Source: Candidatus Bipolaricaulia bacterium
Lineage (GTDB): Bacteria; Bipolaricaulota; Bipolaricaulia; JBHIAT01
Assembly (NCBI GenBank): GCA_046758705.1
Contig: JBHIAT010000012.1
Span: 1-38,238, forward strand
Reading direction: 5' to 3'
Length of the DNA stretch: 38,238 bases
A model generated the notes under the pieces. That model searched no databases and was not told where the DNA came from. It was given only the letters and a program-made list of their open reading frames with translations. The translations under genes and the position numbers were made by a program. Of this stretch, positions 1 through 38,238 are shown piece by piece; position 1 is the stretch's first letter, and each line of letters opens with the position of its first letter.

Positions 1-617
1 CTAAGAGCATTTATACCACTCAAAAAGAATCCGCTTTATGGACCCAATTCTGGGTTAGACAAGGCTTGACTTCAAGTGAGGTGGCTTACGACAAGGGACT
101 CAGCGAAGAATCCAGTCTCATCAAAGTCGAGGAAATCTTGTCGCATCCTAAAGTCTGTGTTGTGGGGCTTGTTGTCAACAAAGTCGACAGGATTATGCAC
201 GGCATGGAACTTGGCACGGCCGGAATGCACAACCAAGTGCGCCAGTGGGCAGAACAGGGGTTCATGGAGAAGTTGCTTGATCTGCTTCTGAATGCTGGTT
301 TCAAGGTCTTTCTGGCATCCGACCATGGCAACGTTGAGGCCAAGGGATGCGGGCGTCCGTCCGAAGGCGCGGTCTCTGAACTGCGAGGACAACGCGTTCG
401 GGTGTATCCCGACCAGATCCTGAGAGCACGTGTCAAAGAGCACTTTCCTGATGCCATCGAATGGCTTCCTCTTGGACTGCCTGAAGATTATCTACCGCTT
501 CTTGCTCCAAATCGTTCCGCCTTCGTTCGAGAAGAAGAACGAATCGTTGGACATGGTGGAATCTCTATCGAAGAACTGATAGTCCCTTTCATACAGATCA
601 AGAGGAGATCGACATGA
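1..617 (+). CDS. pglZ: BREX system phosphatase PglZ, C-terminal part (type 3-like); truncated by window edge
   Basis: Frame is open from base 3 (KSIYTTQKESALWTQFW...). Alkaline-phosphatase-superfamily motifs VNKVDRIMHG, ASDHGN and HGGISIEELIVPF are typical of PglZ. Overlaps the next gene by ATGA. Confidence 0.88.
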   Translation, partial: KSIYTTQKESALWTQFWVRQGLTSSEVAYDKGLSEESSLIKVEEILSHPKVCVVGLVVNKVDRIMHGMELGTAGMHNQVRQWAEQGFMEKLLDLLLNAGFKVFLASDHGNVEAKGCGRPSEGAVSELRGQRVRVYPDQILRARVKEHFPDAIEWLPLGLPEDYLPLLAPNRSAFVREEERIVGHGGISIEELIVPFIQIKRRST

Positions 618-1375
618 GTAGAACCGTGCAAGTTGGCTTTAGTCAGCGAATTCAACTCGAATGGCTTGAGTGGACAGCAGAACTCTTCTTAGCAGGGAAC
701 ACAAGAGACCAAATCCAGATCGCACTCCAAGATCTTCTCCGAGATCAGCTCTCTGTTGGAGGAACTGCAAAGCGAGGAAATCGAGAGAAAGCAATTACAA
801 TCCTGCTGAAGATTTGGGTATCTGTGCCTAAGAGCCTGAAGTCTCTTCGTAACGACGGTCTGGAGCATCTAAAACGACTTCCAATAGGTGATCACTTGCC
901 GGTCCATTGGGGAATGATCATGGCGGTCTACCCATTTTTGGGGGTTGTCGCTGAAACGATTGGTCGTCTCCTGCGGTTGCAAGGTTCTGCGGCGGCGGCT
1001 CAAGTCCAACGGCGTGTCCGGGAACAGCTTGGTGAGCGTGAGACAGTGTCACGGGCAACCAGACGCGTCCTCCGGTGCTTTATCGATTGGGGCGTGCTTC
1101 AGGATACAAAAAAGGAGAAAGGTGTTTATCAACCCTCCCCTGCTCGATCTGTGAAGGACAAGAAACTTGCGGCATGGCTTATCGAGGCTGCTCTGGTTGC
1201 AAGTGGCTCTCATTCCAAATCGCTTAAAGAGCTTGCTCAGAGTCCTGCGCTCTTTCCTTTCTCAATCAATCTGTCTAACATCACTGACTTGGAAGATAGC
1301 AACAGACTGGAATTGTTCCGTCAAGGACTCGACGAGGACGTTGTTGTTATAAAGAACGCGCGTGATATGAATTAG
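614..1375 (+). CDS. brxA: BrxA-like protein, last gene of a BREX type 3-like locus
   Basis: 253 aa, translationally coupled to pglZ. N-terminal GFSQRIQLEWL, ILLKIWV, 'RRVLRCFIDWGVL' and C-terminal SPALFPF resemble the protein that follows PglZ in type 3 BREX. Symbol rests mainly on gene order (pglZ-brxA). Confidence 0.65.
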   Translation: MSRTVQVGFSQRIQLEWLEWTAELFLAGNTRDQIQIALQDLLRDQLSVGGTAKRGNREKAITILLKIWVSVPKSLKSLRNDGLEHLKRLPIGDHLPVHWGMIMAVYPFLGVVAETIGRLLRLQGSAAAAQVQRRVREQLGERETVSRATRRVLRCFIDWGVLQDTKKEKGVYQPSPARSVKDKKLAAWLIEAALVASGSHSKSLKELAQSPALFPFSINLSNITDLEDSNRLELFRQGLDEDVVVIKNARDMN

Positions 1376-2190
1376 CCATCGCCTCTCATCAACCCTCTCA
1401 TCCGCGCGAAGCTCCGCCGGATCTTCTCTCCATCCTCATCATCGATGATCTCAAGGGTGAGAAATCGGTCGTAACCTCGCAACCGCTCGATGAATCCCTC
1501 GAGGTTCAGGAGACCCGTTCCCAATTCCTGATGGCTTCCCCGATCCGGACTGAAGTCGTGGAGATGGATATTGATCACCCGGTCGAGCACCCCGTCGAGG
1601 ACGGCCTCGGGGTCCTCCCCGTTCGCCATCGAGTGACCGACATCGAAGGTCCCCCATAGGCGTGGGTCGAAGGCAAGCGATTCGCGAAGCTCGGCGATCG
1701 CCGTGGGATAGGTGCGGTTCGGTTCCGGCGATGCGGGCAGGTTCTCGATCGCCAGGATCTGGCCGTGTGCTTCGGCGACCGAGAGCAGTTCCTCGAGATT
1801 CTCCCGGAAGATCGCCTGATAGTCGATCTCCTTGCGCAGACTCTCCAGGTAGAAGACGCCGCCGTGAACTGTCATCAGCTCCGATTTCAGCTCCGTCCCG
1901 AGCTCCAAGGTCCGGTTGAGTTCATCCAGGGCCACCTGTCGGTGTTTGTGATGAGGGGTGACCAGCGACTTCCCCCAGAACGGCCCGTGCATCGTGATCC
2001 GAACCCCCTTTACCAGGTTCCGGATTCGTCTCAGTTGGCGTTCGGAAAGCGTCTCATTCCCCTCGGGATATTCGAGCCACAGCTCGACATGATCGGGGTC
2101 AAACGCTTGGACGAACTTCGCCTCCTCCTCCCAGCGGTTCTCGTCCGTCCCCACGACCTTCAGGATCAGCCCAAGGCTGGGTTGGGTCAT
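1372..2190 (-). CDS. Sugar phosphate isomerase/epimerase family (xylose isomerase-like/AP endonuclease 2 TIM barrel)
   Basis: Metal-binding pattern AIENLP...FDVGH...IHLHD...HQELGTG...LEI; purine-rich RBS (GGAGAG) upstream. Confidence 0.85.
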   Translation of the reverse strand: MTQPSLGLILKVVGTDENRWEEEAKFVQAFDPDHVELWLEYPEGNETLSERQLRRIRNLVKGVRITMHGPFWGKSLVTPHHKHRQVALDELNRTLELGTELKSELMTVHGGVFYLESLRKEIDYQAIFRENLEELLSVAEAHGQILAIENLPASPEPNRTYPTAIAELRESLAFDPRLWGTFDVGHSMANGEDPEAVLDGVLDRVINIHLHDFSPDRGSHQELGTGLLNLEGFIERLRGYDRFLTLEIIDDEDGEKIRRSFARMRGLMRGDG

Positions 2191-2219
2191 CTACTCTCCA
2201 CTCTCATAGGGTAATTGTA

Positions 2220-2248
2220 ATTATAACGGTCGATGCTGAGATGATCAA
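2220..2248 (-). promoter_or_regulatory. Sigma70-type promoter for the TIM-barrel gene
   Basis: Minus strand TTGATC-N17-TATAAT, about 30 nt upstream of the ATG at 2190. Confidence 0.6.
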
Positions 2249-2264
2249 AGCGGTGCAATCGACT

Positions 2265-2927
2265 TCAGGAGTTCTCGGTCTCGATCTTGAGATGGACACG
2301 CTCCCGGATCTCTATCTGATCATCGTCGGGGAAGTACCGAAGTCCCTTGCCGGTTAACACCGAGCCGCCCCGCTCGATCCGCACCTCGGCGTCGTTCTCC
2401 AACACACGCTGGTTCGCATTCCAGGTGAGCTCATCGGTGTAGATCGTTATGCCGGCGTTGTCGGTGGCGAAGACGTTCCCCTGGAGGGTGATGTCCCGGC
2501 TGCTGTTATCGAACACCAGTCGGTCCCCTGTCAGCCACACGCGTTTGTCTGGGAAGTTGAACTGGAGTTCGATCTTCTCAGCGGTGGTCGTCCTCAGGTC
2601 TTCCGCCACTTCGATCACCTGCGCCGAGAGCTCCCAAATCGGCTCCCCGGTCTCACCGATCTCTATCAGCGTCGCCTGTTCGAACTCGACTTCGGGCAGA
2701 CCGCGCCGTGGCGATCCCGAAGCTGGGGTCGCCTCCACCCCGGATGGGGGCACAGGGGAGATGTCGCGATGACGGAGTTGGGTCACCATATACCCGATCC
2801 CCGCACTTATGGCCAGAATCAGGCTCAGGAAGATCAGGAACTGCTTCGTCGTCGCGAGCATATGGCTGTCGTTATTCTGCTTCTGCTGTTGAGGTCGGGG
2901 GCTTCTGTCTCGATCCTTGCTCCCCAT
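2265..2927 (-). CDS. lptC: LPS export periplasmic protein LptC-like (single TM anchor + beta-jellyroll)
   Basis: N-terminal TM helix, then WELSAQ...LTGDRLVFD...ITLQGNV...IYTDELTW...VRIERGGSVLTGKGL, the typical LptC jellyroll pattern. ATG at 2927 overlaps the pyrG stop (TGATG); exact start uncertain. Confidence 0.8.
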   Translation of the reverse strand: MGSKDRDRSPRPQQQKQNNDSHMLATTKQFLIFLSLILAISAGIGYMVTQLRHRDISPVPPSGVEATPASGSPRRGLPEVEFEQATLIEIGETGEPIWELSAQVIEVAEDLRTTTAEKIELQFNFPDKRVWLTGDRLVFDNSSRDITLQGNVFATDNAGITIYTDELTWNANQRVLENDAEVRIERGGSVLTGKGLRYFPDDDQIEIRERVHLKIETENS

Positions 2928-4531
2928 CAGCATTGTTCAGCACCTGCGTTCAGCAGTCCGACGAACAAGGGATGGGGTCGGGTGGGGCGGGATTTGAACT
3001 CCGAGTGGAACTGAGAAGCGATGAAGTACGGATGGCTCTCTAACTCCGCGATCTCCATGCGACGACCGTCCTGAGTGCATCCGGAGAACCGCAGGCCCAT
3101 CTCCTCGAGCTCGGGGATATAAGTCGGGTTCACCTCGTAGCGGTGACGGTGGCGCTCTGAGATGGTCGTCGCGTCGTAAAGGCGATGGGCTAAGCTCCCC
3201 GGTTCGATGATGACCGGATAGGCACCCAGACGCATCGTCGCACCCTTGTCTTTGACCTCCCGTTGTTCAGGCAGCAGGTCGATCACCGGATGATCGGTCA
3301 GGGAGTTCGCTTCGGTGCTGTTCGCATCCTCGTATCCCAGAACATTCCGCGCATATTCCACGACCGCCATCTGGAAGCCGAGACAGATGCCTAAGAACGG
3401 GACTCGATGGGTCCTGGCGTACCGGATCGCCTCGATCTTCCCCTCGAATCCCCGCGGGCCGAACCCGCCGGCGACGATGATTCCGTTTACATCGTGGAGC
3501 ATCTCGGTCGACAACTCCTCTGCCTCGATCCATTTGACCTCCACACCCACTCTCAGATGGGCTCCCGCATGGGTCAGGGCTTCGACGTAACTGATGTAAC
3601 TGTCGGTCAACTCCGTATACTTGCCGATCAGGGCGACCCGAATCGTGGTATCAGGGTGTAAAGCGTTCTCCAGAAATGCCTTCCAGGTGGTGAGATCTTG
3701 GTTCTCTGTCTGGATCTGGAGTCGGTTGAGCAACAGGTCGGTCAGTTCCTGCTCCTCGAAGATGAGCGGGACTTCGTAGATGTACTTTGCACTCGGGGCG
3801 CTGATCACCGCCTCGACGGGAACATCACAGAACAGCGATATCTTCTGTTTGATGTTATCACTCAGGGGGGTTGGGCTCCGTCCGATGATGATGTCTGGCT
3901 GGATGCCGATGGCACGGAGTTCCTTGACGGAATGTTGAGTCGGCTTCGTCTTCTGCTCTCCCACCGCCTCTATGGTCGGAACCAGCGTCGTATGGACGAA
4001 GACACAATGGCCATCGCCTAGCTCGTGGTGAAGCTGCCGGGCCGCCTCCAGAAATGGCATCGACTCGATGTCGCCAACCGTTCCACCCATCTCGACGGTG
4101 GTGACCTCCGCTCCCGAGCGCTTGGCCACCGCGATGATGTTGGATTGGATCTCATCGGTGACGTGCGGGATGATCTGGACCGTCTCCCCCAGGTAGTCCC
4201 CGCGTCGTTCCTTCTCGATCACACGACGGTAGATCGTACCGGTGGTGATATTGTGTTTGCTGGTCAGGTCGATATCGAGGAAGCGCTCGTAGCTCCCTAG
4301 ATCCATGTCCACCTCACCGCCATCGTCAAGCACGAACACCTCGCCATGCTGATAGGGGTTCATCGTGCCGGCGTCACAGTTGAGGTAGGGATCGACCTTG
4401 ATGGCGGTGGTCTCGATGCCCCGGGACTTGAGGAGTCGCCCGATGGAGGAGGTAGTGATCCCTTTGCCCAGTCCCGAGAGGACGCCTCCGGTCACGAAGA
4501 TGTATTTGCTTCCCTGGTGGTGACCATTCAT
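2927..4531 (-). CDS. pyrG: CTP synthase (534 aa)
   Basis: [28 protein letters not shown], glutaminase nucleophile [21 protein letters not shown]. Start placed at ATG 4531; the longer ORF-track start is a shadow extension. Confidence 0.97.
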
Positions 4532-4549
4532 TCCACAACCACTATAAAA

Positions 4550-4578
4550 ACTATAAGGGGTACGCGGGGAGATTGCAA
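4550..4578 (-). promoter_or_regulatory. Sigma70-type promoter of pyrG-lptC
   Basis: Minus strand TTGCAA-N17-TATAGT; implies a very short 5' UTR. Confidence 0.55.
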
Positions 4579-4608
4579 GTGGCGACAATTGGCGCTCTGC
4601 CGGCCCGG

Positions 4609-4637
4609 TTGAATCGAGCACGGTTTTTTCGTAGGGT
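4609..4637 (+). promoter_or_regulatory. Possible divergent promoter for the DUF4129 operon
   Basis: TTGAAT-N17-TAGGGT followed by GGAGGAGG RBS and TTG start at 4671. Confidence 0.4.
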
Positions 4638-4670
4638 TTATCGATCCCAACGTCGGAGGAGGGAACCGAG

Positions 4671-5528
4671 TTGATCGAGGGACGGAAGCCGTGGATGCTG
4701 TTTTGGGCGGGGATCACGGTGGTCGCCCTGCTGATCCTGGCCATCGGCATCACCGGGCTTGAATTTGAGGCCGGGAGGTTCATCAATCCGTTCCGCCATC
4801 TGACGCGTGATATCGGCGGAGGAGACGGGTCGACATTGCGGTTTCCATGGCTCGGCCGGGTGCTGCAATCCCTGTTCATCCTGTCGCTGATCGCGCTGGT
4901 GATCAACCTGTTCCACCCGCGTGGGCGCCGGCAACTCCTCAAAGGCTTGGTTTGGGCCCTGATCATGGTCCTTTCCTTATGGTTTTTCATCAACGTGATC
5001 GACCGATTGGAGCTCGGTGGCGGGGAGCGGTCCGCCTCGCCCCCTAGGGGTGTCGGAGGCGAAGACGGAGACGGGATTTCGGTTGGACCGGTCCGGGCGC
5101 CTGATTGGAGTGCCGCCGTCCTCATCGCCATCGTGCTGGCGATCGTGGCACTGATCGGATGGCGCCTGAGGCAAGCGGGCTTGAGGAGCAACGGGACGGG
5201 GCTTTCCCCATTGCTGGAGCTTGCCGATCATGCTGGGGAGGCGGCTGAGGCGCTGCGAGGCGGCGAACGTCTCAGGGACGTCGTTCTGCGTTGTTATCAC
5301 GACATGACCCAACTGCTGGTCCGTTATCTCCCCGACCGAGACGATCAGACCATGACCGCTCGGGAGTTCGAGCAAGCACTTCGCAGAGTTGGGATCCGCG
5401 ATGAGCACGTCGGGCGTCTCACCCGGCTGTTCGAGCGGGTGCGCTACGGGGACCAGACTCCCGATGACTACGAGCGACGCGACGCGATCACCTCCCTGGA
5501 AGCGATCGAACGGGCGTACAGGAGCTAG
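4671..5528 (+). CDS. DUF4129 domain-containing membrane protein
   Basis: Several TM helices; C-terminal CYHDM...MTAREFE...[11 protein letters not shown] signature; strong RBS. Confidence 0.85.
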
Positions 5529-5530
5529 CA

Positions 5531-6193
5531 ATGATCGAGTCTCATCACCGGTTTCGATTCATCGGAATCGTCTTGGTTGCCATCGCGGTGGCCGCTCTGG
5601 GATTCGTGCTGACGGGGCTCATCGGGGACGAACTCCGCGAGTGGATCATCGAACCTTTGATCGGTACGGCCTTGCTCATGAAGGCCATCCTGGTGGATCT
5701 TCCCGAGTTGTTTGTCTGGAGCCTGCTCGTCGCCCTGCTCGCCCTCGCCGGGTACGGGACGGTTCTGCGTCTGTTCGAAGACACCTCCGAGCCGCAGGCG
5801 GACGCGGCCGCTCCGAAGGGCGTTGGGCCGGTGACGGAGCTAATCCACAGGATCAGCCTGGGGCGTCACGGAGCCTATTTCACCTGGAAGGTTCGCCAGA
5901 GATTGGCAGAGCTGGTCGTGGATCTAATCGCAGTCCGTGAGGGGATCCCCACCGTCCATGCCCGGGAACGGTTCACCTCAGGCCGTTGGACCTCCGATGA
6001 GCGTGTTCGGCGGTTCTTCAGCGGGCCGGTCCGGCAGGAGAAACTCGATCGGTTGAAGCAATGGCTCGATTACTGGAAGCCCGGCTTGGGGTGGGATGAT
6101 CACGGGTTCCGTGGCGAGCTGGAATGGATCGTGGAGTATCTGGAGACCTACGCCCGTGGGTCGGGCTCGGAGAGCGACGGCAGAGGAAGGTAA
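5531..6193 (+). CDS. Hypothetical membrane protein of the DUF4129/DUF58 operon
   Basis: 220 aa, N-terminal TM segments, 2 nt after the previous stop; position typical of such operons. Confidence 0.75.
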   Translation: MIESHHRFRFIGIVLVAIAVAALGFVLTGLIGDELREWIIEPLIGTALLMKAILVDLPELFVWSLLVALLALAGYGTVLRLFEDTSEPQADAAAPKGVGPVTELIHRISLGRHGAYFTWKVRQRLAELVVDLIAVREGIPTVHARERFTSGRWTSDERVRRFFSGPVRQEKLDRLKQWLDYWKPGLGWDDHGFRGELEWIVEYLETYARGSGSESDGRGR

Positions 6194-6197
6194 GGGG

Positions 6198-7478
6198 ATG
6201 AGGATGGCAGGTCTTAGACGGTCGGGCTTTCTAGGAAGCCTGGTGCTGATCCTGGTGCTCCTCGGGTTGGCGACGCGACGGGGTGAGTTACTTGCCCTGG
6301 CCGTTCCGATCCTCATCTTCTTAATCGCCGGCATCTATCCAGGTCCCGAAGCGGAGCGGGTCCGGTTGCGTGCGAACCGGAGTCTGAGCCGTGAACTGGT
6401 TCACGGGGGCGAGCCGGTCCGGGTGGTCGTCGAGGTGACCAACGCGGGCGGGCGGTTAGAGATGGTGGAACTGGTAGATGAATCACCCAGTTCGCTGGAG
6501 GTGATCGAGGGAAACCCTAAGGCGATCGCCTCTCTCGGCCCTGGGGCGTCACTGACCCTGGAGTACACGGTGATCGGGGACCGAGGTCTGTTCGAATTCG
6601 AGTCCGTCCGTGCTGTTGTCGGGCGCCACTTCGGCTTCAAGGCGCTGGGGTTCCGTCTCGATTGCCCCGGCAGGCTGGCGATCCTCCCGGACGTCGAGGG
6701 GCTGGGGGATATCGAGATCCGACCGCGCCGGACCCGGGTCTATTCGGGGAGCGTCCCGGCCCGGGAGGGCGGGGTCGGGGTCGAGTTCTTCGGGACGCGG
6801 GCCTACCAGCCGGGGGATGAGTTCCGCTGGATCAACTGGAAGGCGACCGCTCGTAGGGATCGGCTGGTCACCAACGAGTTCGAACAGGAGCGGGTGGCAG
6901 ATGTGGCGGTGATTCTCGATGCTCGAGAGATGGGTGCTATCCAGGTGGGCAGCGAATCGCTCTTCGAGCACGCTGTCCGGGCGACGGCCTCGCTGGCTGG
7001 ATTCTTCTTAAGACGCGGGAATCGTGTTGGATTGCTGATCTACGGCCGGTATCTCGACTGGACGTTTCCCGGGTACGGCCGGGAGCAGGAACACCGGGTA
7101 GTCAGCGCCCTGGCCAAAGCACAACCGGGTGGGAGCGAGGTGTTCAAACGCCTGGAAAACATCCCGGTGCGGCTCTTCCCTCGGGGATCGCAGATCGTCA
7201 TCGTCAGCCCCGTCCTCCGGGAGGATCTCAGCGTGTATCAGCGACTCAGAGCCCGGGAGTATCAGGTGATCGTCGTGAGCCCGAACCCGATCGACTTCGA
7301 GCTAGCACACTGGCAGGACGGCAGCGATGTGGTCCGCCTCGCTGAGCGGATCACTAGACTCCAGCGTGAGGTCAACCTCAATCGGCTGCGACGGATGGGG
7401 GTGCGGGTCGTCGATTGGTGCGTGGAACGGCCACTCCATGCTGAGGTCAACCGGACGCTGTCCAGAAGATTGCGATGA
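6198..7478 (+). CDS. DUF58 domain-containing protein (vWA-like, usual MoxR partner)
   Basis: EFFGTRAYQPGDEFRWINWKATAR and EFEQERVADVAVILD motifs; N-terminal TM. Start at ATG 6198 or 6204. Confidence 0.9.
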   Translation: MRMAGLRRSGFLGSLVLILVLLGLATRRGELLALAVPILIFLIAGIYPGPEAERVRLRANRSLSRELVHGGEPVRVVVEVTNAGGRLEMVELVDESPSSLEVIEGNPKAIASLGPGASLTLEYTVIGDRGLFEFESVRAVVGRHFGFKALGFRLDCPGRLAILPDVEGLGDIEIRPRRTRVYSGSVPAREGGVGVEFFGTRAYQPGDEFRWINWKATARRDRLVTNEFEQERVADVAVILDAREMGAIQVGSESLFEHAVRATASLAGFFLRRGNRVGLLIYGRYLDWTFPGYGREQEHRVVSALAKAQPGGSEVFKRLENIPVRLFPRGSQIVIVSPVLREDLSVYQRLRAREYQVIVVSPNPIDFELAHWQDGSDVVRLAERITRLQREVNLNRLRRMGVRVVDWCVERPLHAEVNRTLSRRLR

Positions 7479-7999
7479 TGCACAGGAGTGTGATGCTGAA
7501 GCTCATATTGGGGTTCACCATCGTCTCATCGACGGGACTTGTTGCCGGAGCCTTTTGGTCTCAGGCCCCGACCCCGATCGGTGCGGTCGTTTGCCTGATG
7601 GTCGGGGGGCTGTGGCTCGTCAATGCGCTGCGTCTCAATCATCGCCTGGACCCGTTCCTCGGTCTGCTCTCGGTCACCGGTCTGGCGATCTGGGGTGTGT
7701 TTTTGGGGTTGAACGGGACGGCCCTGACCATCGCCGTGGTCCTGGCGATTGCGGCCTGGGATGTGGAACGGTTCGTCTGTCGGCTGGAGCGGTTTGAACG
7801 CGTCGAGGTCGAGGGAGAGTTGGAATTGGACTATCTGAAACGCCTGGGCGTGGTGGGTACGATCGCGCTAGGGCTGTCACTCGTCGGCATTCATCTGGAG
7901 TTGACGCTCAGTTTCGGGGCGGCTCTGTCGACCGGGATCGTCGCGGCGGTCGGCCTGCTCATCCTGCTGCGGTGGAGCGCCACCAGGTCCCGTCTATGA
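7475..7999 (+). CDS. Hypothetical multi-pass membrane protein
   Basis: 174 aa, hydrophobic, contains 'AIAAWD'; ATGA overlaps with both neighbours. Confidence 0.75.
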   Translation: MMHRSVMLKLILGFTIVSSTGLVAGAFWSQAPTPIGAVVCLMVGGLWLVNALRLNHRLDPFLGLLSVTGLAIWGVFLGLNGTALTIAVVLAIAAWDVERFVCRLERFERVEVEGELELDYLKRLGVVGTIALGLSLVGIHLELTLSFGAALSTGIVAAVGLLILLRWSATRSRL

Positions 8000-8991
8000 A
8001 ACTACTGATCTTAAGTCGAGTGGATCTGGAAAAGGCCCTGCCCATGGAGGAGGCCGTCGCTGCCCTGGAAGAAGCCTTCCGGCTGTATCACGAAGGGAAG
8101 GCGGCCGTGCCGCTGCGGCTGCCACTGGAGACCCCACGGGGTGTCGTGTTGTACATGCCTGCCTTTTTAAGGGATTTCCGGGGCGCGGGGGCGCTGGGCG
8201 GGAAGGTCGTGTCGGTGTACCCTGGGAACCCACAGCAAAGCCTCCCGCTGATCCACGCCCTCGTACTGCTGAACGATCCGGCCACGGGCCGACCGTTGGC
8301 GTTGATGGAGGGTGCTTATCTGACCGGTGTGCGCACCGGCGCGGCCTCAGCGGTGGCCGCTAAGTATCTGGCCCGTCCGCAAGTCAAGTGTTTGGGCTTG
8401 ATCGGCTGCGGCTTCCAAGCGTTTTTCCAGGTGCAGGCGCTCTGCGTGGTCCGACCCATCGAGCGGGTCGTGCTCTTCAACCGGGATCCGGCACGAGCAT
8501 GGGATCTGAAACATCGCTTGGAAGCTGAATTAGGGCTATCGGCCGAGGTGGTTGAGGAGGTCTCTGCGTTGACGCGTCAGGCGGAGGTGCTCATCACGGC
8601 CACGACCTCGAAGGAGCCGGTGTTCTCGGGCGAGGAGGTACAACCCGGGACCACCGCCATCGCGATAGGTGCCTTCACCCCGGACGCCCGAGAGACCGAC
8701 GACGTATTGGTCCGGCGGGCCAGGATTTACGTGGACGCCTATGAAGGGGCGCTGGCCGAGGCGGGCGATCTGTTGATTCCCATGGAGCGTAGTGTGCTCC
8801 AGCGGGAAGGGATCCAAGGCGAACTCGGGGAGTTGGTCACCGGGAAGGTCCCGGGACGACAACACGAGGACGAGATCGTGTTGTTCAAATCGGTGGGCCT
8901 GGCGATTGAGGACGCTGCCGCGGCCGCAGCGGCCTATCAAAACGCCTTGAAACAAGGGCTAGGTACTGAGGTCGAACTGGATGATCGTTGA
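7996..8991 (+). CDS. Ornithine cyclodeaminase/mu-crystallin family protein
   Basis: LTGVRTGAASAVAAKYLA, Rossmann GLIGCGFQA, FKSVGLAIED. ATG at 7996 overlaps the upstream TGA. Confidence 0.92.
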   Translation: MKLLILSRVDLEKALPMEEAVAALEEAFRLYHEGKAAVPLRLPLETPRGVVLYMPAFLRDFRGAGALGGKVVSVYPGNPQQSLPLIHALVLLNDPATGRPLALMEGAYLTGVRTGAASAVAAKYLARPQVKCLGLIGCGFQAFFQVQALCVVRPIERVVLFNRDPARAWDLKHRLEAELGLSAEVVEEVSALTRQAEVLITATTSKEPVFSGEEVQPGTTAIAIGAFTPDARETDDVLVRRARIYVDAYEGALAEAGDLLIPMERSVLQREGIQGELGELVTGKVPGRQHEDEIVLFKSVGLAIEDAAAAAAAYQNALKQGLGTEVELDDR

Positions 8992-9008
8992 GCCGCTCAC
9001 CTCAGAGC

Positions 9009-9788
9009 TTAGATCCCCATGATATGGTAACCGGCATCGACGTGAATGATCTCACCGGTCACCCCGCTTGCCATATCACTGCATAGATAGAGGGCGGTCT
9101 TGGCGACCTCGTCGTGGTTAATGTTCCGCTTCAACGGGGCCCGCTCGCGGTGAGCGTGGAGCATGTCGGTGAACCCGGCGATCCCCCGGGCGGCCAATGT
9201 CTTCAACGGTCCGGCGGAGATGCCGTTCACCCGGATGTTCTTGTCCCCTAACTCGTAGGCAAGCTGCCGGATCGCATGTTCGAGCGCTGACTTGGCGGAT
9301 CCCATAACGTTGTAGTTCGGAAACACTTTCTCTGAGGCCATGTAGGTCAACGCAACCACACTGCCGCCGCCTGCCCGCTCCATCAGCGGAGTCGCGTGGC
9401 GAACCAGTGGGATGAGCGAGTAAGCGCTCACATCCAAGGCGATATGAAATCCGTCTCGGGAGGTATCAAGGAACGCACCCTCCAGGTCTTCCTGCCGAGC
9501 ATAAGCGACGCTGTGGATCAGATAATTGAGGTGACCAAACTCCTCCGCCACCGTCCGGTAGACCGCTTCAATCTGTGAATCGTCAGTGACATCGCAGGGT
9601 ATCACCAAAGCCCCCGCCAGTGGCTCGACCAGCTGGCGTACCATCGCCTCGATGCGCTCTCCCTCATAGGTAAACGCGAGACGCGCCCCGGCGGTATGAA
9701 GTGCCTGGGCGATCGTCCAGGCGATGCTGCGCTTGTTCGCCACCCCGAAGATGAGCCCGGTGGTGCCGCTCAGGTCGATCTGATACAT
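9009..9788 (-). CDS. fabI: Enoyl-ACP reductase FabI
   Basis: GVANKRSIAW, YNVMGSAKSALE (YxxMxxxK), RVNGISAGPLKTLAA, TGEIIHVDAGY; coupled to the add stop. Confidence 0.95.
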   Translation of the reverse strand: MYQIDLSGTTGLIFGVANKRSIAWTIAQALHTAGARLAFTYEGERIEAMVRQLVEPLAGALVIPCDVTDDSQIEAVYRTVAEEFGHLNYLIHSVAYARQEDLEGAFLDTSRDGFHIALDVSAYSLIPLVRHATPLMERAGGGSVVALTYMASEKVFPNYNVMGSAKSALEHAIRQLAYELGDKNIRVNGISAGPLKTLAARGIAGFTDMLHAHRERAPLKRNINHDEVAKTALYLCSDMASGVTGEIIHVDAGYHIMGI

Positions 9789-10837
9789 CACTTCACCCCC
9801 TCTGAGTTTCTTCCTCTCCGAATATCGATCCGTGCCAACGCCTGTTGAAACTCCGCGACCAACTCCTGGTGCTCCGGTTCGTCGAGGAACGCGGCCCGTA
9901 CGCCGTTCATGATGATCTCTTCGATCGTCTCAACCGAGAGGTCGAACGCCCGCTTGATATGGCAAAGCTCATCGGTCATCGTCGTGTGGGACATCAGCCG
10001 GTTGTCGGTGTTGACCGTCACCGGGATCCCCCGTTCGTGATAACGCATGATCGGATGGTCCAGGTACGCTTGGATGAACGCCGCTGTCTGAAGGTTGCTT
10101 GTCGGGCAGACTTCGAGCGCGATCCCGTGCTCGGCCACCTGATATTCGAGCTGTTCATCCTGGAAAAGATGGATCCCGTGGCCGATCCGATCGGCACCCA
10201 GCTCGATCGCGCTCTCGATGTGCTCTGGGCAGCAGGCCTCCCCGGCGTGGATCGTGATGTGGAGGCCGGATTCCTGGGCGATCTCGAACGCTTTGCGGTG
10301 AGGTTCGGCCGGGTAGCCCTGTTCGGGTCCGGCGATGTCCAGGGCGACGACACCGCGCCCATGATAAACACAGGCCAGCCTCGCCACCTGCTCGGAGAGC
10401 TCAGGGCGTTGATCCCGCATACAACAGAGGATCAGGCCGGTCTTGATCCCGGTCGCTGCCTCACCTTGGGTTAGACCGCGAAGCACACTCTCGACGATCT
10501 CCTCAGATGACAGGCCCCGCTCGCGGTGCAGCATTGGAGCGAAGCGCACCTCCAGATACTTTACGTTTTCGGCGGCGGTGTCCTCACAGAGTTCCCGGGC
10601 AACGCGCTCCAGGGCGTCTTCCGTCTGGAGAACCCCGACGGTGTATCGAAAAAAGTTCAGGTACTCATTCAGGGGAATGCGCTCCGGCAGTTTGAGCAGC
10701 GCATCAATCTCCTGTCGACTCGAGACCGGCAGCTCAAACCCTGACGCTTGGGCCAGCTCCCAGATCGTCTCCGGCCGAAGCGACCCGTCGAGGTGGCAGT
10801 GGAGTTCTGCCTTGGGCAGTCGTTGAATCCAGCGCAT
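9788..10837 (-). CDS. add: Adenosine deaminase
   Basis: PKAELHCHLDGS, TIHAGE, RIGHG, EVCPTSN, VNTDN; GGAGGTG RBS supports ATG 10837. Confidence 0.92.
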   Translation of the reverse strand: MRWIQRLPKAELHCHLDGSLRPETIWELAQASGFELPVSSRQEIDALLKLPERIPLNEYLNFFRYTVGVLQTEDALERVARELCEDTAAENVKYLEVRFAPMLHRERGLSSEEIVESVLRGLTQGEAATGIKTGLILCCMRDQRPELSEQVARLACVYHGRGVVALDIAGPEQGYPAEPHRKAFEIAQESGLHITIHAGEACCPEHIESAIELGADRIGHGIHLFQDEQLEYQVAEHGIALEVCPTSNLQTAAFIQAYLDHPIMRYHERGIPVTVNTDNRLMSHTTMTDELCHIKRAFDLSVETIEEIIMNGVRAAFLDEPEHQELVAEFQQALARIDIRRGRNSEGVK

Positions 10838-10876
10838 CGCCCGTCTCACCTCCGGCTGGCGGTCAGCTTTTATAGA

Positions 10877-10905
10877 ATTATGCCCCGTGTGAGGGTTGTT
10901 TGCAA
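10877..10905 (-). promoter_or_regulatory. Sigma70-type promoter of add-fabI
   Basis: Minus strand TTGCAA-N17-CATAAT. Confidence 0.55.
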
Positions 10906-10926
10906 CCAGGACCTATCATGGAGGCT

Positions 10927-11751
10927 TCAGCCGCTGCGCTTGAGCCGGCCGGTCCGCTTGGCGTAACGCTCCACCCAGCCGAAGACGACCAGACCGATGG
11001 GAATGGTCACCAACCCCATGATCACCAGCGGCACCACATAGCCGAGCAGCTCTCCGGTCGCCACACCGTCGAGCAGGCTGTCCCGCATCCCCTGAAGCAC
11101 GTAAGTCGCTGGTGACAGGGTCGAGATCCGTTGTATCCAATCGGGCAGCACAGTCACCGGATAGTAGATCCCGGAGATCAGCAGCATCAGAGCCTCGATG
11201 ACATGGGTCATCTGGGAGCCCCGCTCCGGAAAGAGCAACGGCAGGACCGCCGCCACGATCCCGAAGCCGATGAACGAGATGCTGCCGAGCAGCAGCATCA
11301 GGATCGCACCGATCAGATTCGCCGCACCCAGGTCGATGCGGAAGAAGAGCGCGACGATCGCCAGAATGATCAGGGTCCTGAGGATCCCGTAGGCGACGGC
11401 GAACAGCGTTGTCCCGATCATGTGAGTCAATCGGGAGACCGGCGCCATGAACGTATACTCGATCGTCCCCTCCCAGCGCTCCCAGGAGATCATCTCACTG
11501 ACGCTGTCGAAGACGACCGAAAGGTACGACCAGACCAGCGTTCCTACGAGTAGGTACAGGATCAGGAAGTCGGTGTCAAGCGCCTGGCCACTGATCTTGT
11601 CCATCCCCGCCCCGATGTAGGTGATCGACAGGGCGTTGACGATCGAATAGGTGAGCCAGACGATCTCCCAGCCCCAGTAACGTTTCACCAGGTTGAAGTT
11701 GCGCTCTAAAAAGGCATACGAGGCACGTGCCTCATGAATCAACTGGTTCAT
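10927..11751 (-). CDS. ABC-2 type exporter permease
   Basis: About six TM helices, ERWEGTIEYTFMAPVSR and SGIYYPVTVLPDW motifs. Confidence 0.9.
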   Translation of the reverse strand: MNQLIHEARASYAFLERNFNLVKRYWGWEIVWLTYSIVNALSITYIGAGMDKISGQALDTDFLILYLLVGTLVWSYLSVVFDSVSEMISWERWEGTIEYTFMAPVSRLTHMIGTTLFAVAYGILRTLIILAIVALFFRIDLGAANLIGAILMLLLGSISFIGFGIVAAVLPLLFPERGSQMTHVIEALMLLISGIYYPVTVLPDWIQRISTLSPATYVLQGMRDSLLDGVATGELLGYVVPLVIMGLVTIPIGLVVFGWVERYAKRTGRLKRSG

Positions 11752-12605
11752 TCTCTCCTTCCTTTCCGCTCATCGACCTCCAACGTCTTGCCTGTCAACT
11801 CCATGAACACGTCCTCCAATGTCGGCGAGTGACTGTTGGTCCGGCTCTGAATCAGGGCCTTCAGGCCCTCCGGGGTATCCTCGGCGATGATCCGCCCTTC
11901 GTCGATGATGGCGACCCGGTCGCAGAGGCGATCGGCCTCCTCCATATCGTGGGTGGTCAGCAGCACCGTGGCATCGTGATCGCGGCGCACCTCCAGGATG
12001 ACCCGTTGCACCTCCCGCTTCGACCGGGGATCGAGGCCGGTCGTCGGCTCGTCCAAAAGCAACAGGATCGGGGAGGTGAGGAACGCCCGGGCGATCGCGA
12101 CCTTCTGCTGCATCCCTCGCGACATATGCTCCATCGGTCGGTTGACTCGATCCTCCCGAACCCCAAGACGCCCCAGAATAGAGAAGATCCGTTCTCGAGC
12201 TATGTGCCCCTGCATCCCGTAGAGTCGAGCCGCGTAGATCAGGTTCTCCATCGGTGACAGCTTCTTGAAGAACGCGGCGTCGACGGAGACCCGGTTGATC
12301 ATCTGCTTGACTTGGTACTCGTCTTTCCTGACATCATGGCCGAAGATCTGAATCGTCCCGGCGTCGGAGATGAGCAGCGTGGCGATCAGGCGTATCAGGG
12401 TGCTCTTCCCTGAACCGTTGGGACCCAACACGCCGAAGATCTCCCCGCGCTTCACCCGGAGGCTGACGTCGTCTATGGCGACGATCACCTGCCGTTTCTG
12501 TCGCTTCCCGTTCCCTTTCTTTATTCCCAGACGTAGCAGCCAGGGACCTCGCTCCCGGGTGAACACCTTCCTGGCTCGGTCAATTTCCAGAGCGAGCGAA
12601 TTCAT
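11748..12605 (-). CDS. ABC-2 type (DrrA-like) exporter ATP-binding protein
   Basis: Walker A GPNGSGKST, signature SRGMQQK, Walker B LLLLDEPT, TTH switch; AAGGAG RBS supports ATG 12605. Confidence 0.92.
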   Translation of the reverse strand: MNSLALEIDRARKVFTRERGPWLLRLGIKKGNGKRQKRQVIVAIDDVSLRVKRGEIFGVLGPNGSGKSTLIRLIATLLISDAGTIQIFGHDVRKDEYQVKQMINRVSVDAAFFKKLSPMENLIYAARLYGMQGHIARERIFSILGRLGVREDRVNRPMEHMSRGMQQKVAIARAFLTSPILLLLDEPTTGLDPRSKREVQRVILEVRRDHDATVLLTTHDMEEADRLCDRVAIIDEGRIIAEDTPEGLKALIQSRTNSHSPTLEDVFMELTGKTLEVDERKGRRE

Positions 12606-12706
12606 GTTGACGCTCCTTTGATCCTTTGAATCCCTCATGCTGAAACGACGAACACGAACACTGGGGACACTCACGAATATGGATAGTTAACTGATAGAAG
12701 TTACGG

Positions 12707-12766
12707 AAAACCGTGGGCGTCCCTGATGAAAGACACCCGTCAGGCACCTCCACCGCACACCCACGG
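12707..12766 (-). terminator. Attenuator-like structured leader with U-tract upstream of the ABC exporter
   Basis: In the minus-strand RNA the arm at 12711-12724 can pair with 12729-12738 (GGGUGUCUUU-CAUC-AGGGACGCCC) or with 12757-12766 (CCGUGGGUGU/ACGCCCACGG); followed by UUUU. Mismatches are G-U only on this strand. Confidence 0.6.
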
Positions 12767-12798
12767 CCGTTCGAGTCTGAGACGGTAGGACGTGCGAA

Positions 12799-12852
12799 TC
12801 AGGAGGGCGGGGTATCGAACACTTCGTTACGGATGAGCCAAATCACTCTCAT
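12799..12852 (-). CDS. Putative leader peptide MRVIWLIRNEVFDTPPS (17 aa)
   Basis: AAGGAGG RBS (12862-12868) 9 nt before the ATG; lies between a near-consensus promoter and the attenuator-like structure; below the ORF-track size cut-off. Confidence 0.6.
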   Translation of the reverse strand: MRVIWLIRNEVFDTPPS

Positions 12853-12877
12853 CGAACACATCCTCCTTGTGGCAATT

Positions 12878-12906
12878 AGTATAAACGGTGAATGGACGAT
12901 TGTCAA
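12878..12906 (-). promoter_or_regulatory. Near-consensus sigma70 promoter of the leader peptide/ABC exporter
   Basis: Minus strand TTGACA-N17-TATACT. Confidence 0.75.
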
Positions 12907-12925
12907 GAGTTTCTCCGCCCACTGT

Positions 12926-12988
12926 TGTGTGAGAACTCCGACGGTCCACCTGTGAGAAATATCACGGCGATCCGTCCCTCCATCCCTT
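12926..12988 (+). repeat. 63-bp direct repeat, copy 1
   Basis: 56/63 identical to 20023-20085, first 22 nt identical (TGTGTGAGAACTCCGACGGTCC); internal imperfect palindrome GACGG...CTGTGA-loop-TCACGG...CCGTC. Confidence 0.92.
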
Positions 12989-13096
12989 ACTATTGATAAT
13001 GGGTAATTAAAGAAATAAGGGGGGGTGATAATTAAGAAGCACTATAGAGGTTTAGCACAAGCGCGTTCCAAAAATACATCGTGGGGGTGTTACATC

Positions 13097-14737
13097 ATGA
13101 AGAGGTGGGCAGTGGTATTAGCCCTAGTTGTTACATTGGCATTTGGTGTGCAGGCAGTTGCACAAGTACCGAGAGGCGGAATCGTTCGGTGGAATCCTCA
13201 CCCTGCGGGCCCTTGGCCCGACACCTACAACCCCTTCTCTCCCGGTCTGGAACAGAACTGGGTGCTCATTTACGAACCCCTGCTTCACTTCAATGAGTTA
13301 ACCGTCGAGATCGAACCGTGGTTGGCTGAAAGCTACGCTTGGAACGACGATCTGCGAACTGTGACGTTCGAGATACGCCCGAGTGTGCAGTGGCACGATG
13401 GGGAACTTCTCACCGCTGAGGACGTCGAATTCACCTTTAACCTGATGAAGGAGTTTCCCGCTCTCGATACCCAAAGCGTGTGGGCGATCCTTGAAAGCGT
13501 GCAGGCTGTCGACCAGGATACGATCGTCATGAAGCTCAAGCAGGTGAGCGTGCCCTCCCTGTGGTACATCGCAGAGCAGGTGCCGATTGTGCCCCAACAC
13601 ATATGGTCCACTGTGAGGGATCCGGTCACCTTTGTGAATCGCAAGCCGGTCGGAACCGGTCCGTTTAAGCTGGGTCGATACAGACCCGAGGTGATCCGCT
13701 TCGACAGGAATCCGGACTACTGGCAGCCGGGCAAGCCCTATGTGGACGGGGTGGAGGTCGTGGCGTTCAAACTCAATGACGACGCGTTCTTGGCACTGCT
13801 CAGACATGAGCTGGACTACGTGAACAACTTCATCCCCGATATAGAGAAAACCTTCGTGTCAAGAGATCCAGAAGACAACCACTACTGGTTCGCCCCAAAT
13901 GGTGTCGTCACCCTGTATACGAACACCGCCAGGTATCCGCTGTCCCTGAGAGAGGTCCGATGGGCGATTGCGATGGCGATTGACCGAAAGGAACTGGTGG
14001 ACAAGGCCTACTACAACTACGGCGAGCCGGCGAGCCCGGCCGGTCCGGTCATGGTGCCGACGCTCACCGATTGGTGGAACAGCTCCATTCCGGCGACGTT
14101 CACCCTGGATCCCGAGAGGTCGATCCGGATCCTCGAAGGGCTCGGCTTTGAGCGGGGCAGGGACGGGATCTTCGTGACGCCCGACGGGAAGCGGCTGGAG
14201 TTCTCGATTATCGTGGTCAACGGCTGGACCGACTGGGTCGCCGAATGCCAGCTCATGGCCCAGCAACTCAAGAAAATCGGGATGGACGTCACCGTAGAAG
14301 CGCTGGACTTCGGCGCCTACTTCTCGAAGCTGCAAAGAGGCGACTTCGACTTGGGAATCTCCTGGACGACCTTCGGACCCAGCCCGTTCTTCGGGTACAG
14401 TGATTTGCTTCACTCCAAGTTCTCCGCACCGGTCGGCGAAACCGCCATGGGTACCAACTGGCATCGCTGGACCAGCGACCAGGTCGACGCGTTGCTCGAT
14501 GCGTTCGCCAGCACCGCAGATCCGGAGGAGCAGAAGGGGATCCTGTACAACTTGCAGAGCATATTCTTCCATGAGCTCCCTTCGATTCCGTTGCACTATA
14601 GTGCGATGTGGTACGAATACGTCACGGAAAACTTCGTCGGCTGGCCCGACGTGAGCAATCCCTACGCAATGGGAGGACCGGGAAGTACGATCGCCGAGAG
14701 TGCGAAGGTGCTGAGCAATGTTCACCTCAAAAAGTAG
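13097..14737 (+). CDS. ABC transporter substrate-binding protein, family 5 (Opp/Dpp-type), probably oligosaccharide-binding
   Basis: Signal peptide MKRWAVVLALVV...; IYEPL, WHDGELLTAEDVEFTF, PVGTGPF, VVNGWTDW; operon ends in a GH1 gene. Confidence 0.92.
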   Translation: MKRWAVVLALVVTLAFGVQAVAQVPRGGIVRWNPHPAGPWPDTYNPFSPGLEQNWVLIYEPLLHFNELTVEIEPWLAESYAWNDDLRTVTFEIRPSVQWHDGELLTAEDVEFTFNLMKEFPALDTQSVWAILESVQAVDQDTIVMKLKQVSVPSLWYIAEQVPIVPQHIWSTVRDPVTFVNRKPVGTGPFKLGRYRPEVIRFDRNPDYWQPGKPYVDGVEVVAFKLNDDAFLALLRHELDYVNNFIPDIEKTFVSRDPEDNHYWFAPNGVVTLYTNTARYPLSLREVRWAIAMAIDRKELVDKAYYNYGEPASPAGPVMVPTLTDWWNSSIPATFTLDPERSIRILEGLGFERGRDGIFVTPDGKRLEFSIIVVNGWTDWVAECQLMAQQLKKIGMDVTVEALDFGAYFSKLQRGDFDLGISWTTFGPSPFFGYSDLLHSKFSAPVGETAMGTNWHRWTSDQVDALLDAFASTADPEEQKGILYNLQSIFFHELPSIPLHYSAMWYEYVTENFVGWPDVSNPYAMGGPGSTIAESAKVLSNVHLKK

Positions 14738-14785
14738 CGTAGCGCGTAGGAAACTGAGCACCTTGGCTTGGATCTGAAGTACGGA

Positions 14786-14825
14786 CGGCCCTCATCTTCG
14801 CGCTTGCGACGCAAGATGAGGGCCG
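14786..14825 (+). terminator. Intercistronic stem-loop after the SBP gene (mRNA stabiliser/partial terminator)
   Basis: Perfect 13-bp inverted repeat CGGCCCTCATCTT...AAGATGAGGGCCG with no U-tract. Confidence 0.7.
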
Positions 14826-14841
14826 CCTATAATAATTTGCA

Positions 14842-15831
14842 ATGACCCGGAAGTATCTGATTCGAAAGTTCTTCTTCTACGTGATCAGCATCTGGGTCGC
14901 CTTAACCATAAACTTCGCCATTCCCAGGCTGATGCCCGGGGATCCGGCCTCGGTCGTCCTGGCCAGAGCCCGGGGTCAAATGAACCCCCAAGCCCTTGAT
15001 GCCCTGATGAAGGCGTTCGGGTTCACGGGGAAAAACCTGTTCTTGCAGTACATCGAGTACCTCAGTAACGTCTTCAGGGGAAACTTCGGCATCAGCATCA
15101 CCTACTTCCCCACCCCGGTGAGCGAATTAATCAGTCAGGCCCTGCCCTGGACGCTTTTCCTGTTCGGATTCGCGACCATCATGAGCTTCGTTCTGGGAAC
15201 GGTTATTGGGATATTCCTGGCATGGAGAAGAAATTCGATAAGCGATGCAACGGTGACGCCATTTTCCATATTTCTCCATTCGTTTCCGGCCTTTTGGATC
15301 GCGCTGCTGATCTTGTATATCATCGGGTTCAAAATGGACCTCATCCCGATCGCCCATGGCTACAACCCCAGAATCGACACCGGTTTCAACCGAGCATTTA
15401 TAGGAAGTGCGGTGCTGCACGCGGTCGGTCCACTGCTGTCGATCGTGCTCGTGAGCATCGGGGGGTGGATCCTGCTCATCCGAAACAACATGATCTCGAT
15501 CCTGGAGGAGGACTTCATCACCATGGCCCAAGCCGAGGGACTTAAGGAGCGGATGATCATGTTCGGTTACGCGGCCAGAAACGCCATCCTGCCCAGTGTG
15601 ACTGCGTTTACGATGAGCATGGGGTTCGTGTTCACCGGGTCGCTACTGACCGAGATCGTCTTCAGTTATCCAGGTGTGGGCTTCCTCCTGTATCAAGGGG
15701 TTCTGGCGTTGGACTATCCGGTTCTTCAGAGTGCCTTCTTCATCCTGGCTGTGGTGATGATGACGGCCAACTTCTTGGTCGACATCATCTACGTCAAACT
15801 CGATCCGAGAACCTCCGAGGTGGAGAGGTAA
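14842..15831 (+). CDS. ABC transporter permease (OppB/DppB-like)
   Basis: INFAIPRLMPGDPA, EAA-like loop EDFITMAQAEGL, EIVFSYPGVG, YVKLDPR. Confidence 0.93.
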   Translation: MTRKYLIRKFFFYVISIWVALTINFAIPRLMPGDPASVVLARARGQMNPQALDALMKAFGFTGKNLFLQYIEYLSNVFRGNFGISITYFPTPVSELISQALPWTLFLFGFATIMSFVLGTVIGIFLAWRRNSISDATVTPFSIFLHSFPAFWIALLILYIIGFKMDLIPIAHGYNPRIDTGFNRAFIGSAVLHAVGPLLSIVLVSIGGWILLIRNNMISILEEDFITMAQAEGLKERMIMFGYAARNAILPSVTAFTMSMGFVFTGSLLTEIVFSYPGVGFLLYQGVLALDYPVLQSAFFILAVVMMTANFLVDIIYVKLDPRTSEVER

Positions 15832-15834
15832 AAT

Positions 15835-16692
15835 ATGACCGCCGGGCTCGGCCTAAAGGAATCACTCATCACTTTCTTGACCAATAAGAAGGCGATCATT
15901 GGCCTGGTCATCGTGCTGTTCTTTCTCACCATCGGTGCCTTTGCCCCCTATCTGGCCCCCTACAAACCGATGTCAACCGAATTCCCAACTTGGTTGGGCC
16001 CATCGCGTCAGCACCTGCTGGGAACGACGGACTTGGGTCAGGATCTGCTGTCACAATTCATATGGGGAGCGCGGCTATCCCTGTTGGTCGGGATATCTGT
16101 GAGCTTCTTGGTCCAAATCATCGCACTATCCGTCGGCGTGACGGCCGGATACTATGGCGGATGGATAGGAAACGTCCTGACGACCTTCACCAACGTCTTC
16201 CTGATCCTGCCGACGTTCCCCCTGATGATCGTGATCGCCGCTTTCCTGGGGGCCAGGGGGTCGTCCACGATCATACTCGTCCTGGTCATCACCAGCTGGG
16301 CCTGGGGGGCCCGCGTGTTTCGCTCTCAGACGCTCTCCTTGAAGGAGAGGGGATTCATCGAAGCGGCCAAGGTCGCGGGTGAACGGGATTTCAGGATCAT
16401 CTTCGGAGAGTTGATCCCCAACATGTTCCCACTCATCGTCTCGAACTTTATCGGGACGACTTCGTTCGCGGTGATCACCGAGTCGGCGTTGCGGTTCATC
16501 GGACTGGGCTCCGTCAATGAGGTGACCTGGGGCACGATGCTCTTCTGGGCGTCGAACGCGTTGGCTCTAGCCCAAGATGCCTGGTGGTGGTTCATCCCTC
16601 CGGGTCTGTCGATCGCGCTCTTCGGGTTGGGTCTGGCGCTCATCAACTTCGCCATCGATGAGGTGAGCAATCCGCGGTTAAGAAAGGTGTAA
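15835..16692 (+). CDS. ABC transporter permease (OppC/DppC-like)
   Basis: HLLGTTDLGQD, FIEAAKVAG, WWWFIPPG, DEVSNPRLR. Confidence 0.93.
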   Translation: MTAGLGLKESLITFLTNKKAIIGLVIVLFFLTIGAFAPYLAPYKPMSTEFPTWLGPSRQHLLGTTDLGQDLLSQFIWGARLSLLVGISVSFLVQIIALSVGVTAGYYGGWIGNVLTTFTNVFLILPTFPLMIVIAAFLGARGSSTIILVLVITSWAWGARVFRSQTLSLKERGFIEAAKVAGERDFRIIFGELIPNMFPLIVSNFIGTTSFAVITESALRFIGLGSVNEVTWGTMLFWASNALALAQDAWWWFIPPGLSIALFGLGLALINFAIDEVSNPRLRKV

Positions 16693-16704
16693 AGAAGAGC
16701 TGTC

Positions 16705-17679
16705 TTGCTAAACATCGAGGATTTAAAGGTCTACTACCGAACGAGACGGGACGATGTCAGGGCCGTTGACGGCGTCAGCTTCGAGCTGAGGAAGGGGGAG
16801 CTCCTCGGACTCGTCGGGGAAAGCGGCTGTGGCAAGTCGACGCTCGGCTACTCCCTACTAAGGCTCATCAGGCCCCCGGGTTACTATGCCGGGGGCACCA
16901 TCCATTTCAACGGCCGGGATCTGTTGCAGCTCAATGACGAGCAGATGAGGCAGGTTCGGGGCAAGGAGATCGCTTTGATCCCACAGGCGGCCATGAACGT
17001 GTTAAATCCGGTGATCAGGATTAAGAAACAGATGAGAGATATGATGGTGTCGCACGAGCAAAGTCTCCCCAAAGACCAGATGTCCAAGCGGGTCGCCAAG
17101 TCGTTAACCGCGGTCAAACTCGACTCGTCGCGCCTCAATTCCCATCCTCACGAGCTGAGTGGGGGGATGAGACAGAGGGTGATCATCGCGCTCTCCCTGC
17201 TCCTGGGACCGAAAATCCTTGTCGCTGATGAGCCCACCACCGCCCTAGACGTGGTGACACAACGAGGATTGCTAAGGATGATCAGAGGGATAGCGAAGGA
17301 GCTGGAACTGTCCATACTGTTTATCACCCACGATATCTCGATTCTGGCCGAGATAAGCGACAGGATAGGCGTGATGTATGCGGGGAAGCTGGTGGAGATC
17401 AGTCCCACCGAAAGGATATTCTCTAAGCCTGCCCATCCCTACACTAAGGCGCTGTTGAGTTCTGTCCCATCGGTCGTTGGTGAGACAGGAAAGCTGGAGG
17501 GGATCCCCGGTTATCCCCCCGACCTGAGAGCGCCGCCGGCGGGCTGCCGGTTCCACCCGAGGTGCCCCTACGCTGTCGGAGTATGTGAGAGGACCGATCC
17601 TCCATTCGTCGAGATGAAGAAGGACCATACAGCCGCATGCCATCTGGCAAAGACGATAGACGAGGACGAAGGTGAATGA
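16705..17679 (+). CDS. ABC transporter ATP-binding protein (OppD/DppD-like)
   Basis: GESGCGKST, LSGGMRQR, DEPTTALD, HPYT, GCRFHPRCP; TTG start. Confidence 0.93.
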   Translation: MLNIEDLKVYYRTRRDDVRAVDGVSFELRKGELLGLVGESGCGKSTLGYSLLRLIRPPGYYAGGTIHFNGRDLLQLNDEQMRQVRGKEIALIPQAAMNVLNPVIRIKKQMRDMMVSHEQSLPKDQMSKRVAKSLTAVKLDSSRLNSHPHELSGGMRQRVIIALSLLLGPKILVADEPTTALDVVTQRGLLRMIRGIAKELELSILFITHDISILAEISDRIGVMYAGKLVEISPTERIFSKPAHPYTKALLSSVPSVVGETGKLEGIPGYPPDLRAPPAGCRFHPRCPYAVGVCERTDPPFVEMKKDHTAACHLAKTIDEDEGE

Positions 17680-18682
17680 GGGAGAGGACAAGGACGGTAT
17701 ACTGGTTGCCGATGAACTGACCAAGCTATTTCCAGTCGGTGGACAGTTCGTCGTTAGAGACCACATCCGTGCGGTCGATGGGGTATCCTTTTCGGTTAAG
17801 CCCAGCACTGTTTTCTGCCTTGTCGGAGAGTCGGGATGCGGAAAGACTACCATTGCCAGGCTTGTCCTTAGGCTGTTAAAACCGACGAACGGGGCCCTTT
17901 ACCTCCACGGCAGGGAGATCTTCAGCTTCGAGAGGAGGGAATATAGAAGGACAGTGCAGATGGTCTTTCAAGATCCCTATGCCGTACTCAATCCACTGAG
18001 AAATGTGTATCACATCTTAAGTCGCCCCCTTAAGATCCACGGCTTAGCTCCAAGAGCCCATCTCCCAGAGAGGGTTCACAGCCTGTTGGAAATGGTGAAG
18101 CTGACCCCAACGGAGGAATACGCGGCCAAATACCCCCATCAGTTAAGCGGAGGGGAGAGGCAACGGGTCGCCATAGCGAGGGCGTTATCGGTCAATCCCA
18201 GGCTACTGGTGCTCGATGAGCCTGTTTCGATGTTGGATATGTCGATACGGGTGTCGATTCTGAACCTGCTGATCGAGTTGAAGAGCGAGTTGGGCTTGTC
18301 CTATGTATACATCACCCACGACCTTGCCACGGCAAAATACTTCGGGGACGAGATGGCCACGATGTATCTCGGCAAGATCATCGAGATCGGTGAGGCAAAC
18401 GAGGTAATAGAGAACCCATTGCATCCCTACACGCAATTGCTTATCGCCTCCATCCCGAGCATAGACTCAAGGTCAAAAAGGAATGACCAGGAGAAAATAA
18501 AAACCCAAGAGGAAGGGATGCCGAATCCCGCCAACCTACCGACCGGCTGCAGATTTCATCCAAGATGCCCCCACGTGATGGAGGAATGTAGAGGTATCGA
18601 CCCCGAGCTGGTAGAGGTGGAGAAGGGCCGTTTTGTCGCGTGCTATCTTTATGACTCTCAGATAAGGAGGGAACCGGGTTGA
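17672..18682 (+). CDS. ABC transporter ATP-binding protein (OppF/DppF-like)
   Basis: GESGCGKTT, LSGGERQR, DEPVSMLD, HPYT, GCRFHPRCP; GTG start overlapping the upstream gene. Confidence 0.93.
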   Translation: MNEGEDKDGILVADELTKLFPVGGQFVVRDHIRAVDGVSFSVKPSTVFCLVGESGCGKTTIARLVLRLLKPTNGALYLHGREIFSFERREYRRTVQMVFQDPYAVLNPLRNVYHILSRPLKIHGLAPRAHLPERVHSLLEMVKLTPTEEYAAKYPHQLSGGERQRVAIARALSVNPRLLVLDEPVSMLDMSIRVSILNLLIELKSELGLSYVYITHDLATAKYFGDEMATMYLGKIIEIGEANEVIENPLHPYTQLLIASIPSIDSRSKRNDQEKIKTQEEGMPNPANLPTGCRFHPRCPHVMEECRGIDPELVEVEKGRFVACYLYDSQIRREPG

Positions 18683-20022
18683 ACGCGCTGCTAGAATTTC
18701 CAAAGGAGTTTACCTGGGGAGCGGCCACCTCTTCATATCAAATTGAGGGAGCCGTCAACGAGGAAGGTCGAGGAAAGTCGATCTGGGATACCTTTTGTAA
18801 GGAACCCGGCAACGTCCATGGGGGCGACACCGGTGCGGTGGCTAGCGACCATTACCACAGGTACAAGGAAGACGTTGATCTGATGGCTCACTTGAACTTA
18901 AACGCCTACCGTTTCTCCATTGCCTGGCCCCGGATCTTGTCTGAAGGAGTCGGGGAGGTCAACCCGGCAGGACTGGACTTCTACGATCGCTTAGTCAATG
19001 AACTGCTCAAGCACCATATCAAACCTTTCGTCACGCTCTATCATTGGGATCTGCCTCAGAGTTTGCAGGACAAAGGCGGCTGGATAAACCGGGATTCGGT
19101 CAGATGGTTCGCAGAGTACGCAGCGGTTATCGCTGACCGCCTTGGCGATCGGGTCAAATATTGGATTACCCATAACGAACCCTGGGTGGTTGCTTATGTG
19201 GGGCACGCCTTCGGAGACCATGCACCGGGAATGAAGGACTGGGGGAAGGCCGTGCAGGCCTCCCATCATTTGCTGCTATCGCATGGAGAAGTGGTCCCTA
19301 TCCTGCGAGAGTACTGCGGAGCAAACGCACAGGTAGGCATCACCCTCAACCTTCATCCAGCGTATCCGGCGACCGATACGGAGGCTGACAAGGAGGCCGC
19401 ACACCGCTTCGACGGCTTCATGAATCGCTGGTTCCTGGACCCGGTCTTTAACGGGGAATATCCCCAGGATATGCTGGAGTTGTACAAGCCGATGGGCCTG
19501 GAGATCCGTGACGGGGACTTGGAGACAATATCCGTCCCTGTGGATTTTTTGGGTATCAACTACTATACCCGCACTGTAATCCAGAAGGCCGAAGGTGGGC
19601 CGTTGGGGATTGAGATGGTGAAGCCGTCCGATGCCGAGTTGACAGAGATGGGGTGGGAAATCTACCCCGAAGGGTTATATAGACTGTTAACGCGCGTGAC
19701 GGACGACTACTCCCCGCCCGCCCTCTACATCACTGAAAACGGTGCGGCCTTCGACGACGAAGTCAGCGATGATGGAAAGGTTCACGATCCCAAGCGGGTT
19801 GACTACTTGAGGGAGCATTTCCGACAGGCTCACCGGGCGATTGAGGCAGGGGTTCCGCTTAAAGGTTACTTCGTGTGGTCGTTCATGGACAACTTTGAGT
19901 GGGCCCATGGCTACTCCAAGCGCTTCGGTATCACTTACGTGGACTACGAAACCCAAGAGCGCATCCCGAAGGACAGCGCCGCGTGGTATCGGGATGTCAT
20001 TGCTGCCAACGGCCTGACTTAG
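18679..20022 (+). CDS. GH1 family beta-glucosidase
   Basis: WGAATSSYQIEG, acid/base THNEP, nucleophile ITENG, WSFMDNFEWAHGYSKRFG; TTG start overlapping the upstream TGA. Confidence 0.96.
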   Translation: MNALLEFPKEFTWGAATSSYQIEGAVNEEGRGKSIWDTFCKEPGNVHGGDTGAVASDHYHRYKEDVDLMAHLNLNAYRFSIAWPRILSEGVGEVNPAGLDFYDRLVNELLKHHIKPFVTLYHWDLPQSLQDKGGWINRDSVRWFAEYAAVIADRLGDRVKYWITHNEPWVVAYVGHAFGDHAPGMKDWGKAVQASHHLLLSHGEVVPILREYCGANAQVGITLNLHPAYPATDTEADKEAAHRFDGFMNRWFLDPVFNGEYPQDMLELYKPMGLEIRDGDLETISVPVDFLGINYYTRTVIQKAEGGPLGIEMVKPSDAELTEMGWEIYPEGLYRLLTRVTDDYSPPALYITENGAAFDDEVSDDGKVHDPKRVDYLREHFRQAHRAIEAGVPLKGYFVWSFMDNFEWAHGYSKRFGITYVDYETQERIPKDSAAWYRDVIAANGLT

Positions 20023-20085
20023 TGTGTGAGAACTCCGACGGTCCGCTTGTGAAAAACATTACGGCGATCCGTCCCTTCATCTCTT
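20023..20085 (+). repeat. 63-bp direct repeat, copy 2
   Basis: Starts at the base after the GH1 TAG stop; 7 substitutions versus 12926-12988, all transitions. Confidence 0.92.
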
Positions 20086-20146
20086 TTAATATAATTTTAA
20101 TAATTTGTATAACGAAAGTCTTTATAGTAAAAAGAGACATGATACT

Positions 20147-21685
20147 ATGGCCGATATCCAGTATATCCTGGCCCACGATCTGGGCACCACCGGCGATAAA
20201 GCGACCCTGTACGACGTCGAAGGTCAACTGCGAGCCAGTCGGTTCAAGAGTTACGAGACGAGCTATCCTCATGGCAACTGGGTTGAGCAAAACCCGCGAG
20301 ATTGGTGGGACGCGGTTTGCCATGCGACCGTCGCTTTGCTGAGAGACGCCCACGTCGATCCAAACGAGATCGCGGCCATCAGCTTCAGCGGTCAGATGAT
20401 GGGCTGTGTGGCCGTAGATCAGGACGGCGAACCCCTGTGCAATGCCATCATCTGGGCCGATCAGCGCGGTGTCGAACAAGCCCGTCATCTGGAGCAAGCC
20501 TTGGGGATGGAACAGGTGTACCGGATCACCGGTCATCGGGTCAGTCCGAGTTATTCAGCGGCCAAGATCCTCTGGGTTCGAGATGAACAGCCCCAAATCT
20601 TCAAACGGGTTCACCAAGTGCTCCAGGCCAAAGATTACGTGGTTCACAAACTGACCGGGAAGTTCGCCACTGACTACTCCGATGCTTCAGGCACTAACCT
20701 GTTCGATCTGCGCGACAGGCAGTGGTCCGCAGAGATCCTGGATGCTTTAGAGTTGCCCGAGAGCATCCTGCCTCCCGTCCATCCGTCCACGAAGGTGGTG
20801 GGGGAGGTCACGACCGCCACCGCCCGTGCCTGTGGTTTAAAGGCCGGAACGCCCGTGGTAATCGGCGGTGGGGATGGATCGTGTGCGGCGACCGGCGCCG
20901 GGGTCGTTCGCGAGGGACTGGCTTACAACTACCTGGGATCGTCGTCCTGGATTGCCCTGGCGACGCCAGAGCCGATCTACGATCCTGAGTGGCGAACGTT
21001 CAATTGGGTGCATCTGGATCCCCAACTGTATTCGCCCTGCGGCACGATGCAGGCCGCCGGCGGATCGTTCCAATGGGCCAGTGAAGTGCTTGGCACGATG
21101 GAGGCTCAAGCGGCCCGACCCTTAGGGATCGATCGTTACAAACTCCTCGACTTTCAGATCGAGAAGAGTCCGCCGGGGGCGGGAGGCCTCCTGTTCCTGC
21201 CTTATCTGTTGGGGGAACGGAGTCCTCATTGGAACCCACGGGCGAAAGGCGCTTTCATCGGACTGACCCGCCGTCATAGGCGCCGGGATCTGGTGAGGGC
21301 CGTTTTGGAAGGCATCTGTTTCAATCTGCGCATCATCTTGGAAGCCTTTGAGGATCAAGGGGCGGTGATCGAGGCGGTGTGCCTCATCGGAGGCGGGGCC
21401 CAGAGTGAGATCTGGTGCCGGATTCTGGCCGACATCTATGGGAAACCCGTCCTGCTGCCCGCCTACCTCCAGGAGGCGACCTCCTTGGGCGCCGCCATCG
21501 CCGGGGGCATTGGGGTGGAGCTGTTCGACGACTTCTCGGTTGCCGAACGGTTTAATCCGGTTCAGGAACGTTATCAACCGAATCCTGACGATGTTGCCCG
21601 GTACAATCGCCTGTTTAACCTGTTCCAAATGAGTTATCGCCAACTGGTCGATGTCTATAATGAGTTGCACCCGTTCTCACCCTGA
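20147..21685 (+). CDS. xylB: FGGY family carbohydrate kinase (xylulokinase-like; substrate uncertain)
   Basis: AHDLGTTGDKA, FSGQMMG, IIWADQR, TDYSDASGT, FLPYLLGERSP, IGGGA. Confidence 0.85.
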   Translation: MADIQYILAHDLGTTGDKATLYDVEGQLRASRFKSYETSYPHGNWVEQNPRDWWDAVCHATVALLRDAHVDPNEIAAISFSGQMMGCVAVDQDGEPLCNAIIWADQRGVEQARHLEQALGMEQVYRITGHRVSPSYSAAKILWVRDEQPQIFKRVHQVLQAKDYVVHKLTGKFATDYSDASGTNLFDLRDRQWSAEILDALELPESILPPVHPSTKVVGEVTTATARACGLKAGTPVVIGGGDGSCAATGAGVVREGLAYNYLGSSSWIALATPEPIYDPEWRTFNWVHLDPQLYSPCGTMQAAGGSFQWASEVLGTMEAQAARPLGIDRYKLLDFQIEKSPPGAGGLLFLPYLLGERSPHWNPRAKGAFIGLTRRHRRRDLVRAVLEGICFNLRIILEAFEDQGAVIEAVCLIGGGAQSEIWCRILADIYGKPVLLPAYLQEATSLGAAIAGGIGVELFDDFSVAERFNPVQERYQPNPDDVARYNRLFNLFQMSYRQLVDVYNELHPFSP

Positions 21686-21705
21686 TCAACCAGAGGAGGT
21701 GGCGT

Positions 21706-22581
21706 ATGTTCCGATACTCAATCAGCAACTGGATCTACGGCAGGGAGGATCTGGCAGCGACCCTGGATCGCTTGGTCCGCTTCGACTATGACGGCGTCGA
21801 GTTGTGGGGGGAACCGGACGTTTACGATCCCCATCAGGTGCTTCGACTCTGCCAGGAGCGCGGCCTCAACGTGTTGTCAATCGCTGGTATGTATCCGTGG
21901 CCCACCGAGGAGCGGGATCTGAGCAACCCGGATCCCAAGATCCGGGCCCGGGCGGTCGATTATCTCAGGCGCTGCTGCGACTTTGCACATCTTCTTCAAG
22001 CGCCGCTGATCATCGTCGTTCCATCGGCCGTAGCCAAGACGAGACCGGTCGGGGATCCTCGAACGGAGGAGGCGTGGCAGCGAGCCATCGAGGCCGAATG
22101 GGGCTATGCGGTGGAGTCGGTCCGTCGAGCCGCTAAGTATGCAGAAAGTGGTGAAATCCTCCTGGCCATCGAGCCGATCAATCGCTACGAAACGTTTCTG
22201 TTGAACACGGTCGAGGAGGGCCTCCGTTTCGTCGACGAGGTCGACTCCGAAGCCGTAAAGCTTCATCTGGACAGCTTCCACATGAACATTGAAGAGGACG
22301 ATCCGGCCGAGGCCGTCCGAAACGCCGGCGATCGGTTGATCAACTTCCATGTGGCCGACAGCAACCGCCAAGGGGTCGGGCGGGGGCATATCGATTTTCG
22401 CGCGCTGATCGCAGCGTTGGTCGAGATCGACTACCAGGGAGCGTTGGCCATGGAGCCGTTGCCTCCGGTCCCCGATCCTTACATGGCGATCCGGATGTCT
22501 GGTTTCGGGGAGCTTCACGGCGCCTACGCCCAAGAATCGATCGAGCGGTTAAAGGCGTTCGAAGCCGAGGTCCGGGGTTAA
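21706..22581 (+). CDS. Sugar phosphate isomerase/epimerase, D-tagatose/D-psicose 3-epimerase-like TIM barrel
   Basis: EPINRYE, LDSFHMNIEE, HVADSNR...GRGHIDF and final E: the ketose 3-epimerase motif set. GGAGG RBS. Confidence 0.88.
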   Translation: MFRYSISNWIYGREDLAATLDRLVRFDYDGVELWGEPDVYDPHQVLRLCQERGLNVLSIAGMYPWPTEERDLSNPDPKIRARAVDYLRRCCDFAHLLQAPLIIVVPSAVAKTRPVGDPRTEEAWQRAIEAEWGYAVESVRRAAKYAESGEILLAIEPINRYETFLLNTVEEGLRFVDEVDSEAVKLHLDSFHMNIEEDDPAEAVRNAGDRLINFHVADSNRQGVGRGHIDFRALIAALVEIDYQGALAMEPLPPVPDPYMAIRMSGFGELHGAYAQESIERLKAFEAEVRG

Positions 22582-22627
22582 TGTTAGCTTTCCCTGAAAA
22601 AAAATAATGATAGAATGAGGTGATACG

Positions 22628-23623
22628 ATGGGCAAAGTCAAGTTCGGGCTGAGGGTCCCCGGCACCCCTATGGATGACAGTCAGGGGACAGTCTACACAG
22701 ATCAAATTGAAAACTTCCTGGAAAAGCTCGACGGGAAGTTCGACTCGATATGGATCTCCGACCACTTCTTCTCCTGTTTTTGGTGGGAGCATCCGCTGGT
22801 CGACACGTTGGAGGCGCTGACGACGCTGAGCTATTTGGCCGGGCGATTCCCGAGCTATGAGTTGGGCAACAACGTGCTGTGCAACTCGTATCGCAACCCG
22901 GCGTTGCTGGCCAAGATGGGAGCCACGCTGCAGACGCTCAGCGGCGGCCGGTTCATCCTGGCGATCGGAGCTGGTTGGAAAGAAGATGAGTATCGAGCCT
23001 ACGGCTACGACTTCCCCCCATTTCGGGTGCGAGTCAAGCAGCTGGAGGAAGCGGTCCAGATCATCCGCAAGATGTGGACCGAAGACGATCCGAGCTTTGC
23101 GGGGGAGTACTACCGGATCGAACACGCCCACTGCGAGCCGCGGCCGGACCCCGTGCCGCCGATTATGATCGGCGGGGTCGGTGAGAAGTATACATTGCGC
23201 CTGGTGGCCCAACACGCTGACATGTGGAACATGTCGGCTTCGGATATCGATATGTTCCGCCATAAGTTAAACGTGTTAAAGCGACATTGTGACGAGGTGG
23301 GACGCGATTTCAATGAGATCACCCCGGCGTGGAGCACAGAAGCGGTGGTGATCGCCGAGACCGAGGCAGGAGCCGATCGCTTGGCGCAACAGAGTCCGTT
23401 CAGTCGAGGCATTCCCCCCATCCCTCCGCCGGAAGTCGATCCCCGACCGTTTCCCACGGATCCGATGAAGGAGGGAATCGTGGGGACGCCGGAGCAGGTG
23501 ACCGAAGGGTTGAAGCAGTTTACCGATCTCGGCGCTGAGCACTTCATCATGCGGTTCGTTGACTTTCCCGATACAAACATGGCCGAGCTGTTTGCTGAGC
23601 AGGTGATCCCAAACTTTAGATGA
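22628..23623 (+). CDS. LLM class flavin/F420-dependent oxidoreductase
   Basis: SIWISDHF, YRNPALLAKMGATLQTLSGGRFILAIGAGW, PPIMIGGVGE; GAGGTG RBS. Confidence 0.92.
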   Translation: MGKVKFGLRVPGTPMDDSQGTVYTDQIENFLEKLDGKFDSIWISDHFFSCFWWEHPLVDTLEALTTLSYLAGRFPSYELGNNVLCNSYRNPALLAKMGATLQTLSGGRFILAIGAGWKEDEYRAYGYDFPPFRVRVKQLEEAVQIIRKMWTEDDPSFAGEYYRIEHAHCEPRPDPVPPIMIGGVGEKYTLRLVAQHADMWNMSASDIDMFRHKLNVLKRHCDEVGRDFNEITPAWSTEAVVIAETEAGADRLAQQSPFSRGIPPIPPPEVDPRPFPTDPMKEGIVGTPEQVTEGLKQFTDLGAEHFIMRFVDFPDTNMAELFAEQVIPNFR

Positions 23624-23686
23624 TGGGAACGGGAGCGTTCCAGGCTATCGGACGCCGTTCTCCGTCTGTAATTCAAACGAGCGATC

Positions 23687-23695
23687 TGCTATAAT
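23687..23695 (+). promoter_or_regulatory. Extended -10 element upstream of the MetH-activation-domain gene
   Basis: TGcTATAAT ending 12 nt before ATG 23708; no SD, so a nearly leaderless mRNA is likely. Confidence 0.5.
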
Positions 23696-23707
23696 AAGAT
23701 TTGCATC

Positions 23708-24427
23708 ATGGATGCTCAACTGGGGTCTGAATCTGGATTCATGCAGTTTCTCACCGAATCCGATCTCGTGAGGTTGCGAGTCGATGAGGCTAAGGTGTGG
23801 GGTCGGATGGGCTATCGAAACCGTGACCCTGCGGAGCTCAACGTCCAGATCCGTGAGGCGTTCAACCGTGCGATGGTCCTGGGGCAATCCCTCCTGCATC
23901 CCGTCGCCGGTTACCGCATCATGAATGTTGAGAAGATCGATCCTGAGGCACACAGGATCGTAATCGGCGGGATCGAGCTCATCAGCGAAAACCTGATTCG
24001 ACTGTTCGGGAATGCGTCACAGCTGGTGGTCTTCGTGAGCACTCTCGGCCTACAGCTGGAAGCGGAGGTGCAACGCCTGGCTGAGGAGGTCGACGATCTG
24101 CTGACCGCCTACATCCTGGACACATTCGCCTCCGAGGCGTTGATGTCACTGACCCAAGAGTTGGTCCGCGCTCTCGAGGACCGGGTCGGCATCGACGGGA
24201 ACCGAGTGACGCGCTATTGGTACTGTCCTGGCTACGGAGATTGGGACATCCGGGAGCAACAGAAGCTGTTTCAGTTGATCGACACAGACGCGCTCGGCGT
24301 GAACCTGAATCGATACTGCGCCATGAAGCCGAGAAAGTCCTATTCCGGCCTGATCGGCATTGGTCCAAAGGTTCATCCCATATCCGACACGTGGGACTCT
24401 GGCAACATCCCGTGGGTATCCCGGTGA
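23708..24427 (+). CDS. Stand-alone vitamin B12-dependent methionine synthase activation (reactivation) domain protein
   Basis: FVSTLG, AYILDTFASEA, YCPGYGDWDIREQ, LGVNLNRYCAMKPRKSYSGLIG match the MetH C-terminal AdoMet-binding domain. Confidence 0.82.
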   Translation: MDAQLGSESGFMQFLTESDLVRLRVDEAKVWGRMGYRNRDPAELNVQIREAFNRAMVLGQSLLHPVAGYRIMNVEKIDPEAHRIVIGGIELISENLIRLFGNASQLVVFVSTLGLQLEAEVQRLAEEVDDLLTAYILDTFASEALMSLTQELVRALEDRVGIDGNRVTRYWYCPGYGDWDIREQQKLFQLIDTDALGVNLNRYCAMKPRKSYSGLIGIGPKVHPISDTWDSGNIPWVSR

Positions 24428-24451
24428 AGTCTCGATATCCTGATTGGATCT

Positions 24452-25867
24452 ATGTCCCTCATCCGAGAACGCCTTCCCTCGACCGCTGAGTTTTATACCG
24501 CGCAATCGCCGGAACAGCTGTTCGCCCGGCTGGCCGATGAGCCTTACAGTTTCTTCTTGGACAGCGGGGCACAGATGGGGGGAGGATGGGGTCGGTATTC
24601 GTGGATGAGCTGCGCTCCGTTCCTGGTGTTGAGGAGTCGGGGGCAGGAGATCGAGCTTATCGACCGGGGTGGGAAGCGGACCCGATGTCGGGGAGATTCG
24701 CTCTCCTGGTTGGATGTGCTGCTCGACCGCTATCGGCTCCGCCCGGATCGCGGTCACGGGCACAGGCACAGGAACTCCCCACCCCCGATCGCCGGGGCGG
24801 TCGGCTACTTCGGTTATGATCTTGTCCGGTCCATCGAAGATCTTCCGGCGACGACGGAGGATGATCTCGGGATGCCGGATATCCACTTGGGGTTCTACGA
24901 TACCGGCTTGTGCTTCGATCACCTTACCGGGCGGTGCATCATCTCGGCTGTGGCGCTCGACGACCCCGCCGAGGACAAGATTGCAGCGCTGAGACGATGT
25001 CTGGAAAAACCGGTGTCTGTGGAAGATCCGCCTTGTCGGGTTGCAGGTGCCTCCCCAATCCGTTCCAACTTCACCCGAGAAGCCTATCTGGAAGGGATCG
25101 AGGCGGTCCAACGGTACCTGCGTGCCGGGGATGTCTACCAGGTTAACCTGTCGCAGCGGCTGGAGACGGTGACCCGCCTTCCCGGGTACGCCGTTTACCT
25201 GCAGCTAAGAAGGATCAATCCGGAGCCGTTCGCTGCGTACCTAAACTTCGGCGAGTTCAAGATCTTGAGCGCTTCTCCTGAGCGATTCCTCAAGGTCACA
25301 GGCCGCAGCGTCGGGACGCGCCCCATCAAGGGGACCCGTCCCCGGGGCGCAACCCCCGAGGAGGACCGGCGGCTGCGGGGAGAACTGTTGGCCAGCGAAA
25401 AGGATCGGGCAGAGTTGATGATGATCGTGGACTTGGAGCGCAATGACCTGGGGAAGGTCTGTCGCTACGGATCGGTCCGGGTAACGGAGCTCAGAGGAAT
25501 CGAGGCGCATCCCAAGGTGTTTCACACCGTCTCCACCGTGGAGGGGAAGCTGCGGTCCGGGGTGGGTGCGGGCGATCTGTTGCGGGCGACCTTTCCCAGC
25601 GGTTCGGTGACCGGCGCCCCGAAGGTTCGGGCGATGGAGATCATCGACGAGCTGGAGCCGACCCGCCGGGGGCTGTATACGGGTGCGATCGGACGCCTGG
25701 GCTTTGACGGAACGGTGGACCTCAACATCGTCATCCGTACGATCGTGATGAAACGGGAGCGTGTCTACTATCAGGTAGGCGGGGGGATCGTGGTCGATTC
25801 CCAATCGGAGGCGGAGTACCAGGAGACACTGGATAAGGCAGTGGCGCTGTTTGATACGTTGACGTGA
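24452..25867 (+). CDS. pabB: Aminodeoxychorismate synthase component I
   Basis: FFLDSG, GDVYQVNLSQR, SASPERF, TRPIKGTRPRG (PIKGT), EKDRAELMMIVDLERNDLG, SVTGAPKVRAM. Confidence 0.9.
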   Translation: MSLIRERLPSTAEFYTAQSPEQLFARLADEPYSFFLDSGAQMGGGWGRYSWMSCAPFLVLRSRGQEIELIDRGGKRTRCRGDSLSWLDVLLDRYRLRPDRGHGHRHRNSPPPIAGAVGYFGYDLVRSIEDLPATTEDDLGMPDIHLGFYDTGLCFDHLTGRCIISAVALDDPAEDKIAALRRCLEKPVSVEDPPCRVAGASPIRSNFTREAYLEGIEAVQRYLRAGDVYQVNLSQRLETVTRLPGYAVYLQLRRINPEPFAAYLNFGEFKILSASPERFLKVTGRSVGTRPIKGTRPRGATPEEDRRLRGELLASEKDRAELMMIVDLERNDLGKVCRYGSVRVTELRGIEAHPKVFHTVSTVEGKLRSGVGAGDLLRATFPSGSVTGAPKVRAMEIIDELEPTRRGLYTGAIGRLGFDGTVDLNIVIRTIVMKRERVYYQVGGGIVVDSQSEAEYQETLDKAVALFDTLT

Positions 25868-26743
25868 ATGAGGAGCCCGGCGTTGAAGCATGTGTGGATG
25901 GACGGCCATTTCATTCCGACGTCTGAGGCCAGGATCTCGGTCTTCGACCGGGGGCTCGCCTACGGGGACGGGCTGTTTGAGACGATGCGCGTCTACTCCG
26001 GCGTCGTTTTTCTATTGGAGCGACACTTGGAGCGTCTGTACCGCTCGGCCCGATTTCTTGATCTCGATCCAGGTTATACAGAAGGAGAGATCGAAACGGC
26101 CGTCTACCGGCTGATCGAGGGGAACGACGTTCGGGATGGACGGTTGAAGATCATCGTGACCCGGGGAGTGAGCGGTGCCGGGCTGGCCTATGATCGGGAC
26201 CGGCCGGCACAAGTGATCGTGCATGCCATGGAGCTCCGCGTGCCCAGTAAGAAAAACTATAAGCTCATCCTGTCCAGTGTCCGACACCTGTCGACCTCAC
26301 CTCTGACTCGACATAAGACGTTGAACTGCCTGGAGAACCTGCTCGCCTATCAAGAAAGTAAACACGCGGGCGCGGACGAGGCGCTGATGCGCAACGAAGC
26401 CGACCATATCACCGAAGGAACGGTGAGCAATCTGTTTCTCGTCTCGGCGGGAACGCTCAGGACCCCGCCGTTGCGATCGGGTCTGCTCCCTGGGATCACT
26501 CGGGAGGTCGTCTTGGAGTTGGCTCGGGCCCGCGGGGTCGCTGTGGAGGAGTCGGAGTTGACCCTGGAGGATCTGCGGGGTGTGGACGAACTGTTTCTGA
26601 CCAACTCGATCTTTGAGGTCATGCCGGTTCGGGAGATCGATGGGAAACAATTCTCGGTGCCCGGGCCGATCACCGAGGTGCTTCAGCAGTGCTACCGAAG
26701 CGCGGTGAGCGATTACCTGAGCCGGAAGGTTGGTTCAGTCTAG
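25868..26743 (+). CDS. pabC: Class IV aminotransferase, probable 4-amino-4-deoxychorismate lyase
   Basis: DRGLAYGDGLFETMR, PLP lysine HKTLN, EGTVSNLF, LPGITR, LFLTNS; directly abuts pabB. Confidence 0.82.
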   Translation: MRSPALKHVWMDGHFIPTSEARISVFDRGLAYGDGLFETMRVYSGVVFLLERHLERLYRSARFLDLDPGYTEGEIETAVYRLIEGNDVRDGRLKIIVTRGVSGAGLAYDRDRPAQVIVHAMELRVPSKKNYKLILSSVRHLSTSPLTRHKTLNCLENLLAYQESKHAGADEALMRNEADHITEGTVSNLFLVSAGTLRTPPLRSGLLPGITREVVLELARARGVAVEESELTLEDLRGVDELFLTNSIFEVMPVREIDGKQFSVPGPITEVLQQCYRSAVSDYLSRKVGSV

Positions 26744-26780
26744 TACTCCACCTTCATGCTCCCCTATGTTACACTGACAC

Positions 26781-27680
26781 TCATCCGATTCCGATCTTGC
26801 GGAAGTAAGCTCGGGTGCGTTTGGCAATGGGCAATGGTTTATCGAACGGTGGTGGGACCGGATACATGTCATGTTCGACAATCGCCCAACCATCGTAATC
26901 GATCTCGCGCAGCGCATCCCGAAACGCAAGAAAGTCCACCACACCTTTGGACGGTTCGCAGAACATATCCATCTTTACGGCTTTGATGAATGGAATCTTT
27001 TCCGCTTCGACCTTCTGTTTCACCTCCGGGTCAATGCTTTTGAGGTGCAGGTAGGGAATCCGATGGTGATATCGGTGCATAAAGCTGATCGGGTCACCGC
27101 CGCGATAGGCATGATGGCCAGTATCCAGGCAGAGTGACACACGATCAGGGTCGGTCTGCTCTAAAAGCGTCTCGATTTGATCCTCATACTCGACGTGCGT
27201 TTCGGTGTGGGGATGGAAGACGAGCCTGAGCCCAAAGCGATCATGCGTCAGATCGGCAAATTGATGCACAGCCTCGATCAACCGCTTCCACGCATCGTCG
27301 TCGAGGACGGCGGGCAACCTCGGTGCGGCGGTGCCCTTCACCCGCTCGGTGTATGTGTCGTCGATAAATATCAGGAATTCGGCCCCCAACGCGGACAGCA
27401 ATTCGCCCTTCTCCAAGATTTCCGCTTCGATCGAAGGCCACTGGGACTCGTCCTCAAAATCGCGCATGACGAACGTGCCGCAGATCTTTAAACCTCGCTT
27501 GTTCAACTCAGCCCTGAGCGTGGGCAGATCGTTCGGTAAATAGCCCCAGGGTCCTACCTCGATCCATTCATAGCCGGCTTCGGCCACCTCATCCAGAAAT
27601 CGATGCCACGGGGTTTGACGCGGATCATTGACAAACTCGACACCCCATGAATTGGGTGCGCTTCCGACTTTGACGTTCAT
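26781..27680 (-). CDS. iolE: Inosose dehydratase IolE-like TIM barrel
   Basis: GSAPNSWGV, FHPHTETHVE, LCLDTGH, YLHLK, WAIVEHD; directly downstream of iolD. Confidence 0.8.
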   Translation of the reverse strand: MNVKVGSAPNSWGVEFVNDPRQTPWHRFLDEVAEAGYEWIEVGPWGYLPNDLPTLRAELNKRGLKICGTFVMRDFEDESQWPSIEAEILEKGELLSALGAEFLIFIDDTYTERVKGTAAPRLPAVLDDDAWKRLIEAVHQFADLTHDRFGLRLVFHPHTETHVEYEDQIETLLEQTDPDRVSLCLDTGHHAYRGGDPISFMHRYHHRIPYLHLKSIDPEVKQKVEAEKIPFIKAVKMDMFCEPSKGVVDFLAFRDALREIDYDGWAIVEHDMYPVPPPFDKPLPIAKRTRAYFRKIGIG

Positions 27681-27691
27681 CGCTCTACTCC

Positions 27692-29584
27692 TCAGTAATA
27701 AAGGCGCTGTTTCTCTTGGTCTTCTTCGTACTTGGCCCGCAGTTCTTTCGTGATCGGATCATGGGTGAACTCCGCGGGGGCGAAGTCGATCCAAACGCTT
27801 GAACCAGGGAGATAGCGATACTCCTCCGTTTCGGCCACGATGACACACGCCCGTGTTTCGTCGCGGGCTTCGCGCAACGCGTCCCGCACCTCATCGGGCG
27901 TTTTCACGTTCCATGCCCGTGCACCCATACCCTCTGCGTTTCTGGCGTAGTCGATCTCGACGTACTCTCCGTCGAGGCGGTTTGTGGTCTTGTCACGCAT
28001 CCGGAACTCGTTGCCGAGGCTGTGTCCAACGTAAGCCTTCTGATGTCCGTGGATCGATTGATAGCCATGGTTCTCCGGAATAACCACGGTGAGCTTCAGG
28101 TTTTCCTGCTTGGCGGTGACCAACTCCATCGGGTTCATCAAATAGGTGCCGTCGCCGACCAAGCAATAGACCTCACCCTCAGGCTGAACCATGCGCACCC
28201 CAAGACCGGCCGCAATCTCGTAGCTCATACAGGAATAGCCGAATTCGAGGTGACAGGCACGGCCATGGCTGGCATCCCATATTTTGAGCAGGTCGCCCAC
28301 CGGGGTGCCAGAGGCGGCGATGATGGTGTCACCGGGCTGCGCCTCTTCGTTGATCACATGAATTAGCTGTCCCTGGCTCATCTTCTCACCGGGGATCTGT
28401 TGGTAAACCTCTTCCTCCAGTTGGGCGTTCCATTCGGTCTTCAACGCAGCGATCTCTTCGAGGTAATCAGGATTGGGCTTGATGCTTTCGGCTTCGGCCG
28501 CTTTCAACAGGGCTCGCAACGCCTCACGGACATCGGCGAGGATCGGCAATGCCCCTTGTTTATAAGCATCGTAGCTGCACACGTTGATGCCGATGAATTT
28601 TACGTCGGGATGTTTGAAAGCCGACTGTGAACCGGTGGCAAAATCGGTCATTCGCGTGCCGACGCAGATGATCAGGTCCGCCTGACTGGCGATCTTTGCA
28701 GAAGCCGTTGGGCTTTGATGGCCTTGGCCACCGAGCAAAAGCCCTGATTCGTTGCGAATCGCGCCCTTGCCGCCGTAGGTTTCACTCACCGGAATGCCAA
28801 ACTTCGCGACGAATGCCTTCAGTTCCTCCCACGCCTCGGAGTAATGGACGCCGCCGCCGGCGATGATCATCGGGCGTTCCGCCTCCTTGAGCCACGCCAC
28901 CGCCTCCGCGATGCGTTGAGGGTCCGGCAATCGTCGCTCAACACGCCACATTTGTTCCTCAAAGAAGTGGGCCGGATAATCGTAGACGTCTGTCTGCACA
29001 TCCTGCGGCAGAGACAGGGTCACTGCGCCGGTTTCGGCGGGATCGGTGAGCACGCGCATCGCTTCGGGCAAAGCGGTGAGCAGTTGCTCGGGACGGGAGA
29101 TACGATCGAAGAAGCGGCTGACCGGGCGCAGACAATCGTTGACGCTGACGTCGGCCGAGATCGGATGCTCAAGGGATTGCAACACCGGTCCCTGATGACG
29201 GGTGGCGTAGTAGTCGGATGGAAGCAACAGCACCGGCAGGCGGTTGACGGTTGCCCCCGCTGCACCGGTCACCATGTTGGTGGAACCGGGTCCGATGGAC
29301 GAAGTGCAGGCTAGTGTGGCCAGTCGGAGGTTGGCCTTGGCGAATCCAGCTGCGGTGTGGACCATCGATTGCTCATTGCAGGGTTGATAGTAGGGCAGGT
29401 CTTGACCGTATTCGACGAGTCCCTGACCCAGCCCGCTGACATTGCCATGGCCGAAGATGCCGAAGATCGCTGGGATCAGACGCTGCGTCTTGCCATCGCG
29501 TTCGCTGTATTGGACTTGCAGATACTTGACCAATGCCTGCCCCATGGTCAGGCGGATGGTTTTTTGGCCGTTTGTTCCTGGCAT
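27692..29584 (-). CDS. iolD: 3D-(3,5/4)-trihydroxycyclohexane-1,2-dione acylhydrolase (ThDP-dependent)
   Basis: GIFGHGNVSGLG, NEQSM, TSSIGPGSTNMVT, HLEFGYSCMSYEI, GDGTYLM; GGAGG RBS. Confidence 0.95.
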   Translation of the reverse strand: MPGTNGQKTIRLTMGQALVKYLQVQYSERDGKTQRLIPAIFGIFGHGNVSGLGQGLVEYGQDLPYYQPCNEQSMVHTAAGFAKANLRLATLACTSSIGPGSTNMVTGAAGATVNRLPVLLLPSDYYATRHQGPVLQSLEHPISADVSVNDCLRPVSRFFDRISRPEQLLTALPEAMRVLTDPAETGAVTLSLPQDVQTDVYDYPAHFFEEQMWRVERRLPDPQRIAEAVAWLKEAERPMIIAGGGVHYSEAWEELKAFVAKFGIPVSETYGGKGAIRNESGLLLGGQGHQSPTASAKIASQADLIICVGTRMTDFATGSQSAFKHPDVKFIGINVCSYDAYKQGALPILADVREALRALLKAAEAESIKPNPDYLEEIAALKTEWNAQLEEEVYQQIPGEKMSQGQLIHVINEEAQPGDTIIAASGTPVGDLLKIWDASHGRACHLEFGYSCMSYEIAAGLGVRMVQPEGEVYCLVGDGTYLMNPMELVTAKQENLKLTVVIPENHGYQSIHGHQKAYVGHSLGNEFRMRDKTTNRLDGEYVEIDYARNAEGMGARAWNVKTPDEVRDALREARDETRACVIVAETEEYRYLPGSSVWIDFAPAEFTHDPITKELRAKYEEDQEKQRLYY

Positions 29585-29614
29585 GTTCTCATCGCCTCCT
29601 TTCTATGACGAGTT

Positions 29615-30790
29615 TTAATCACGTCGAATGGTTTGTACCTCTTCCCAACTGTCGGTTTCCCACGAGCGTTGAATCGCGGTCTGCACGTCGGCCACGGCCA
29701 GGGCCTCACCAAAGCCGGGCTCACCCTGTTCTCCGTCTACGATCGACTTCAAGAATTGGTGGGCTTCGATGACCTTGAGATCTTCGAAGCTTAAGCTTTG
29801 ACCCGGACCGGGGTTGAAGCGCGCGTGAAACGGGTGCTCTGGTCCGACCACAATCCGGGCAAAGCCTTCGTGTCCCAGGGTCCCATCGGGGAGATAGAGG
29901 TTGAGTTCATTCATGCGCTCGAAGTCCCAGCTCAATGCACCGCGTGTCCCATGCACGTCGAAAGCCATATGACACTTAGGGCCGTTGATGACCCGACAGA
30001 CTTCCACACTGCCCTGGACCCCATTGGCAAATTGTACCAGAGCTCCAACATAGTCTTCATTGGTGACATCGCCCATTGGGCCTTCTGCGCCGACGGAATA
30101 ATGCGTGCCTTCGCCAACTGGGGCCAGCGGACGTTGTAATATGAAAGTCTCGTGATTGCCGACCACACGCTTGATAGGGCCTGCGATCATATGGGCCATA
30201 TCGGCCACATGCGACATCAAGTCACCCAGGGTGCCCAGCCCGGCAAGTTCGCGTTGGAAACGCCATGACAGCACCCCTTGAGGATTGCTGCCGTACATGG
30301 CAAAGAAACGGCCCCGATAGTGGGTCAGTTTGCCCAGTTGCCCATCTTGAATCAGTTGCCAGGCGTATTGGACAAGCGGTACCCACCGGTAGCTGTAACC
30401 CACAAACGACAAAACGCCGGCCTGGCGTGCTGCATGCTCGATGTCGGCAGTTTCCTGCGGATTTCGACCGACCGGTTTCTCGCAGAAGATGTGCTTACCT
30501 GCCCTGGCTGCGGCCCGCGCAATTTCAAGATGTAGGTGATTTGGAGTGGCAATATTCACAACTTTAACGTCCGGATCGGCAATCACCTGCTTCCAATCGG
30601 TCGTGTATCGTTCAAAGCCAAAGGATTCTTGAGCTTGGCGCGCACGAGCCTCGACATCATCGACACAGATGACCAGGCGTGGCTGGATGTCGCTATCTGG
30701 AAAGCGATTTGGAACCTGTCCGTAGGAGCGGCCGTGTACTGAACCCATCCACCCCATGCCGATCACACCAATACCTATGGTTTGTGTCAT
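29615..30790 (-). CDS. Gfo/Idh/MocA family oxidoreductase (inositol dehydrogenase-like)
   Basis: [38 protein letters not shown] supports ATG 30790. Confidence 0.92.
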
Positions 30791-30907
30791 GATGGAAGCT
30801 CCTTTTGATAGGATGTACCTCATTTAGCGTCTATTTGTCAATAGTTGACGCTGGTCCAGAGGGATGATGTAGCCAGTCAGAAGGGCATCGCTCCCGTTGC
30901 CCCATCG

Positions 30908-32061
30908 TTACGGAGCAATCACCACTTTCATGGCATGGTCGATGTCGAAAGCCTGTTGCATCGCCGCCTCCGCCTCCTCAATCCCGAACTCATGCGTGAC
31001 GAACTCATCGAACGGGAAGGTGTTCTTGAACTTCTCTATGAGCTTCAGGCTGGGGAGGTAAGCGGTCGGCGGATGGTTGGTCAGCCCGATCAACCGGATT
31101 CCTCGGGCGGCCAGATGTCGGTGGGGATTGATCATCACCTCCCCCACGTCGGCGAACACGCCGGCGACGATGTACATGCCACCTCGACGGGCCATCTCCA
31201 GCCCCTCTAGGATCGCTTCGGCGACTCCGGCGCACTCGACGACCAGATCCGCGCCCCGTCCGTCGGTGAGCTCCCGGACCCGTTCGATCCGCTCCTCAGC
31301 GGTCATCTCCCGGATGTTAATGGTATAATCGGCTCCGAACCGTTTGGCCATCTCCAGCCGGAACGTCGAGCCATCGATCGCGATGATGTCCCCGGCACCC
31401 AGGATCCGGCTCTTGACCACATGGAGGAGTCCCATTGGCCCGACCCCCTGGACGACCACCGTCGCTCCGGTGCCGAACCCCTCCCCATCCATTGAATAGA
31501 ACTGTTTGGCCTTATCCAGGTTGAAGGTAACCGCCATCAACTCGGTCATCACAGCGACTCTGGGTTCGATCCCTTTCGGCACTTTGTAGACGAACGCATC
31601 GGGGCGGACGTAGATATACTCCGCCCAGCCGCCGAACAGATGTGGGGGTTCAGCACAGGTGAACGCGTTTCCGTAGCCCTTGATATTCTCACAGAGCGGA
31701 AGCCGGCGGTGTGTTTGCAGTAGTAGCACTCTCCGCACAGGATGTCAGGGCACATCACCACCCGGTCGTCGATGTCGAGTTCCTTGCCGTAGAATTCAAG
31801 CTCTGTTCGAGCCCGGCTGCCGATCTCGGCGACCGTGCCGACGATTTCATGGCCGGGGATGATCGGAAACGGGGTGGTCGACTCGGCACCCGTCCCCCCG
31901 TACTGGGTCGTCTCACCCCGGTAGGTATGTTTGTCAGTGCCGCAGATGCCACACATCTCAGTGGCGATCAGCAGGCTATGCTCATCGATTTGGGGGTAGG
32001 GAAACTCCTGGGTCTCGATCTGATCGGGCTTCACCATCACGGCTGCTTTGACGGTCCTCAC
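30908..32061 (-). pseudogene. Zn-dependent alcohol/polyol dehydrogenase (MDR family) split by a 1-nt frameshift near 31698
   Basis: Frame A holds CGICGTDKH, GHEIVG, CGECYYC; frame B continues PLCENIKGYG...GVGPMG...KVVIAP. The span is 1154 nt and one extra base restores a 384-aa ORF. Could be a sequencing error. Confidence 0.85.
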
Positions 32062-32203
32062 GTCGATGATTCCTCCCTGTTAAGAACAGGTTCTCAGTGG
32101 CATCAGAGATCACAAGAGAGGAAGATGGCCGGGCATCTCTCACCCTCTCGCTTTTCCTGTTCTCTTTCTCCTCGCTGCACTTATGTGTACGTTCCTGCAA
32201 AAC

Positions 32204-32232
32204 TTGACACCATTATACATCTGTGCTACACT
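32204..32232 (+). promoter_or_regulatory. Strong sigma70 promoter with no sense CDS downstream (drives putative sRNA)
   Basis: TTGACA (32204-32209)-N17-TACACT (32227-32232) with extended -10 TG at 32224-32225. Confidence 0.75.
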
Positions 32233-32238
32233 TTAAAT

Positions 32239-32305
32239 GTCTTTAGAAAGGACTAAAGCTTACGGGTCTCCGTAAGCGAATGGGCCCGGCTACGGCTGGG
32301 CCTTT
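32239..32305 (+). ncRNA. Putative three-hairpin small RNA convergent with and overlapping the NYN gene 3' end
   Basis: Starts about 7 nt after the -10 box. Hairpins: GUCUUU-AGA-AAGGAC (or CUUUAG/CUAAAG), GCUUACGG-GUCU-CCGUAAGC, and GGCCCGGC-UACG-GCUGGGCC followed by UUU. The C(UACG)G tetraloop and the G-U pair work only on the + strand. Confidence 0.65.
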
Positions 32306-32868
32306 GCAATTTTCTCGATATTTGCGCGCAACTGGTGCAAATAGATGACCTGATTCGCCGCCTTTCTTAACTGCTGTGAGATCCGATCTCTATGGCTTAC
32401 CACCACTGTCTTCTTGAAGCGCCCCTTGAGGTACTTCACCAGCTTGACAAAGTCACCATCGCCACTGCATAGAATGAAAGTGTCATACTCTGAGATGGTA
32501 TCTAAAGCATCAATGGTTAATTCCACATCGAAGTTGCACTTGTGCTTGAACCGGGCGGTTGTCGCATCGTAGACCCGACTGATGGGTTTGGTGCGCACGA
32601 TGATCCCAAACGATTTGAGGAGCTTGAAGTAGGCCTCCTTCTGTGATTTCGCCCTTCTGAAGTCGTTGATGGTTGCACCAGGGTTCCTATCGAAGAAGAA
32701 TGCCTTGGTGATTTGACCTTCGTAATAAAAGGCCTTTTGGAGATCGTATTGTTGCCGGAAATAATTGATGAACTTTTGAAAATCAATTTCCCAGTTCTCG
32801 TTGCGCATCGCATAATGATAATTGGCAGCATCGATGAAGAGACTGACTTTCTCTTTAGGATTCTTCAT
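32290..32868 (-). CDS. NYN domain (LabA/DUF88, PIN-like) putative ribonuclease
   Basis: FIDAAN, KCNFDVELTID, ILCSGDGDFVKLVKYLK: acidic active-site residues intact; visibly more AT-rich than its neighbours. Confidence 0.92.
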   Translation of the reverse strand: MKNPKEKVSLFIDAANYHYAMRNENWEIDFQKFINYFRQQYDLQKAFYYEGQITKAFFFDRNPGATINDFRRAKSQKEAYFKLLKSFGIIVRTKPISRVYDATTARFKHKCNFDVELTIDALDTISEYDTFILCSGDGDFVKLVKYLKGRFKKTVVVSHRDRISQQLRKAANQVIYLHQLRANIEKIAKAQP

Positions 32869-32942
32869 CTTTGCTTTCTACCACTCCTCCACCACCCGAA
32901 TCTCCGCCGCCTATCCCCCAGAGCGGCGCCAACTTGGCTATA

Positions 32943-34127
32943 TCAGTACTTTCCGTACTCCTGGAGCGTCTCCCACATGGCCATAATGTTCTCGGGAGGG
33001 ACGTCGGCCTGGATGTTGTGGATGGTGGTGAACACGAACCCGCCCCCGGGTGCCATGTCGTCGATGCGCCGCTTCACATCGTCGCGCACCTGTTGGGGCG
33101 TCCCCTTCGGCAGCGTCGTCATCGACTCCACCCCGGCGCCCCAGAAGACGAGGTCGTCCCCGAACGCCGGCTTGACTCTGGAGCTGTCCATGCCGACGGC
33201 ATCGACTTGAACCGGATTGAGTATATCGACTCCGATCTCGATCAGATCCGGGATCATATCGAAGATCGCGCCATCGGTGTGCAAGAACAGGTAGGCGTTG
33301 GGCGCCCGCTCCTTGATGAACGAGAACAGCCGTTTGTGGCGCGGTTTGATCATATCCCGGTACATCTGGGGAGAGATCATCGGTCGGTCCTGCCAGCCGA
33401 GATCGTCTTGCTCGATCACCACATCGACGACGTCACCGAGCTCCCCCAACGCCATATCCCAGAAGTCCATACGCAGGTCGGTATGTTTGTCCAGCAAATA
33501 GCCGGCCAGCTTTGGGTTACCGGCCATGTCGATGTAAAAGTCGGTGTAGTTCCTGATCCAGAGTGACCTCTCGAACAGCCCGGCACCGAGCTGCAGTATG
33601 GTGGCATAGCCCGCCTCCTGCATCTGCTCGAAGATCTCGCGGTACCCTTCGATTCGGACCGGGTCCCGGAAGTTAGGCCAGATGCGGTTGTCGATATCCT
33701 CTTGGGTCAGCTCACCGGAGAGCGGATGGTGTTCCATATCGTAGTACAGGTTGTTGCTGGCCAACTTCCATTTGATCCCCCACTCGTCGGTGAACACCTT
33801 GCGTCCTTTCTCTTCGTGGACCTCCAGCCTCCAATCGGAGGTCGAGTCGGGTCCATGATTGCCGCGGGCGCGCAGCCCTCGGGTGTCGACCTTGAACTGC
33901 TGGAGCACCTGTTCATCGACCTGGGCCAGCTGGGGGGCGAAGTCGAAGACCGGGATGTCGTCGATCTCGATGTCTAGATGGTCGAGGAGACGGCGATAGG
34001 CGAACAGGCTGATGCCGGTGATCGACGTGCTCCCCAGGTCGTAGGGGATGCGATCCGGTTCTTTGTGATTCAAGGCGGTCAGCAGACGCTCTCGTGGTGT
34101 CATCTCTGATGTCTCTGATGTGCTCAC
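32943..34127 (-). CDS. Uroporphyrinogen decarboxylase/MtaA-CmuA family protein (probable corrinoid-dependent methyltransferase-like)
   Basis: MTPRERLLTALNHKEPDRIP, TDEWG, DDLGWQDRPMISP, FLHTDG, ILNPVQ, TTIHNIQADVPPENI. GTG 34127 overlaps the pfkB stop (alternative ATG 34103). Confidence 0.88.
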   Translation of the reverse strand: MSTSETSEMTPRERLLTALNHKEPDRIPYDLGSTSITGISLFAYRRLLDHLDIEIDDIPVFDFAPQLAQVDEQVLQQFKVDTRGLRARGNHGPDSTSDWRLEVHEEKGRKVFTDEWGIKWKLASNNLYYDMEHHPLSGELTQEDIDNRIWPNFRDPVRIEGYREIFEQMQEAGYATILQLGAGLFERSLWIRNYTDFYIDMAGNPKLAGYLLDKHTDLRMDFWDMALGELGDVVDVVIEQDDLGWQDRPMISPQMYRDMIKPRHKRLFSFIKERAPNAYLFLHTDGAIFDMIPDLIEIGVDILNPVQVDAVGMDSSRVKPAFGDDLVFWGAGVESMTTLPKGTPQQVRDDVKRRIDDMAPGGGFVFTTIHNIQADVPPENIMAMWETLQEYGKY

Positions 34128-35083
34128 CGGTATGCCCTCTTTCGCATCTCCGTATTCTTCATGAAATCTAAGATCTCGTCCGTAGTCGCTGTGCCGAGGA
34201 TCTCGCCGACCTGGGTCACGCTGTAAGCCCCTACTCCGTTGGCGAAATGCGTCGTCCGTTCCAGATCCCAGCCGCGGATCAGGCCGGTCAGGAACCCAGC
34301 CTCGAAGGCATCCCCTGCCGCTGTGGTATCGAGCGCTTGGACGTTGAAGGTCGGCAGGTGGAGCTCGTGATCCGTGGTTTTCAAGTAACACCCGTTTGCC
34401 CCCATCTTGATGGCCACGACCCGGACGCCTCGGTCGAGGAGCAGATCGGCGATATCTTGGAGTTCGGTCCTGCCGGTCAGCGCCTGTGCTTCGGCGTAGT
34501 TGGGGAACAGGTAGTCGATGAATGGGAGGCAGGGTTCCAGAAGCTTCATCCACTGGCCGGTGGCGTCCCAGACGAGATCGACGCTGGTGATAAGGCCTCG
34601 GGAACGGGCCATCTCCAGGACCCGGGCCGCCGGTTGACCGTCCAGGCTGGGGAGGACGAACAGGCTGCCGAGATGGAAGAATCGTGCCGCTTGGAACAGG
34701 GGAGAGTTCCAGTCGATATCGGTCTCGCAGAGATTGGCATTGGCGCCCATGGAGTGTAGAAAACCCTTCTCGCCATCCTTGCGGGTGGGAGCGATGGTGA
34801 CCGAGGTGTCGGTGCTGTCATCGACGATCACACCGGAGTTGTCAACTCCGCACGACTCCAGGAACGTCGTCAGAAACTGGCCAAAGCCATCAGCGCCGAT
34901 CCGCCCGATCACTCCGACGTCAATCCCGAATCGGCCGAGCACGGTGGCCACTGAGGCATGGTTGCCACCGCACAACAGCTTGGTCTCGTCAACCAACACC
35001 AGTTCATCTCGCTGGGGCAGCCGGTCGACCGTCCTGGCGATGACGTTCGCGACCAAGTTGCCCATGCAGATGATCTCTGCCAT
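34124..35083 (-). CDS. PfkB/ribokinase family carbohydrate kinase
   Basis: GGNHAS...IGRIGADGFG, PNYAEA, KMGANG, DTTAAGDAFEAGF. Confidence 0.92.
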   Translation of the reverse strand: MAEIICMGNLVANVIARTVDRLPQRDELVLVDETKLLCGGNHASVATVLGRFGIDVGVIGRIGADGFGQFLTTFLESCGVDNSGVIVDDSTDTSVTIAPTRKDGEKGFLHSMGANANLCETDIDWNSPLFQAARFFHLGSLFVLPSLDGQPAARVLEMARSRGLITSVDLVWDATGQWMKLLEPCLPFIDYLFPNYAEAQALTGRTELQDIADLLLDRGVRVVAIKMGANGCYLKTTDHELHLPTFNVQALDTTAAGDAFEAGFLTGLIRGWDLERTTHFANGVGAYSVTQVGEILGTATTDEILDFMKNTEMRKRAYR

Positions 35084-35140
35084 ATCGTTTGCTGTCTCCC
35101 GGCTGATCTTAGTGAGGGTCAGGCTTTTTTATTTTGATGG

Positions 35141-35935
35141 CTATTTCGCCATCCCGCCTACCGGCTCACCGGTGGCGATTGTCTCGATGACGTCGTCGAT
35201 CCCGACATCTTTTTTGGCGTGATCTGCGATCTTAACGCCTTGCTCCAGGATCACGAACCGATCGGCGATCGGGTAGACATGGTAGACATTGTGGGTGACG
35301 AAGATGACCGATGCTCCTGAGTCCCGGACCTCTTCGGTATGCGCCAGGCACTTGCGCTGCTCTCTGACAGACAGGGCGTTCATCGGCTCATCGAGGATGA
35401 GCAATTCGGCTCCGAAGTACATCGAGCGACCGATGGCGATCGCCTGTCGCTCACCGCCGGACAGGACCGAGACAAACTCATCCGGATCTTGGATTCGACT
35501 GATGCCGATGTCTTCCAAGATCTTCTTGCTCTCCTCCTCCATCGTCTTCTTATCCAGCCAGGGAATGAGACCGAACTTCTTGTTGATCGGCTCTCGTCCC
35601 AGGAAGAAGTTCCGGGCGACGCTCATGATGTTCACCAGAGAGATATCCTGGTAGACGGTCTCGATGCCCAGCTCTCTGGTTTTGTGAGGGGACATCTGCT
35701 CGATTCGCTCCCCCTCAAAGTAGATCTCCCCTTCGGTCGGGGGGAAGACGCCAGACAGGATCTTGACCAGGGTCGATTTGCCCGCCCCGTTGTCGCCTAG
35801 CAGGCCGACGATCTCCTGACGGCCGACATGAAAGTCCACGCCCCTCAGCGCGTGAACTGTTCCGAACCACTTTTCGATACCCTTCATTTCGACCATCGGG
35901 TGGCTGTTCTCACTCGTCTTGGGATCTGCGTTCAT
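35141..35935 (-). CDS. Sugar (CUT2-type) ABC transporter ATP-binding protein, single domain
   Basis: GDNGAGKST, GIETVYQD, LSGGERQ, ILDEP; GAGGAGG RBS. Confidence 0.93.
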   Translation of the reverse strand: MNADPKTSENSHPMVEMKGIEKWFGTVHALRGVDFHVGRQEIVGLLGDNGAGKSTLVKILSGVFPPTEGEIYFEGERIEQMSPHKTRELGIETVYQDISLVNIMSVARNFFLGREPINKKFGLIPWLDKKTMEEESKKILEDIGISRIQDPDEFVSVLSGGERQAIAIGRSMYFGAELLILDEPMNALSVREQRKCLAHTEEVRDSGASVIFVTHNVYHVYPIADRFVILEQGVKIADHAKKDVGIDDVIETIATGEPVGGMAK

Positions 35936-35956
35936 CGTGCCCCTCCTCTCAACTCG

Positions 35957-37006
35957 TCATATCCCGATATCTTTGCCTCGGACCCTCATGGTGATCACAG
36001 CCGCAGCGATCAGCGTGATGCCGACGAACAGTCTGAACCAGTAACCGGGCGCACCGGCGAGCAGCAGTCCGGTTCGGAACATCCCGGCCACCAGGAACGT
36101 CCCAAGGAATGTCCCAATGATCGTCCCGGATCCGCCAAAAAGCAGGGTGCCTCCGATCACCACCGCGGCGATCACCTCGAGTTCGAGCCCGGACCCGAAC
36201 GCCGGGGATGCGAGCCTGAACCGGGACAGGGCAATGGAGCCGGCGAGCCCGGATAGCAATCCCAGAACCATGAAGTTGGTCATCTTGACCCGGTTGATGT
36301 TCACACCCATCACCTGGGCGGCGACTTTGTTGCCTCCGGTGGCGTATACCCAGTTCCCATAACCGGTGCGGGTGAGAATGTAGGTGAAAATCACCACCAG
36401 GGCGATAAACCACAGATGTGAGGGGCGCAGGCCGCCGCCACCGACGATGGTCGTAAAGCTTTGACCCAGAATGTTGAGGGCGATGTCGTCACCAAGGTAC
36501 CGGGTAGATCTCCCTCCGGTGATCATCAGCAGGACCCCCTTCAGGATCCCCAGCATGCCCAGTGTGGTAATGAACGACGGGATCTGTGCCCTGAGCGTGA
36601 TCGTCCCGTTCAAGAACCCGACGAACGTGGTGAACATCAGGGTGAGCAGCAACGCCAGCAAGGAATGGAGGCCGGTGTTTGCCAGCGTTGAGAACAGGAA
36701 GCCAGCCACTGCATAGTTGGCTCCGACGGACAGATCGAACTCTCCAGAGATCATCAGCATGGTGGCCCCGATCGCGATGATCCCCCACTCGGAGATGAGG
36801 GTGAACATGCCGATCAGGTTGGTGCCGGTCGCGAACGTATTCGTGCCGAAGCGGATCACGGGAACGAGAGAGAAGGCAAGAAACACGATAAAGAAGAAGA
36901 CCAAGACCCCAAACTCAGGGTGTTTCCGCAGGTTAGCCAGCAGCAGCGAGCAGGGCTCGACACGCTGTTCTATTTCCGTTAGCTCTTCGGTTTTCGTTTG
37001 CGCCAT
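35957..37006 (-). CDS. Sugar ABC transporter permease (RbsC-like)
   Basis: ISGEFDLSVG, IPSFITTLG, YATGGN, LEVIAAVVIGGTLLFGGSG. Confidence 0.93.
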   Translation of the reverse strand: MAQTKTEELTEIEQRVEPCSLLLANLRKHPEFGVLVFFFIVFLAFSLVPVIRFGTNTFATGTNLIGMFTLISEWGIIAIGATMLMISGEFDLSVGANYAVAGFLFSTLANTGLHSLLALLLTLMFTTFVGFLNGTITLRAQIPSFITTLGMLGILKGVLLMITGGRSTRYLGDDIALNILGQSFTTIVGGGGLRPSHLWFIALVVIFTYILTRTGYGNWVYATGGNKVAAQVMGVNINRVKMTNFMVLGLLSGLAGSIALSRFRLASPAFGSGLELEVIAAVVIGGTLLFGGSGTIIGTFLGTFLVAGMFRTGLLLAGAPGYWFRLFVGITLIAAAVITMRVRGKDIGI

Positions 37007-37028
37007 GGTTATAGATGTGGACAGACGT

Positions 37029-37067
37029 GATGTGGGGGATACCCTGGGTCAGGATATCCCCCACATC
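37029..37067 (-). terminator. Intercistronic stem-loop after the sugar SBP gene
   Basis: GATGTGGGGGATA-C-CCTG-GGT-CAGG-A-TATCCCCCACATC; the single C/A mismatch becomes a G-U pair on the coding (minus) strand. Confidence 0.7.
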
Positions 37068-37100
37068 GGTTGTCGGTCGTCTTTCACCCCGAGGTGATTG

Positions 37101-38084
37101 TTATCGGTACTTGCCTGCGAGCTCCTTGACCAACTGGATCTGCTCCTTGGTGACGATCCCGGGTCCCGTCGGGACGATCGGAGGTGGCAACAATCCGAAC
37201 CGTAGGAACGCGTACATGAAGTGCACGGTCATGTAGCCCTGGAGGTACTGTTCCTGATCGACGGCGAACGCCACCTTGCCTTGGTCCATCAGCTCCAGGA
37301 CCCGTGGCGAATAGTCGATGGAAGAGATGATGACCCCGTCAGGGCCGAGCTTGATCCCGACCTGCTCGGCCAACTCGGCGAACGTTTCACCTTCCTCGAC
37401 GGAGCCGGGCATGACGACGTTGGTATCGGGATGGGCCCGGATGTAGTCGACCAGGATCTGAGATGCGAGCACCGGATCTGCGGTCACGTCGATCTGTTCG
37501 GCCGGGATCCCCGCCGCCGTAAACTCATCTATGAAGCCCTGACCTCGCTCCTCGATGTGAAACGCCCCCGGATGGTGGTTTCCGAAGACCGCGCGCGTCA
37601 CGTCGACCCGATTCATCGACTCCCGGGCCACGATCTGGCCGACGAGGTAGTGGTCCTCACCAACGTAGGTCAGGTAAGGGATCTTCTCGCCCACGGGTCT
37701 GGGATCCTGAGCGTTAACGGCAATGACCGCGATGCCGGCCTTCATTGCCCGTCTCAGCGGCTCATCCAGGGCCACGTTGGAGGTGATCGTCACGATGAGT
37801 CCATCAGGCCTGGCAGCGATCGCCGCCTCGACCAGTTGGACGAACTGCTCGAAGTTGTAAGGATCGGGACCGGTATAGATCACCCGAACGTCGGGGAGTT
37901 GAGCATCGGCATCCAATGCACCCTGCTCCACCACCTTCCAGAATGGATGGCCGATGCCTCCGTGGACGACAAAGTAGACGGTATACTGTTTCTGGGCAGC
38001 GGCCGGCTGGAACAGCCCAAACACCAACACTACAGCGAGCAAACCAGCTAAAACACCCAACTTCAAACCTCTATTTCGGGACAT
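37101..38084 (-). CDS. Sugar/inositol ABC transporter substrate-binding protein (RbsB-like, PBP type 1)
   Basis: Signal peptide, FVVHG...PFWKVVEQG, AVDQEQYLQGY, PTGPG; GAGGGGGAG RBS supports ATG 38084. Confidence 0.92.
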   Translation of the reverse strand: MSRNRGLKLGVLAGLLAVVLVFGLFQPAAAQKQYTVYFVVHGGIGHPFWKVVEQGALDADAQLPDVRVIYTGPDPYNFEQFVQLVEAAIAARPDGLIVTITSNVALDEPLRRAMKAGIAVIAVNAQDPRPVGEKIPYLTYVGEDHYLVGQIVARESMNRVDVTRAVFGNHHPGAFHIEERGQGFIDEFTAAGIPAEQIDVTADPVLASQILVDYIRAHPDTNVVMPGSVEEGETFAELAEQVGIKLGPDGVIISSIDYSPRVLELMDQGKVAFAVDQEQYLQGYMTVHFMYAFLRFGLLPPPIVPTGPGIVTKEQIQLVKELAGKYR

Positions 38085-38238
38085 TTTGACTCCCCCTCGT
38101 AAAGTTTGGATTTTTTGGCCCTTAGTTGCCTTCAATCGGGCCATTTTCGGAGCAGTTTTTCCTCACCCCCTTCTTTCTTTATCTGTAACTACTCAGGTGG
38201 GTGCACGTGGCATGATGGGATAGCCCATAAAGACCCGT

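Follow-up and report, generated by a model that had tools for sequence, protein, structure and literature searches.

[quoted passage not shown] Antitoxin RNAs overlapping the 3' end of their toxin gene exist in the type I systems of Bacillus, among them txpA/RatA and bsrG/SR4. In AbiF/Abi_2-type systems an adjacent non-coding RNA is described as controlling the defence protein (bioRxiv 10.1101/2025.04.15.648962). A bacterial NYN protein is reported to be a robust, sequence-nonspecific, Mn-dependent single-stranded RNA nuclease (bioRxiv 10.1101/2024.04.08.588522), and HEC-09, a stand-alone NYN/MARF1-like nuclease represented in PADLOC and embedded in Hma loci, protected against none of the phages tried in the preprint that presents it (bioRxiv 10.1101/2024.01.29.577857). 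The main text of that preprint contains neither 'non-coding' nor 'ncRNA', so that, as far as the main text goes, no RNA partner has been described for HEC-09.

The DNA considered here, which we call the window, is a stretch of 38,238 nt from a Candidatus Bipolaricaulia bacterium (assembly GCA_046758705.1, contig JBHIAT010000012.1, positions 1–38,238 of the forward strand; GTDB lineage Bacteria; Bipolaricaulota; Bipolaricaulia; JBHIAT01). It carries a NYN ribonuclease gene and, convergent with it, an element with its own promoter and a conserved fold (Table 1). Found in dozens of unrelated bacteria, this pair looks like an undescribed RNA-controlled nuclease module.

Table 1. Positions of the NYN gene, the small RNA and its parts in the window.
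Feature	Position	Strand	Details and basis
Whole NYN+RNA unit, 865 bp	32078–32942	.	block-wise present or absent; low GC
Sigma-70-type promoter	32204–32232	+	TTGACA, 17 nt, TG-n-TACACT; 10 of 12 consensus positions, TG present
5' hairpin, lineage-specific, sequestering the conserved motif	about 32239–32257	+	predicted fold; absent from aligned homologues
Small RNA as matched by covariance models	32245–32310	+	R1 and R2 matches
Conserved single-stranded A-rich 5' motif, here GGACUAAAG	32250–32258	+	alignments A2 and A6
Hairpin P1, 8 bp, loop GUCU	32258–32277	+	covariation
Linker GAAU (consensus CGAAUG, AA nearly invariant)	32278–32281	+	homologue alignments
Hairpin P2, 9 bp, C(UACG)G loop and U-rich tail; predicted intrinsic terminator	32282–32315	+	covariation
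NYN/LabA-family ribonuclease gene, 192 aa	32290–32868	-	Pfam PF01936

Judged by its sequence, promoter and structure, the plus-strand element is a small RNA gene. Covariance model R1 scores it at 74.7 bits (E 2.6e-14) and model R2 at 71.7 bits, the latter finding its sole match in the 3.7-Mb genome here. Positions 32236–32312 of the plus strand are predicted to form three hairpins at −36.1 kcal/mol (z −4.86), a value as good being reached by 0 of 200 shuffles; the minus strand of the same segment gives −27.4 kcal/mol (z −3.45). A sequence-only reading of the window had described a three-hairpin RNA, and this description stands in part: the second and third hairpins (P1 and P2) are kept in the homologues, whereas the first is specific to the lineage and is predicted to pair with the conserved ACUAAAG motif. 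Across alignments A2 and A6 the 5' motif follows the consensus AAAUGACUAAAG, with AAA invariant.

The two conserved helices are paired in 98.5% of 659 cells, against 31–53% in slid controls, as counted on a model-fitted alignment, which leans towards structure. P1 was judged on such alignments because its variable length makes MAFFT alone misalign it; all eight of its pairs are changed on both sides somewhere in the alignment. For P2, whose stem spans 32282–32303 (+), RNAalifold on the plain MAFFT alignment finds no broken pair in 38 sequences. Double changes affect 15 of the 17 pairs (155 cells), a level that none of 500 shuffles reached. Watson–Crick, G-U and A-C cells number 251, 29 and 1 in P1 and 317, 52 and 0 in P2, and this excess of G-U over A-C (81 cells to 1 over both helices) identifies the folded strand as the RNA strand, bearing out the earlier preference for the plus strand. 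The P2 loop is UACG in 27 of 41 alignment rows by hand count, and the remaining four-base loops are mostly the stable tetraloops GAAA, GCAA and UUCG; exceptions are other four-base loops in 4 rows and loops of three or five bases in 4 rows. Searched against Rfam 15, the element was matched by no family in the window (E ≤ 10) or in eight homologous loci (E ≤ 1), in agreement with the initial reading, which had not recognized the RNA as a named family, and our literature search found no paper describing an RNA partnered with NYN. The idea that the RNA encodes a small peptide was discarded on inspection: several variant groups lack an AUG in the 5' motif, and neither the length of the reading frames nor the position of their stops is constant.

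The promoter is the best of four promoter-like sites in 10 kb, although the number of sites is by itself at chance level, shuffles having given 4.6. In 40 of the 42 distinct copies among the homologues, a corresponding promoter that matches the consensus at 9 or more of 12 positions is found at this site; as a control, the threshold is reached by 150 of 2000 60-nt windows drawn at random from these loci. From the −10 box to the model start there are 12 nt in the window copy versus 2–8 nt in most copies. The near-consensus promoter first noticed on the plus strand is thus a conserved one, and the proposed check of the homologues for an antisense promoter and covarying hairpins came out clearly positive.

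Could there nevertheless be no functional RNA at all, the hairpins serving simply to terminate convergent transcription units or as sites where the DNA recombines, with a promoter that is a chance match? The promoter count in the single window would agree with this, as would the ordinary terminator shape of P2 with its U tail and the plain terminators among the weak model matches, such as G016, which we rejected. We find the proposition barely credible in view of the promoter, kept in position and sequence in nearly all distinct copies, and of P1, which covaries though no U tract follows it on the RNA strand. Both helices tolerate G-U on the RNA strand only, no upstream gene lies on that strand for P2 to terminate, and the alignments and a repeat scan revealed neither an attC-like single long imperfect hairpin nor terminal repeats.

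NYN matches of at least 38% identity were found at 53 loci, 3 of which run off their contig, leaving 50 that are testable. The RNA is present at the 3' end of the NYN homologue in 46 of these, always on the strand opposite to NYN, with a score of E ≤ 0.01 in 43 of the 46. The homologues show 38–62% identity and come from several phyla and from metagenomes. In all 46 the RNA is convergent with the gene and abuts or overlaps its stop codon, the distance of the RNA 3' end from that of the NYN coding sequence (CDS) ranging from −19 to +56 nt; in the window the TAG stop (32290–32292) falls, as originally noted, at the loop of the last hairpin. More distant NYN families that were searched do not have the RNA. 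An alphaproteobacterial NYN branch is among those without it and has a co-directional following gene instead; this distant branch, at about 33% identity, was all that a plasmid search returned. A phage origin of the module was rejected, as phage records gave no match and viral contigs only six distant or partial NYN relatives. A pattern scan of the viral contigs made a single find (L187), which we attribute to a chance or terminator match because it has no P1 and is unmatched by model R2. In one case (G007), the gene that a good homologue of the RNA faces is not NYN but DUF1828/PDC-M24B; homologues of that gene occur in 9 of 184 genomes, and with the RNA at the G007 copy only, the family was dismissed as a second partner. 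At three loci (L094 and L116, of one lineage, and L118) the NYN gene is broken and the RNA intact, which is the decay pattern expected of a toxin.

The arrangement of the two genes brings to mind a type I-like cis-antisense control. The NYN mRNA would read into the RNA gene, and pairing with the mRNA 3' end, or collision of polymerases, would result in RNase III-type cleavage or 3' destabilization, so that little NYN would be made without any RNA–protein contact. The convergent layout shared by all RNA-bearing loci speaks for such control, as does the strength and conservation of the RNA promoter, and the NYN strand has no U-tract after the P2 complement, which makes read-through of the NYN transcript into the RNA gene plausible. 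A strictly convergent, abutting layout even counts against a protein-binding RNA, since it is needed by cis-antisense action and not by a trans-acting binder. We still regard cis-antisense control alone as rather unlikely. Little of the CDS is overlapped, to an extent that differs between loci, and any wider complementarity would depend on where the NYN mRNA ends. Complementarity alone explains neither the conserved unpaired motifs nor the constraint that P1 shows on just the RNA strand; pure cis-antisense action would not call for unpaired segments that, like these, keep their sequence across phyla. The 5' motif pairs only weakly with the region where NYN translation starts (−6.7 kcal/mol for cognate versus −5.7 kcal/mol for non-cognate combinations; one-sided p 0.013, 18 loci), and shared base composition could explain the slight cognate advantage. 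NYN is, moreover, a soluble enzyme of 190 aa and not a small membrane peptide.

The RNA element and the NYN gene are present in single copy each in the 3.7-Mb genome, and the ORF list holds no other plausible reading frame inside the unit. In the window the unit is flanked by uroporphyrinogen-decarboxylase-like and dehydrogenase-like genes (labelled by eye from their translations). GC content is 0.43–0.49 across the NYN gene versus about 0.58–0.64 in the flanks, so that the gene is indeed AT-richer than its neighbours, as the sequence-only reading had it. A 661-nt contig of a closely related strain (run X4) provides the empty site: it joins 32077 to 32943 with flanks about 97% identical, and 31 other letters replace the 865 bases of the unit. 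The repeat scan detected no terminal direct or inverted repeats and no target duplications at the unit borders. The neighbours of the unit differ between loci, and these very different contexts, along with the empty site, lend support to its early description as a compact mobile unit. The best explanation is that NYN and RNA are passed on and travel jointly, as a unit of ~0.8 kb that lands in operons and often within defence systems.

Defence genes adjoin the unit in 8 of the 37 loci scanned, where it lies between HmaC/DUF7680 and HmaB (L101, L117), between HsdM and HsdS (L113), before HsdS (L108), before BrxA (L018), after a HEPN_AbiV gene (L119), after a HEPN gene (L115) and before AbiJ_NTD4 (L110). 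Integrase or IS genes stand beside five further loci of the 37, and many copies of the unit lie beside housekeeping genes.

The protein itself has NYN as its only Pfam match (PF01936; E 5e-26, 92.3 bits against a curated cut-off of 24.2, residues 7–177). Residues D13, N16, D114, D137 and D139 are invariant in an alignment of 38 homologues, so the statement that the catalytic aspartates are kept can be upheld for D13, D114, D137 and D139, which we take to form the PIN-like catalytic site. This assignment draws on a comparison with MARF1 in bioRxiv 10.1101/2024.01.29.577857. The AlphaFold model (pLDDT 93.7) finds its best fold matches in 2qip (E 1.7e-11, TM 0.81 on target) and in the MARF1 NYN domains 5yaa and 6fdl, and the PADLOC profiles matched by the protein are NYN and HEC-09. 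These profile matches and the embedding in Hma, type I restriction–modification (R-M) and BREX loci would fit an anti-phage or addiction role of NYN and its RNA.

What could be the mode of action of such a pair? We favour, with belief and doubt in about equal measure, a toxin–antitoxin-like or abortive-infection-like module in which the RNA restrains the NYN RNase. Its two components would be the gene for the NYN-fold ribonuclease and a convergent structured RNA of ~60 nt, driven by a putatively strong, constitutive promoter of its own and ending in a predicted terminator hairpin next to the NYN stop codon or overlapping it. As long as the RNA is abundant, the RNase, which may be harmful, would be restrained; NYN would be set free once the RNA is lost or depleted, whether because the module is lost or because a phage shuts off host transcription. 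In the favoured neutralizing step, the single-stranded 5' motif and the linker, presented by P1 and P2, would be recognized directly by NYN as a pseudo-substrate or inhibitor, a logic akin to that of type III systems, and the RNA may in addition pair in antisense with the 3' end of the NYN mRNA. Counted against this module reading are the failure of HEC-09 to protect, the housekeeping neighbours, the non-NYN gene faced by the G007 RNA and the structure-leaning alignment.

That the linkage is obligate and the single-stranded motifs are conserved would suit any specific RNA–protein partnership, including one where the RNA is a positive partner of NYN, acting as cofactor, scaffold, specificity element or natural substrate in a ribonucleoprotein that requires it. 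HEC-09 did not confer defence when cloned together with its native promoter region (bioRxiv 10.1101/2024.01.29.577857), which is in keeping with a positive role. We nonetheless deem such a role improbable, as the decay of NYN beside intact RNAs fits a harmful protein and a protective RNA more easily; a programmable guide in particular is ruled out by the near constancy of the unpaired segments. Returning to the restraining RNA, a bolder claim can be put forward tentatively, and we lean somewhat against it: that the modules constitute a new protein–RNA toxin–antitoxin or abortive-infection class, in which a single independently transcribed hairpin RNA of ~60 nt directly binds and inhibits a NYN-fold RNase, and which has spread horizontally across many bacterial phyla and sits inside Hma, BREX and type I R-M systems, adding a second layer to their defence.

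If the RNA does restrain the nuclease, the principle of protein-acting RNA antitoxins would extend to a second nuclease fold, unrelated to the first and served by an RNA partner of its own. The RNA, whose family is missing from Rfam, would then be the first RNA antitoxin to act on a PIN-like nuclease, and many orphan NYN/LabA genes in defence islands would gain a testable mode of control. An RNA partner may also explain the inactivity of the stand-alone NYN candidate HEC-09 as a protein-only system. Being compact, highly structured and clearly covarying, the RNA lends itself to curation as a new RNA family, which could be used for annotating NYN+RNA modules in metagenomes.

Among described systems, HEC-09 resembles the present protein in being a NYN nuclease, and the homologues L101 and L117 are, like HEC-09, embedded in an Hma system, which the window copy is not. 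The HEC-09 profile matches the window protein over its whole length, weakly (E 1e-7, 29.8 bits, with no curated PADLOC cut-off), and 4 of 7 homologues scanned at E 3e-7 to 2e-6, the other 3 being unmatched; since the match to this NYN subfamily is only weak, HEC-09 may be a different branch. LabA/DUF88 NYN proteins, represented by 2qip and the MARF1 NYN domain, share the fold and the acidic active-site residues and differ in that no RNA partner gene has been described for the known members. The likeness to AbiF/Abi_2-type systems lies in the adjacent controlling RNA, the protein there being of another family (bioRxiv 10.1101/2025.04.15.648962). With type I systems carrying a 3'-overlapping antisense RNA the module shares a convergent RNA with its own promoter that meets the 3' end of the toxin gene. 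The toxin in those systems is a small hydrophobic peptide, whereas here it would be a 192-aa soluble alpha/beta NYN enzyme, and the NYN-partner RNA overlaps the CDS minimally and is conserved in sequence and structure across phyla. The type III systems ToxIN, CptIN and TenpIN are alike in pairing an endoribonuclease with a small structured non-coding RNA and in being compact, mobile, defence-associated modules, for which an Abi-type logic is plausible here too. Their ToxN/CptN/TenpN (AbiQ-like) fold contrasts with the NYN/PIN-like fold of the window protein, for which Pfam gives NYN only and PADLOC only NYN and HEC-09. The NYN-partner RNA, unlike the upstream, co-transcribed repeats of type III antitoxins, is single, convergent and downstream, has its own promoter and shows no tandem repeats in 31900–33100; the module lies outside the architecture that defines type III toxin–antitoxin systems.

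The sequence-only reading describes the arrangement correctly: a NYN reading frame is opposed by a plus-strand promoter and a three-hairpin fold, and the NYN stop codon (TAG, 32290-32292) lies at the loop of the third hairpin. The promoter ranks first among four promoter-like sites in 10 kb, a number that does not exceed chance (4.6 in shuffles), and the opposite strand of the fold reaches a folding energy of only -27.4 kcal/mol. The gene is indeed AT-richer than its surroundings (GC 0.43-0.49 against roughly 0.58-0.64 on both sides), and it and the RNA element each occur once in the 3.7-Mb assembly.

The encoded protein is a bona fide member of the NYN/LabA family: residues D13, N16, D114, D137 and D139 are invariant among 38 NYN homologues, and the structures closest to its AlphaFold model (pLDDT 93.7) are LabA-like 2qip (E 1.7e-11) and also the NYN domains of MARF1. 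The PADLOC 'NYN' model matches its C-terminal part only (E 1.7e-13) and the HEC-09 model its whole length (E 1e-7); the protein is a distant relative of this defence candidate. The protein collection holds 234 NYN relatives, most of them shorter at the C-terminal end, where several share the AQP or AQS of the window protein, which suggested that the DNA around the stop codon is conserved. A short inverted repeat flanking the NYN start codon in the window could occlude the start on the mRNA.

Features of the window and of homologous loci (L-numbers; G007 is a genome of the window's phylum)
Feature	Position	Strand	Remarks
Promoter TTGACA-17-TACACT with TG extension	32204-32232	+	10/12 consensus positions
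Three-hairpin fold	32236-32312	+	-36.1 kcal/mol, z -4.86
NYN/LabA ORF, 192 aa	32290..32868	-	Pfam PF01936, 92.3 bits, E 5e-26
Inverted repeat, 14 nt	32827-32840 and 32862-32875		86% complementary
Zinc-dehydrogenase-like gene	30908-32061	-	two overlapping ORFs, 30908..31738 and 31549..32061
RNA homologue in G007 (L183/L188)	L183 1501-1561	+	promoter, P1, linker and P2 present
Extra GC-rich hairpin	L104 ~1886-1990	-	between promoter and RNA
Rejected RNA candidate	L187 13661-13705		viral contig
Broken NYN genes	L094 2501-3076; L116 2501-3075; L118 455-1027		adjacent RNAs intact
Unit in L101, L117			between HmaC(+DUF7680) and HmaB
Unit in L113			between HsdM and HsdS
Unit in L108			before HsdS
Unit in L018			before BrxA
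Unit in L119			after HEPN_AbiV
Unit in L115			after HEPN gene
Unit in L110			before AbiJ_NTD4
Unit in L019, L096, L097			adjoins tyrosine recombinases
Unit in L014, L133			adjoins IS genes
Unit in remaining loci			ordinary genes alongside, e.g. prfB-like, glmS-like, rpiA, rnc, mgsA

Homologous DNA was drawn from relatives of the window's genome, species genomes and metagenomes. Downstream of nearly every homologue of the window's NYN subfamily, and opposite the NYN strand, it displays one architecture: a TTGACA-like -35 box, a spacer of 16-18 nt, a TAnAnT -10 box and a few further nucleotides, followed by a single-stranded motif with the consensus AAAUGACUAAAG, a hairpin P1 of 6-8 bp and variable sequence, a linker CGAAUG or CGAAAUA, a hairpin P2 of 9 bp, whose loop is C(UACG)G in most copies, and lastly a U-rich tail. 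The antisense promoter proposed from the window alone recurs: within 60 nt upstream, 40 of 42 distinct copies carry at least 9/12 matches, and 36 of these at least 10/12, against 150 and 26, respectively, of 2000 random 60-nt windows taken from these loci. The distance from the end of the -10 box to the model start is 2-8 nt in most copies and greater in a minority; it is 12 nt in the window, whose first hairpin consists of extra 5' bases paired to the conserved ACUAAAG. No other copy has this hairpin, so the three hairpins proposed at the outset hold for the window's fold, whereas the conserved RNA has two. In L104 the promoter lies farther upstream than in other copies, owing to an extra hairpin inserted behind it.

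The expected covariation of the hairpins is borne out. When 38 distinct copies are aligned by MAFFT alone, RNAalifold recovers P2 with no broken pairs and double changes in seven of nine pairs; P1 is mis-aligned there because its length varies. In the model-fitted alignment of 41 rows, which is biased towards the model though the margins are large, standard pairs occupy 98.5% of 659 cells and both-sided changes are found at 15 of 17 pairs (155 cells). None of 500 shuffles attains any of five measures, and when the 3' partners are shifted by 1-3 columns only 31-53% of cells are paired. The P1 cells comprise 251 Watson-Crick, 29 G-U and one A-C pair, and those of P2 317, 52 and none. A hairpin acting on the NYN strand would give the reverse pattern; the excess of G-U over A-C thus settles the strand, and P1 is not simply the NYN terminator. 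The alignments indicate that P1 and P2 are both under selection in an RNA read from the plus strand. By our own count 27 of 41 rows have UACG as the P2 loop, and most of the remaining four-base loops are stable tetraloops. This preference persists where the NYN frame stops far short of P2, so coding constraint does not explain the conservation of the loop. That no functional RNA exists here is very improbable.

Run over 100 sources (413,060 bases), a covariance model trained on 12 copies matches the window and 47 loci, with the RNA antisense to the NYN gene every time, besides eight weak matches that echo these elements on the opposite strand; no RNA turned up in the distant NYN loci of this set. 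Of 53 loci with a NYN protein at least 38% identical to that of the window, three leave the contig inside the gene, and 46 of the remaining 50 have the RNA, 43 of them at E <= 0.01 and L114, L133 and L124 at E 0.014-0.17. It was not found at L128, where NYN is truncated, or at L146, L167 and L168, where the NYN alignment covers the C-terminal half only. Some loci are near-duplicates, the alignment holding 41 distinct RNA rows. No RNA was found in the alphaproteobacterial NYN branch (30-35% identity; L021-L093 and plasmid matches H1-H15), in which NYN is followed, within a few tens of bases, by a conserved co-directional gene, its product starting with a CPLCPRL...PDWFN-type motif. Among 151 genomes of the window's phylum, six match the RNA model: the RNA adjoins a NYN gene in G000, G018 and G138, and in G002 the match is cut by the contig end, the remaining sequence matching the 3' end of the L132 NYN gene; the G106 match, also at a contig end, aligns identically to that of G002. 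Taken together, the comparisons show a predicted RNA gene with its own promoter and terminator and a constrained structure, in near-obligate linkage of fixed geometry with one NYN subfamily.

The NYN genes of L094 and L116 share an in-frame stop at the tyrosine of the conserved FYYEG, that of L116 being additionally frameshifted, and the L118 gene was broken independently by a separate stop; the adjacent RNAs score 58-78 bits. In G007, the sixth of the matching genomes, the RNA faces, convergently, a DUF1828 protein (PADLOC PDC-M24B, E 5e-56) adjoining an HKD+Snf2 gene, in place of a NYN gene. Eight further DUF1828 homologues, including one with 74% identity, have no RNA, and we therefore read G007 as a defence island in which another gene has taken the place of NYN while the RNA has stayed, although the RNA could also serve other partners. 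A motif-pattern match in L187, a CUACGG-loop terminator following GAAUG and GACUAAAG at an ORF end, has no P1 and no covariance-model match and is probably due to chance.

Contigs of four sequencing runs from one study, probably of the source habitat, were compared with window positions 31000-34000. A 661-nt contig of run X4, about 97% identical in its flanks, joins 32077 to 32943 with 31 unrelated letters between, and thus represents a close relative without exactly 32078-32942, that is NYN, RNA, promoter and short flanks. In this relative only a few tens of bases separate the stop codon of the gene upstream from the ribosome-binding site of the dehydrogenase gene downstream. Another X4 contig includes the RNA region; it has gained a C behind 32244 and lost 70 nt (32077-32146) from the spacer that separates the dehydrogenase start from the promoter of the RNA, and this spacer is therefore dispensable. 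The dehydrogenase is split in two in the window; since X2 and X3 contigs have one extra G behind 31697, its frameshift probably reflects assembly or strain variation, not true pseudogene status. The exact absence of the unit and the differing contexts of its homologues (53 neighbouring ORFs from 37 loci compared with Pfam, some with PADLOC) agree with the mobile unit suspected earlier, and show a pair that behaves as a transferable unit with a preference for defence loci. Where NYN has an upstream neighbour, this is co-directional at 25 of 30 loci; for downstream neighbours the figure is 22 of 34. The unit thus tends to insert in line with host operons, its RNA pointing against them. No terminal repeats of the unit were found, nor any close NYN relatives in viral contigs, phage records or plasmids.

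What could be the role of such an RNA? One report describes a bacterial NYN enzyme as a robust, sequence-nonspecific, Mn-dependent nuclease of single-stranded RNA (bioRxiv 10.1101/2024.04.08.588522), and an unrestrained NYN copy could therefore plausibly harm the cell. From the RNA gene, its linkage to NYN and the transferability of the pair we infer a candidate toxin-antitoxin-like or abortive-infection-like module, in which abundant RNA would restrain the RNase. We put at about an even chance that the RNA is an antidote acting mainly by direct binding to NYN, with type III-like logic. This is suggested by the unpaired 5' motif and linker, kept across phyla, by the constraint on P1 in the RNA strand though it is not the RNA's terminator, and by the small and variable overlap with the coding region (-19 to +56 nt). 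Cis-antisense action of type I-like logic, which we regard as rather unlikely, is favoured by the invariance of the convergent, abutting geometry and by the sequence behind the P2 complement on the NYN strand, where for want of a U-tract NYN transcripts should continue into the RNA gene. The 5' motif pairs only weakly with the start region of NYN. More doubtful still is a role of the RNA as a positive cofactor or substrate of NYN. Direct binding remains our preferred reading.

The RNA had not been recognised as a named family, and the element matches nothing in Rfam 15, at E <= 10 in the window or at E <= 1 in eight homologous loci. No description of such an RNA partner for NYN was found in the full-text literature, a scope that mostly excludes subscription journals; judged by Rfam 15 and the literature searched, the family is new. 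The paper on HEC-09 presents it as a NYN candidate embedded in Hma systems that protected against none of the tested phages in its authors' hands, and its main text contains neither 'non-coding' nor 'ncRNA' (bioRxiv 10.1101/2024.01.29.577857). Unlike type III systems, the module has no tandem RNA repeats that we could find and its putative toxin is not ToxN-like; unlike type I systems, it pairs the RNA with a protein other than a small hydrophobic peptide. It is thus a member of neither type, and would work most like an RNA-antitoxin system.
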